The translations under genes were made by a program, and so were the position numbers. The notes beneath the pieces were generated by a model that was not told the origin of the DNA, did not search any database, and was given only the letters and a program-made list of their open reading frames with translations. A stretch of 63,999 nucleotides of DNA, filler included, from Aduncisulcus paluster (Eukaryota), in assembly GCA_024181965.1 (NCBI GenBank). It is 11 parts of 11 records of this genome, joined end to end, with 100 filler letters (N's around TTAATTAATTAA, not from the genome) between each part and the next. Parts side by side here need not be neighbours in the genome. Positions count along the whole stretch, not along the records: positions 22,182 to 27,180 come from BQXS01011504.1; 10 more parts are not named here. One strand, 5' to 3'. Of the stretch, positions 1 through 63,999 are shown one piece after another; within the stretch, counting starts at the first letter, position 1, and the number at the start of each line of letters is the position of its first letter.

Positions 1-660
1 GTTGCCCAAAAGAACTGGGTTGTCTACCCCAAGGCTGGATACCTTTACATGTATCAGCTTCTCTTCCAGAACTTGACTCTTGTTGATCTTAACAACATCC
101 ACCTCCAATACATCGGTGTTCAAGATGGTGGTGCCATGATGGTTGGAATGATCGGAACCAGTTCCGTGTACTACCCCTTCTGTGCCTCAACCGACGCTAA
201 TTGTACTTTCTATGTCCAAGGTACTGGAAACATTGACGTATACCAGCATGCAACATCCAATGATGCTTCTACCAATGTATTCAAGACCTACACATTCAAC
301 ACAACATCTAGAGCCACTCTCACTTTCGAGGATGGATTCTTGGGAACTGGAGGATGTATTCTGGCTGGAGACAATATTGATATTAACGATATTGAGACTA
401 ACGGTATCTCTGGATACTCTGTCAAGTCTACCTACTACTTGTGTAAGGATGTTTCTGCCGGTGATGGTCTTACTATTACTATCAATGCCAGCAAGAAGGT
501 TACTGGTAAGATTGAGATTGTTGCTGCTAATTCTGGCGTATTCGAAGCTACTACCTTTACTGAAGACAAATTTGACATTTTCAACCCCGATCACATGGAA
601 GCCGATTTCTTCGATGATACTTACAATGATCATGTTATCAATGTCAAGCCTACGGAGTAA
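1..660 (+). CDS. 3' part of an uncharacterised Thr/Asp/Gly-rich, probably beta-rich protein (5' partial)
   Basis: Frame is open from base 1 (VAQKNWVVYPKAGYLYM...) to TAA at 658-660. Codon usage is strongly biased (TAC/AAC/ACC/CTT). No family recognised. Confidence 0.7.
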   Translation, partial: VAQKNWVVYPKAGYLYMYQLLFQNLTLVDLNNIHLQYIGVQDGGAMMVGMIGTSSVYYPFCASTDANCTFYVQGTGNIDVYQHATSNDASTNVFKTYTFNTTSRATLTFEDGFLGTGGCILAGDNIDINDIETNGISGYSVKSTYYLCKDVSAGDGLTITINASKKVTGKIEIVAANSGVFEATTFTEDKFDIFNPDHMEADFFDDTYNDHVINVKPTE

Positions 661-1066
661 TTGGTGTGATTTTCGTTGTTAAAATACACCTATGGTTTGT
701 GGAATAACATGTATCTATGAACTATAGATTTGTTTGTATTGTTTGTATTGTTTTCATTCAACTAAGGTGATTGAGTTATCGAGTAAAATTTTATGTACAT
801 ATATTACTTGAAGCTTCCCTGAAATGTATCACTTCCCATGTTATTGGAGTTAGATTAGCCGTTCTCATTATAGCGCCGCTATATAGAAGCGGCGCTTCTT
901 GTCATTTCTTGTTTCACTTGAAATCTATGAGCTTTCCTCTTCTTTTTTTCAATCTTCTTGTTTCAAATCCACTAGAAACGAAAATAAAATTGATATTAAT
1001 CAATATTACCTTGTCCTTAGGAGGTAAATCAGAAAATCATATTTTTTCTTTGTCCAATAATTGTTG

Positions 1067-4000
1067 ATGGATATAATTGGGCTTAAGCGCCAAATTAGTT
1101 TCACAACTTATGGTTCTCAAGGGACAATTCATCCAACATCGTCCTTTTTGATTCAACGTGGTGAAATGCAAGAAGGTGGATCCTTCGATGAAGAAGAGGC
1201 GAGATATATCGAATCTCAAAATATTATATCAAAAGGGGGTCTTGGAATATGGGCAGGTGTCTTTACAAAATGTTGCCTTACTATATTGTGTTCTGTTCTG
1301 TTCCAACGTGTTCCTTATATTATTTCCCATTTGGGAGTGGGAATTACAACAGCAATGGTTTTATTTGTTTTCATTACAGTCCTTATTACGTCTTTTTCTC
1401 TCTCATCTTTGTCAAGTAACGGTAAAATCGGTGGTGGTGGGATATATAAGCTTATATCAAGATCTATCGGGCCAATTTGGGGGACAACAACGGGTACTCT
1501 TGTATATCTTGCCAACAGTCTCTCAATATCCCTTTTTGCTCATGGTTTTTCCGAAAGCGTCGTTGACATTTTTAAATTATCACTTACACAGAATCGAAAT
1601 TATGATATCCGTATAATCAGTATCTTTATAATATTGTTACTTTTAGGTATTGTCAATTTGGGAATTCAATGGATGTGGAAGATTGATGTTGTGTTTCTTC
1701 TCCTCACGATTGTGTCTATAATTTGTTGTGTGATTGCAATTGCCATTCCCCATGATACCATCGTTAGTTCTTCATATTTTGTCGATGAATTGAGTTCAAC
1801 CAATTCTCTTGCACTTCATTCATGTTTATTTTTTTCCTTATTGTTTGACTCAAAGTCAGACGATTCTGCACCTTTTTCTGAACATTATTTCAATATTTCC
1901 TCTCAAAAATACACCTTTTCCAATGATAATAATCTCATTTCCCCCAATATTACCTCGACAAATGCTGTGTTTGATTTTTCTTCCTTATCCGATGATTCCT
2001 TTCCTTCTTCCTCTTCTTTTTCGCCATCTTATTCCCCCTTTCCAGCATTCTTCAACCTTAATAATGAAAATAATGACAATTTTAGTTTATTTGAGGATAA
2101 TTCATTTTATTCTCAGTCTTTTTTGCATCATTTTGCATCTCTCTCGAAATCTCTCACGACTCTCTCAAATTCAAACGATTCTTTCCTCTCTCATTCTGCC
2201 TTAATGTCTTATTACTCATCTTCTTCTCAGTCTCATCTATTTTTGGATCCTTATTATTCGCCCTCTGAAACAACAGAAACCCCAGTCACCTCATCAACCT
2301 CATCTTCATCATTTCAATTTAGATCGTTTTTCTCATTATCTAATTTTAGAAAATCATTCAAACCCCCCTCTTCATCTGCCTCTACCTCTGGCTTTTCCAC
2401 CATTCTTTCCTCATTCCGATCATCCTTAGCCCTATTTTTACCTGCGGTTTCCCGCATCTCCCTCGGAACAACAATCTCTGGCTCTCTTAAGAATGCTCAA
2501 ATAGCCATTCCTCAGGGCACTCTCTTCTCCCTCCTTGGCGGATTGATTGTATATCTGGCTATAGTCTGGGTTTGTGGCCTTGGTGTTGATGTAGAAACAC
2601 TTATGTATCCTGATTCCAGCGATTCCTCGCTCACCTCTCTCACTTTCAAACGATTCTTTCCTCTCTCATTCTGCCTTAATGTCTTATTACTCATCTTCTT
2701 CTCAGTCTCATCTATTTTTGGATCCTTATTATTCGCCCTCTGAAACAACAGAAACCCCAGTCACCTCATCAACCTCATCTTCATCATTTCAATTTAGATC
2801 GTTTTTCTCATTATCTAATTTTAGAAAATCATTCAAACCCCCCTCTTCATCTGCCTCTACCTCTGGCTTTTCCAGAAATCTCTCACGACTCTCTCAAATT
2901 CAAACGATTCTTTCCTCTCTCATTCTGCCTTAATGTCTTATTACTCATCTTCTTCTCAGTCTCATCTATTTTTGGATCCTTATTATTCGCCCTCTGAAAC
3001 AACAGAAACCCCAGTCACCTCATCAACCTCATCTTCATCATTTCAATTTAGATCGTTTTTCTCATTATCTAATTTTAGAAAATCATTCAAACCCCCCTCT
3101 TCATCTGCCTCTACCTCTGGCTTTTCCACCATTCTTTCCTCATTCCGATCATCGCTCTCAAATTCAAACGATTCTTTCCTCTCTCATTCTGCCTTAATGT
3201 CTTATTACTCATCTTCTTCTCAGTCTCATCTATTTTTGGATCCTTATTATTCGCCCTCTGAAACAACAGAAACCCCAGTCACCTCATCAACCTCATCTTC
3301 ATCATTTCAATTTAGATCGTTTTTCTCATTATCTAATTTTAGAAAATCATTCAAACCCCCCTCTTCATCTGCCTCTACCTCTGGCTTTTCCACCATTCTT
3401 TCCTCATTCCGATCATCCTTAGCCCTATTTTTACCTGCGGTTTCCCGCATCTCCCTCGGAACAACAATCTCTGGCTCTCTTAAGAATGCTCAAATAGCCA
3501 TTCCTCAGGGCACTCTCTTCTCCCTCCTTGGCGGATTGATTGTATATCTGGCTATAGTCTGGGTTTGTGGCCTTGGTGTTGATGTAGAAACACTTATGTA
3601 TCCTGATTCCAGCGATTCCTCGCTCACCTCTCTCACTTTCAATCCCCTTAACTCATTCTCTTTCTTCATCGATGTTGCTCGGAGCCTGTGGAACAAAGGA
3701 GAAGATCCATCCGAGTTATCATCCTTTGGTTCCCTTGGGGATAATTTAACATCAGCAAGTGCCATCTTTGCCTTTTTGTTATACATCCTCGTCATTGTCG
3801 GGATTCTCCTCTCTTCACTCACATCTGCCCTTGTGTCTCTGTTCGGTGCTCCCAGGATGTTTTCTGTGCTAGTTAATGATGGTCTGATAAAGCTTATGCT
3901 GCCACTGGGTAGAGCAAGTGAGCCATTTGCATGCAAATCATGCCATAAAGAACAATCAATTGATGTTTCTAATCTAAAATCTGATACTTGTAAGGGTGTA

Positions 4001-7000
4001 GTCGATGCTCAGAACAACACAAAGCATGATGGCAAGCATGAATTTACAACGCCAGTCTCACCTGATAGCTTGGGCTTTGACACTGATAAAATCCCTCGTT
4101 CAAGTATGAATGTGAACGAAGGGCAAGAAATGCATGTTATTATCTCAGATGATTTATCTCTTCCAAATGATCAAACACTTATATCTGGTGATACGACAAT
4201 CGATGAACAACATTCAAGAAGCCATGTTCCACATCATCCCTGCTCCAGTTTGGATGTGGATAGCACGCGGGTTCAAGCCCCATCGGATCCTATTATTACC
4301 CAATCCCAATCTCCCCTCAGTTCGAGTCCCCGCGATCACCACATTATTCCTTCTCGTCAGCTCCATGTCATCAGCGATAAGACATCTCGAGTGTCTATTT
4401 CTTCGATTTCATCATTCTCCTCTGTTGAACATTCTCTAACAGCTGTGATTCCGACCCTCCCACCCCCAATTTCCACTGAAGTGATGCCAATTCTCCCGAC
4501 CAATGCAAATGAAGAAGGCGGAGAGGGACAACGTTTATCCACTCCACAATTCCTGATGGAACCTCGCAGAATGTATGTATTCACATGCATAATCAGTCTC
4601 ATAGGAGCTGCACTGGGCGACTCATCCTTCATATCTCCATTTCTTGCTGGCCTATCCCTATTCTCGTATGTTGTCGTGAACTCTGCGTGTTTTGTCATGC
4701 ATCATTGGAAACTTCCTGGTTTCAGACCTAAATTCCCTCTCTCGAACCGAGTTCTCAGCCTTGTTGGCATCCTGATGTGTGTATTGCTCTTTTTTCTCCT
4801 TCCCTTGTATTGTTCGCTCTCTGTTGTAATTATTGTAGTTGTGTTTATGTTTGTTGTAGATCAGCTCGTGAGGAGGAGAGAGAAAGAGTGGCTGCAGGAA
4901 ACGGAAGAAGAGGAGTGGCACGAGTGGAAACATGAAGAAAAGAAGAGGAGGAAGAGAGAAAAGGATCGCAATTATGTAACATTAACTGCCACAAACAGTC
5001 TCGATGATTTCAGAAGTCTTCAAGGATCTAGGAAACATTCAGACAGAAGTGAACATTCACACTCAAGGAGATCGAGGAAAGAGAAGGGGAACATTGAGGA
5101 AGATAGCAATGAGGCGTACAGTTCTTCCTCATTTACTTCTTATTCGGACTCTGACACCGATTCTGATTCTGACCACGATTCGGTTGTGTTGATGGCTCAA
5201 GGAGCTTCCATCCCTCCGAAAGTACCCACTCTGTTTGACTGGGGATATGTTCAGATTGCACGACTGCATACCATTGTGCTAAGATCTCTCAGAAAGCTCA
5301 CACATTTCTACAGGCATCGTAACCCCAAACTTTATCGTTTGCTACCATGTTGTTTGTCCGGATTTCCAACATTCAGACCATATCTCTCGCTATTCTGTGC
5401 CCATTTAAGTGCTTCCGCTCATAGTTCTTGCGTCCTAGCCGATGTTATACCGTTTTCTACCGATGATCTCGGTATTTCGTCTTCTCTTGGTCTCCATTCC
5501 CGATCTACTTCAGGTTCTTATAGCATTTCTCACAAACCACTCACTTCCGCCTTCACTGGTGCCTCTTCCTCTTCTTCCAGTTCCTCTCGTTTCAAAGCAC
5601 ATGGACAAATCGAGGACACCTCCTTCATATCGGCCATTGATGTCCTTCGCAGAGAGAAGAAGCGTGCTGAGTTCTTTTTGTTCAACTCTTCGACGCTTCC
5701 TGAGCTGAACAGAGCGTCATACTTGCCCATTCTGGCTTCTTCATTCACCGATGGGGTACGCCAGACCTTGATGAGGATCGAAACGATGCCATATCTGCTG
5801 AAACCTAACTGTGTGTGCATGGGATTTCCTTCAAATTGGGTATCTGAGATGCTAAAGGGAAAAGATGTGCGAAAAGAATATGGTAAGGAGTATTACTGGT
5901 CCCTCCATCCATGCGTTCGACTTAAGCTTCGATCATTTTTTTCCGCCATTCAAGATATTCTCATGCTTGATAAAGGGATAATCATCGTAAAAGGACTGAG
6001 TAAGTACTACTCGATCACTCCAACGGTGATGAAGAAACTCCGGATGAATGGAATGAAACGGAGCAAGAAAGAGTTGATTGAAGGTGAAAACCATTTCTTT
6101 TCTCGAATTCCTGGCGAACCCTTCGACGGTGATTATGATTTTGCTTCCATTGAATCTCGTGACACTCACACCTCTCTTCATGCTCCTGAAGACGATGTTC
6201 AATTCTTCAAGGCACAAGACAAGAAGTTCCGTCGTTCAATTGTTATTTCTCGTGATAAGAGTAAGGGGATCATTCCAGTTCTCCACACACCTGGCTCACG
6301 AGACGCTGTTTCTCTGCAAGCCAAATCTGCCAAAGGAATAGTGTCCCATCCAACTTCCTCCTCTTCCAAGAAGTCAAGGGATGGGCAACATCCTCCACCA
6401 ATGTCCATATCTTCCCCAGCATCCATAGTTATCCCCACATTGGAGCTACCACACTTTGATTATCACGACCACCCACCAACCAAAGCCCATACTTCAAGGG
6501 AGGCGCCATTCTTCAAGAGGAAACATTTACACACAAAGTCTTTAGAGTCTCCTTTTCTTCACCCTTCTCTCATGCGTTCAGAGTCTACACAAACACTTCC
6601 AAATGTCTTCCCAACCAGCAAAAAAGTTATTTCAAGGTCATATCGGGATAAAGACGACAGAGAAAGTGAGGAAGATGGCAGAGACGAAGATATTGAAGGT
6701 GGTGGAGAGAAGATCTTTGAGCAAGCCGATCACCACGAGAAGAAAACAACGATTAAATCCACCCCGATTCCTTTTACCAAACCGTCGGCCAAATATGGAA
6801 TGCCTCTCCCTAAATGTTACCAAGGAACACCGCAACAACGTGCTCTCCATCAACGAGAACAACTCCACCGTGGCAAACCGAAGCACAAGAGACGTGTTCA
6901 TGATTATCCGATTGGCTGCCATGATCACATTCGACTCCCATCACCCGCATCACCTATCCGCGGCAGGGTGGACACATATTTCTTGTGCGATGATGCAGGG

Positions 7001-8621
7001 TTTACTTTGTTATTCGCGGAGAATCTATGCCGATGTGAACGTTGGCAGTCATCCTTGCGCGTCATTAGTAACCTTGAGCATTGCAGAGAACTCATTCGAA
7101 GTCTCCGAGTGGATTGTTCTGTTCTTGAGATTGGAGAGTTAATTATGGATAGAAAAATGTGGGAGGCCATTAAGAAATCAAGGCTGGACAAGTCTGACAG
7201 TGTTTCAAAGCCTATGAAACCAATAGATAAAAGGAGAATCCATGGGAGACATCCAGATGAGTTTTCTTCAAAGTCGAAGGATGATAGAGCGGGGAGAGAG
7301 GAATCTGATACTGCTTTGCATGCATTGGATAAGGATTCTAAAGAGCACAAGATAATTAGTGGAATGCAAGAAAAGGTTGATACCAGGAAAATGTCAGACG
7401 AAGATAATGATTCTTCCATTGACAAAGAATTTGCTTATTTCTCTGCCTCCATGGTTGGAATATCCTCTTCTTTCACAATCACTAAGGATGAAAATCCACA
7501 TCAAGCCCCTTCTTCTCCTTCTTCTCATTCTAAAAATAGAACAACAGAAATAGAACATCACCATCCAACAATACCTGAAGTAGCCGGGCACCATCATGAG
7601 ATACTTTCCAAGATAAATATAGATAGCTCCAAAACGCGTGAATTTGATGAAGCAGATCTTTCGACCTTCCCCCTTCGGCAACGAATGTCTCCACAAGGTC
7701 TCCACAGCCGTGAGGATTCCCTTGATGTGAATGAACATGTTGCCGAGAAGACTCAGAAAGCCCTTAACTCATTCTCTTTCTTCANNNNNNNNNNNNNNNN
7801 NNNNTTCTTCTCATTCTAAAAATAGAACAACAGAAATAGAACATCACCATCCAACAATACCTGAAGTAGCCGGGCACCATCATGAGATACTTTCCAAGAT
7901 AAATATAGATAGCTCCAAAACGCGTGAATTTGATGAAGCAGATCTTTCGACCTTCCCCCTTCGGCAACGAATGTCTCCACAAGGTCTCCACAGCCGTGAG
8001 GATTCCCTTGATGTGAATGAACATGTTGCCGAGAAGACTCAGAAAGTTCAACTTTTGAAGATATTTGAACCCAGAGATGAGAAACACACATCAAAGAGAT
8101 CTAATCATCACCAAGCTGCTTCAGAATATAGTGATGAATGTTCGTTCAGTGATAGAGTTGTCACTGATGAAAGTATTGATGAGAGTGAGAGTGAGAAGAG
8201 AAGGCATTTAGAAATGCGAGCAGAGCATGTGGCAGCACTTCGCACGGCTCAACGTCAAGCAATTGCATCCCTTTTGTTCAATATTCCCTCACAATCTCGC
8301 CTAACATTTGGGACCCGCTCTCACCTTCTCTCCCTTACTCGCAGTGCTGATGATGACGTTCTCATATCTGCCTTTGAATCAGCATGTTGTATGACAGTAC
8401 CTCGTCATCTACACACTGTTACTGCTCGGTTGGTTCGTCTGTGTGCTGTCATCCAATCACATTCCCATGATGCCGCTGCCGTGGTCATCTCGCTCCCTCT
8501 TCCTCGTGAAACTCGTCCAATGGTAATCTATGTCGCATGGTTGGAAATGTTAAGTTCGATAAATTGCCCTGTCTTCTTTACTCGAGGTGGCGGAGAAGTT
8601 TGTCTATCGCTCGAAGCTTAA
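1067..8621 (+). CDS. SLC12-type cation-chloride cotransporter (APC superfamily) with long low-complexity insertions; broken in the assembly by duplications
   Basis: Motifs LGIWAGVF..C...I, SLSSLSSNGKIGGGGIYKLISRSIGP, SGSLKNAQIAIPQGTL, SLFGAPRMF, PGFRPKF and C-terminal SLPLPR...YVAWLEMLS...PVFFTRGG match SLC12. Deleting 2648-3640 (993 nt) and 7761-8046 joins ORFs 1061, 2933 and 7731 into one reading frame of about 2,100 aa. Confidence 0.9.
2146..3640 (+). repeat. Nested near-identical duplications inside the SLC12 gene
   Basis: The block AAACGATTCTTTCC...GGCTTTTCCA occurs four times. Back-jumps occur at about 2648, 2875 and 3155. Confidence 0.9.
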
Positions 8622-9126
8622 TTAATTAATTGGATTGGTTTCTGAAACCAAGAACTCATGTTGCTTACGACTAATAATAAACCCGTATTGATCCTGAGAA
8701 AGTCTCATCAATTTGCCATTACCTTGGCCGAATTTCGTTTCCCACTCCAATCTATGACATAATTTTCTGAATATATTCGAATTTGTATCTCCTTAAGATC
8801 TACAATAATAATAAGAAGAAGTTCCTAAACATTAGTCAAAATTCATCACAGAAGTTTCGATTCAAAGAGTTGTTGGAAAGGAGAGCGTACATCAAAAGTG
8901 TTATATTAACATATAATTAATTCATAGTTTTAATTTCAAATTACGACAACATATATAATAATAATTGTTATCTGAACGAAAAATACAAAATCTCATCATC
9001 AGGTGCTACAAAATATATTTTCATAATTCGTCAATAATAATACATTAAAAGAATGAAATATTCTCGATTTTCGAATTGTATTTATTTGATTTAATTAGAA
9101 ATTCAGATTCTATACGACTTTTTATC

Positions 9127-10742
9127 TTACTTTTTACCACAGGCAAAAATAGATCTCTTTGAGGCAGCAGTTGGAACATCAGAGAGCCAATCAAGTGGTT
9201 TTCTGTGCAATGATGTCATTGGCAATGTAATCTTTTCTTCTGATGTTTCTTTTACCACGACTACCAATTCTTCCGTAGCATCACAAGACACAACCTCAAC
9301 AAATTCTCCATCTTTCACACCATGAAGCTCTGGACCCTCAGTACACTCGAACATAAGTTGTTCTCCAGGGAGGAAACCAACCTTGGGAAGATGATGAACG
9401 TTGACGGGTTTATCCTTGCGTTTCTCAACATCTTTAAACTTGCTACAAAACATTCCAGTTGAAGTAAAAGCGCGGAGTTCTCCAATTTCAAGACGGTCTC
9501 CCCGGTTTACGGCGACAATATCACCGACACCAAAGACTTCATCTCCCTTGACAAAAACAAGCTCAATATCGTGAGTATTAACCTTTATGGTAACAAAACT
9601 ATCACCAACAATAAAAGTGACGGATAAAATGTCTTTATAACCAATAAATTGAACGACTCCGACGTATTGTGATGGAGATTCACCACTTTCGAATAGAGAT
9701 TGGACATCTTTATGAAGCTCACCCCAACCAAGTCTAGGAGTCTTAACTGTCTTCCTAAACCGAACTGTAGCACCAGCACAGAAAACAGGAGGACGTTTAT
9801 CGACGATTTGTTTAGGACCTACACTCACACGTTCGAGATCACGTACGTTACCTCTCCACCCGCGTTCCTGCTTGAAATAGACTAAAACATCACCGTTACT
9901 ACCTTCACAGCTCTCGATACGACCCACACTACCTCCAGCATTGACTTTACCCCATCCATATTTGGGTGATGACACAGTTTCACGAACACGGACGTAATCT
10001 CCAACAGCGAAACATTGCTTGTTTTCACGTTCAAGGGCATCCTTGTTAGGTGTTGAAAATGCACTGCGGTGGAAGAAACGTGATATTGAAGAAGAGGGGA
10101 ATGAAGAAGGTAAGGGGAAGACTGAAGATACGGGTTTCGGGGAGTCAGTAATATAAACACGTTCAAGTTTTTCCATTTTTTCGTTCTTTTGTCTTGTTAC
10201 AATCTTGGAACATGATTCATCAGTGGTTTTAAAAGTGATATCCAAATTACCATCATCATCGATATTGTCAACTACACCAACGTCTCCAGGCTTAATAGAA
10301 GGACCATCAACCGTTGGAGTTTTGGGAGTCCTCAATAATTTAGAAGCAATGCTCCGACGATAACGACATAAATCTCCAACACCAAATACATGGTAAATTT
10401 CACGTTCTATACCAATAAAATAATTAAAATTATTAAAGAATCAAAATAAATATGATAATTTCGAAAATATGAATCCCAACAACGAATGCATGACAATAAA
10501 AGAAACATACGAGCTCCTGTCGAATGACGATCAAGAATTTTGTTAATAACAACCCTTTGAACATCTAATGGTTTGCATTTCCACTCTTTGAACGATTCAA
10601 AATCAACAATAAACTTGCCATCAGTGGAAACCTCTTTCAATATTCCAACCATTCCAGGTTGGACATAATCTCTTGGGCCAAATCCATAAGCTCCTGATGC
10701 ATCAGATTTGACACGAATATAATCACCAATAAATAACTTCAT
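9127..10742 (-). CDS. Tandem Mib/HERC2-like (KEG-type SH3-like) repeat protein, 2 exons, 503 aa
   Basis: Repeats such as FAVGDYVRVRETVSSPKYGWG...VGRI...VYF...WRG..RDLERV, IGDYIRVK...YGFG...VG...VDF...W and GATVRFR...PRLGWG. Splicing out 10510-10407 joins the two ORFs in frame (GA-Q-REIYHVFGVGD). Confidence 0.8.
10407..10510 (-). other. Spliceosomal intron, 104 nt
   Basis: GTATGT donor, TAG acceptor, AT-rich. Removal restores the frame. Confidence 0.85.
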
Positions 10743-11063
10743 GTTCACAAATTGCAGTTGAAAAATGTTAAGGCAGCGATTATTCGCTAATACTCAAGTT
10801 TAATTGACAAAATAAGACTTAAAAAAGAGAAATATCCACCGAATAATCATCATTATATTTTTTTTTTGTCTAAAACGAATTTAATTAAAACTTCTCAACA
10901 TCATCGGGATCTCTCCACATTCAAATGTAAATAAGATGATACCGAAGAAATTAACTGTTTGACATCAATTATTGACACATCTTTACTTTTTCAAACTCTG
11001 AGCTATGGGGATAGAAACTTGACAATATGGATCAGATCCGTAATCGAATAATAATGATACAAT

Positions 11064-12194
11064 TTAACGCGATGATGATGAAAACTTGGAGTAAAAATCA
11101 TCTGTGACCTTATTATCATATATTTCTTTCATCTTTTTGGCAGTTTGAGCCTGCTCTTCCTTCTGTTGCAATATCTGAGCCTGAAGATCCCTCGCATATT
11201 GCTTCTTTCTTTCGTGTATCTGGCTGGCGGTTCTTTCGAGTTGTTCTTCCATGGAAATGGTTTGTTCAGCCCATTCTCTCTCACGACGCTTCTCCCTCTC
11301 ATCTGTTTGTTTTTTCTCCTCGATTTGTTTTAATTGAGCGTCACGAATGGCCTTCCTTTGGGTTTCAGTCATTCCCTTGAAATTGTATGGCACAGAACGC
11401 AAAGGATTGAGAGGTCTGACGGTGGTTTCATACCTTTCACACATCAAATCGGATTCCATCACATATTTCACGTGATCAGCCTCTTCTTTCTCCTTCTGCA
11501 ATTTATCATCAAGACGACGCTGGGCAGTCTCAATGGCAAGAGCTTCGTTGAACTCCCTCACACCTTCACGAACATGACGCCTGGCATGCTCATGCTCAGA
11601 AACAAAGCCTTGCATGTCTTCCAATTCCATTCTTTCACGATCGGCAACCTCTTTTTCATATCCCTTGCGTTGCCTTTCCTTTTCTTCTTTCTCTTCAATT
11701 TGGCGGGCAAGCCATATAGCCTGTTGCCGTTTCTGGAGCAGAGAACGTTGTTTAGATTTCAAATCTTCACCGCCAAATACTTGTCCGGAAGAAATTCCAA
11801 GAGTTTTATCATAATCTCCGTCACGAATAACTCTATCTTTCTGTAAAATCTTGGGATCGTAAATATCAAACTCTCTCCTGGTCTCTGGTGGAATTTGCTT
11901 GTTAAAACCATCAACTGAAGCTCTAACTGCCCTTCTTTTGTCCATATATTCGCGTTCATCAGCAGCATAAGCTTCAGACGCAGAAATCATGAGTTCATCG
12001 AATTGGCGATCAATCATTTTGTCTTCATCAGCTTTTTCTTTTTTGATTCTAACTTGTTGGTCCAAAGCATCTTTGTCTATTCCGATAATTCGGGTTTTTG
12101 GATCAAAAATTCTTTTCTTGCGTTCTTCTTCACGCTTTCTCCGTGCTTCTATCATACGTTGAACCTTTTCTTCTTCTTTTGTTGTCGAAAACAT
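11064..12194 (-). CDS. RIB43A: RIB43A-like axonemal microtubule inner protein
   Basis: RRKREEERKKRIFDPKTRIIGIDKDALDQQV, RREFDIYDP, GISSGQVFGGEDL, FKGMT and C-terminal NKVTDDFYSKFSSSSR are RIB43A/RIBC family signatures. Confidence 0.92.
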   Translation of the reverse strand: MFSTTKEEEKVQRMIEARRKREEERKKRIFDPKTRIIGIDKDALDQQVRIKKEKADEDKMIDRQFDELMISASEAYAADEREYMDKRRAVRASVDGFNKQIPPETRREFDIYDPKILQKDRVIRDGDYDKTLGISSGQVFGGEDLKSKQRSLLQKRQQAIWLARQIEEKEEKERQRKGYEKEVADRERMELEDMQGFVSEHEHARRHVREGVREFNEALAIETAQRRLDDKLQKEKEEADHVKYVMESDLMCERYETTVRPLNPLRSVPYNFKGMTETQRKAIRDAQLKQIEEKKQTDEREKRREREWAEQTISMEEQLERTASQIHERKKQYARDLQAQILQQKEEQAQTAKKMKEIYDNKVTDDFYSKFSSSSR

Positions 12195-12314
12195 TTTAAA
12201 TAGTGGAAATGCAGTTATGGTATGTGCACAAAAGTTAAATTTCAATTGTCGTTTTTGAACGATGAAACGACGAAAATAATAACTCTGTGTTTCTTGCTAT
12301 TAAATAGCGAAAAT

Positions 12315-12799
12315 ATGAGCCGAGTATCAATTTCTCAAGGAAAAAGTGTTGCTGCTCGTATTTGGAATGAAGGTGGATATAATTGGATTGTTGCTACGGT
12401 TATTGATGTTCTAGATGATGGTAAGCAGTATGTTGGTTCTAATTTTTTGTTTTGATAAATAATCCATCAATTAATATTCAATCTTCGTTTTGTTTTTTGG
12501 TCCTATGTTCTAGATATAAAGTGAGTGATATTTTTTCTCCAGAGGCCGAAAGCACCGTATCTGGAGAAAATATAATTGCGTTTCCTCAAAAATATGATAG
12601 TTTTAAGCACGGGGAGATTGTTCTTGCATTGTGGTATGATTCTTCTGGCAATGAGTGGACAACCATGTTCTATCCTGCCATTGTCCTCGGAAATTATGAT
12701 TCTACATCCAAAATATTGAAATTAAGATATGCCGGTGATCCATCAATATGGTTTGTTCAACGGAATAGAATCATTAAAGTCCCTAAAATTCCCAAATAG
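12315..12799 (+). CDS. Minimal SGF29-like tandem Tudor protein, 2 exons, 132 aa
   Basis: G.SVAAR...WIVATV...YKVSDI...IIAFP...F.HGEIVLALW...TTMFYPAIV follows the SGF29 tandem Tudor pattern. Intron 12428-12513 restores the frame. Confidence 0.7.
12428..12513 (+). other. Spliceosomal intron, 86 nt
   Basis: CA|GTATGT...TTCTAG|A gives CAA TAT AAA, in frame with the downstream ORF. Confidence 0.85.
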
Positions 12800-13464
12800 T
12801 TTTCTTTCAGATTATCCTTTCTTTTCACCACATATAACCAGATATATCCATCCGATTGTGTAAAATCATCGATATCAAAATGCCATTTGAAGATGAGCTA
12901 TTCCAGTCCTTCTGGTTCATTTCTGTTCTTTTATTTCTTCCAATGAGATATATCACCATTATTTTGAACTATGTCACAATCAATCATGCTGTTATATATC
13001 CTTTAAGTCATTCTAAACTTCCAGCAAACAACATCTTGTCCACTGATTCTTCAAAGCCTGGCTAGCTTGGCGATAATAATAATATGGATCTAAATATATA
13101 ATTATTTTATTCTATTTTATTTCATATTTGTTAACCTTTATTGATAACTTGAAGTATCATGAAAGAATCAATCCAGAAACTTTTTTTTTAGAGATATATC
13201 TCAGATATATTTATAACGATTTTGATAAGGATATCTCAGACGAATAGGAATAGAAATCTCATTGGGGAGATCTGAGATAGAACAATTTTGACGAGCAAAA
13301 AATCTGAGAGAGTCAAATAAAACAACTAATATCATGTAATAAACTCGAGTCAGAAGGGAACTAACAACGGATAAAAATATTTGCTAAAAAAAATATTATA
13401 TAATATAATTTATATTATTATCTAAAATCAATAAAATAAATCAATTGAATCTTTTAAACAAAGT

Positions 13465-15909
13465 CTAAGGTTCCTTGTCATCGCTTCCTTCCTCTTCTCC
13501 TTCCTTCTTCTTCTTCCTCCTTTTCTTTCTCTTCTTCTTCTCACCGCTCCCATCAAGACCCTCGCTTCCTTCCTTCTTCTTCTTCTTCCTCCTCCTCTTC
13601 TTCTTTTTATCTTCACTTTGATCACCATCTTCTGTCCTTTCTTTCTGTTCCTCCTCCTCTTCCTGCTCCTCCTCTTTCTTTGCCTTTGCACTAGCAACAG
13701 AGATAATCTCGACATGTTTCACAACGACACCCTCCTGGTCTTCGTCATCTCCTTGCTCTTCCTCTTCATTCAGTTCCTCTACGCCTTTGTCTTCGATATT
13801 CTTGCCATCAAGAGTGAATGTATTGGTTGAGAGCTTTGAGGAGGTCAAGCCAAGGCCAGGGTGGAGCGCAGATATGGACATACTCTCGCCCTCACTACTC
13901 TCACTCATCTCCGGGTGTGAACGAGGGAGACCACTGACAGAATTGCTACGAACACGGAGCAAACCAGAGCCATCCGCAAGGGAAGACAGACCGAGAGGAC
14001 CTGTAGCAGATGCTGAGGAGGTCAGAAGTGGGAGAGAATCTGAGGTTGAGAAAGAAAACCTACGTTGACTGTCTCGACGTTTAGCCTGGAAATCCTTGAA
14101 ACGATGGGCTAAATCATGGGGTGCGATCACACGAGAAGTCTCGAGGTTCAAAGAACCAATGCTTCTCCTTCTCCTCGACTCAGACTCAGACCCCGAGGAA
14201 CCCCTTCTCCCAAAAAAAGGATCAAACTTCCTCCTTGACGGGTTCAGAGTCGATACAATCTCCAGCTCCTCTTTATGGCCGCTTCTGAGCTGATGTTGGA
14301 TATGGGGTTGTATTTGAATGTGGGACTTCTGTTTCACCGGTCTGGATATGTGTATTCCAGAGGTGGATGGAGCAGCGGCAGAGGTTGTTTTCGAGGGAGA
14401 GATCACATCGACAGCTGAGGAAACGGCAGGGGATGATGCAGCGGTGTCTTGGCGTTGCTGAGGAGTTGAAATAGCGCCGGAGTAATCCTGCACTGGGTGG
14501 GTATAGGCATGCTTCTCACTCACACCAGTGGTCACATCATGCTGAGAACCAGTAGGGAGAGAAGTGGTAGTAGAAACGAGTGTGGATCCAACTGAGACGA
14601 CAGATTTATCGGTGGTTATTATGGTGCTATCGTCCGTGGATGTTTTCACGGCTCCAACATCCTTCTTAACAATGATTGGAGTGGCCTTTTGGGTCACAAC
14701 AAACTTAGACCCTTCCTTCTTCGTTCTCTTAATAATTGTGGCACTTCCAGCCTTTTTCCTATCAATAATCGGGACTCCACTGGATCCCCCACTTCCGATC
14801 GGGTGATAGTGCCTCTTATCCCTTCGTTCTTGGGGATAACCTGAATGCTGAAGATCTCCGCGACGGTTCTTATGTTTCCCCTGATGGTTACGTCCACGCG
14901 AGAATTGGCCTTGTTGATGCGATCCCGTGCCATGAGTGCCTTGTTGTGGTTGGTGGGTAGTATGGATCCCAGAACTCACAGTGGAGGTGAGGTGAGTCGG
15001 GGTGGCAGAGGGGGGTGCGGAAGATGTGTGAGAGGCGGGTTGTGTTGTTGGAATGGAAGGAATACCTGTGGAATAATATGATGGATTAGTAGGGACCATA
15101 TAAGTAGGATATTGATATGACGGATATTGGAACTGAGAATGCTGGGGGCTGTAATGGGGACCAACCACAGGGACATGAGGTGCCATTGAACCGGAAGCAG
15201 ATTGAACGGGCATTGATTGCATCGTTGTCACAATCGTGGGATTAACAGGAGAAGTAGGGAGATGAACATTTGGAGAAGCCATCCCCATGTCAGCAACAAT
15301 GGGAGCTGTTATAAAGGCATCATGGGGATTCTGTAAAGAATGAATAGGTTCAGGTCTATCATCTTTTGGGCGAATAGATTGACGGGAAAGGGAAGAACGA
15401 CGCTCAAGTTCCTTTTCCTTGTTAGCTGGAGAAGACTCTTCTTTTTCAGAAGAATCTCCTTTTATAATGCGTTTAGATTTAACTGGCTCCCTCATTTCAT
15501 CATAATAACCCTTTTTAGCCTCCCTATCAAATCTTTTTGCATCTTCTTCAAGTTGCTTGCGTTGCAGTGCGGTTAAATCAGCAAAATTAACTGTAGGTTG
15601 AGCAGAATAATCTCCTTTGTCAAAGCCCTCATCAATTTTCCCAGTAATTTGAGCAAGTTGTTGGAACTGATCAAAATTAGCATCTGGTCTGTCAAAATCG
15701 AGTGGCTCAGCACTTTCATCCCCGTCATATTCTTTCAATGATAATTGTGAACTCTTTTTCATGGGTTTTTGTTCGGCATAGTCCTCATCACAGGCTATTT
15801 CTTTTCCCCTACCTCCTCGCAAAGCCTTTCCTAAATCAAGAGAACTTGAGCCAGGACTGGATCCTTTGCTTGCAGGAGAGTGGTCACCCGAGTTATACTT
15901 CTTCGCCAT
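13465..15909 (-). CDS. Low-complexity protein with a possible LsmAD (ataxin-2/Pbp1-like) segment and a basic/acidic C-terminus
   Basis: ORF longer than 800 aa. NFDQFQQLAQITGKIDEGFDKGDYS...RKQLEEDAKRFDRE loosely resembles the LsmAD consensus. The product call is weak. Confidence 0.55.
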   Translation of the reverse strand: MAKKYNSGDHSPASKGSSPGSSSLDLGKALRGGRGKEIACDEDYAEQKPMKKSSQLSLKEYDGDESAEPLDFDRPDANFDQFQQLAQITGKIDEGFDKGDYSAQPTVNFADLTALQRKQLEEDAKRFDREAKKGYYDEMREPVKSKRIIKGDSSEKEESSPANKEKELERRSSLSRQSIRPKDDRPEPIHSLQNPHDAFITAPIVADMGMASPNVHLPTSPVNPTIVTTMQSMPVQSASGSMAPHVPVVGPHYSPQHSQFQYPSYQYPTYMVPTNPSYYSTGIPSIPTTQPASHTSSAPPSATPTHLTSTVSSGIHTTHQPQQGTHGTGSHQQGQFSRGRNHQGKHKNRRGDLQHSGYPQERRDKRHYHPIGSGGSSGVPIIDRKKAGSATIIKRTKKEGSKFVVTQKATPIIVKKDVGAVKTSTDDSTIITTDKSVVSVGSTLVSTTTSLPTGSQHDVTTGVSEKHAYTHPVQDYSGAISTPQQRQDTAASSPAVSSAVDVISPSKTTSAAAPSTSGIHISRPVKQKSHIQIQPHIQHQLRSGHKEELEIVSTLNPSRRKFDPFFGRRGSSGSESESRRRRSIGSLNLETSRVIAPHDLAHRFKDFQAKRRDSQRRFSFSTSDSLPLLTSSASATGPLGLSSLADGSGLLRVRSNSVSGLPRSHPEMSESSEGESMSISALHPGLGLTSSKLSTNTFTLDGKNIEDKGVEELNEEEEQGDDEDQEGVVVKHVEIISVASAKAKKEEEQEEEEEQKERTEDGDQSEDKKKKRRRKKKKKEGSEGLDGSGEKKKRKKRRKKKKEGEEEGSDDKEP

Positions 15910-16171
15910 GAGAAGTGTTACCAAACTATGTCTCAATCACAAACCAAAGAATTTTAGGAGCTCTCTGCTTGTAGTTTAATAAAACATGTTTATATTTTTG
16001 ATTTATTGGTTTATTTATTTATTTTCAGCTTATTTTTCGTCATTATTCTTCATTATCCACCAGTAAAGCTCGATTTGATGTGGCACGTTCGCGAGATCGA
16101 AAATAGGCACACATCGATTTTTCGGGGTTTTTTAACAAAGGAAGGTTTTCAACTACCGTAATCCGTCAATT

Positions 16172-16610
16172 ATGACGTTAACTGTTGGTTCGGAACGAGG
16201 CGTTTCCCTCGACCCCTACAAAGGTTTAGAACTCGAAAATATCAACAATATTATTTTATTTAACTTTTTGCTTAAAATTCTAGGTATAAATTCTGACGAT
16301 GCAAAGCGAATTTATAACCTAGACGAAGAAACATTTCGTAACTTTTATATACATGACTCAACAAGTACAAAAACAACTCTCTCAACTGTGGATTGGACTA
16401 GAAGTACCGATGAAGAAGTTTATTCCGACACTACTATGCTCCCTACACTCCCAGCACCCAAATGGCAACTTTTGTTGAAAAAGATGGAGGAAAATCCAAA
16501 GGTAAGTTACTTTTGGCACAACCTGAGACAACAATTTGGATGGAAGACGTCTATAGCGGATGCTCGTGAAAAACTATCCGTCCTGATGACTCAATGTCGA
16601 ATGGAAGCGG
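16172..16610 (+). CDS. Hypothetical protein, 3' partial
   Basis: ATG-initiated ORF running off the contig end. No motif recognised. Confidence 0.4.
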
Positions 16611-16710
16611 NNNNNNNNNNNNNNNNNNNNNNNNNNNNNNNNNNNNNNNNNNNNTTAATTAATTAANNNNNNNNNNNNNNNNNNNNNNNNNNNNNNNNNN
16701 NNNNNNNNNN
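16611..16710. other. Artificial contig linker
   Basis: N44-TTAATTAATTAA-N44, which has stops in all six frames. Confidence 0.98.
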
Positions 16711-19700
16711 AAGCAAAAGAAAGATCCTTGTATTTTTCGAAGGATATGAGAAAAAGAAGAGAGAGGAAAAAGAAGAGAGAGAGGAGAATGGAAATGAGTT
16801 TGATTGCAGAAGAAGAAGAGAAAGAGAAAGAAGAGAAGAAGAAGAAGAGAGAAGAAGAGGAGAGAAGAGGAGGAGGAGGAGGAAAGGGGAAAGATCATTT
16901 GCTTCAATCTTCCTCCTCTTCTTCTTCTGCTTTTGTAATTGGTCAATTTAAATCTCTTCGAACGAAATCAAAGCATAGAAACCCAAAATTGGACGAAGAA
17001 GAAGAAGAGAAAAGGAAAAGAAATATTTTTAAAAACTCGCATCCACATCGAAGAAAACACAAGAAACACAGAAAACATCGCAGAAAACATGTATTTCATG
17101 GTGATTCAGAACAGTCTTCTTCTTCTTCTTCTCTCTCATCCTCTTCTTCCTCCTCCTCTTCTCATTTTGATGAATATTCCGATTCATATGAATATTCTTC
17201 CTCTTCCTCTTCTTCTTCTTCTTCTTCAGAAAGTTTGAGTGCTGAATTGAATAGGATAGAATCCACACCAGAAATACATAAAAGATTGTATCGAAAAGGC
17301 ACCAAAACCAATAAGAAATCTGAGAAAGCACGAGAACTTGAAGAAGAAGAAGAGGAAGAAAGATTGAAAAATATTATCAAACGTAAAAAGGCCCAACAAC
17401 AAAAAGCCCAGCAACAAAATGAATCTGCCAGAGAAAGAGAAAAAGAGAGAGAATCAAGAATCCAAGAATTGCGCGCCACTTTAACCAAGAATGGTGGTCA
17501 TTTTGATGGAATTTGTGATGGAATCTTATTTGGAAATCCAAAGACAAAGAAAGACAGAGATAGAGTTGAATCTTATTTTTATGCAGATAAAGAAGATAAA
17601 GAAGAGAAAGTTAAAGGTAAAGAGATAAGTGAAAGGAAACAAACGAAAGAGAAAAGAGAGAGAGGGAAAAAACATAAAACCATACCACACACTTCTTCTT
17701 CCTCTTCCTCTTCCTCTTCTTCTTCCTCTTCTTCCTCTTCTTCTTCAATATCTGCTTTATCCCATACCAGTGTTAATTCAAGTGATAACAACGATATGAT
17801 GGACGATATGATGGATTTGGATGGGTTTAGAATAAGAATTCAAAGTGTTTCTGAAGAGCAAGAAGCAGAAGCAGAAGCTTTTGAAGAAGAGAGCAGCAAA
17901 TCCAACAGCAAATCCATCAACAGGAAAAAGAACAAGAAAATGGGAATAGGAATCCAACTATCCGTTCCAGACTTACACATTCATTCCCCACACGAGTCTT
18001 CCTCTTCCTCCTCTTCGTCTTCTTCCTCCTCCTCCTCCTCTTCCTCTTCTTCTTCTTCTTCTTCAACATTAAGAGGAAAGAAGAAAGGAAAAGGAAACTC
18101 AAAATCTATTAAATTATCTAAAGTTAAAGTTAAAGCTAATTCTAAACTACCTATATCAGATATAAGTCCTTCTCCAATGGCTTTAAGTCCCCGTTTCCCA
18201 TTTTCAATTGATACCAAAACCTCCACGGAAGAGGAAGAAGGCGAAGAATATTTTCACCAACGACAGCGGTATCATAATTCTAATTCTAAATATAGGGACA
18301 ATGAGAAACAGAAATACAAAAGAAAAGAAAGAAAAGAAAGAAAAGAAAGGAAAGAAAGAAAAGAAAGGAAAGAAAGAAATGTTGCTCAGAAACATGAAAT
18401 GATGGAAAGATCAGATACTCCTCCTCCTATTAATGACCCTTTCTCCAAAGACGGTACTCTCAGCCATCATAAAGATCATTCATCAGTACCTTTATCTGGA
18501 AGAACAACAGAAGATTCTATGTCACATTCTGCTTCTGCTTCTGCTTCTGGTTCTGGTTCTGCTTCAGCTTCAGCGAATTCATTATTCTTTGGCACTAATG
18601 CCGGGGCCAGTGTTTTCCATGGAACAACTTTTTCAGAAGAAAGAGAATATAAATCTGCTTTGTCAACTTCAAGAAGATCTTTGATGGCCAAAGAGAAAGC
18701 AAAATCAATATCTATAGGAACATTTCTGCGTGAGCAACAAGAAAAACGATTTCAACACCCTCGGACACGAACAGGAAAAGAATTTGAGAAAGTTCAGGGA
18801 ATTATAAATTCTTCTAAAATTGAGGAAAGAATGAAAGGAAATCACCAATCATCCTCAACTTTTCTTTGGGGAGCGGGAGCGGGAGCAGGAGCGGGAGCAG
18901 GAAAAGGAAGAGGAAAAGGAAAAGGAAAAGGAAGAGGAAGAGGAAGAGGAAGTGGACATCATCACCATAAAACAGGTCATACTTATTCTTCTTTCTCAAT
19001 ATCTATTTCTGGAATGTCTTCCCAAGCAGCTTCATTTATTGGTGGAAGTGGAACAGGAACAGGAAAACACCGAGGAGGACATGGTGGCAACAAAAAGGAT
19101 AATTCTAATCCCATGAGTATAACCAATTCACCACATAATCTCATGTTTGCTCCTGGTAAAGAAACTTTGTTACAAAGAAGATTATCAATGATCCCAGGTA
19201 TGTTACCTGGTCAAAAAAAGTCAAGAATGGCCATGTTTGATTCAGAATCTGATGAAGATTCCTCGTCTTCCCTTGTTGAATATCTTCTTGGTAATGGGAT
19301 GGAAGGATCAGAAGTTTATGAATACGAGTATGAATATTATTCCGAAGAAGAAGAACGAGAACGAGAACGAGAAGGAGAAGAATATGGATATGGACATACA
19401 GAATGGGGAAGAAAGAAGAATAAGAATAAGAAGAAGAGGAGGAGGAAAAAGAGGAAAATTGATCGGAAACAACTCAGGAAACAGAGTTTATTGGAGAAGA
19501 AAGAGAAAGAAGAAGAGCAAGAAGCTGGTGTCAGCTCTCTGATTACACATAATCTCCCTGGTATTGCCTATGAATTAACACAAAGTATTGTTGAAGTTAA
19601 TAGGTTGAGAAGAAAGGATGAAAAAGAAAGGAAGAAAGAAGAAGCAGAAGCAGAAGAAGAAGAAGCAGAAGGAGAAAAAGGAAAATATGGTCATCACCAT

Positions 19701-21390
19701 CATGGTCCAGTATCTTCTCAATTATCTATTTTTGGAACAGTCAATCATGGTATGCATGGAAACACTGCCAAGCAAAGCAAACGATATGAAGTGCATGGAG
19801 GAAAGAAGTTGAATTCAGCACATATGAGTTATCATTCAAGAAGTGAGTACAAACAAGCCAAAAGGCAAAAAAGAAGAGAGAAATCTACCTTGAAAACTTT
19901 GGAAGAAAGAAGAGGAGCCATATTGTTACCAAGATTGGCCTTATGCGACACTGTAGCTGTAGCCGAAGAAGAAGAGAGAGAAAAACAAAAGAGAAGAGAG
20001 GAAGAGGCAAGAAGAGGAAGCGTTGTTGATGTTTTATCAACTTGGGAAAGAAATAGAAGAGAATCAGTATTATCACCTCGTTTTGGCCTTGGAAGTGCGC
20101 GTGGCGGCCTTGGAAGTGCGCGTGGTGGCCTTGGAAGTGCGCGCAATTCATCTTCAGCGAGGGAGAAAGATGATCGAGGAGAAAGAAGAAGAAGAGGAGG
20201 AGGAGCTATTAGTGTGGACATGGACGATGGGAAAAGAGGAGATGAAGAGTATTCTTCCTCTTCTAAGAATGATGATGATGATTTGGAGCTAATTCAAAAC
20301 AAGAAACCTGCACGTAATGTTTGTATTTTTGTCGATTCTGTGTCATTTATGTTGAGTCTTATTCAAAATAGACAAGATGATCTGATTCGGAGAGAAAGAG
20401 TCAATCTGGCACTGAAAGCCCGTGAGAAGTCCAAATCTAATTTTAGAATTGAGGAGGAAAGCGGTTCAACCNNNNNNNNNNNNNNNNNNNNCCTTATGCG
20501 ACACTGTAGCTGTAGCCGAAGAAGAAGAGAGAGAAAAACAAAAGAGAAGAGAGGAAGAGGCAAGAAGAGGAAGCGTTGTTGATGTTTTATCAACTTGGGA
20601 AAGAAATAGAAGAGAATCAGTATTATCACCTCGTTTTGGCCTTGGAAGTGCGCGTGGCGGCCTTGGAAGTGCGCGTGGTGGCCTTGGAAGTGCGCGCAAT
20701 TCATCTTCAGCGAGGGAGAAAGATGATCGAGGAGAAAGAAGAAGAAGAAGAGGAGGAGGAGCTATTAGTGTGGACATGGACGATGGGAAAAGAGGAGATG
20801 AAGAGTATTCTTCCTCTTCTAAGAATGATGATGATTTGGAGCTAATTCAAAACAAGAAACCTGCACGTAATGTTTGTATTTTTGTCGATTCTGTGTCATT
20901 TATGTTGAGTCTTATTCAAAATAGACAAGATGATCTGATTCGGAGAGAAAGAGTCAATCTGGCACTGAAAGCCCGTGAGAAGTCCAAATCTAATTTTAGA
21001 ATTGAGGAGGAAAGCGGTTCAACCTTATTGTTTAACCAAATTGATGTATTTAAATGTGAAGCTATTTTATTACGATCAAGGCATCTAATTTTGGAAGCTC
21101 GGATGAAACGATTGAAATCTGTGATTGACATTTTTGACATGTTACGTAAAAATATGACTTCTTACCAAGTTTTGGAAAGAGATTTGAGTCGTTCTCCTTC
21201 TCCTCAACTAGAAAATATTGATTTGCCTCCTAATTTGGTGAAATTACCATTAAAACGACACAAACCACCACCTCCGTCACTGATTTTTGCCACAACTCAA
21301 GCTTACGAAGGATATATTCAAATGAAATCAAAGTGGACGAAAACGATGATGGATTCATTTGGAAGTACTCTCGATGAAAGTATAGATTGA
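16711..21390 (+). CDS. Large low-complexity (poly-S, poly-E, K/R-rich) protein, 5' partial, split by a gap with duplicated flanks
   Basis: ORF of about 1,250 codons before the gap continues in the 20422-21390 ORF after the duplicated block. Contains a 21-nt tandem repeat encoding (GLGSARG)x3. Confidence 0.7.
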
Positions 21391-21595
21391 TATATTAATT
21401 CGTTTTCCATGACGAATATGTGGATTTCCTTTAAATAATAGCTATCGCGAAAATTTTCAATATTATCTTATGAGATGGGATATCTTCCATTTTAAATAAA
21501 ATTTTTTGGAAACTCAAGTTTATACTATTGATTATTGGAGTTATAATATGTATTATTCCTTAGATCGAAATATTATTAATAGGATGTTTTCAATT

Positions 21596-21663
21596 TGCGA
21601 TTCGTCGCACTGCGACCGTCGCAAAATTGTTGCGACCGTCGCATTTCAGATTCAAATTTGCGA
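21596..21663. repeat. Cluster of GC-rich palindromes TGCGAC-C-GTCGCA
   Basis: Perfect copies at 21611-21623 and 21631-21643, a variant at 21596-21609 and a half-site at 21659-21663, all in very AT-rich DNA. Confidence 0.85.
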
Positions 21664-21816
21664 TATCCACTAATATAATTAATAAAATACATTATTTTTA
21701 GCAAAATAATTAATAAAACCCCATCTTCTACTTAAATTATATTATTTACTTTAATATATTATTGAAAACAAGCAGGGAGATTCGAATTGCTGTTATTGGG
21801 ATTAATTTGAAAAATT

Positions 21817-22081
21817 ATGCAAAAAACGTTTCCCAAACCTAATGGGAATCCAAGTGATTACCCCCACAAAACCTTTAAAATTTCAAAGTTTTCATCGGAT
21901 GGTTCAAAACTACAAAACATCCTCAAACCGGCTTCAGCTTTATCTGTGAGTGGAGCCGGATGTATGTGTGGATATTATGCCGTCTTTGGGGCACTTGGTG
22001 AGATTCCGTTGGATCAAGTAATCTCCCCCAACAACGAAACCCAATCTTGGGTAAAAAGCCGACAGAAGGTTCATCAATATT
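21817..22081 (+). CDS. Possible OTU-like cysteine protease N-terminus, 3' partial
   Basis: VSGAGCMCGYYAVFGALG...WVKSRQKVHQY resembles the OTU V.GDG.C.Y.A....L...R..V..Y motif. Confidence 0.4.
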
Positions 22082-22181
22082 NNNNNNNNNNNNNNNNNNN
22101 NNNNNNNNNNNNNNNNNNNNNNNNNTTAATTAATTAANNNNNNNNNNNNNNNNNNNNNNNNNNNNNNNNNNNNNNNNNNNN
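22082..22181. other. Artificial contig linker
   Basis: N44-TTAATTAATTAA-N44. Confidence 0.98.
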
Positions 22182-22262
22182 AATACAAACAAAATCCAGT
22201 TTATTCTAAGTCCATATCGAAATTAATAACACCAACAACTAAAACCTACCAGTACAGCAATA

Positions 22263-24413
22263 ATGTCTTTTTCTAAACCAACAACAAAGCCTTTCAGCAA
22301 AGCATGTCTTGAACAATTGAGAGTTTCTATTAAAATGACCACCTTTGAATTGATCCCACTTTATGAAAAATCTCAATCACGTCTTCAGGCCATCTTTGAC
22401 GAATACACGACACCTTCTGCAATTACATCCAATCGAGATCTCTTCGCTCTTTGTTTCGAATGTTTATCCCTGTTCGTGAAGCATAAAGTTACGAAAGAAG
22501 AAGATGGAGAAGAAGATATTGAGGTCATCCTCGATAAATCTTCCATCAAGAAGATCATTGACTCTTTCTTGCCTCAAATGATCAAAGTTGAATCTGTTCT
22601 GAGGATGAATGGAGAAATGACAAGAAGAAGAAGAAGAAGAAGAAGAAAGTGGAACAAAAGAAGCTGGCGTGAGCTCTATCACAATGTTATTGTTTAGAAT
22701 TCTAAATGTCTCTCTTGACAAAGTTGAATCCATTCGAAGCAGAATATTTCCCCAATTCTATTCTCTTCTCTCCAAAATATTAACTTTGGGTGAATACAAA
22801 AAACTTGAGAATTCTTTTGTTAATGATATCCTCGAAATATGTCGAAAAATTTCCTATTCTCATCGTAACTCCACTAAAGATTCCCTTTTATCCATTCTTA
22901 TCCGTCATATTTTACCGTGGATGAGGAGGTATCCCGACAAGAAGTTCTTTTTGCATTGGACAAACATTTTGAAGAATATCACTCTTGATGAAGATAACAA
23001 ACGCCCTCATGAAGGTCGTTCCTCACAACTCTGGTTTGTCTTCCATCCTGTCTTGGATGTGATTAAAGATACAGATTCCAAGGGTGTAACATTTGATGAT
23101 GAAGCTATCGTTCGTTGTTTATTATTCTTTGCTCATCTGAGTTGCATTCCTTCCCAAGCTATTGAAATTCATAAATGCATCAAAGATGATCTTCTTGATA
23201 GTTGGTTTGAGATGGTAAAGAAGAATAAGGAAGAAAAAGATGATAGCGCCGGTGTTAAATGCTGGTCCAAACTTGTTTCCATGCTATCAGAAATCCCCTC
23301 AATTGTTCCCCAACTTTCACCTAAATTTGATGATGAGATGTATTGGTGCATGAAAAATGGAGGATGGAGAAATTATTATTCAAGGTATCTTGGTAATTGT
23401 TTTGCTTCTCTCAAGAAATGGAAGGAATTAATTGATTCCATTAAGAAATGCTCTGATTCTGAGTCAACTGCTGAACTCTTCGATGAACATCGAGATGAGA
23501 TCCTTTCTGTATTCCTTGCATATCAATCAAAGAGTGAGATTGAAGAACATAAGAAGGAGATTATTCTTTGCTTTCTATGTTTAGAATTGTTTGTTATACA
23601 TGTTATTTCTGGAACTAATATCTATCTCCCTAATTCTGATTTGAATGATCTCATTGACATTTTCATTGATCATTTATCAAGGGTTGAGCAGGTATTGGAA
23701 GGAGATGTTGATGAAGAGTATTGTAGGATTTGTGCTGGTTATACTTTCAAAGTTAAAGATAAATGGGATTCCTTCTTACCCAAAATATCTCCCACTTTTA
23801 CTTCCAAACTTGAAGATAAATGGGATTCCTTCTTACCCAAAATATCTCCCAGTTTCCAACGTATTCTTGAGAGAGGAAGTGAGAAAAAGTTGGGAGGAGA
23901 TGTTGCTCTACAATTATTAATGACTCTCAAAAATATCTCTATTTCACCAACTTCTTCCACTCGGTATTCTATTCTCACCCTCATCAAACCATATATCAAA
24001 GATTGGTTGAGGATATACAATGATTGCAAGTGTTATGGAGAATGGATGATTATTTTATCAAAAATCACCCTCTCAAGTGATGATGAAACACCCGAAAAAT
24101 CCCTCTGTTCTGAAGCTTGGCCTCTTTTCCACCCTATTCTTGATGTTGTTAAGAAAGAGTTTGTTGGGAATAAGATTGTTGGGAATGGTCATGAAGAAGT
24201 TCTACACTTCTTCTCCAACTTATGTTGTGATCCATCGGCTGCTCAGGAAATCTATGATAATGTTGAAGGTCTTCTTGATGGGTGGTTTGCTGTTTTTAAG
24301 GATAAAGATCATATGTTGGGAATTCATAATTGGGCCAATCTTGTTTCCATGTTTTCAACTGTTTCGTCTCTTGTTCCTCTGATATCTCCAAAATATGATG
24401 AGGACATGGAGTG
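22263..24413 (+). pseudogene. Helical-repeat family member (ARM/HEAT-like), frameshifted near 22620 and truncated by a retrotransposon
   Basis: Highly similar to the ORF at 40300-42763. The frame shifts just before the GAA tract (the paralog reads EEEEGGTGEAGVNSITM). The ORF stops at KYDEDME where the paralogs continue (M[EK]WC). Confidence 0.8.
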
Positions 24414-24454
24414 CCCATGAGCACTCCATCTGTTCAGAGTACCGTTATGCATAT
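24407..24454. repeat. 48-bp direct repeat, terminal copy (B2 plus overlap with host)
   Basis: TGGAGTGCCCATGAGCACTCCATCTGTTCAGAGTACCGTTATGCATAT is identical to 24879-24926. Confidence 0.95.
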
Positions 24455-24878
24455 ATAACATTTACTAAGCCGCGATCTTCCTTCATCCTGTTCTTCCGGT
24501 TCTTCTTTTGCCACGTCTTGGTTGTCTGTGCCCGGCTGCGAGTTTGTTGCGACGTCGGGCTGCTTCTCCGATTCTTCGGATTCTTCTTCTGCTTGAGAGT
24601 CTTCTTCAGCTTCATCTTCCTTTCTTGCATTTCTTATGCGTCTTGGTGGCATGAATTTGTGCTCGCGTTTCTTGAAATGTAAACAAAGAGCACTCTCCTT
24701 CCTGTTTTCTGTGCCACCTTTCCACTCCGATCGGAGTGGATACCCCCTTGCGTTTCTCTGGTCCTCGACCTGTTTCACGGTATGTAAAATTCTTTCTGTT
24801 GTTATTAAATTTTCTTTCTACTAATTTTGTTGTTTTCGTTATTATGCCCCCTTCTTTCTACGGTATTCTGAAATACTC

Positions 24879-24926
24879 TGGAGTGCCCATGAGCACTCCA
24901 TCTGTTCAGAGTACCGTTATGCATAT
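24879..24926. repeat. 48-bp direct repeat, internal copy (B1/A junction) abutting the YR stop codon
   Basis: Identical to 24407-24454. The YR stop lies at 24926-24928. Confidence 0.95.
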
Positions 24927-27169
24927 TATTTTCGAGGCGAGCATAATGTGGGCCAGCCCATAGCCTCACGGACTGATCTATCTATGTATGCCATGTATCC
25001 TTCTACTGTTGACCAGCCCCCCAATGACATTATGACTTCTTGTCTCACTCCTGAGCATAGCAGGTGGATCACCGCCCCCCGTCGGAGAGCGTGTGATCCC
25101 GTTTGTATCCCAATAACTCTCTGTGACTGGAGAGTGAATGACTGTTTCAATCTCTTTGATGGATCTTTGTTCTTCTCGGGGTGTATATCACCGAACAGGA
25201 AAGCCTGACTATGTAATTGGACTACTTCGTGCTTTTGAAGAAGTTTTCTTAGTAGATCGAAAGCCCCCACCGGACCGTCCTTGTTTATCCGTACCATAAT
25301 TCCTGCTTTAGTTTTGTTAGATGGGCAGAATAGGAGTATATAATCTCTAAAACATCTTATCCCTCCTAGTCTGATGGATGCTACAGATCCAGCCCGGGAA
25401 ACCGTCTCGAACGTGACTGCTGCCCATGTGGCCAGGGCTAACATTCCCCTTTCCATAACGACTCTAACGAATTCTCGCACCTCGTCCACTGTCATTGCAT
25501 CATGACGGTATCTTTCGGCCGGTGTTGAGGTGGCTCTTCTCCCCAGTAGGGACATAAACCTCCGACGAAGTGACGAGGGGGGTTTCCCCGTTAGAACCTC
25601 CATGTAATTCCTGAACTTTTCCCACATTGATGTGGTTTTCTGGTTTTCTCCCACCCAGAGTCTTGCTTGATCTGCGAGGAACTGTATCCAGGGCATGTCT
25701 CCTCTGGATTTCTCTACCAGTCGTCTCATTCTTCTTCTGCGATCATTTGTGGCGACTGGTCTTCCCACGTCGTCGGCCTCGTGGGCAGCCAGCCTACTCT
25801 TAATCGTGCCGTCCTCTTGTGTAGTTGACACCATCTTCTTAAGTATATCGGTGTCTCCTTCGGTCGCACGTCCAATGAGTGACTGCAGCTCTCCCCAATC
25901 CATTTCACCAAATGCGGCGTTAGAGGCGACGCCACCACTGCTATACCAGAGGTAGCTGTGAGAGGAGCGACTATACTGTCTGTTTCCTTCTCTAATTCCT
26001 CGAGGCGGGCCAATGTTTCTAATTCTAGCCCCGGCTTTGTATGCATTAATAGTCTTCCACGGGTTAGCGTCACCTGGGCCAGTCTTTCTCTTCCATCTTC
26101 TGGGGTCATTGCCTTTGTCAGCGGTCCCCAGCTGGCCATGATGTGTTGGGATGTTTCTGTTAATTCTTGCTTCTTTTCCCTTGAGGCGGCGTCCGCCCCC
26201 ACGTTGTCTGTTCCTGGGATCCAGATAGGAAAGAATTGTACACCCTGTTTTTCTGCTAATTTCCAGGTTTGTGTGGCTATTTCTTGCATGTTTCTTGAGG
26301 AAGAGCCCCGAATGAGAGCCGATCTTGCTGCGACATTGTCTGTGCCCCAGACCCAAAGTCCTGGTGCGAGAAGAGTCTGACCGACCACCTGTTGGAGAGC
26401 TAATAGTTCTGCACTTGTAATATGACTGGTCTCTTGTCTTCTTATCCGGATCGTCCTCTTTGGCCTTCCACGTTCTAATATCACTGCTCCCAATCCTGTG
26501 TCGGATGCATCTGTGAGGATGGTCCCTCTTGCCACTCTGGGTGGCCATTGAGCGATTGGATGCTCCACTCTTCGACACCAAAACTCTAATTGCATACGGG
26601 CGTCCTGCGAGACATCCTGTCTGCCTTGTCTGTTCCGGTGTAAGTGCGAGAGTTCCCTTAGCAGTGCCTTTGTGAAAACGGCTGCAAACGGAAAAATCCG
26701 CCGCAGAAAGAGCAGGTGGCCGACCATCTGCTTTATGGCCAGCTTTGTCCATCTCTTTTCCTTGCTTCTTCTTTCGAGCAATTCCTGGAGCTTGACCTGT
26801 TTTCTTTCTGATATGGAAATTGTCCACTCCTTTGTGTCTAGGACATATCCGAGAAATTCCAGGTGTCTTGTCGGTCCAAGAGTCTTTTCGTGCGAGATTT
26901 GTGCACCTAATCTTGCCGCTAGGTCCATGAAAACCTTCACTTCTTTGCTTGCATCCTCTTGTGTTCTCGACATTAAGAGGAAGTCGTCTATATAAACGAC
27001 CATAACCAACCCCCTTTTTCGCGCTAGTTTTGTAATTTCTGATGTGATTTTCTGGAATATGTAAGGAGACCAGCTGGCCCCAAAGGGGAGAACGTTTGTT
27101 ATATAGAATGTGTCTTCTGTTTCTACTCCTAAGAGTCTGCGGTCCCTTGGGTGGATAAGAACTTGCCAA
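24926..27169 (-). CDS. Tyrosine recombinase ORF of the retrotransposon
   Basis: Catalytic set R (VSRAGSV), K (SNKTK), HxxR (SHALRRG), W (LGGWST) and Y (YMAYI) lies in the C-terminal part. The long N-terminal frame overlaps the RT ORF, as is typical for DIRS. Confidence 0.93.
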   Translation of the reverse strand: MASSYPPKGPQTLRSRNRRHILYNKRSPLWGQLVSLHIPENHIRNYKTSAKKGVGYGRLYRRLPLNVENTRGCKQRSEGFHGPSGKIRCTNLARKDSWTDKTPGISRICPRHKGVDNFHIRKKTGQAPGIARKKKQGKEMDKAGHKADGRPPALSAADFSVCSRFHKGTAKGTLALTPEQTRQTGCLAGRPYAIRVLVSKSGASNRSMATQSGKRDHPHRCIRHRIGSSDIRTWKAKEDDPDKKTRDQSYYKCRTISSPTGGRSDSSRTRTLGLGHRQCRSKIGSHSGLFLKKHARNSHTNLEISRKTGCTILSYLDPRNRQRGGGRRLKGKEARINRNIPTHHGQLGTADKGNDPRRWKRKTGPGDANPWKTINAYKAGARIRNIGPPRGIREGNRQYSRSSHSYLWYSSGGVASNAAFGEMDWGELQSLIGRATEGDTDILKKMVSTTQEDGTIKSRLAAHEADDVGRPVATNDRRRRMRRLVEKSRGDMPWIQFLADQARLWVGENQKTTSMWEKFRNYMEVLTGKPPSSLRRRFMSLLGRRATSTPAERYRHDAMTVDEVREFVRVVMERGMLALATWAAVTFETVSRAGSVASIRLGGIRCFRDYILLFCPSNKTKAGIMVRINKDGPVGAFDLLRKLLQKHEVVQLHSQAFLFGDIHPEKNKDPSKRLKQSFTLQSQRVIGIQTGSHALRRGAVIHLLCSGVRQEVIMSLGGWSTVEGYMAYIDRSVREAMGWPTLCSPRK

Positions 27170-27179
27170 AACCCCTTTC
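25726..27179 (-). CDS. Reverse transcriptase / RNase H (DIRS-type), 5' partial
   Basis: The frame is open to the contig end: KGFWQV...LPFGASWSPYIFQK...VYIDDFLL...FLGY. RNase H motifs TDAS, SAEL, TDN and WIPGTDNVGADAASR follow. Confidence 0.95.
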
Positions 27180-27180
27180 T

Positions 27181-27280
27181 NNNNNNNNNNNNNNNNNNNN
27201 NNNNNNNNNNNNNNNNNNNNNNNNTTAATTAATTAANNNNNNNNNNNNNNNNNNNNNNNNNNNNNNNNNNNNNNNNNNNN
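27181..27280. other. Artificial contig linker
   Basis: N44-TTAATTAATTAA-N44. Confidence 0.98.
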
Positions 27281-30200
27281 TTTTCGAAGATTTTGGCATT
27301 TCAACACCCAAGAATGACCACAAGAACCGGTATAACCAACATTATAATTACAAGGAATACATTTCCTTGAACGTTGATTTGAAGGAAAACATTTGTAGCA
27401 TTCAGCTGGACAATTCTGCTTACAAACCTCACATGTGTGACCACAGGGTTTTATGCATGTAATCATGGAATGTGGAAAGTTATGGCATCGTAAAACACAT
27501 GAATGCCCACAATGCATTCTTTCACCACATTTATGGTCACATGGAGACAATATCTTATCGAAATTATCCAACAAATCACCTCCCTTCCGAACATCAACAG
27601 CCTTATCATGTTTCATGCATCCAACGCTCAAGGGGAAAGTATCATTCCTGACACCACCCATACCAAGAATATGGTTATAAACCCTCCACCATATGGGATT
27701 TCTCTTCCCTGGTTTCGTTCGAGATCCAAAGATTTCACTGTGACCCACAATCATCATGAACTTCTTCGCACGAGATAAGGCAACGAGAATCCTGTTTTCT
27801 CTACTCACAAATCCACAGCGATCTGTTCTTGTCAGAGAGACAAACACTGCATCGGCTTCTTCACCCTGAAAAGAATCATTGGTCACAACACGCACCTGTT
27901 TCAGTACAGAGGGGGATAGGATCTTTGCAACAACGTCTTTACAGTCTTTTCCATATTTTTTCACGAAACATTTCTTTACATGATCTGCACACTTCCATAA
28001 TTCGTCCCTCATTCTCATACACTGACCTTTATACATGGAAAGGATAGCAATCTCATTCGGAGGAACACCTTGGAACAAAAGCATTAGAGCAAGACTGCAG
28101 ATTAATGTACATTCATACTGGTTTGAATGGGAACGAGAATTTCGAGAAGAACGTTGTCTTTCATTGTGCTCGAAAAAAATGACCCGATGACCCATGAATG
28201 CAGGAATGGGACCAATTCCCTTTGAATATTCAGAATCTTTCAAATATGGCGCCAAAGTGGTAGCTCTTAGCATTTCAGAGATTGGAGGAGCCATTCTCCT
28301 TTGAACTTGTAATAAACAAGTTTTATCGAAATATTTGCAATGCTGTGAAATGTATTCAAATAAAGAAATGTCAAAATTATAGAGTTCTTCAGCAGCAGCC
28401 CCACCACGAGAACGAGTCGTTTTCTTCTTGATGAACATGTTACTTGATAATTTATGTTCAACCTCAGGTCTAAGTTGATTGTGATCTCCCAACATGACAA
28501 CATGCTCGAGAGACGGCAGGAATAGAGCAATATTCTGTGCCATAGTCATCTCTCCGCTCTCTTCACAAATCAACGTTGTAGGTCGAAGTCCACGCAAAAG
28601 ATTCAGTTCTCTAGCAGCAACATTTGATGTCATAGCCAACAAAGGAGTATCTTTAAGACCATAGGCATCTCTAATGCTTCGATAAAGCTTTAAATCGTCC
28701 TGGTACTTCATACAATTCTTCAACATCCCGGGGAGATCATTTCTCACTCGTTCGTTAATATGTTCGAGACGTTTCTTGAAGAATTGAAGACGAGAAGACA
28801 AAGTTATATCCCACAAAGAACAACCATTGGAATAACACAGATCAATAAACTTGTCAAAATCTTTGATATATTTCTGTAGATCCTCCTTCATTAACTGTTG
28901 CCGATGTTCTTCTCTTTTCTCCCTCATGTCAAGCTCATAATATCTATCTTCTTCTTCCATATCATTTTCTTTAAAATCTGTACCAGATATATACTCTTCG
29001 TAAGTATCTTTTTCTCCTTTTTCTCCTTCCTCTCCTTCTTTCTTATCAATACTCAGTATTTGGGCAGTGTCAATGTCAACAAAAGCAGATTTTCTTTCTT
29101 CCTCTTCCTCCTCTTCTTTCCTTTTCTTTTCTTCCTCTTCTTTCTTTTTCTTTTCCTCTTCTTTCTTTTTCTTTTCTTCCTTTTCTTTCCTTTTCATTTC
29201 CTCTTCTTTCTTTTTCTTTTCTTCCTCTTTTTGTTTCGCTCTCTTTTTGCTTGGTTTTTCTTCCTTCTCCTCTTCTTCCTTCTCCTCTTCTTCTTTCTTC
29301 TCTTCCTCTTTCTCCTCCTCTTCTTCTTTCTTTTTCTTTTCTTCCTTTTGTTTCTTGGTTTTGACAATCACGATCTTCTTTTCTTCCTTTTTCTTTTCTA
29401 TCTTAACATCTTTCTTCTTCTTTTCCTCCTCTTCTTCTCTCTTCCTCTCTTCTTCCTCTCTCCTCTTCTCTTCTTCGGCTTCTTTTTTCTTCCTTTCGAT
29501 GATTTGAACAGCTTTGTCCAGCAGATCTTGTTTCCCAGCTAATTTAAAGATCAATAACAAATTCTTGATTTTTGTATAAGGTTCAGAATACAATTTCGTG
29601 TATTTATCTTCCAAGTTGAACATGGCAAACATATTACCGGATCGAACAATGGAACTTTCAAGAGTGTCTTCAACGATTTCAGTCAAACTCATACATACAG
29701 ATTTGATAAAGTCCAATACATGTATTTTTTCAATCCAGATGTTAAAAGCTCTATTCTCGTGTTTAGAAGACAACATGTTTAAGGGATATTGATTGAACAA
29801 AACATGACGTTCTTCTCTACCATCGGCCGCTCTAAATTTAAACTTACTCTTAATTTCATTCATTATTTGAATCAATCCTGAAATTGAAATGAAATCTCCA
29901 CTTTTTGTAGTTATTGGTAAAGTAATTAGCTGTGAGTTTATATGGTTAATGAACTCTGAAGGGAAAGTTAACCTGACTTTATGATAGAAATCTTCCAACA
30001 ACGATTCAAGTTTGTTTAATTTGTGAATAGATTTCTTGCTTGCCTTCTTCTTCTTGTTGTTGTTGTTGGTCATCACATCAAAATAAGCTTTCATGATAAC
30101 TTCATTGTTTTCCAAGAGAGGATCATTAAGAATGTGGATGGCACGAACACTCTGGAAACACGATCCCATCATCAAAGCGGCCTTTATATCGGCTGCAGTC

Positions 30201-30959
30201 TTCTGTTCAATCAATTCACCTTCCGTAAGACTGTCAAATTTGCCACGTAGATCCATTTTTAACTCACTTGATCGCCTTGAACACATCTTAATCTCATCTC
30301 GAACATTTCTTTCATGAATCACTCTTGATAATATTTTTTCATTGATAGTTCGTGGTCTTCCTCCGAACCTGATCAGGTTTGGAATATCTTCAATAACCCC
30401 TTCAAGGACTCCATCAAGAGCTTGATTTGTAAGACATACAAGAATTATGGGACCATTTGTCAATTTGTTTTTATATAACGTTCGAATTATATGACGCCCA
30501 CAAAATGATTTCCCTGTCCCTGGACCTCCTTGGATAACACTGAAAGGTTGAGTTACAGCTGTCACAATGGCACGGATCTGTGTTTCATCAGGTTGGAGAG
30601 TGTATTTATGACCATTGTAATGAATAGCATGTGGTGGATCTAATCCTAGAGCTGGATCATAGTATATTGATGGGGAATCATCACCAAGACGCTGTTCTTC
30701 AAGCTGTTGTCTTAGTTGAGCACGTGCTTCTTTTTGTCTCTTCCGTTTAGCACCACGATCTTGTTTCATTCCAGCTTTTCCTTCCAGATTCTCCTCTTCG
30801 ACAAATGCAAATTTAGCAGCGTTCTGTTCTTCATTAGATGAGGAAATTTTGAGGTCAGCAACAGATTTCTCCCATTTAGCTATATCAGCATCTATAATTT
30901 CATCTCCTTTCTTCTTTCTTTCCTCTCCATCAATATAATCCATCGAACAAGCTGAAGAA

Positions 30960-30990
<31 letters not shown>

Positions 30991-33290
30991 GATATTGTTC
31001 CACGTAAGAAGAAGAAGATGATGAAGAGGAAGATAATGACAGGAAAGAAGCAATAGAATATCTTGATGATGTTGTTGTACAAGCAGAGATATCATCATCA
31101 CTCTTATCATATAAATGGGAGATATCAAGCATCTTGGAGGAACCGTATCCTTCGACTCCCACACCACTCATGAATTGTTCCAGAGCATTACTATTACCAG
31201 TGTTTTTTTCTTTAGCTATACAAACGTGATTAGCTTCAGGAAATTTCTTCAATATTTTGATATTTCTTGTCTTTGAAAGGAAAGGGGGAGCTTCAAGTCT
31301 TTGAGAGTTTTCTCCATGACGAAGAATAACATCAGAAAAGGAGATATGGTCAGTTTCAAAACATTGGAGGGCTTCCAGAACAGGTTTTGTTGCCACCCAT
31401 AGACTATGTGTTTCGAAAATATCATATTTTCGAGTGAAATCGAATTTATCTGGTTGCAAAATCACAATATCAATCTCTCTATCATACAATAAATTCTCTC
31501 TGGTTTTTATAGGGGTACACTTTTCACCATTCTTACCAAATTGATGTCTGAAATGATGCCTAAAGGGACAATAAACAATACCAGGGAACAATTGGCTCAT
31601 TTTTTCATCTGAGGGTGTCAGAAACACGAGAGTTTGATGTGATAAGAATTCAATTCGGCTCAGATTGTCCAATGCAAGACCACGACTTAACTTTGTTTTG
31701 CCATCTCGACCATAAAATACCCGATTTCGAAGCATTGATGGCCAATTAGGTAGCTTGAATCGAATACTTCCTCCGCCTTGACCTCCTTCCCGAGGTTCTG
31801 CATTAGGGAACACAATGAGATCCCTTTCATCAAGATTACCTTGCAGAGAAGCACAAAGTCCTTCTTCGAGAGGGATAAGGAAATCTTTACGACATAAAGT
31901 AAACAAAGTATGTAAGAGTTGTTTCTCAGAGGTGAATCCTGGGTTTCCTGAGCTTGTGCGAATAGGCAAAGGGCATAGACGATCGTATGTTTGTTTCTCG
32001 ACGGGAGTGAAGCTTGACAAGGAACGGATATTCCATTTGGGCTTTACAGGGTTAGAATCAGCCAATACAACTTGTCCAATGGGAGTCTCACCCTGTCTTT
32101 GTTGAGAAGAAGGCCTTATACCTGCCTGATCAGGTTGAACAACAGCTCCATGAAGAGCAGGTATTACCACGGCACCTGGTGCAGCAGGTTGTACAACAGG
32201 GGCAATGGCAGGTATCACAGGATTCGGAATACCAACCCCCAATCTTCTGCCTCTTTCTTCCTGGATCTGTAACTGTTGAAGTTCATCAACAATACTGTCG
32301 ATAAGAGCATCTTCACCACCGCTAAGAACCTTTGATATCTCATAGATAGTCGGGTATACGGGAAGATTAACGATTGAATGATTAATTCCCTTCTTCTTCT
32401 TCTCCTCCTCCTCTTCCAATTCCTCGTTTTTCACAAACTTCTGAGAATTTTTCTTCAAGCAATTTCCATATTTTTTTATAAGTTGGAGATTCACAAATAT
32501 ATTTAGGATCGTGTTCACCTACAATATGTTTTTTAAGACCAGAGTAAGACATTGCATCCTTTTGTTGGCAGAATAAACGCACAGAAATGACTCCCGGAGT
32601 GATAATTAGGAGAGAAATTAAAGAACTGATGAAATTTGTGATATATTTAACTCCTTCATAATCCGAAAGGTGTTTGATCTTTGTAAACAATTCGTGGGCG
32701 TTAAAAAACCGATAGAATAGTTCTTTTGTGACGAGACTCACGAGTTTATCTTTTCCGTTCATATCTAAATCTTGGGCAATTTCTTCGGAGAAGGGATAAA
32801 TCTTTGAAAATATCGATAGGAGATGAGAAAACATTTCCTCGGGTTTGTTTGAATGATCGGAAAAAGAACCAGAATCGATTAAACCAAGGAGACCATGTGG
32901 ACTTTTCAGGCATTGGCAAAAATATTTTGGAATGTTTTTAACTCCACTATTGAGAATTGAAAGTCCAAATAAGGGATGCTGACGTTGTTTTGCTTCATAT
33001 CCAGCAAGAGTCGTTGATATATCTTTAAGAATCTGCTGGCAATTCATCGATCTTTTTCTTCTCTGACTCCAAGAACCTTCAGCGCCATGGGAGTATTTCC
33101 GATAAGTTCCTTTGTCTCTTTCCTGTCCTCTTCCTCTTCCTCTTCCTCTTCCTCTTCCTCGACCTCTTCCTTGGCCTCTTCCACGACCTCGACCTCTTCC
33201 ACGACCTCGACCTCTTTCAGAAGTTCCATTTCCTTTGTAGTATTTTTTAGAGCGTGAATTAGACGCTCCACTGCCATGTTTTCTTTCCAT
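27281..33290 (-). CDS. ZNFX1: ZNFX1-like UPF1/SF1 RNA helicase with NF-X1 zinc fingers; one frameshift near 32400; 3' partial
   Basis: Walker A QGGPGTGKS, CLTNQALD, Walker B EESGE (ZNFX1-type EEAAE), GDHNQLRP, QRRM, DSFQGEE and NRILVALSRAK, followed by CGHSC...CH and CGHTC...C fingers. The N-terminus carries an RG repeat. Confidence 0.85.
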
Positions 33291-34021
33291 ATTAAATAAT
33301 TCAATTTAATATAATCAAACGTGACAAAAAGAAGATAATTGGAATGATCAAAAATAGATTCAACAAAGGAGTACGATCTTAGATCCTCTAGTGAGTACCC
33401 TAATCTCCATGTTATAATTAAGGTCACAGATTATATTAATGGGGTGATTTAAGTAATATAAAATAAAATTAAAATATAGAATGTTAATAATGTCTTCTAA
33501 TTCAAGATATAAATACAAAATGATGATAGCGTTTGATATATCGATATAAATAGGTATTAACAGAATGAAAACTCATATATTTACACATTTTCTTGAAAAA
33601 TAATTCCTTTTATGCTGCATTCAATAAGCCTTATACGACACAATCAAATTGATATTTCGCAGTCCTTACAACAAACATTTCATATTTTAAAATAAAAAAA
33701 AACACCATCTCGCACATTAAACAAAAATAAATCAATGGCCTTAAATAAATTTGTTATCAAAATGGACCTGAGACCATAATATAGCTTGTGAATAAAACAC
33801 AACAGTGATGAATATCATATTCAATAACAGGAGATACAGGAGAAATATTATTTAAATAATTTTATCACAAAAAAACCCATACACATTGTAGTTTGACTGA
33901 CACTGTTTAAGGTAGAACCATTTCAACTTAAATAATGAAGTTAGTGTTAATAAACACTTCTTAAAGAAAAAGGGTTAATTAAATATGGCCACAAATTAAA
34001 GGATCAACATATTAGATGAGC

Positions 34022-34133
34022 TTACTTGTGGGAAAGACGACGAGCCAAATCGACATCCTTGTCCATGATGGTAACACGGTTAGTGTGGAGAGCACAAAGG
34101 TTGGTGTCCTCGAACATAGAAACAAGGTAGGAC
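34022..34133 (-). CDS. Histone H3 (divergent or variant), 3' end only
   Basis: Manual translation [36 protein letters not shown] aligns with the H3 C-terminus [35 protein letters not shown]. Confidence 0.92.
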
Positions 34134-34233
34134 NNNNNNNNNNNNNNNNNNNNNNNNNNNNNNNNNNNNNNNNNNNNTTAATTAATTAANNNNNNNNNNN
34201 NNNNNNNNNNNNNNNNNNNNNNNNNNNNNNNNN
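34134..34233. other. Artificial contig linker
   Basis: N44-TTAATTAATTAA-N44. Confidence 0.98.
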
Positions 34234-35084
34234 CCATTCAATGTCGCCCATTCAAGGAAGCTTTTAATCTTTTAAATATAAATCTGAGTATATATTATGG
34301 TATTATCTCATTAAATCCCGAAAAGATAGATGAAGGATTTGAAATCGAAGAAAAAATTATAAAAAAGGCAATATCAGATGTACATATAAACTTGTCGATA
34401 CGAGAAGAAGAGGAATTGCATGAATATTGTGAAAAAATTCAAAAAAGTGAAATTATTGACTTTGAAAAGGAGTATATATTATTGAATAGAATCAGATGTA
34501 TTTTTAGATCATTGCCCATGACTGGTGCATCTATCGAGAGGATGTTTAGTATAGTCCGGCGATATGACCAACCTTTAAGAGCAAATCAATCTGTAGATAC
34601 CCTCATGGGCAATGTATTCTTAACTTTCAATTCAAAAAAATAAATAAATTATTTTCCATTCCCGGAAAGTAGTTAACTATTTTAATAAAACAATTATATG
34701 TTATTTACTGCAATTATTATATTACATTTCAATAAGTATATGGTTGGATCAAAAACGGAAGATGAGAATTGGATATTTCAAAAACATTGTTAACTTCACA
34801 AATTCTTCTTGGTATCAAATTAAAATTATTTTTTTTAGTTATAATAAATATTTTAAATTGATGTTCTACTTTTATTTAAATAAAATCGCGTTTCCAAAAA
34901 ATGGAAACCTATGCTTTTAGTCAAAGATTTAAAATGGACTAACATTAGTACGAAAATACACCAATAAGTACTAAAATTGGACTAGATTTAGTCTTGGTCT
35001 AGTTTTTTAGTCCGATTTAAGAGACTTTAAGATTTAGTCAGATTTTACTCCATGACTAAAAAAGGACTAGAATTCGCGACCATG
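34234..35084 (+). mobile_element. hAT DNA transposon, 3' end
   Basis: Transposase C-terminus, then many TTAGTC/GACTA(A/G) subterminal repeats (34915-35070). A candidate TIR ends ...AATTCGCGACCATG (CATGG... on the minus strand). Confidence 0.7.
34236..34643 (+). CDS. hAT transposase C-terminal dimerisation domain, 5' partial
   Basis: ISLNP...SLPMTGASIERMFS......RANQSVDTL...VFL.FN matches the hAT dimerisation motif. The frame is open from the contig start. Confidence 0.8.
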   Translation: MQCRPFKEAFNLLNINLSIYYGIISLNPEKIDEGFEIEEKIIKKAISDVHINLSIREEEELHEYCEKIQKSEIIDFEKEYILLNRIRCIFRSLPMTGASIERMFSIVRRYDQPLRANQSVDTLMGNVFLTFNSKK

Positions 35085-35561
35085 TAGTCATCACTGCAAT
35101 CTTCCTTTCCAACAGTCATTAGATAGTGTTCCACTTCACTCCCAGAGATGAAGCCATCTGAGAGCAGCTTATAAGCTCTCAATACTTCATCACGTGAAGG
35201 AGATAACTCTTTCCAACAACTTGGCTTCAATGGAATCAATGCAAAGAAGAAGTTTGCAGCAGCCTTGATACTTCTTAATCTTCGTTCTGCTTTTTTTTGC
35301 TTGTGGAGTATCAAATTCGGGGGATTCAAATGCCATTAATAGATCTTTTACAGCATATATAGCACTACTTGAAATCTTTCCTTGGACAAGAGTTATAGCT
35401 CTGTCTAGTGGAGGGAGAAAATACTCACTAATCCAAATGACACCGGCTTTATAGTCTTTATCCTGAAGATATTTGATGATTTGGTGTAAAGACACATTGT
35501 CCGGATCATCAATTATGAGATCTTCACAAACTTCTTCCCATTTCATCCAAAATTTTGCCAA
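35085..35561 (-). pseudogene. Frameshifted ORF fragment, possibly a second hAT-like transposase remnant
   Basis: Two overlapping short ORFs with no ATG, wedged between two other elements. Weak resemblance only (VIWISEYFLPPLDRAITLVQ). Confidence 0.35.
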
Positions 35562-35613
35562 CTCATTAATCCAGATTGATATTAAACTAAGTTTACTTTA
35601 AACTTGGAAAATT

Positions 35614-38600
35614 ATGACTGTACCTGACAAAACAAAATTTTTGTTAAAAGGAATGAACGCTGATAATTGGCAGGACTTTAAAGATGGTTATGAAGAATAT
35701 TCTTTACAAGGAGGAAAACTTCAAATGGTAAAATTAATTCCAAGAACTCATTTATTGACCCTTATGACCAAAGTTAAAATGGCCCGTTTAACGTCGAAGA
35801 ATATTGAAGACTTCTATAAATAAGTTGAAAAATCTTTTCAAACAACTAATTTGAGAGAGCTGTATCACCGATTGGAACTCCTAAAGATGAGGACGCCAAT
35901 TACGCAAAAAAAACTACGAAGCTTATGTGGCAGTATACCTAAAAGATTTAAATGGGGTGAAAATACCTTTGGAAAAGATAAAAAATCAATAACCGACTAC
36001 TTCATGACGGGATTACCATCTTGTTTAAAACGAGACATACAGGCTGTCTTGGATCACAAATCCTTACAAGAGCATCCTGAGCTCTCAGAGTTTTCAGAGG
36101 ATTTTGCTTATTTCTCCGATCTAATAGACCAATCCAAATCAAAAGCCAAAGAAAAGGAATCAAGAGAAGACGACGAGATATGTTCCTCGGATGATTCGGA
36201 GGTACGTGCTCTAGAAGANNNNNNNNNNNNNNNNNNNNTAAATAAGTTGAAAAATCTTTTCAAACAACTAATTTGAGAGAGCTGTCACACCGATTGGAAC
36301 TCCTAAAGATGAGGACGCCAATTACGCAAAAAAAACTACGAAGCTTATGTGGCAGTATACCTAAAAGATTTAAATGGGGTGAAAATACCTTTGGAAAAGA
36401 TAAAAAATCAATAACCGACTACTTCATGACGGGATTACCATCTTGTTTAAAACGAGACATACAGGCTGTCTTGGATCACAAATCCTTACAAGAGCATCCT
36501 GAGCTCTCAGAGTTTTCAGAGGATTTTGCTTATTTCTCCGATCTAATAGACCAATCCAAATCAAAAGCCAAAGAAAAGGAATCAAGAGAAGACGACGAGA
36601 TATGTTCCTCGGATGATTCGGAGGTACGTGCTCTAGAAGATCTCGATAAGAAACTGAGAGTCTTGGAAAGGAGAAGAAATATCCAGACCCCAAAGGGGGA
36701 ACCGGACGGCAAATTGATCCAAGAGACCGCTTTAACGGAAGAGGGAAAAGAGTTGGAGGAAGAGCTATTTCTCGAGGTATCCCCAGGACTGAAGGTTTTG
36801 TTGTCACATGTGGAAGCTGGTAGAGAAGTTCTGGCAGAACTTCCAGAGGTGGAGATGAAACACAGACAATATGGAAGAAGAGACCAAAGCTTCAACAAAG
36901 ACAAGACTGGGAGGATTAAATGTGAGTTCTGTAAGAGATATGGTCACACAGAAGAAAATGTTATAAAAAAGACCCAACAAAACGCCCAAAGAAGGACAGA
37001 GTCATGAAAATCCAAGACTCACCAGAATTCCGCAAGAAAAAGATAAGGATTAATGGAGTAGAATGTTCCGCGCTATTGGACACAGGAGCAGGAAAAAACT
37101 ACATCAACCAAGTGATATTCGAAAAACTGAAAGCTCAAGGAGTATGTATAAAGGAAGAACCCATTATGATAAAGGTGGCTGACAGAAGGGAAATTGAATG
37201 CTGACAACTGGTCAGAGCAATGACAGAGTTTAAACTGAAAGAATCATCAGTTAAGACCCTGAAACTTGAAATCAATTACCATGTTCTGCCTACTCTGCCT
37301 GATGTCGTTATTGGGAATGAATCGATCGATGCGCTCGACCTGCAAAGACTTGAAGAATTGAAAAGCACGGAGGAAGATCCAGAAGAAACCGTTGAACAAC
37401 CCTTGGACACCGAATTGGAATCCATCATACGAAAACACCAAGCTGTATTTTGTGAAATCAATGAAAAGCCATCTTTGATGGAACCCATGAAAATAATCAT
37501 GAAATCCAAGTACCAAGGTAAAAGCAAGGTAAGACGCATGAGCAAGGAAAAAGAAGACTATCTCCGGAAATTTATCAAGCAACTCGAGGACAAAAAGGTG
37601 GTTGAGGAAATCCAATTTAAGGAGAATGCGTCTCCTGTCTTCGTGGTTCCCAAGTAAGGACCAGAAAAGTACCGATTAGTAATGACTACAGTGGCTTAAA
37701 CCAACAACTTCCCTCTACCCAATATCGAAGCAGTCTTGGAAGGAATGAAAGGAGTTTCTCATTTGGGTACACTAGATTTAACCAATGGATTCTATCAACA
37801 AGAACTGGATGAAAGCAGAAGAAAGCACACTGCATTCATAACTCCATGGGCCGTATATCAATTTAAAAGAGTTCCTATGGGACTTTGTAACAGGCCAGGA
37901 GCATTCCAGAGAGAGATGACGAAGATCCTTAAGAAAGGAATCGGTTCAAAATGTTTCGTATTCATCGATGACATTGCAGTATTCGGGAAAACGCAGGTGG
38001 AATACTATCGAAACATGGATTGGGTATTGGAAAGTTTAAAGAAGAACAACATTTAACTCAAGCGGTCGAAATGTGTTTTTAACAAACAACAAGTGAGATT
38101 CTTGGGTAGGCTCATCTCAAGCAAAGGAATTAAAATTGATCCCGAAAAGTACTCAGCTCTAAGGAATCTACGTAACCCCACAACAACAAAGGAAGTGAGG
38201 AGCTTGTTTGGCCTGATGAGTTACAGTCGGAAGTATATTGATCACTTTGCTGAAAAAACAGAATTTCTTACGCAGAGAATGAGCTTGAAAAGACAACCGG
38301 AGTGGAAGAAGTCAGAAGAAACAAAGCTAAGACAATTACTAGATGAACTCCAATCCGCAGAAGTCTTGGCGTTCTATCAGCCGGGAAAAAAATTGATAGT
38401 ACAAACAGATGCATCGAAAATCGGCATCGGAGCAATGCTCAAACAAGAGCAAGAAGGAGAGGAAAGAGTAATTCAATACTTCTGTTTGGGATTAACGAAT
38501 TATAATAACTTATAATTGTTAATTATGTATTAATATTAAGCTGTTAGAAGTAATTTAAGGAATGGAGTTAACAGTATTGGGTGACGAGGTGTCAACCAAC

Positions 38601-39245
38601 TTGTCACCGGGAAAGCTTGACAAGAACATTTAGAATAATAAATTTGAACTCGAGAATTATTGTATAACAGTAATCAACAACTTCTCTAGAGTATTGAATG
38701 AGACCCAGAAAAGATGGACTGTAAACGAAAAAGAAGCCTATGCCATACAACAAGCATTGAAGAAGTGGGAGCACTATCTTTGGGGTGAACGTTTTCTTCT
38801 GCTGACGGATCACAAAAACCTCACATACTTAATGCAGAGAGCCGCTAGCGATAAAGTGAAGAGATGGAGGGACTACATCTCCAAATTCAGCTTCGAAATC
38901 AAGCACATCAAAGGAGAAGACAATATGATCCCTGATATGTTATCAAGAATGCTCAAAAACTCATTAGATAACACGGTAATGATTTTGCAAACACCTTCAA
39001 CCTTAATTGATCAAGTTAAAGAAAGCCAAAAAGAAATGGACCACACGAAAATGATGTGGGATGATTCTCTAAAAATCTGGCGAAGAGAAGGAAAATGCAT
39101 CATCCCTGAATGAAATCAAGAAATCAAAAGGCAAATACTCGAATTAGCCCATGGTAGACCAGGGATTGGTCACCCAGGAATCAACCAGACGGACGAATTG
39201 ATTCCATTCTTTCAAAGAACAATCAACAGTACATTCAACAGCAGT
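35614..39245 (+). mobile_element. Degenerate Ty3/Gypsy LTR retrotransposon (gag-PR-RT-RH-truncated IN)
   Basis: Zn-knuckle CEFCKRYGH, protease ALLDTGA, RT LDLTNGFYQ/PMGL/FIDD, RNase H TDAS...EKEA...TDHKNL...GEDNMIPDMLSR and integrase start AH...GHPG. Multiple stops and frameshifts. Confidence 0.93.
38483..38679. mobile_element. 197-bp solo LTR with 5-bp target-site duplication
   Basis: TGTT...AACA flanked by ACTTC (38478-38482 and 38680-38684). Removal restores RNase H IQYF-SRVLNETQKRW. Confidence 0.9.
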
Positions 39246-39352
39246 ATTTAAGATTTATACAGCATTATATTTTTGTCACAGCAATAGTAAATTTGTTAAC
39301 GGTATATAACTTTTATTATTATTATACCACAATTGATCAATTCTTAAGAATA

Positions 39353-39779
39353 ATGGAAGAATTAAAGGAAACAGAGCTTGTTTTTCGCGAGGATCGAGCC
39401 CATTTCTAGACTCAGCAACGGCAGAGAAGTGGCGAGTATATTTATTAAAAAATTCAAGTTGTGTCGACAACGACATGCGAAAGTACAACTCATAGTTTGC
39501 ATTAAGAGTAGTACTCTGCGTCTACTGAAAATTCTGTCAAATTTCGAGGGCGATTGTAAGAATAAGGAAGAAGTATATGACTTTATTGCGTCTGTTAACA
39601 AGAAGTTTGAAATTAAAACAGAAGCCGAGACAATTGATGGGTTCAGAGTAATTCGTATGAAACAAGAATATTCGACAGCCGCATTGGAGGTATATTGCGA
39701 TAAGTTTGTGGATATAATGGAACATACGAAATCTGTAATTGAAGGTAAAGAGGGAGACTTTCTGGAAACAACGATTCAT
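39353..39779 (+). pseudogene. Degenerate gag-like fragment of a second LTR element
   Basis: KFEIKTEAETIDGFRVIRMKQ parallels KSFQTTNLRELYHRLELLKMR of the 35614 gag. Frameshifted 5' part, cut at about 39780. Confidence 0.5.
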
Positions 39780-40199
39780 TGTTATTATATTGTTTGTTAT
39801 CGTTTTCATATGTATTTCTCATGTTCTATTTATAGATCATATTGTTCCGATTTATTTTAGTAAATTGTACCAAGTTAACAGTATTAATACTCTGACAAAA
39901 TGAGTACAAATGGCAATAACGTGCTGCTAGCAGCCCCGTTTTTGAAAAAATTTGATCGCAAGTCCTGGTTTTTATTTCACAGGGATTTTTCTGTGTACAA
40001 AGCCCGAGGTGGTGAAGCTGCGTGGATTACATTGGTAGATCCTTGTTTACTTGAGACTCTCTTCTTGGCTACCGGATTACAGGATTCTGTGTCCGCTGAG
40101 GAATTGAAGACTGAACTTGACAAGAAATTCGGTGCTTCTTCCACCCAAGCTTTTTTTGATGATTTGGATAAGCTCTCGGTAACGGTTTTGGATCAATCT
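39780..40199 (+). mobile_element. 5' end of a third Gypsy-like element: candidate 101-bp LTR plus gag start (39900)
   Basis: TGTTA...TAACA (39780-39880). FLKKFDRKSWFLFHRDFSVYKARGG is similar to LLKGMNADNWQDFKDGYEEYSLQGG at 35614. Confidence 0.65.
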
Positions 40200-40299
40200 N
40201 NNNNNNNNNNNNNNNNNNNNNNNNNNNNNNNNNNNNNNNNNNNTTAATTAATTAANNNNNNNNNNNNNNNNNNNNNNNNNNNNNNNNNNNNNNNNNNNN
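40200..40299. other. Artificial contig linker
   Basis: N44-TTAATTAATTAA-N44. Confidence 0.98.
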
Positions 40300-42763
40300 T
40301 CCATCAAGAACATTATTGACACTTTCTTGCCTTCAATGATCCGAGTTGAAAATATTCTGAGAGTGAAAGAAGAAGAAGAGGAGGAGGAGGAGGAAGAAGG
40401 TGGAACTGGTGAAGCTGGAGTGAATTCCATTACAATGTTATTATTTAGGATGCTTGGCAACTCTACAAATCATGTTGAATCCCTTTGTGTTTCCATTTTC
40501 CCCCAAATTTCTTCCCTCCTCTCCAAGATGTTTATTCTTACCCTATCCAAGAAATTTGAAGATTCTTTTATTGAGGATATCCTTCTAACATGCGCAACTA
40601 TTGCATATGCCAAAGATGATCCCACCAAGAACTCTCTTTTATCCCTTCTTCTCCCTCACATCTTACCTTGGATGAAGAAGTATCATGATAAGAAGTTCTT
40701 TTTCTTGTGGACAAACATCTTGAAGAATATTACACTTGATAAAGATAACACCGATCCTCATAAAGATCGTTCCTCAAAACTTTGGTTTGTCTTCCATCCT
40801 GTCTTGGATGTGATTAAGGATACTGCTTCCAAAGGTGTTACATTTGATGATGCTGCTGTAATTCGTTGTTTATTGTTCTTTGCTAACTTGAGTTGTATTC
40901 CTTCCCAAGCTGTTGAAGTGCATGATTGTATTAAAGATGGTCTTCTTGATGGTTGGTTTGAGATGATAAAGAAAAAGAGTGAAGCAGGGAAAGGTGATGG
41001 TAATTGGGGAATCAAATACTGGTCCAGACTCATTTCCATGTTCTCCACTGTTCCATCTCTTGTTCCTCACATATCTCCCAAATATGATGCCTACATGGAA
41101 TGGTGTAAGAAGAATGGGGGTCGGTATGATGATTATTCAAGATATCTTGTTAACTGCTATCCTTCTCTGAAAAAATGGTCAGAATTAGTTGAATCTATCA
41201 AGAAATCCCCTGACTCAGAATCCACTTCCAAACTCTACCATGAACATCGAGATGAGTTTCTTTCCGTCTTCCTTACATTCCAATCAAAGAGTGAGATTGA
41301 AGAGCATAAGAGAGAGATAGTTCTCTGTTCTCAGTGTTTAAGATGGTTTGCTAGACATTATATTTCTGGAAATATGATCTTTCTCCCTATTCCTGATCTG
41401 AATGATCTCATTGACACTTTCATTGGTCATCTATCAAGATGTGAGGAAGTGTTGGAAGGAGATGTTGATGAAGAGTATTGTATGATTTGTGTGAGTTATA
41501 CTTTCAAAGTTCACGATAAAAGAGATTCCTTCCTTCGAAAGATCTCCCCCACTTTCCAACGTATTCTTGAGAGAGGAAGTAAGGAGAAGTTGGGAGGTAA
41601 AGTTGCTCGAAGTTTATTAATAACTCTCAAAAACATCTCTATCTCTCCCTCTTCTTCCACTCGATCCTCTATTCTCACCCTCATCAAACCATATATCAGA
41701 GATTGGTTGAGGATATACAATGATAGTAAGTGTTATGGAAGTTGGATGTTTATTCTATCAAAAATCACCCTCTCAAGTGATGATTCAACCCCCAACAAAT
41801 CCATCTGTTATAAAGCTTGGGCTCTCTTCCACCCTGTTCTTGATGTTGTTAAGAGAGAGTTTGTCGGGGATAAGATTGTTCAGGATGATCATGAATGGGT
41901 TTTATTATTCTTCTCCAACTTATGTTGTGATCCATCACATGCTGTTGAAGTCTATGATAATGTTAAGGATCTTCTTGATATGTGGTTTACAGTTATGAAG
42001 AAGGAAGGACATAAACGGGGAATCAAATACTGGTCCAAACTCATTTCCATGTTCTCCACTGTTCCATCTCTTGTTCCTTTCATATCTCCCAAATATGATA
42101 CCAACATGAAATGGTGCAACAATAATGGGGGTTGGAGTGACGATTATTCAAGATATCTAGTTAACTGTTATCCTTATCTGAAATGGTCAGAATTAGTTGT
42201 AACTATCAACAAGTGCCCTGACTCAGCATCAAAATACAGGTTGTACCATGAACATCGAGATGAGATTCTTTCTGTCTTCCTTGCATTCCAATCAAAGAGT
42301 GAGATTGAAGAGCACAAGAGGGAGATTGTTCTTTGCGCTCAGTGTTTAAGATGGTTTGTTAGACATGTTATTTCTGGAAATGATATCTATCTCCCTATTC
42401 CTGATCTAAATGATCTCATTGACACTTTCATTGGTCATCTATCAAGATGTGAGGAAGTGTTGGAAGGAGATGTTGATGAAGAGTATTGTGATATTTGTAT
42501 CAATTATACTCACAAAGTTCATTATAAATGTGATTCCTTCCTTCCTAGGATCTCTCCCACTTTCAAACGTATTCTTGAGAGAGGAAGTAAGGAGAAGTTG
42601 GGAGGTAAAGTTGCTCTAGATTTATTAAGAACTCTCAGAAACATCTCTATCTCTCCCTCTTCTTCCACTCGATCTTCTATTTTCACCCTTATCAAACCAT
42701 ATATCAGAGATTGGTTGAGGATATACAATGATAGTGAGTGTTATAAACATTTGATGGTTATTC
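40300..42763 (+). CDS. Helical-repeat family member (ARM/HEAT-like), partial at both ends
   Basis: Open across the whole contig. Tandem units of about 340 aa contain FHPVLDV, WSKLISMFSTVPSLVP.ISPKYD and EHRDE.LSVFL.FQSKSEIEEHK. Confidence 0.88.
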
Positions 42764-42863
42764 NNNNNNNNNNNNNNNNNNNNNNNNNNNNNNNNNNNNN
42801 NNNNNNNTTAATTAATTAANNNNNNNNNNNNNNNNNNNNNNNNNNNNNNNNNNNNNNNNNNNN
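42764..42863. other. Artificial contig linker
   Basis: N44-TTAATTAATTAA-N44. Confidence 0.98.
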
Positions 42864-43623
42864 ACAGCAAAAGGGATCAACTTGCCCGAACACAACAGAA
42901 CAACATTCTGCGTATCAAGCATGAAACCTTGGTTGAAAAATCTCATAATTTCACATGAGTAAAACAAGAAAATTATTCATTACTCTCTTCTGTCACAAAA
43001 CTTCCGTGACAATTCAAATATTTCAACTGTGACCTTACGCTTCACATATTCGTGTAATACGACAAAAGTTTCTTTATAATAAAACTTATGTGGAGCAAAT
43101 GGCATCGGTCAAATTCATAATAAACGACTCTATTCTAGCAAATCGAGTCATTTCCGGTTTCGCCTTATACATGTGAACTATCATGTTCACAAAGCCGAAA
43201 TTAATAAATAAATTTCAATATTTATAACTTTTTAAAATAAATTTGTCTGGAAATATTTTCAATTCCCTTGAAAAAATTTTGCTTAACCGTTTTTGTGTAA
43301 AACGTGCAAATAATTAAAATAAAACTCATAAACCTCCATCCTGAGATTGCACTCAGTTTTAAAACTGTCGAACCACAGGGGGTTCTGGTGTATTGGTGAT
43401 ACAATTTATTATAGAACGGGCGGTTGCCGGCTCGGACCGGTAAGAGGACACAACACCATAAGCCTCATATTATTTTCTTATTACAGCAAAACTTTAATTC
43501 TATTACTATTATATCGTTTAGATATGATTCCAACTAGTATCCGTATTGAAGGTATGTAACTCAGTTAGCACAGAAGTAGTGGATTGACCCATCCCATCAA
43601 AAATATATCGATCCAATATAAAT

Positions 43624-43696
43624 CGCCCACCGTGGGGCTCGAACCCACGACCGTTCGGTTAAGAGCCGAACGCTCTACCGACTGAGCTAGGTAGGC
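43624..43696 (-). tRNA. tRNA-Lys(CTT)
   Basis: GCCTACCTAGCTCAGTCGGTAGAGCG-TTCGG-CTCTTAA-CCGAA-CGGTCGTGGGTTCGAGCCCCACGGTGGGCG forms a 73-nt cloverleaf with no encoded CCA and a T-run downstream. Confidence 0.97.
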
Positions 43697-44192
43697 GCAA
43701 TTGGTAAATTTTATATATTATTGGTATTTAAAGGGTATCAAATTCGTCAATATTTTTGACATTTCTCCTATTAATTAGAAAATACACGATTGTTAGTCCT
43801 CATTTTTTATTGTCTTCATTAACGAAAAAAATTCATTAATCATTAATGACTAAAATCTAGAGACTCTAAATGAAATGATAATTACTATTACAGAAACTCA
43901 AGGGAAAAAAATGAAATCATTTGGAATTTGGGAATTAAAAGCGAATAAAAAAGAAAATTCATAGTTAAAGTTAAAATTATCATTAAAAACTATAATTACT
44001 AGAAAATAGTGGAATATCATGAGAAAAAAAAAATTGGATATATATTTGGATATAAAAATCTCCTTCCACCTTGAATATCAAGTGAAAACATATGAAAGAA
44101 AATGAAAGAAAATGAAAGAAAATGAAAAAGATATGGAAGGAGTATCCTACAATCTTGGTGCAGATAGTATACAAATAGAATGATAATACTTC

Positions 44193-47100
44193 TTATTTCT
44201 TACGAGGTGTTCCATGAGAGCGTTTTTTCTCAGATTCTGGCTTCTTCTTCTTTCTCTTCTTCTTGGTTATTCTTTTCTTCGTCTCATCTTTCTCACCTTT
44301 CAAAGATTCGATATTTTTAGAAGCGACAGAATCGATACCATCAATCGGTGCCAGTGCAATGCGTTTTGAACTCTTATGTTTTTTCTTTACGGTTGAACCA
44401 TGCTCATGTTTCTTGGATCTCTTCACTCTACGAGTTTTTGTAACAGTTGGTACAGAAACTTGTCCATCCATGTCATTAGATTGTAAATGTGCATCATCTC
44501 TAATAGAAACTCTAGGACTCTCGATAGCGGCAACATCAACAGAAAGTATCCCATGCACACCAACTTCTTTCTCATTTTCGACACAAGGAACATGTGAAGC
44601 ATACGATTCGTCCAAAATAACTGAAGATGCATCAAATCGAAGATCAACAGGTTGGAGAGAGGAGAATGGTGGAACCGATTGTCTATTTATAGTTGATAAA
44701 TGAGAAACATTATTCTTTTTCTCACTATTTTTCTCAATGTTTTTCTTGGTTTTAAACCACATAAAGAATGTGAAAGCAGCGAATGCAACACAGAAAATGA
44801 AAATAATACACAAAATAACCAGCCCAACGTGACCTTTTGCCTCATCTTCACAGTATAAACCGGTCCAACCATCATTGCAGACACAATCGTATTGGAAAAT
44901 CCCAGAATTGTAGTAGCAACTTCCATGGGAAGAACACACCATCGAGGAATTGAATTCCACCCCACACCGATCCAGAGAACAAGATATTGGGGAGGAAGTG
45001 AGTGAATTATCTGAATAAGAACCCCATCCATACTCACACTGACATAAAGCTGTTTGGTAATCGGTATCAAACACACAGGTGCCATGACTATCCGTGGTTG
45101 TTCCACAGGTCAAGCAAGCAGTGTCATTTCCAGCAATGTCCTTATATTCAGGGTGAGTCGCAGGATCAATGCATGTGGATGTGGATGCATCAGTGATGAG
45201 ACCATAGGAGGAACAGTCACACGAATATGTGTCAGTGTCTGATGAATAGATTCCATAGTCTGAATATGATGAAGATGGATCTGTGGAGTAATTAACTCCA
45301 CACACATAATCAACGATAGTCGGGTTTGTTTCATCATCATCATTCACATACTCAACAGTCTCAACAGGATATTGAGTGAAACATGTTGACCCATACCATC
45401 CAGCATCGCATTCACAATACAATGTCTCAGAAGAATAATCAGAAAATANNNNNNNNNNNNNNNNNNNNGATCAATGCATGTGGATGTGGATGCATCAGTG
45501 ATGAGACCATAGGAGGAACAGTCACACGAATATGTGTCAGTGTCTGATGAATAGATTCCATAGTCTGAATATGATGAAGATGGATCTGTGGAGTAATTAA
45601 CTCCACACACATAATCAACGATAGTCGGGTTTGTTTCATCATCATCATTCACATACTCAACAGTCTCAACAGGATATTGAGTGAAACATGTTGACCCATA
45701 CCATCCAGCATCGCATTCACAATACAATGTCTCAGAAGAATAATCAGAAAATAGATCACTGACAGCACATCGACCATGCAGACCACATCTTGACAAACTG
45801 TCACAATAGAGGTTGCATGCTGATCCATAATACCCAGACTCACACACACATGTATGGGTGGCAGCATCACATGTTCCACGAGAAGATCCACTGCACATGC
45901 CAAAGGTAGATACAGGGCAGACAAAGGAGCAATCATCACCATACCATCCATCAGAACACTCACAATACGGCAAAGAATCGCCAGAATCCACATCATACAC
46001 ACATGTTCCACGCTCACCACCACAGTTGGAGCATGAAGAAGGAGAGGAGGAAGCAGCGGAAACACATTCACCAGAAGAAACGTCTTCATAGTATCCTGAC
46101 CCACAGATGCATGCCAACTCTGTATCATCACCATTGTCAACAGAGTAATCAACTCCACACACACGATGATCCTCAATTAAACATAAAACAGAGCCAGATC
46201 CACATGGAGAAGTCGTATCTTGAGAAACAGATGATTCTGAGGGATCACTCACATCTCCGAATATAACCTCAACCCCAGATAAGTCACAATTGCACATGGC
46301 AGTGAGAGTTTCCATGCATTGGGAGCTCGTCGAACCACAATCGAGTCTATTATCACTGACGTCAACAAATACTGCATGACTATCATTATTCGCACTCACA
46401 ATTGTCAGTAATAGAGCAAGGTCAGAGATGGAGTTGTCACTCAGAGTCAGATGTGTCACACCAGAGAAACCAGGCTGGAGTGAAACGATGGTAGGGTCAG
46501 AGATAGCATTGGAGGACAGATCAAGATGTGTCAGAGTGGATGACAATGGATATACTTTCGTTCCATCATCACTGCTGACACACTGACCACTGCACATGGA
46601 TAGGTTGTTCAGCAAAGAAGCAATAGAAGACAGATCGGAACCAATGGAATCACTCCCACTGATCTCCAGAGAACTTAGAGAACAAAGACCAACACAGTAC
46701 GATTCAGACGTTCCATTCCAGCGTGAAGTGTCAGACTCAAGATCCATCTTCAGAGCACCGACAGCATCCGTCAATGTGCTCAGAAGTGATACATCCATGT
46801 TTTCAAGGGAATCAAGCTCAAGCACATACAACGAGGATAAGGATGCAATGGGTGATAGATCGGAGATGAGAGTGTTCCCAGGCTCAAACGAAAGGATCTC
46901 AAGGTGCTCGGCATATTCAAGCCCTGAGAGGGAAGCCACGGTGGTTGGGATGGTGAGAGATGTGATGGTGGAGAGATCATCCACAGTCAGCGAGGAGAGA
47001 ATGTTTTCAGCAGCAGAAGAAGAACATAACGATTGAACATCTGCATCATCAACATATATGGACTCACAGATAGCTTCAACGAGGGCAACATCCATCTCGA

Positions 47101-48408
47101 TGTCAACCAGGGTGTTCCCACTCTCAAGTTCACAAAGGTCACCAGTCATCAGAGGTGACGAGCAGTAACATGTGTGCACTTCAGCGATACAATCATTATA
47201 ATTTGACCCATCGTTACTACATACATACCCATACTCATCAACAGGACATTCGGACACACAATCATCCCCATACCATCCATCAGAACACACAATGGATATT
47301 CCATTCACGGATGCATCAGATCCTATTCCAATGCACTTCTTATGGTTATCCAAAACATCAGAAGAGGCACACATGGAAAATAGGGAAGCATTTCCATCAT
47401 CGATGAGCACACAAGATAATGAGGATGAACTCACATCGGTGTAACATGATGAACAACATGTTGCAGAATACTTGCCAGGCCAGATCTCAGAGCAGACGAT
47501 ATTGGATGAGAGTAAAATGGAAGAAGATGTGGAATCATCAGTACAAAGACAAACATTACCAGCGAAGATAGAATACCCATCACTTGTCAACGGTGATAAC
47601 GGTGATGTGAAGACAGAAACGAAAGCATTCACTTCCTCTTCATCATCCATGCCACAGATATTGTTGACACGCAGATCAAGTGTGGTGAGAGTGGATGAAA
47701 GCAAGAACAATGGAGATGGATCAGAGATGTTGTTATCACTGGCATCCAGATACTCTAACATCGGGAACAGGATCGTGAAAGAGGAAGAAACAGAATCAAC
47801 TTCATAGAGCCACAACAAATCATCCAACTCCATGCCACTTACATCAAGTTTGGTTAGATATGATCCAAAAATAGATGTAACTTCAGAAAATGAGATACTG
47901 GGGTTGTTACCAATTCGCAAAGAGGTCAAAAGACCAGACAGAGACGAGATCTGGGTCAAGTCATCCACGGCTGTATCGGAGATGTTCAGATCAGTCAGAT
48001 GGTTAAACTCACTCAAGGAGTCAAGAACAGAGATATCACTCAAGGAAGTGTTTCCACTCAGATCGATGCATGTGATGTTCGTGAGATATTCAAGTCCAGA
48101 TAAGTCAGTGATATCAAGACTGGACAGATCAAGACATTCATCAGTAGACAATGTAATCCCTGCAAGATCACTCTCTGTCAGATCACCATCAATCAGATCG
48201 TCACATGTGGAGTCATGACCATCAACAAGTGAACACAGAGCAGAGAGAATGTGGGAATCAGCGAATGTAACATATTGACACGAATCACCATGGAAGCCAG
48301 AGACAGAGCAATCACAAGTATGTGTTGAACTGTCACATGTCCCATACTCAGAGCCTCCACATTGTAATTGGTTGGAATAATGAAGTGGACATTCATCCAG
48401 ACACTCAT
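44193..48408 (-). CDS. LRR and EGF-like cysteine-rich single-pass surface protein, 5' partial
   Basis: Internalin-like LRRs (ITDLSGLEYLTNITCIDLSGN) alternate with EGF-like units (C.C.DGWYGDDC). TM segment VGLVILCIIFIFCVAFAAFTFFMWF, then a basic cytoplasmic tail. Split by a 20-N gap with duplicated flanks. Confidence 0.9.
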
Positions 48409-48508
48409 NNNNNNNNNNNNNNNNNNNNNNNNNNNNNNNNNNNNNNNNNNNNTTAATTAATTAANNNNNNNNNNNNNNNNNNNNNNNNNNNNNNNNNNNN
48501 NNNNNNNN
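48409..48508. other. Artificial contig linker
   Basis: N44-TTAATTAATTAA-N44. Confidence 0.98.
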
Positions 48509-48509
48509 C

Positions 48510-48956
48510 GAGAAGTACATCGAAGAGAAGCACCGTGATCCCGTCTTCATCATGAACCATCCACAGATCATGAGTCCTCTTGCCAAGTACCACAGGGATC
48601 GCCCTGGTGTTACGGAGAGGTTTGAACTTCAAGCTGGACCCTTCGAGCTCCTCAACGCTTACACTGAGCTTAACAACCCCATTGTCCAGCGTACCAACTT
48701 TGAGTCTCAGGCAAAGGATAAAGCCGCCGGTGATGATGAAGCACAGTTCATGGATGAGGACTTCTGTGAGGCTCTTGAGCATGGTCTCCCTCCCACTGGA
48801 GGAATTGGAATCGGTATTGACAGGCTTTGTATGCTTATTTGTAACAAGAGTTCTATCCGTGAGACCATTCTCTTCCCCCTTTTGGGAATGAAGAAGGACG
48901 TAAAGTCCAAAGAAGCTGAAGAAGAAGCTGGAGAAGAAGCTGAAGAAGAAAAGTGA
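48510..48956 (+). CDS. KARS: Lysyl-tRNA synthetase (class II), 3' end
   Basis: [13 protein letters not shown]...TERFEL...NAYTELNNP...GDDEA...[19 protein letters not shown] (motif 3). Confidence 0.96.
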
Positions 48957-49168
48957 ATTTTTTGAGCCGTGGTAGTTTACTTCAACTGTGATTAAGTTTA
49001 GTTTATACTATATATGCATATATAATATATGTGAGTGAGTCACTAAGAGTGACTCACAAATTGTGACTGTGTCGGACACAATATCTTTTGAAATAAACAT
49101 TTTAAGACAATTTTGATCTCTGAAAAATTATAGTATAATTGTCATTTGATAAAGCTAAGCAAGTAAAT

Positions 49169-49456
49169 TCATATTGACCTGTCTATACTGTACAATACTG
49201 CATCAGAGATCATGATTGAAGTTTCACTAGGTAATGTCTCAGGGAACTCGAGGTAATTACAACTCTCATCGAATATAATATATCGGCCAGAAACTTCCCC
49301 ATCTGCTTCAATATAGTCCTCAGTGTCAACGTCTGGACGGACCTGCACACCAAACAGAACTTTGGAAGCAAGGGAACTATTCGACCTAATACTGAGGTTT
49401 GATGCAAAGAAGTCAGTAAATCCTGAATCGAAAGAATCTACGCATGTATCAAACAT
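49169..49456 (-). CDS. Small hypothetical acidic protein (95 aa)
   Basis: ATG-initiated ORF with protein-like composition in an otherwise empty interval. No motif recognised. Confidence 0.4.
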   Translation of the reverse strand: MFDTCVDSFDSGFTDFFASNLSIRSNSSLASKVLFGVQVRPDVDTEDYIEADGEVSGRYIIFDESCNYLEFPETLPSETSIMISDAVLYSIDRSI

Positions 49457-49615
49457 GGCAGATGACAGACTAGGGGTTTCGTCGGATAAAATGTTCGTAT
49501 AATACTGTATTTTTGTGGTATGAGTTGGAACATATCAGAGACAAGAGATGTGGGTTTAGTATGATAGAACAAATGAGAGTTCCGTTGAAGAGGTGAGAAT
49601 GAGTGTATTCTAAAG

Positions 49616-51841
49616 TTATTCTTCAGACTCATCTTTCTCAGAATCAATGCTAAATCTCGAGAGATGAGGACCAGGAGTTTTCAATATATCTTCTGTATTC
49701 ATTCCCCTTGACTTGAAGACATCAGGAACATGAGAAGGCGTTTTCCCAAATTTCGAAGCGAATCTATTGACAAGAGCTGACTTTTTCCTTGGTTGATGAG
49801 GCGTATGAAGGAGAGAATCGTCATATTCATCCATCTTATGCACTTGTGGCGTATCACCAGTTATGGGAAAAGATTGTTCAGACACGTCAATAGTACTTGA
49901 AAACGATTGGATATCACATATGGATTTCCCCAAACTCTTACCGGTGGTTACAATCTTTGATGCAGAATCATGGAATGAAGCACATTGCATTGTCGAAAAA
50001 TCTGTTGATTCACGAATATGATCGATATTGACACTAATTTTTTTAGTCGTATCTTCATCTCTTTGATTCCAAGCAGCAACAATATCTTGAGCATCACTTG
50101 CTCGATCACAGGCTTTACCAACTCGCTCGAGAGCATCACTGGTCTTTGAGAAGGTATTATCAATCTCTGCTGAGATGTCACGAGTGTGAACGCCAAATCC
50201 TTCAATAGCTTTGATAGGCTCTGAAGATTCAGTAGACTGCAACTCGGAAGCAGCAGCTCCAATATCGGTTATATTCCTCCTTAACGATAATACTACGGGG
50301 TCTGCATTTGCCATGCATGATTCAACGGCACCAGCAATAGATCCAAGAGCAACATCACATTTTTCGAATGAGGATCCGATAGATTCTTGACTTTCCTTGA
50401 CTTTGGCAGAGCAAGTTTTCAAAGAGGAACCCATAGTCCGCGTATGGGTGGATAGAACACCTTCAACCTCTGATGAAATCATTTCAATTATCCTCGTTTT
50501 GAAATTTTGTAACATAGCCTCTGACCTCGAGCCGGCAGATTCAAGGGTGGAACACACGCTCTCTCTCATCTTTTCGGCTGCTCGGATACCATTTTCAGTA
50601 CAAGCGTGGGCTTCTCCAACTCCCTTTTCAACAGCAACCTCACACTCTTCAAATGAAGATTTTAGTGAGTCAACAGAAGTCAACACCGATGACACCAGTT
50701 TCTCAAGATGGCATGAAACAGCCGATGTCATATCTTTTATCGCCTTTGCCGCTGCTTCTGCCTGGTATGACAAGGACATTGTGTTGGCGGTGATCTTTGA
50801 AGTAGATCTCCTGACTTCATCAAGATAGTCTTCAACATGACCCTTTTCCGCAATAGATCCACTCAAACATTTTGACACTTGCTTCAGCATGGTTGAGGAA
50901 GACTCTCGCATGTCATCAATGGTACGAACAATCAGATTGGTTTGTGTATCAACAATATCTCGGTGGGCCTTGGACATCGTGGCTATTGATTTTGTTAGAG
51001 TCGTAGCATGTTCAACAATTGATTCAACTTTAACCTTAGCTTCTGACGTTTCGCTCAAGATATCATCACGTTTGCCAGTCAAACTCTCAGAGAGAATCAT
51101 TTCTTTCTTACGACCTTCTTCAATTCTGTGTACGAGACCATCCACATCAAGCATCTTTTGTTTCAATTGTCCAATTAGGGCTTGGGCTTGACGCTGAAGT
51201 TTCGAGACAACAGTGTCGTTTTCAGTGCGGACAAGGACTTCTTCTCCAAGCTCATGGCTAGTTATCTGGAGCTTCTCTGTTGCATCACGGAGCTCTTTCT
51301 TTGCCGTTTGAAGCTGTTCTTCGTGTGTATGGAAAAGCTCTTGAAGAATTGCAAATTCTTTCTCCTTTTGGGCGAGTTCAGCATGTAATTCCTCGATTTG
51401 ACGTGCTTGTTCGGCATGTTCTTCACCTTTCAGTTGCATGCTATCATACATCTCCTGAGTGAGGTAGATTCCATACTTGTCTTGTGCGGCTTTGACTTGC
51501 AGTTTTAAAGCTTCAATTTCCCGGACATAATTCTTAATCACTAATTTTTTGGTCATCCTCTCATTCTGCTCGGGCGTATTTTTGATAGTTTTGGCCATTT
51601 GTGCATATTGAAGGGTGCTTTTCGTTGCCTCTTTCGAACCTGCATCGAGGGATACAGTGGCAATGAGACATGTGAATGTACGGCCTCCAAGAGATTCGCT
51701 CAGGAGTTTGGTGAGGTTTGAATCAAGGTAAGGAACGTGTGGATTTCCTTCAGCAATATTACGGATAACACTGCCAAGGGTAAGCAAGGACAAATTAATC
51801 TTGGTGGATTCGGCCTTTCGTTGATAATTAACCTTTCCATC
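49616..51841 (-). CDS. Kinesin-5 (BimC/Eg5-like), 5' partial
   Basis: INLSLLTLG...HVPY.DS.LTKLLSESLGGRT.TCLIATVS...STLQYA..AKTIKNTPEQN, neck KKLVIKNYVREIEALK...KYGIYL, and a BimC-box-like TGDTP. Confidence 0.9.
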   Translation of the reverse strand, partial: DGKVNYQRKAESTKINLSLLTLGSVIRNIAEGNPHVPYLDSNLTKLLSESLGGRTFTCLIATVSLDAGSKEATKSTLQYAQMAKTIKNTPEQNERMTKKLVIKNYVREIEALKLQVKAAQDKYGIYLTQEMYDSMQLKGEEHAEQARQIEELHAELAQKEKEFAILQELFHTHEEQLQTAKKELRDATEKLQITSHELGEEVLVRTENDTVVSKLQRQAQALIGQLKQKMLDVDGLVHRIEEGRKKEMILSESLTGKRDDILSETSEAKVKVESIVEHATTLTKSIATMSKAHRDIVDTQTNLIVRTIDDMRESSSTMLKQVSKCLSGSIAEKGHVEDYLDEVRRSTSKITANTMSLSYQAEAAAKAIKDMTSAVSCHLEKLVSSVLTSVDSLKSSFEECEVAVEKGVGEAHACTENGIRAAEKMRESVCSTLESAGSRSEAMLQNFKTRIIEMISSEVEGVLSTHTRTMGSSLKTCSAKVKESQESIGSSFEKCDVALGSIAGAVESCMANADPVVLSLRRNITDIGAAASELQSTESSEPIKAIEGFGVHTRDISAEIDNTFSKTSDALERVGKACDRASDAQDIVAAWNQRDEDTTKKISVNIDHIRESTDFSTMQCASFHDSASKIVTTGKSLGKSICDIQSFSSTIDVSEQSFPITGDTPQVHKMDEYDDSLLHTPHQPRKKSALVNRFASKFGKTPSHVPDVFKSRGMNTEDILKTPGPHLSRFSIDSEKDESEE

Positions 51842-51941
51842 NNNNNNNNNNNNNNNNNNNNNNNNNNNNNNNNNNNNNNNNNNNNTTAATTAATTAANNN
51901 NNNNNNNNNNNNNNNNNNNNNNNNNNNNNNNNNNNNNNNNN
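51842..51941. other. Artificial contig linker
   Basis: N44-TTAATTAATTAA-N44. Confidence 0.98.
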
Positions 51942-52029
51942 CCTTCATCCTTCACAAACATAAGATCAATATGCCTCTATCTGTTTTTTTCTTTTGTTTT
52001 TGTAACAAAGCTCGTATAAATATTTCATA

Positions 52030-52263
52030 ATGCAGATCTTCGTCCGTACTCTTACTGGAAAGACCATCACTCTTGATGTCGACCAATCTGATTCCATCGA
52101 CTCTGTCAAAGCCAAGATCCAAGAGAAGGAAGGAATCCCTCCTGAACAACAGCGTCTTATCTTCGCTGGTAAACAGCTTGATGAGGGTCGTACTCTTGGA
52201 GACTACAACATCATGAAGGATTCTACCCTTCACCTTGTTCTCCGTCTTCGTGGAGGATTCTAA
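52030..52263 (+). CDS. Ubiquitin, single unit with a one-residue (Phe) C-terminal extension
   Basis: [15 protein letters not shown]...[11 protein letters not shown]. Confidence 0.97.
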
Positions 52264-52879
52264 GTTTAAGAATGTTTTTCAAATCTCATTATATATCAAT
52301 ATCTATATCTATATATCCAATGAGTTCCACTCCATTCAACCTCAATATCAATATAATATCAATCATATATTTATTTGTCAAGCATTTCTATAAAACTCCT
52401 TCACTTCTTCAATAATATAGGCGTCACAACCAATAAATCAAAAAGAATAAATGTTATCTTTCATATTTAAAGAATAAATCAAACTTAATAAACAAAAGAA
52501 AACGCTCAGATATCTTCAAAAAACATGATGCATCGCATATTGTAAGATAAGTGAGTTCGAATAGAATATGAGTAAGGGAGAGCAAACAAATGAAGTTGCT
52601 GGCTTCTCTCACGAATTGTTCTTCATTGTCTGTGATAATTTATCTTGTATCCACTTCGCTTCTAGTTCTATTGCCGCAGATTTTTCGTGTTTGTTGACAA
52701 AAAGTTACAAAAAACAAAAAACTCATTTTCTCCATAAAAAAACGCAAACAAATTTATTTCCAAGATAAAATAAAAACATTTTAATAATAAATATCAATTT
52801 ATACCATTGTTAACAGTCAGTTCGATCTGATTATCCCCAAGGTCTTGAAGAAGTCCAGTATCATGATGAAACTGCAAGA

Positions 52880-55800
52880 TCAAACATCAAAATCGTAACA
52901 AAACACTTGACCATCCATATTTCCCATCAACAACTTGTTTTCATTGCTTTCGAAATGAATAAACTCACCAACAACGCTTATTCTCTTTCCGGTGGCAACA
53001 GAACGCACTCTCCAAGTAGCTTGATTTTCGCCGTTGCTTCTCATCTTATCATCAATCCTCTGATCGAATGGAAGGAGAACCAATGAAATCAACTTCCCAT
53101 CATTGAACAAAACAGAGACAAGATCACCAATGATGTGAATTCCAACACATTTCCCAGAAAATCCCTCACTTCTCAGGCTTCTAGATCCACCCACAAAAAT
53201 TAATTCGGACCCAAGTTCTCTTTCCTCCATCACAATCACTCGCCCACACTCACAAGCAAAGACAAGAGTTCGAAGAGAAGGGCACACATCAATTCCGACA
53301 CATTTCGAGGGAAGCCTAAATAGACTCTGAGAAACTTTATCGAAATCAGAATCTGATTTGGGAGAAACTAAAAATACTTCTCTCTCACATGAACAAATAA
53401 GGTTATCTCCGATTGATTGGACATGATTGACAGAAGAAGGGAATCTGGGTGAAAGAGAAACACTCTTCTCTTTAGAAACAAGGACAATTTGGTATTCTTT
53501 TCCAATGCACTCCGAAATATAAAAAGAATCATCTTTCCAACCACAGAACAACCCAGAATCATCAACGACAGATTGAGGAACAAGAGAAAAAGAGGAACTT
53601 GAACCATCATCACTTTCTATTTTTAGAATACACTTTCTCAAGGTGTCTTTTGACCAAATGTGGATTTCATCCCCAAATATAATAGCTTTCCCTGGAACAA
53701 TATCGTGTACAATTGTTTGACATAATGGTTCAATTTGTTGTAGTTTTGGCCGTCTCCTTCGTGCTGATGATCTTCCAGTTCCCTTGCTTGTTGATCCGGC
53801 ATGCCCCACCTCTGATTCGATCCCAGAGTACTCAGGAAAGTCCTGAACTGATCTATCTGAGCCATGGGATTTATCAGAAGGCTTCGAGTGGCTTGTAGAA
53901 AGACTAAATAATTCGACGGATCTTCCTCGGATAATAACACACAAGCAAATCCCTCTGACTTTTTGGATGGCAATGGATTCGATAACGCAGGATTCTGGAG
54001 AGGAAGATTCATATGAAGAGAGAGAAGAGCTTGAGAATTTCCAACTGGAGAACAAGTCATAAATCTTTGGTGGGAATGGTGATGGTAATTTTTGTGTGTG
54101 AAATAAAGAATTCAAGGCAAGGGATTGTGTAACATGGAAAGGAAAGAAAGGAGATGGTTCTAAATCTTGTTTCTTTCCAGTTGATTCAATTTCTTTGTTG
54201 CTTTCTTTTCTACTCGTTGGAAGTTTCTCACTTGGAATCTCTTCCCTTGACTTTGAATATCCATGTTTTAAGTCTTCTTCCTGTTGTTTTGAACGGGGAT
54301 TTGATAAGGGATCTTTTTCCACTTCAATGGATCGTTCCATAATTATGCCTTGCTTATCCATATATATCTCCTCTTCTTCCTCTTCTTCTTCCTCCTCCTC
54401 TTCTTCTTCCTCCTCCTCTTCTTCTTCCTCCTCCTCATCCTCCTCTTCTTCTTCTTCCATTTGAACATGTCCACCGTATAAATCATCCAAAACAATCTGC
54501 TCAGAGTCCAGAGTTGAGGTATGCCCCATTGAGATATTAGAGTGAGGACTCGGATTGTATGTTGAAGCTTTAACACGAGGAGGACACTCATCCCACCCGC
54601 TAAGTTCATCTTCTGCGTCATTCTTTCCATTGTATTCAACACAGAACCCATGGATTCTATCTCCGACACTCCAACCTGCCTCTTCACGGACAAGATTATA
54701 ACAATGTTTCTCAATATTGCTGATATCAGCCGGAATAATGAAAGGATAATGAATTTGCATATATTCGATGAGGGCATTGATGTTAACTTTGTTGGCCAAG
54801 GATATCTCAAAGTCTCCTTCTTGAACATGACTATCATCTTTGCTTTCGCCAGCAACACTCACCTCGTATTTAAAGGAGAAAGTAATGAGTCGTTCATCAT
54901 CAGTGATCGTGGCAGTCTCACACTCATCGTCAGACAACAGATACTCAAGGTGTTTGGATTGTTCTTCTTCCGAATAAGCAGGAATATCGGTGTCTATTCC
55001 AAAAATAGGAGCTCTCTCTGACTCCCTCAATCTCTCTTCTCTTCTCTCAGCATCGAGAGCTCTAATGGTCAGTTCATTTTCTTTACACCGTCGCTGATAG
55101 AGTTGCTCATATTCATATCTCCTCTGCCGATCGTTCCTCACAGACATCTCGAAGCGTGTATCTGTTAAGATCTTATTGGCTTCAAAGGAGGCGGAATCTT
55201 CGTATGAATGACCAGAAAGGGGATGAAAGTCATCACCAAACATTCTTTCTTGCTCTGACATGAAGTCAAATCGACTCCTTTCTTCTTTTCTTTGGAGCAA
55301 CTCTTTGCGAGAAAGACCAAAGCTCTTTGATGGTGGGGTCGTTGAATTATCAAAATCTTCATAGACAGGAATTCCAAGCTTTCTTTTGGTAGACACAGAA
55401 GCTTTTGCAATCGACTCTTGCGTTTTCTTTTCTTGTTCACGGATCTTCTTCTCTTCCTCCAAGGTAGCCTGTAATTCACGTTGAGCTGCACGCTTAAGTC
55501 TTGCTTCTTTGATTTTAGCTTCCTTGTCATGTTGCTTTCTTTCCTCAGCAGTGAGGTGAATGAAATTGGCATCATACTCCGCCTGGGCAGCGGCCAACAT
55601 AAACTTATCACGTTTTGCATCAATTACTTCTTGTTTCTTCTCTTCTCTCATCTTTCTTTTTTCCTCAAGCCTTTTCCTAGCTTTTAGCTGCATTTCTTTC
55701 TTTTTCCGTTGATCCCTCTTCTTTTCTTTCTCCTTATCGCTTTCAGAAATGGATGGAGACATGGAGACGGGAAGGAAAGACTTCAAAAGATGCCTAGAAC

Positions 55801-56002
55801 GATATGAATCTTTCTCAAGGCCTTTGCTGGCGATCGATGCAGCTGCAATGGATGCAGAGTGCTGAGAAAGCTGAGACTGTCTGGAAGGCGTTGAATTGTA
55901 AGAATGGGGAGTGCTATATTGACTTCTTTGGCTGAGCGCAGATTTGGGAGTGGATTTGGAATGAAGTCTCTCCAATTCTTTTTGAACCTCAGCTTCAATC
56001 TC
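52880..56002 (-). CDS. Hypothetical protein: coiled-coil N-half, acidic tract, probable beta-propeller C-terminus; 5' partial
   Basis: ORF of more than 1,000 aa. The C-terminus has short beta-strand repeats ending LLMGNMDGQVFCYDF. Confidence 0.75.
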   Translation of the reverse strand, partial: EIEAEVQKELERLHSKSTPKSALSQRSQYSTPHSYNSTPSRQSQLSQHSASIAAASIASKGLEKDSYRSRHLLKSFLPVSMSPSISESDKEKEKKRDQRKKKEMQLKARKRLEEKRKMREEKKQEVIDAKRDKFMLAAAQAEYDANFIHLTAEERKQHDKEAKIKEARLKRAAQRELQATLEEEKKIREQEKKTQESIAKASVSTKRKLGIPVYEDFDNSTTPPSKSFGLSRKELLQRKEERSRFDFMSEQERMFGDDFHPLSGHSYEDSASFEANKILTDTRFEMSVRNDRQRRYEYEQLYQRRCKENELTIRALDAERREERLRESERAPIFGIDTDIPAYSEEEQSKHLEYLLSDDECETATITDDERLITFSFKYEVSVAGESKDDSHVQEGDFEISLANKVNINALIEYMQIHYPFIIPADISNIEKHCYNLVREEAGWSVGDRIHGFCVEYNGKNDAEDELSGWDECPPRVKASTYNPSPHSNISMGHTSTLDSEQIVLDDLYGGHVQMEEEEEEDEEEEEEEEEEEEEEEEEEEEEEEIYMDKQGIIMERSIEVEKDPLSNPRSKQQEEDLKHGYSKSREEIPSEKLPTSRKESNKEIESTGKKQDLEPSPFFPFHVTQSLALNSLFHTQKLPSPFPPKIYDLFSSWKFSSSSLSSYESSSPESCVIESIAIQKVRGICLCVIIRGRSVELFSLSTSHSKPSDKSHGSDRSVQDFPEYSGIESEVGHAGSTSKGTGRSSARRRRPKLQQIEPLCQTIVHDIVPGKAIIFGDEIHIWSKDTLRKCILKIESDDGSSSSFSLVPQSVVDDSGLFCGWKDDSFYISECIGKEYQIVLVSKEKSVSLSPRFPSSVNHVQSIGDNLICSCEREVFLVSPKSDSDFDKVSQSLFRLPSKCVGIDVCPSLRTLVFACECGRVIVMEERELGSELIFVGGSRSLRSEGFSGKCVGIHIIGDLVSVLFNDGKLISLVLLPFDQRIDDKMRSNGENQATWRVRSVATGKRISVVGEFIHFESNENKLLMGNMDGQVFCYDFDV

Positions 56003-56102
56003 NNNNNNNNNNNNNNNNNNNNNNNNNNNNNNNNNNNNNNNNNNNNTTAATTAATTAANNNNNNNNNNNNNNNNNNNNNNNNNNNNNNNNNNNNNNNNNN
56101 NN
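56003..56102. other. Artificial contig linker
   Basis: N44-TTAATTAATTAA-N44. Confidence 0.98.
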
Positions 56103-58907
56103 GTGAAAGAAGCGAGAAGAGAGAGACGGATGGAGAGAGAAAGAGAGAGGAAAGAGTTGGAAAGAGAGAAGAGGAAGAGGGAAGAGGAAGAGAAGAGAAA
56201 GGTCGAACTAAAATTAAGGAAAAAGAGCAATATAATTAAGCTTTCAAAGGAAGCTGGTATATCTCCTTCTCCCCCTCATGGGGATGAAGAAGAAGCCAAG
56301 GAAGCCAAGGAAGACCAGGGTGAGCGTTCATCAAGCGTCAGCATACGATTGAAATCTGGAGCTGCTGTTAAGTACTGTGGTGGGGTTTGTATTCGGGTGT
56401 TTGTTCCGCTTTGTTCTGAAGTGTGTGGATGCATAGGAATCAATGTTGCAGGCTTTCTGAGACATTGGAACGAATGGAAAAGGAAAGATAATGATAGACG
56501 TGGGAAGAAACATGTGACATCATGTATCGAACATCTCTTAACCCCTGAGGTTGGGACAAAGCGTTCTTCAGATAGTTCTACAAGTGAAAACGTGAATGAG
56601 GAAAGTTTTGGAGGTAGTGAGAGTAGCACTATACATACTCCACGTTCTAAGAATGCAGCTCTTTCGTCGTCTGTATTCCTTTCTTCATCTCTCACGCACA
56701 CTCGTTCAATCGAGGCCGCCTCAAGCGCCACTATCACACCCCCTCCAGATTCACCCTTTCACTCACTTATCCCTTCTCCTCAAATCTCACAATCACCAGC
56801 GCTTGACCTGCTCTCTGGTGAGTGCATAGCTGGTATTCTGCTCTGTGGCTCTGACAGAGAAAGTATACCCAAGGATAAATTACTCCTCCTAGAGGCAAAC
56901 AACCCAATCGTAGGGAAATCTGAAGCTATACCACACGTGGATAAAATAGATGCTGACGACGGAGCTGCTGGAGATCTATCTGTCAATGAAGGGATAACCA
57001 GTGGATTGGGAAGGAATCTCTCAGCAAACCTAAATCCTGCAAGACAATGTATATTAGACTCCCTTGAGTCTGTTAAGGAGGAAGAGGCTGCTCTTTCCGT
57101 GGCTCTCGTCACATGTTTCTCTCTTACTGTGGCCCTAGATGAGTGGGAGAGGGAGTTGTGTGGGGTGCTGAGTGTTCGGGATGGTGGAAAGGGTGGAAGA
57201 GTTGATATCGACGGCTGTGATAATTCATCAAAGCCGCTTCAACCCTCTGATGTTGTTTTGTTCCACCCTGAAATATATTCCTATGATCTTAAACATATCT
57301 CAGATGATAAGAAAAAATCTAAGTTCCCATTGCTCTCAAAATCTATTCAATCCAAGTTTTCTACAAATAATGTAAGATATTCTATTCCTATTCTTAGTCG
57401 TGTCTTTTCTCTTCTCGTGAAATCATCAACTTCTAACTCTGGTTTCATTCGATTAAGCACTACGCAATTGTGTTGTAGACTTATCTTGGAATTAGCACAC
57501 CCTGTTAGTAGTACATCATTATATTCTAGCGTATACCTCGATTCGAATGACGGTGTCGCCTTGAATGTGCCTGCTTTTCTCCACCCGTCCCATTTGCACG
57601 ATCTTGTCCTTTCTTTGTCTCGCACTCGCATTAACCTCTCTATTTCAATCTGTGAGTGGCTCTCGCAACAACCAAAGGGAAAGATCGAGGATGAGATGTC
57701 AAAGCGTGAACAACGTGATATCGATCGGGCTGAATCGTGTTTGCTGTCAACGCAAGAACAAGATATTCAGGAACAGCGTGCTCCTGTTGAAGGGTGTGAT
57801 TCTATTGATCTGAGAGAGACATCAGAAATGAAGAAGCGGTGGATGAAGGTCAAAGAATACGTGCAAGATTGTCAAAGGGAGGGGGAACGTATTGCGACAA
57901 TGAGAGCTGAAGGAAAAGAAGCAGAAATTGAAGATTCGATTGACCCTCTTGAGTTGTGGAATAAGATTAAATTTATTGTCGGAACTGATTCCATCCCAAG
58001 CTTATACCGATCTTTACGTTTCTCGCTCCAATTTATGATTCCCGTATCCCTNNNNNNNNNNNNNNNNNNNNAACAGCGTGCTCCTGTTGAAGGGTGTGAT
58101 TCTATTGATCTGAGAGAGACATCAGAAATGAAGAAGCGGTGGATGAAGGTCAAAGAATACGTGCAAGATTGTCAAAGGGAGGGGGAACGTATTGCGACAA
58201 TGAGAGCTGAAGGAAAAGAAGCAGAAATTGAAGATTCGATTGACCCTCTTGATTTGTGGAATAAGATTAAATTTATTGTCGGAACTGATTCCATCCCAAG
58301 CTTATACCGATCTTTACGTTTCTCGCTCCAATTTATGATTCCCGTATCCCTTGAAAAATTCCTTTCCTCTTCCTTCCATCTTCTTCCTTCTGAACATGTT
58401 GATTCCAAGACTCCTCTCCCGAATCGGTTGCCTCATTCTATTGACGAACGTCTGGAGCTTGATGTGTGTCGCATGGCTTGCATTGTGTGTGTGTGTATGA
58501 GTATTGGACTCATATGTGGTCCTGCAGGATGGGAAAGAGGGGAGGAGAGAGAGAGATGCACTGCTGAGGAAAAGAAAACAGAGGAGGAGACAGTTGATTT
58601 CCTTGAAGAAAAGGAGGAAGAAAAAGAAGATGTCATAAAAATAGATGCTGAGAGAGATGATATAGTGGCTGGCATCAATGAGTTAACAATTGAATTGGGT
58701 GAAGTCCCTCTGGATAAAGGAAAAGAGGAAGAGGAGGAAAGTGAGAGTGAAAGTTTGTTGGCAGAAGATGAAGAAAGAATACCTTTCGATCTTGAGTCAA
58801 TTTTATCATTCTTCGTGAATGCAAATCGACAGCAAAAGTGTTACGGTGAGGCAAAGAGCACTGGTCGTGTGAAAAAGGTGACGATCACTGATCTATTATT
58901 GTACTAA
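56103..58907 (+). CDS. Possible CLEC16A/TT9-like protein, C-terminal part
   Basis: IRLSTTQLCCRLILEL and RLPHSIDER resemble recalled CLEC16A segments (IRLATLELSCLLLKQ; RLPCGDVE). The CDS is clear, the identity tentative. Confidence 0.55.
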   Translation: MKEARRERRMERERERKELEREKRKREEEEKRKVELKLRKKSNIIKLSKEAGISPSPPHGDEEEAKEAKEDQGERSSSVSIRLKSGAAVKYCGGVCIRVFVPLCSEVCGCIGINVAGFLRHWNEWKRKDNDRRGKKHVTSCIEHLLTPEVGTKRSSDSSTSENVNEESFGGSESSTIHTPRSKNAALSSSVFLSSSLTHTRSIEAASSATITPPPDSPFHSLIPSPQISQSPALDLLSGECIAGILLCGSDRESIPKDKLLLLEANNPIVGKSEAIPHVDKIDADDGAAGDLSVNEGITSGLGRNLSANLNPARQCILDSLESVKEEEAALSVALVTCFSLTVALDEWERELCGVLSVRDGGKGGRVDIDGCDNSSKPLQPSDVVLFHPEIYSYDLKHISDDKKKSKFPLLSKSIQSKFSTNNVRYSIPILSRVFSLLVKSSTSNSGFIRLSTTQLCCRLILELAHPVSSTSLYSSVYLDSNDGVALNVPAFLHPSHLHDLVLSLSRTRINLSISICEWLSQQPKGKIEDEMSKREQRDIDRAESCLLSTQEQDIQEQRAPVEGCDSIDLRETSEMKKRWMKVKEYVQDCQREGERIATMRAEGKEAEIEDSIDPLELWNKIKFIVGTDSIPSLYRSLRFSLQFMIPVSXXXXXXXXQRAPVEGCDSIDLRETSEMKKRWMKVKEYVQDCQREGERIATMRAEGKEAEIEDSIDPLDLWNKIKFIVGTDSIPSLYRSLRFSLQFMIPVSLEKFLSSSFHLLPSEHVDSKTPLPNRLPHSIDERLELDVCRMACIVCVCMSIGLICGPAGWERGEERERCTAEEKKTEEETVDFLEEKEEEKEDVIKIDAERDDIVAGINELTIELGEVPLDKGKEEEEESESESLLAEDEERIPFDLESILSFFVNANRQQKCYGEAKSTGRVKKVTITDLLLY

Positions 58908-59023
58908 ACCAATCTATAAATAGATCAGTACATTTATTCTTTGTATTTCATTGAAAATGGATGGGGGTGAAATTACTCCGAGGTAACTTCCTTTGGAGTA
59001 AATTTGATAATCTCTTGCTTTGA

Positions 59024-61644
59024 TTATTTGAATTGCGATTTTTTCCAGTCAGGTCTATCATATCCGCCGTGTGGTACTGATCTTGCCCCATTGGCTCTTG
59101 TATGTTTTAATGAGGGTATAAGAGATGATTCTGAGCTCATTCTACTTTGAGAAGATGTGATTGGAGCTTCCATTGCTGAACGAATTGCTATCCTTTTCTC
59201 TCCTCTTACTCCAACTTCTCCTTCTTGTCCTGGCGCTCCTTTCCGATGGAAGACGTCACGACAATCAAGAATGCCCTTGAGCCTTGCGATTTCTCTCTTT
59301 AGTTCTTTCACTTCTTGGTCATGATCTTCAGCGGTGAGAACTTTTTCTCGCCTCATTTTATGGAGGGCAGCCTTACACTTCCCAAGATCACTGAGGAGAT
59401 CCGAAGCCTTCCTTCGCTGCATCTGAGAACTTCCAGCGGCTTGAAGAGCTTTCTCCAACTTATCTTGTTGCTCAGACACCTCGTCTTCAAGCTGAACGAC
59501 ACGGATTGACAGGTCGGCTGTGTTGCGAAGAACAAGAGGGATATTGAAGGATAAGTGAGCAAAAATAGAGTGCACAGAGAGTAAAGTATTACGTAATGAG
59601 TCGATTGATGAGAATAAAGAATTTGAATTAGAGGTGGATGTGGGAAGAGACGGTCTTGCAATGTTGTTATATGCTTCTTCAAAGGGAACTACGCCCTCAA
59701 TGCGTTTAAACTTCTTCACTAGAGCATTTCCACGTTGGGATAATGTCTTGGGTTTTGGAGTTGATGAAGATTTGGAAAGCAAACTGTGTTTTTTGACGGG
59801 AGATTTTTCCTTATCAGCTTCACGCCCGTCGCTACTCACGGAGATCTTTTTCTTGGAAGATTTATCAAACTTAAACTGGCCAATATCAATACATCTTAAA
59901 CGAGCCTTAATACTCACTGCAAACTCTCGAAATACTGTGAGTTCATTTTGCAAATCCTCAATCATTTTGTTCTTTTTGGCGGAGGATTCGCCGAACCTCG
60001 AAATGGCAAGAGTCAATTCCCTGACCTTTTCTCTCTCTCTTCCAATGTCTGCTTCTCTTTGTGCCAGAAGCTTTAGTACTTCCTGACGCATTGGGAGTGT
60101 AGAGTCATCTTGGGTCAAAGGTTCATCTTTCTTCCGTTTCATTGTCTGGGCCACATCATTGCGAAGACGTTCCTCAAGATCCAATTGCTTTCTCTTCAAA
60201 TCAGTGATATATCTCCGGGCTTTCTTGGCTTCTTCACGCAACATGGTTGTCTCCTCGATATGAGCTTTTCTAAGCAATGCAATGTTCTGGTCTCTTTGGG
60301 ATATTAAGGATTGTAATGTCAGAATTGTTGATTGTGCACTTGCGTGTTCAACCTCAGTTCCATCTTTTCCTTTGGTCATACGTGATCGAGAATGACCTAG
60401 AGTTAGGGATTGTGCAACAGAATGTGGACCTGGCTTGTCGCTTCCATCCTTATTGTTCGTTGACGACTCGGAGATCTCACTGATATCATCATCATCACCT
60501 TTCCCATCAGATCGCAACTTACTACTATCTTTCTGGCGAGTCTTCTGGCGGTGGTATTCGGCACGTTCTTTTTCTTTCCATTTTTCAAGCTCTTTTTCAA
60601 GTTCTGACTTGTCATGTAAAGCTTGTATCAGAGCTTCTGAACTATGAACAAGCTCCTCTCTTCTGGTTTGGGCCAAGTTTTCAAACTCTTCTGCTTTCCC
60701 TTCAAGGGCACTGAGACTCGAGTTTGCAATTTCTAATTTAGTCTTGAGTTGGTTGTATTTAGTGATATGGACATGGGAAGCTTTGAGTTGTGTTATTTCT
60801 TTATCTTTTTCTTCAATAATTGTCTGTCGGATTGAATCCATTTCTTCCTTCCTTCTTGTTTCTCTCTCCTCCTCTTCCTTGCGGCGTTGAGCCATTGCGT
60901 TGGACATGAAGGTTTGCTCGAATGATTTAAACATCTCTTGTTGCAACTCTCGATGGTGAACTTGATCAATCTGTTGCCGTTGATACTGTTTTTCTTGCAA
61001 CTCTGTGAGTTCTTGTATCTGTCTAGGAGTTTGGCGAAGAGTTAACCGGGGAGATATTTGGGTAAATGCGTTTGAATGGGGGTGAAGTAACGGGACAGAG
61101 CTTGGACGATCTATCTGAATCTTAATATCACTGAGCGGAGGTATTTGGTCAGGAGAGTGTCTGTAGATTGGCGAGGCTTGAGCGGCTTGCTCCTCCAATA
61201 CATCGTCAAGAGGTGTTGGGTTACGAATCGAAGACGTCGAGCGACTTCCAAGTCCTTTATCAGAAGAAGAACGGCGCTCTTCGTCTTCGAGGCGGGAAGT
61301 AACTTTGCCCACAGCAAGGGCAGCCTCAGCGGCCGGGGTTGTCCGTCCGTACGATGAGCTCTTGTCAGTTGAGTGTGAAGAGATGGCAGGAGTCGGTGAG
61401 CTTATGAGTTGGTGTCCATCAGGTAACGGAGAGTTTCCAGCAGCAAGAGCAACATCCTGAATATCTGTTGAGTACTTTGAGGCTCCTTCATGACCACCTC
61501 TTGGAGAAGGAGGTATCGAAAAGCGTGCAGATCCATTAGTAAGAAGTCTAGATATCTGAACACCTTCTTGGGAGGATTTTTGAGTCTGAGCCTGGAGGAT
61601 ATTCGAGAGAACTTTGGTTAAACCATCGAACATGGATTTCATTC
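59024..61644 (-). CDS. Coiled-coil hypothetical protein, probably 5' partial
   Basis: 872-aa ORF with long E/K/Q/L heptad-rich segments. Confidence 0.75.
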
Positions 61645-61744
61645 NNNNNNNNNNNNNNNNNNNNNNNNNNNNNNNNNNNNNNNNNNNNTTAATTAATTAA
61701 NNNNNNNNNNNNNNNNNNNNNNNNNNNNNNNNNNNNNNNNNNNN
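61645..61744. other. Artificial contig linker
   Basis: N44-TTAATTAATTAA-N44. Confidence 0.98.
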
Positions 61745-61745
61745 T

Positions 61746-62354
61746 CTGAAGATATCACCCTTTTTGGGGGAGTTTATGAATGAACTTAATCCTAGAGACA
61801 CGATCAATGGATACACTGGCGATAAGTTGCAATTGATTAGTTCCTTGATCGATTCATATTCCTCATTCCCTCAGTTTCTCCCCCATTTAATTCATAACTT
61901 TGACGATATCATTGTGGACCTCCGTCGTTCTTCAACCAGTGGTGGTGGTATTGAGTATTTTAAGGAGTATTCAAAGAATGCAATGTCTTTGATTGCCTTC
62001 TCACGACTCCATGACAGCACAAGGTTCATATCTCCGATCCTCTTCCTTCCTCATCACATCCAATATGACTCCCTACTCATGGATCGGAGGAATCAATATT
62101 GTTACAAGCTGGATGCATACTGTTTCCAACATGACTCGAGTGAAACTTGGTTGAACATTTGCACTGGGAAGTATGTGAGTGTGGCTAAAAGCTTTGTACA
62201 GTTTCAACCTGCAATGTCCATGTCTGTGTTCAAGCCAAAACCTCCCGTGACTTTGGAGATAGCTTCTGACAAGTGTCGCAGAGATCTCTTTCCTGATATG
62301 TATACAGCAATTGAACTGACAGGCGGATATGTTGAATTAATGTTTGAAGAATGA
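61746..62354 (+). CDS. C-terminus of a divergent helical-repeat family member
   Basis: ISSLIDSYSSFPQFLPHLIHNFDD resembles the repeat end. FISPIL and YTAIELTGGYVELMFEE match the convergent gene at 63160. Confidence 0.65.
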   Translation: MKISPFLGEFMNELNPRDTINGYTGDKLQLISSLIDSYSSFPQFLPHLIHNFDDIIVDLRRSSTSGGGIEYFKEYSKNAMSLIAFSRLHDSTRFISPILFLPHHIQYDSLLMDRRNQYCYKLDAYCFQHDSSETWLNICTGKYVSVAKSFVQFQPAMSMSVFKPKPPVTLEIASDKCRRDLFPDMYTAIELTGGYVELMFEE

Positions 62355-63159
62355 GTGGGAAATGCCACGAAAAACAAGGAATGCCACAAAACATGTTGTG
62401 ATTTAATATGTTATGACGATTGTCTGCCTGTGTTGAGGTATTTTTGGAAAGATAAGAACAAACAATATCAATTTGATATCAAAATCAGTAAAATGACACA
62501 TGCCTTCACATGGACATTTTCCAATTGAATCAGCAACGATTGTTGTCACACGGTGATTTACAGCTTTGTTGATGGGAATATACAACAATAACACCTTCTC
62601 TGACTTGAATTTACTCAATTTCAGAACTTAATGGGGTGAGGTGATTGGTATCCTCAAATTCTCATATTCCTATTAATTTTGATTAAATTTTACAAATAAA
62701 TCTATCGAAAATGGAGTTTTTGTAACGATTTACAAATGACAATTCTAAAAATAGATTTTCTAAAAATAGAACACTCCTTCATATTTCTTGTGGAAATCGT
62801 TTGTTATGAGTAGATAAGGAAAATTTATTAGTAATAAGGGAATATAGATTCAAATTAATGAATATTTAAGAGGAATTTGTCAGTCCGAATAATAGGAATC
62901 ATTTCTAAGGAATTGAAAATCACTGAAATCTTTAGTTCTTTATTTTTCAGTTTAAGCTTGTGGCACAGTGAAGAAAAGATGTTTACAAATGTTATTATTA
63001 ATAACTTACTATTAATTGGGAGAAGCATCGGCTTTTGCCCTGCGTGTTGACATTTTTCAATAGAGGATGAAACAATAGATGCCATGACATGCGTTAAACC
63101 CTGATATCCCTAGAAACACATTGTAAGTTACAATGTAACAAACACGATCATTTAATTTA

Positions 63160-63999
63160 TCAACAAATTCTTGTGAACCGAGGACCTAGCGGTTCCTCAT
63201 CTTCAGTCCCTTTCATTTCTCTCCATTCTTCAACTTCTTCCATGCCATCCTTCCAAGCTTCTTGCTCGTACCCTTCGAATGAACATGTTTGTTCTTCAAA
63301 TAGGATTTCCACACATGCACCAGTCCGCTCAATAAAGTCATACACAGATTGTCGAAGAGGTCTTTCCTCAGTAAAGGACATGGTCACAAGCATGTGTTGG
63401 GGAGGAGTGTATTTAATGAGTGAAGAATGGGTGACTTGGCGAGTGTTTCTTGTGATTTCTGTTTCCTTCTCTCCTTCCTCCTTCTCTCTTGTTTCCTTCT
63501 TCTCGGCAGCAGCTTCTTCTTCTTCCTTTCGTTCATTCGCAACACAAGTTTCAACACATAATTCCCCATATCTCACCCGAGAATATTCAAGCTCAGTTCC
63601 TCCAACGATAAGACATATAGTACTCTCTTGATGTTGTAAATATCCTCCAGATATTGAAGACACATACTTAATTCCATCACAAAAATGAGCGGTGGGCAAA
63701 ATCGATGAAGAATTCGGGTATTGTGTCGTTTCAATAGTGGGAATGAGAGAGATGGATGGAATAGAATGGAGGATTGGGGATAAAAAGGATCTTGAAATGT
63801 GGGAGTACACATCCCGTAGACATGAAGGAAGAGTTTTACACTCTTCTTGCTTGCAAAATGAGGAGACATAATCATCATATTTGGGCGATAATTGAGGAAC
63901 AAGCGATGGAACCTTGGAAAAAGCAGAGAGTAGATCGATCCAATTTGTTTTTTCGTAGCTTGCAAGAGTATGAAACCAAAACCCGAAACTATCCTTTAC
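63160..63999 (-). CDS. C-terminus of a helical-repeat family member, 5' partial
   Basis: The frame is open from 63999: VKDSFGFWFHTL...WIDLLSAFSKVPSLVPQLSPKYDD (family motif), then FLSPIL...YDFIERTGACVEILFEE. Confidence 0.82.
   Translation of the reverse strand, partial: VKDSFGFWFHTLASYEKTNWIDLLSAFSKVPSLVPQLSPKYDDYVSSFCKQEECKTLPSCLRDVYSHISRSFLSPILHSIPSISLIPTIETTQYPNSSSILPTAHFCDGIKYVSSISGGYLQHQESTICLIVGGTELEYSRVRYGELCVETCVANERKEEEEAAAEKKETREKEEGEKETEITRNTRQVTHSSLIKYTPPQHMLVTMSFTEERPLRQSVYDFIERTGACVEILFEEQTCSFEGYEQEAWKDGMEEVEEWREMKGTEDEEPLGPRFTRIC

Follow-up and report, generated by a model that had tools for sequence, protein, structure and literature searches.

The window, i.e., the whole 63,999-nucleotide stretch of the Aduncisulcus paluster genome (G000) that was analysed, consists of contigs strung together by N44-TTAATTAATTAA-N44 linkers. 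Near-identical duplications of 270–420 bp occur at 2162–3454, 19939–20758, 35817–36538, 45164–45753, and 57772–58351; four of the five flank 20-N gaps and resemble scaffolding artefacts. The element under study lies on the piece at 22182–27180 (contig C11504), where the 5′ part of a host gene is followed, on the opposite strand, by the 3′ half of a tyrosine recombinase (YR) retrotransposon with split direct repeats (PAT/Ngaro type). Paralogues of the host gene at 41095 and 42106 belong to a separate contig, C11507. The features are as follows:

22621–24406, plus strand: 5′ part of the host gene, interrupted at ...S-P-K-Y-D-E-D-M; the gene belongs to an expanded family whose internal repeats measure ~1 kb
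24407–24408, unstranded: TG common to the host target and the element junction, with the crossover between 24406 and 24409
24407–24428, unstranded: 22-bp imperfect palindrome with 8-bp arms, entirely element-derived, with three exact copies in the genome
24407–24454, minus strand: B2, the 48-bp 3′ terminal repeat of the element, identical to B1, with the same end on contig C12564
24455–24481, minus strand: 27-bp stretch separating A2 from B2, which A1 lacks and the solo copy has
24482–24878, minus strand: A2 repeat, 397 bp, over this span identical to A1 on contig C11377
24860–24917, unstranded: B1/A2 junction, a model of the circle junction; 58 nt, predicted to fold into a single hairpin whose inner stem has the crossover at its base
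24879–24926, minus strand: B1 repeat, immediately behind the YR stop codon
24926–25828, minus strand: tyrosine recombinase part of a long overlapping ORF (PF00589, E = 5.5e-08)
25726–27180, minus strand: RT/RNase H ORF, cut by the contig end (PF00078, E = 4.1e-19)
41095–41106, plus strand: paralogous M-E-W-C codons, uninterrupted, contig C11507
42106–42117, plus strand: paralogous M-K-W-C codons, uninterrupted, contig C11507

Layout of the element and its host gene

The overall order of the element is A1-gag-RT/RH-YR-B1-A2-B2. The catalytic motifs of the YR (R, H-x-x-R, W, and Y) were in place, and the RNase H motifs were aligned to P0001. The gag-like ORF terminates in a CCHC-like motif, and its start is duplicated in the A2 region (24434–24817). 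The C-terminal 150 aa of the RT/RNase H ORF occupy the position of a methyltransferase (MT) domain; the Pfam search of the element returned no MT domain match, hhalign against the C-termini of 100 homologues gave a probability of 13.6%, hmmsearch was not significant, and in-register MT motifs were seen by eye only. A perfect 20-bp palindrome lies inside the A repeat, in the gag-like frame (24721–24740), and likewise in A1 and the solo copy.

A genome search with 24380–24940 returned three places: the window, C11377 (A1, the gag-like ORF, and the RT start), and C12564 (a solo A-B unit). In these DNA searches only the best candidates were scored, and the counts are lower bounds. The half in the window and the half on C11377 are one copy. 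Contigs derived from the reads of two runs of one sample continued, in both runs, for 926 letters past 27180 and so reached A sequence; compared with the 864 bases on C11377 from the inner end of A1 to the contig end, this leaves a gap of ~60 bases in the RT. These contigs connect the RT to gag and A1 and stop short of the A1 outer flank, for which the link is C11377. Depth in X1 was 1199.5 for the element body, 1289–1321 for long unique host records, and 3788 for a record inside the A repeat, which, set against the single-copy element body, indicates about three A copies. Summed depth over the host gene reached 395,598 and was not used as a copy number.

The A repeat is ~400 bp long and near-identical at three places, and the run contigs break within it, as would be expected if the A copies had been mis-phased and the near-complete element in fact sat at the AT-rich site of C12564, with the solo A-B unit in the host gene. 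Such an artefact is nevertheless very unlikely: a base at 24760 and a 2-bp indel distinguish the solo from the window copy, A1 and A2 being identical, and the empty site would be unchanged, the two gene flanks abutting on a paralogue (L117, below) either way. No loose contig end was found at 24407 among the 12 listed of 143.

The host family is large, with at least 147 intact P-K-[YF]-D-x-x-M-x-W sites in the genome versus 0 for a control pattern. Its members at 22621–24406 and 40300–42763 had no Pfam match at the cut-off, and their internal repeats measure ~337 aa. The host gene also contains a 57-bp tandem duplication (23757–23870; K-D-K-W-D-S-F-L-P-K-I-S-P twice), which is missing from the C11507 paralogue.

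Exchange point at the host–element junction

The first-pass annotation had given the letters at 24391–24428 correctly, and the identity of TGGAGTG at 24407–24413 with 24879–24885 was confirmed, as were the paralogous codons ATG GAA TGG TGT (41095) and ATG AAA TGG TGC (42106), though these lie on another contig. Its further proposals, that TGGAGTG is host-derived and that the overlap is 7 bp long, were not borne out. TGGAGTG constitutes the first 7 bases of a 48-bp identical run (24407–24454 vs. 24879–24926), preceded by A at 24406 and by C at 24878, and thus belongs to the element's own B2 end. On C11377, the outer flank of A1 reads TG CAG TGG TGT AAG, and the host frame resumes as Q-W-C-K-D-N-G-C-W. 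Of 13 paralogues compared, the intact one most similar to the left flank, L117 (C9983), reads GAG GAC ATG CAG TGG TGT AAG. In separate alignments, L117:1522 is the last position matched by the left flank (78% identity over 300 bp) and L117:1523 the first matched by the right flank (95% over 62 bp), with no gap and no overlap. From the two flanks and this paralogue, we infer that the empty allele read ATG CAG TGG, i.e., that the target was Met-Gln-Trp, so that A24406, the last certain host base, is host-derived, G24409, the first certain element base, is element-derived (at a position where the host read C), and host and element overlap by 2 bp (TG). Nothing is duplicated past the TG, as in the DIRS order, and the exchange point coincides with the outer edge of the palindrome (left arm), in or beside the TG at 24407–24408.

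On C12564, the solo copy shares this TGGAGTG end, which there adjoins unrelated AT-rich DNA; its A end reads TGTATTG. It carries T for C exactly at the A-end junction, which makes its register uncertain and possibly off by one; elsewhere it differs from the element by one substitution and the 2-bp indel. In a sister family, whose YR is 69% identical to that of the window element, three B ends begin with TGGAGTT in three unrelated flanks; no A start was found for this family. One of these ends, on C11726, lies inside a repeat, and three of the four closest copies of that repeat are empty and lack the arm (...TTACA/TATTAAAG, the slash marking the joint), while the fourth has other sequence joined there. 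The C12564 and C11726 ends in unrelated flanks, together with the armless empty copies at C11726, largely correspond to what the first-pass annotation had named as the mark of an element-derived arm. For C12564 and C10032, no empty allele was present among 131 sequences.

The repeat targeted on C11726 is ~320 bp long (L024 7567–7890; L063, L065, and L066) and has ~30 genome matches, and the joint there resembles the CA end of a short AT-rich LTR. At the same CA/TATT point, L064 1488–1504 (C11067) has a different palindrome, with 7-bp arms; this stretch is single-copy, could represent another insertion or an LTR variant, and was excluded from all counts. In two copies (L024 7483–7569 and L025 1842–1941), B directly behind the YR is followed by host DNA without A2-B2, likely through B1 × B2 recombination.

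A second family (family 2) includes a complete 4-kb split-direct-repeat YR element (L026 3235–7249, C12441) with the same A1-B1-A2-B2 layout as the window element, and a solo copy on C12636. Its flanks join in the empty paralogues C11961 and C11642 with zero bases gained or lost, and the join is the outer edge of a 12-bp terminal palindrome. A 3-bp GAG overlap read from the filled ends of family 2 was rejected, as the empty paralogue C11961 has no such triplet. For the insertion on C84, the empty-site search returned only the insertion itself, and in a related RT piece on C12703 the similarity is lost before the junction is reached. Across filled and empty sites of two element families, the exchange point is therefore the outer edge of the terminal palindrome, with at most 2 bp of identity.

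Fragments of a third, more distant RT/YR family were also encountered (L037, L038, L040, L042, L044, L022, and L028); on C11846, a member of this family has a 9-bp inverted repeat after the YR stop and a tRNA-like sequence ~330 bp further. Metagenome contigs yielded 313 pattern matches and 0 confirmed relatives of the element.

Possible target preference and the host family

The claim as filed was that a YR retrotransposon homes to a protein-coding family: a loxP-like site would be cut in mid-palindrome, the arm rebuilt from M-E-W codons, and the family would serve as a renewable safe harbour. The genome shows otherwise. A canonical loxP-type crossover falls in the spacer between the inverted arms, whereas the crossover here maps to 24406–24409. 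Cut centrally, the palindrome would have left one of the element's arms at the A end; the bases after the TG are host-derived at both A ends observed, which argues against such a cut. The codons themselves are suggestive, in that one near-complete copy sits in the family at M-x-W codons and ATG GAG TGG, a 7/7 arm match, accounts for 30 of the 100 listed family sites by hand count. However, the codon that was hit is CAG rather than GAG; in the same hand count, CAG occupied the middle codon in 1 of 100 sites, and A stood at the middle codon position in 73. All listed sites are uninterrupted, including all 30 perfect matches.

The distribution of insertions likewise disagrees with family targeting. 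A tblastn search of the family protein against 10 loci, which cover the seven other YR insertions examined, matched only the C11377 locus, so that none of the seven lies in the family. The fraction of insertions in the family is one of two for this element family, one of five with the sister family, and one of eight with family 2, the single case being the starting point of the search. Repeated insertion at one family site is not seen, with the palindrome at only three places in the genome (a lower bound) and 147 family sites intact. The chance of one hit among eight is 4–22% if the family fills 0.5–3% of the genome, a range of our own choosing whose low end corresponds to 147 repeat units of ~1 kb. 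Given so few copies (two insertions, or five with the sister family), there is room for a modest family bias; homing from a loxP-like site to a safe harbour, in contrast, appears extremely improbable.

The related proposal that the YR selects targets resembling its half-site held in part: a weak likeness of the form A/TG-N-A-N-T was found, whereas the 7-bp match was not, the target being CAG. In the clade, every one of the five B ends is preceded by A, at a chance of 0.29 per end (P = 0.002; P = 0.007 when the end in the window is left out). Three targets have a known or inferred right side, TG CAGTG, TG TATTG, and TG TAATA, which match the arm past the TG at 4/5, 3/5, and 2/5 positions, respectively. 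The sum of 9/15, compared with 6,146 ATG sites in 162,410 bases, gives P of about 0.005, a post hoc value that comes from three sites, including the one from which the idea arose; for C12564 by itself, P = 0.11. The loose resemblance of the targets to the arm at the crossover suggests that the match is probably not pure coincidence, and we put a relaxed preference such as A/TG-N-A-N-T at about even odds. Such a preference would explain the hit on M-x-W codons: in two stretches of the family (4,250 bases), ATG.A.TG was counted three times, each time at these codons. In 162,410 bases the motif was counted 107 times, which scales to ~19,500 in the genome, and the M-x-W codons of the family make up well under 1% of these sites.

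It is nearly as plausible, though somewhat short of an even chance, that microhomology suffices, i.e., that the YR needs only TG (or ATG) and any further arm likeness is chance. Only three target right flanks are known, and without the window's target the arm matches fall to 3/5 (P = 0.11) and 2/5 (P = 0.37) against the ATG background; in addition, recombination of a 3-bp junction with an identical genomic sequence is described in the available part of PMC3266345. Against microhomology alone, A at +4 and T at +6 recur in all three targets, and both family-2 targets share A-T at +3/+4 with the end of their own element. As to where the arm comes from, this alternative and our preferred reading coincide; target preference is all that separates them. 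The accessible portions of PMC9341512, PMC6387122, PMC6681497, and PMC9210276 contained nothing on target sequence.

Our preferred reading, to which we assign a probability of about 0.82, is that a low-copy YR element inserted once in a member of the family, that the palindrome is the element's own 3′ end, and that the insertion was a chance hit on a common motif without homing. The YR would join the reverse-transcribed copy, with B1/A2 as its junction, to a host site. This site would be chosen with a relaxed, arm-like A/TG-N-A-N-T preference, which the Met-x-Trp codons of the family happen to spell. The same motif occurs at many thousands of other places, and insertion into the host gene would reflect chance and not safe-harbour homing.

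Predicted junction hairpin and comparison with known systems

In the split-repeat model, the B1/A2 joint is taken as the circle junction; PMC3266345 treats the counterpart in DIRS1-like elements. In the window, this joint has a 13-bp outer inverted repeat (24860–24872/24905–24917) around an 8-bp stem. Folded as single-stranded DNA, 24850–24930 (81 nt) reached −16.4 kcal/mol (z = −6.7), and 0 of 200 shuffles were as good; the z-scores of the opposite strand and of the integrated B2 end were −5.3 and −1.9, respectively, and the sense strand of the junction gave the same fold as RNA. Because the outer stem pairs A with B, it can exist only at the junction and would be split by integration. The family 2 junction has a different fold, with two hairpins (z = −3.4). 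Element bases stand beside the crossover at all eight B ends and host bases at all four A ends, and no swapped A/B case, as a heteroduplex might give, was found among these ends.

Nested within the preferred reading is a tentative and rather unlikely possibility, namely that the cDNA integrates as a folded single strand. The A and B ends would pair into a 58-nt two-stem hairpin that serves as the YR substrate; the YR would exchange one strand at the base of the inner stem, at sites that mimic the stem (A/TG-N-A-N-T), and replication would resolve the product. The predicted stability of the junction fold, its outer stem confined to the junction, and the unswapped B and A ends are consistent with this mechanism, as are two precedents in the available text of the sources: the cDNA of DIRS-1 is single-stranded (PMC7192593), and attC recombination proceeds by one exchange plus replication (PMC4792948). 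The different fold at the family-2 junction argues against it, and the inverted repeats could instead be ordinary sites that the YR binds as duplex DNA, or could form an RNA structure with a role in reverse transcription. If true, folded-strand integration would parallel, in a eukaryote, the recombination of integron attC sites, and the YR step of the DIRS order, so far untested, would gain a concrete substrate. According to the part of PMC7192593 available, the specificity of DIRS YRs had not been tested experimentally as of 2020, and a short defined junction with a candidate target motif would therefore be a usable starting substrate. The literature covered (titles and abstract openings, with few subscription papers) contained no such hairpin or target motif for PAT or Ngaro elements. 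What is new here is the predicted junction hairpin spanning the crossover; it and the mapped exchange point are the findings of lasting value.

The combination of RT/RNase H and a tyrosine recombinase in one element places it in the DIRS order, among the members with split direct repeats (A1-B1-A2-B2). This layout is described for both PAT and Ngaro elements in the accessible parts of PMC4157794, PMC8547959, and PMC9210276. The long frame overlap and the MT-bearing relatives make a PAT-like affiliation more probable than a Ngaro one. PAT-like elements (Pat1, Toc, and Kangaroo; echinoderm-form layout) have the same split direct repeats with internal repeats behind the YR, the same long overlap of the RT/RH and YR frames, and likewise a gag-like ORF with a CCHC-like end, and the RT relatives of the window element often bear a Dam-type MT (PF05869 in 11 of the 23 top matches scanned). 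Unlike them, the window element has at the MT position a 150-aa region without a Pfam MT match, and, apart from two at 40% and 38%, the listed representatives share no more than 34% identity with its RT.

Ngaro elements, as described in the available text of PMC3266345, lack an MT and usually lack ORF overlaps, whereas the window element has a long ORF overlap and the 150-aa region at the MT position. The Ngaros of the flagellate Cafeteria burkhardae share with it the A1-[ORFs]-B1A2B2 order, solo AB repeats, and occurrence in a flagellate; as far as the accessible part of PMC8547959 goes, an insertion-site preference, for virophage DNA and linked to ORF1, is already reported for them, while the window element has no demonstrated preference for a host compartment. 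DIRS1-like elements resemble it in YR integration at very short shared sequence (the trinucleotide rule) without target duplication and in a self-complementary junction. They differ in having inverted terminal repeats with an ICR, whereas the terminal and internal 48 bp here are direct repeats and no ICR is present, and in sharing an identical NTT triplet at both ends rather than 2 bp (TG) preceded by a host A.

The predicted junction hairpin is similar to integron attC and CTX phage attP sites, which are also imperfect hairpins with two stems, an unpaired centre, and an adjoining exchange point; the likeness is one of shape only, and the geometry in family 2 differs. R2 is a target-specific element of multicopy genes. 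Dada, in the portion of PMC8869645 available, also targets multicopy genes, and the idea of a multicopy safe harbour is common to these systems and to the first-pass annotation. Such elements sit repeatedly at one site of their target family, whereas the insertion described here is the only one of the eight examined YR insertions that lies in the family.

Follow-up and report, generated by a model that had tools for sequence, protein, structure and literature searches.

Retrotransposons that code for a tyrosine recombinase (YR) and bear split direct repeats in the order A1...B1-A2-B2 are known from PAT, Ngaro, and VIPER (PMC8547959, PMC6681497, PMC4157794). The reading frames of Ngaro elements usually do not overlap (PMC3266345). 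As of 2020, the recognition of element and target by recombinases of the DIRS order had not been tested experimentally (PMC7192593). Recombination of a folded single strand was, as of 2016, described for integrons and CTXphi only (PMC4792948). Integron attC sites are recognized in single-stranded, folded form and are resolved through replication (PMC4792948), and in the attP(+) site of CTXphi, two pairs of inverted arms fold back and one strand is exchanged, with no homology at the second cut (PMC3442271).

The window analyzed here is a stretch of 63,999 nucleotides from Aduncisulcus paluster, in which contigs of a 29.6-Mb eukaryotic assembly are joined by N spacers. Positions 22182 to 27180 of the window correspond to contig C11504 and contain the following features:

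22621 to 24406, plus strand: host gene of a large repeat-protein family, split by the insertion (open reading frame; paralogs)
24407 to 24454, minus strand: B2, the 48-bp 3' terminal repeat, which retains the inner hairpin and one outer arm
24455 to 24481, minus strand: 27-nt spacer between A2 and B2, missing from A1 and present in the solo unit
24482 to 24878, minus strand: A2 repeat, 397 bp, identical to A1
24879 to 24926, minus strand: B1 repeat, immediately after the YR stop codon
24926 to 27180, minus strand: open frame with a tyrosine recombinase domain at its end (PF00589, E 5.5e-8), overlapping pol
25726 to 27180, minus strand: pol, with reverse transcriptase (RT; PF00078, E 8.2e-19; incomplete at the contig end), RNase H, and, C-terminally, a conserved domain of 140 aa

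These features show that 24407-24926 is the B1-A2-B2 3' end of a recently inserted YR retrotransposon with open frames. The two copies of B form an exact direct repeat (48/48 bases), as the sequence-only reading had noted, and A1 and A2 are identical at 397/397 bases, which indicates that the insertion is young. That reading had also proposed a YR retrotransposon with split direct repeats, and both the gag-pol-YR frames and the A1...B1-A2-B2 order were found. Its expectation that the 5' end begins with the A sequence was borne out on contig C11377, where A1 is followed by a gag with a CCHC finger and the start of RT; the limits it gave for A were too wide, since A corresponds to 24482-24878 and 24455-24481 is the spacer absent from A1. 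When compared with the genome, the 3' end of this family (family 1) matched three places, and a solo A+B unit is located on C12564. In each of two runs of one sample, 926 bases link the contig end in the window to A on a single contig, and the depth of the contigs carrying A is about 3 times that of the interior (run X1). The full copy measures 397 + 926 + 2774 = 4097 bp, and family 1 is present in the genome as one full copy and one solo. The sequence of a circle junction equals B1/A2, and contigs therefore cannot reveal circles.

The A repeat of families 1 and 3 extends well into gag (window 24482-24652; L047; L116). With the gag ATG at 24652, A2 of family 1 thus bears a short truncated gag frame, and gag begins with MPPRR in all three families. 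Several copies end in the order YR-B-host and lack A2 and B2 (L049 on C13242, 1842; L014 on C8023; L008 on C11726, 2553-2636), for which a deletion between B1 and B2 and an assembly collapse are the alternative explanations; the flank of L014 is that of the full family 2 copy. Elsewhere in the window, exact or near-exact duplications surround 20-N gaps (19939-21024 and 35817-36538) and are probably assembly artefacts. A long open frame on the minus strand (27281-32470) shows, by eye, the helicase-like motifs GGPGTGKS, EESGE, and QGEE and perhaps encodes a ZNFX1/Upf1-like protein.

The element encodes gag, RT/RNase H, and a tyrosine recombinase, and no DDE integrase is found among its frames. 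The YR catalytic residues R77, H170, R173, W196, and Y205 are invariant (alignment A1), and RNase H was recognized by alignment. Its repeats are direct, hence the inverted terminal repeats and internal complementary region of DIRS1-like elements are absent, whereas the split direct repeats characteristic of PAT-like, Ngaro, and VIPER elements are present, with a full copy of family 2 on one contig. As in the DIRS order, there is no target-site duplication at three empty sites. The element belongs to the DIRS order and has split direct repeats. It has in common with PAT-like and Ngaro elements the A1-gag-pol-YR-B1-A2-B2 layout and the lack of target duplication, and solo A+B units occur as in the Cafeteria Ngaros (PMC8547959) and SIRE/VIPER (PMC6681497). 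It differs in its very divergent proteins, in the 27-nt A2-B2 spacer, and in that no methyltransferase was recognized. The pol and YR frames overlap by more than 1.4 kb, a PAT-like trait that the element combines with another, the CCHC finger in Gag. The 140-aa domain after RNase H (window 25756-26175, minus strand) is conserved in three families with 35-46% identity. It gave no Pfam Dam match, no alignment to the MT-bearing P0001 in this region, and nothing significant in Foldseek, VIA, and the ESM Atlas; its AlphaFold models (pLDDT 53.5 and 51.9) were of low confidence and had non-significant matches only, several of them to SAM methyltransferases. The overlapping frames, the zinc finger, and this conserved domain may point to PAT rather than Ngaro, with a possibly decayed methyltransferase. 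RT is 24-28% identical to outside relatives and, in a tree of 16 rows built without named reference elements, forms its own branch with the families of this genome. Scans with alignment A1 retrieved no close outside relative from metagenome or viral contigs, nor did P0016 from viral contigs; the best outside YR matches were 23-40% identical.

The junction between B1 and A2 folds into a 58-nt two-stem hairpin (24860-24917), composed as follows:

24860 to 24872, no strand: outer stem, A-side arm
24873 to 24878, no strand: 6-nt internal-loop strand, equal to the start of A on the element strand; putative overlap or spacer
24878 to 24880, minus strand: crossover, between 24878 and 24879 or inside the two shared bases 24879-24880 (junction table)
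24879 to 24886, no strand: inner stem arm adjoining the crossover, to which host targets are similar; proposed arm of the cutting recombinase subunit
24887 to 24892, no strand: terminal loop of 6 nt, exchanged for another in family 3 and not where the crossover occurs
24893 to 24900, no strand: inner stem, fold-back arm
24901 to 24904, no strand: 4-nt internal-loop strand
24905 to 24917, no strand: outer stem, B-side arm

The outer stem has 13 bp (12 Watson-Crick pairs and one T.G on the plus strand) and is followed by the internal loop with its strands of 6 and 4 nt, the perfect 8-bp inner stem, and the 6-nt loop. As DNA, the hairpin has a folding energy of -16.4 kcal/mol, with z scores of -6.2 (plus strand) and -6.8 (minus strand), and 0/200 shuffles folded as well; the corresponding RNA values are -6.5 and -6.4. 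Among the 540 75-nt windows across the portion of the element within the window, those at the junction fold best. The sequence-only reading had described the overlap between the 48-bp repeat and this hairpin, and its fold is found exactly as written. The B2 terminal copy indeed holds only the inner palindrome and the right outer arm.

The empty sites establish that the B/A junction is the attachment site of the element, where element and host were exchanged, as had been anticipated from its palindromic structure. The host gene is broken at 24406 and resumes beside A1 on C11377, and its paralogs join both host flanks without a gap in 28/31 pairings, which derive from the 19 loci with both flanks among 29 paralog loci (out of at least 42 matches), with some loci overlapping and the pairings not all independent. 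The empty allele of the family 1 solo was located on C1. At both family 1 sites, the only bases shared between element and host are the two at 24879-24880. The exchange at the empty sites is clean and reciprocal, with no target duplication, and the number of bases shared at the crossover is 0-2 in families 1 and 2, as compared with the 3 described for DIRS1-like elements. For a tyrosine recombinase, insertion with at most 3 shared bases is unusual. The repeat-protein family of the host gene is large and tandemly repeated, with at least 42 DNA matches and no clear Pfam domain (window 22621-24406, L065-L093). Its Met-Glu-Trp codons often fit the target motif of the element, and the family may be an insertion hot spot.

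The crossover borders the 6-nt loop strand and sits at the inner stem's outer foot. Each family of this genome has a single crossover position (8/8 B ends, 5/5 A starts). On the element strand, the targets of families 1 and 3 read CCAnTnCA^T (3 sites); they resemble the inner arm on one side and differ from the element past the cut, except in family 3b, where 4 further bases are shared. The 3 target sites agree at 4/6 further positions (p ~3e-4, for a comparison window picked after looking). A pairing of the first target base with the fold-back strand was also considered; it fits families 1 and 2, fails in family 3, and was rejected. These positions bear on the loxP- or dif-like core put forward in the sequence-only reading, in which the 8-bp inner arms flank a 6-bp spacer where the strands are exchanged. 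Perfect 8-bp arms and an asymmetric 6-nt spacer do exist, but in 5/5 B ends of families 1 and 3 the crossover is at the left inner arm's outer edge and never in the 6-nt loop, the whole palindrome goes with B in all of these ends, and the loop is replaced in family 3. Exchange within this core is very improbable, and that part of the reading is abandoned.

A junction hairpin that is cut at the matching stem foot also occurs in three other families or subfamilies in this genome. Family 2 (C12441) has an RT 46% identical to that of family 1 and is complete on one contig; it has an empty allele on C11961, shares 0 bases at its crossover, and has a solo (2b) that is 76% identical. Family 3, with a YR 78% identical, is represented by three B ends and one whole solo (3b), which shares 6 bases at both ends; an empty allele of the 3b site was not found. 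L119 was considered as the A end of family 3a and excluded for poor pairing. In families 1, 2a, 2b, and 3b, respectively, with the 2b and 3b junctions inferred from solo units, the junction window ranks 1/48, 1/32, 2/30, and 1/45 by z score as sense RNA, 1, 4, 1, and 2 as sense DNA, and 1, 1, 1, and 5 as antisense DNA. With first or second ranks on sense RNA in all four A+B units, the hairpin is conserved among related elements, as the sequence-only reading would require. Family 3 retains the inner arms with an entirely different terminal loop. In family 2a, the two-stem fold forms as sense RNA, and the best DNA fold differs. For a further YR family (L015, L022, L053-L056) and for C11988, the ends were not found. 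At L015 (C11846, 416-1396), about 330 bases separate the end of this further family's YR from a tRNA-Asp(GTC) gene that lies on the other strand, and at L022 a tRNA-like stretch, seen by eye and not called by ARAGORN, lies near an RT fragment.

The outer arms are unrelated in sequence among families 1, 2a, 2b, and 3b, and the outer stem of 2b gains pairs through two changes. Tyrosine recombination commonly involves accessory sites, and all four arms might be binding sites in duplex DNA, a core pair and an inverted accessory pair that serve a higher-order synapse or set direction, with folding as a by-product of symmetry; each arm does have two inverted copies in duplex DNA. Yet the outer arms have no common sequence between families and are nevertheless complementary, which argues that pairing is selected rather than a protein motif, and changes of the G.T type are tolerated. 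We consider this explanation unlikely.

Because no close outside relative was available in metagenome or viral contigs, the generality of the junction structure was assessed in a distant YR family. Scans of metagenome contigs with this family gave 80 loci, and RT was present in 13 of the 16 checked. From their layout and motifs, we read these elements as probable animal Ngaro-type elements. Twelve junctions could be placed from repeats or sister copies, the evidence being 3 flanking bases for L135, homology to L176 for L181, and A starts only for L161, L146, and L186. L163 and L152, whose ends lie at contig edges, were left out of the 12, and an arm ending at the cut was absent in both at the guessed positions. 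The metagenome junctions too are spanned by a two-stem hairpin, but its closed end lies on the A side, the last part of B being the outer stem's 5' arm. A two-stem fold with the outer arm ending at the cut outscores all nearby positions in 9/12 junctions and is equalled by at most 1/100 shuffles in 10/12; weaker anchored scores were obtained for L176, L135, and L181 (2, 5, and 18 of 103, respectively). In the outer stem, 85.7% of 84 cells are paired, with 10 double changes and 0/500 shuffles as good, statistics that are inflated by the relatedness of the sequences and by our choice of structure. Several of these mutually related junctions have modest folding z scores as sense DNA (+0.5 to -4.0). 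Their inner hairpin lies in A and is likewise uncut, except for a cut 2 nt from its foot in L161, which again speaks against exchange in a loxP-like spacer.

The two opposite topologies have a common geometry: two unlike stems enclose an internal loop, and the sense strand is cut at the 5' edge of that loop. The loop is 6x4 in family 1, L161, and L146, 5x4 in L133, and variable elsewhere. A single geometry rule for both topologies, fixed together with the registers after seeing the data, applies to 8/16 junctions as compared with 38/2605 other positions and 60/3200 shuffles; a stricter rule matches 4/16 junctions. In L155 (the same as L161), B2 is longer and A1 shorter by the same 24 bases (L161 3496 and 7913) than in the sisters L182 and L205, and this second cut falls on the opposite strand of the same folded loop, with a stagger of 6-8 nt. 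The strand bias of the non-Watson-Crick positions is weak (8 G.T versus 2 A.C among 24, in related sequences), and the wobble in the outer stem of family 1 favors the antisense strand.

In tyrosine recombination, the enzyme is bound to the arm 5' of its cut, and a 5'-OH is released into a 6- to 8-nt overlap. On the sense strand of both topologies, a stem precedes the cut (5') and a loop strand follows it (3'), in agreement with this chemistry. Two-strand exchange over a mismatched overlap of 6-8 nt should give two classes of crossover, and the finding of one class supports a folded strand. The single class is consistent with the exchange of one strand and replicative resolution. The sequence-only reading had left the choice between two tiers of binding arms and a folded single-strand substrate; of these, the folded strand fits the junction data best. 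Our preferred reading, held tentatively and at slightly less than even probability, is that the recombinase has as its substrate the sense strand in folded form, or else the corresponding arm of a cruciform, with the junction hairpin as the predicted site. Reverse transcription would rebuild one B/A junction in a free DNA copy, as expected from the published DIRS/PAT model, and the recombinase would use the element (sense) strand in its folded-back state. The two binding arms would then be the inner and outer stems, and the spacer would be the 6x4-nt internal loop. The subunit on the inner stem would cut at the border between stem and loop, one strand would be exchanged with a host site that resembles only the inner arm (CCAnTnCA^T), and replication or repair would complete the insertion, as for CTXphi attP(+) and integron attC. 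Such an exchange would account for the 0-2 shared bases and the absence of target duplication.

DIRS-1 cDNA is single-stranded and can be integrated (PMC7192593), but the same source reports the strand to be antisense. This is the main difficulty for the preferred reading, since the geometry of the folded site requires a cruciform or the sense strand. In duplex DNA, the 6-nt spacer likewise lies between these two arms, and a double-stranded site is compatible with the data. In the main alternative, a strong one though somewhat less likely than the preferred reading, the junction recombines as a double-stranded circle (inner arm, 6-nt spacer, and outer arm), and the fold-back arms serve the RNA or reverse transcription at B1/A2, in priming, pausing, template switching, or packaging. 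The folds are equal or better on sense RNA, where alone family 2a forms two stems, the published model has a double-stranded circle (PMC7192593, PMC3266345), and a 3' hairpin may prime DIRS-1 (Poulter and Goodwin, as cited in PMC7192593). Taken alone, this alternative leaves unexplained why the cut falls at the stem/loop border in two opposite hairpin topologies, why each family has one crossover class despite the lack of spacer homology, and how the shifted 24-nt copy arose (L155/L161). With slightly lower probability than for the element itself, the folded-strand reading may extend to YR retrotransposons with split direct repeats in general, from the protist to animal Ngaro-type elements, which would integrate via a folded sense strand with two stems and an internal loop as the attachment site.

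No publication was found that, by its title or abstract opening, links the crossover in these elements with a fold-back site; junction hairpins may already be mentioned in the founding papers by Goodwin, Poulter, and Butler. The word "hairpin" does not occur in the available text of PMC6681497, PMC8547959, PMC3266345, PMC9210276, and PMC13465315, and it occurs once each in that of PMC7192593 (a possible priming hairpin) and PMC2632668 (a reference title). The kind of element is known, its hairpin is a real feature, and the geometry of the junction makes an open mechanistic question simply testable, because the mapped junctions supply a 58-nt substrate, a predicted cut position, and a target motif. 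If the general reading is true, integration of a folded sense strand would account for the 0-3-base homology and the missing target duplication in these elements, and the hairpin rule would aid in locating their true ends.

Compared with known recombination sites, the junction resembles loxP, FRT, and dif in its inverted arms around 6 nt, but the crossover lies outside the palindrome, and element and target have no 6-8-bp overlap. In the computed structures, with exceptions, the crossover is bordered by an unpaired loop between fold-back stems, as in folded sites. The likeness to the CTXphi attP(+) site, recombined by XerC/D in Vibrio cholerae, includes unlike arm pairs in inverted order, an unpaired central loop, little overlap homology, and one exchange point. 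CTXphi uses two host recombinases and dif, whereas the element has one YR of its own and its target motif is loose; that the strand folds is proven for CTXphi, and we infer it for the element. With integron attC x attI recombination, the element has in common a conserved structure with variable sequence and the cut of one strand beside a stem, and replicative resolution would fit. Unlike attC, its junctions showed no conserved extrahelical bases, and it is a eukaryotic retroelement. If the preferred reading is true, folded single-strand recombination also operates in eukaryotic nuclei, as a counterpart of attC and CTXphi.
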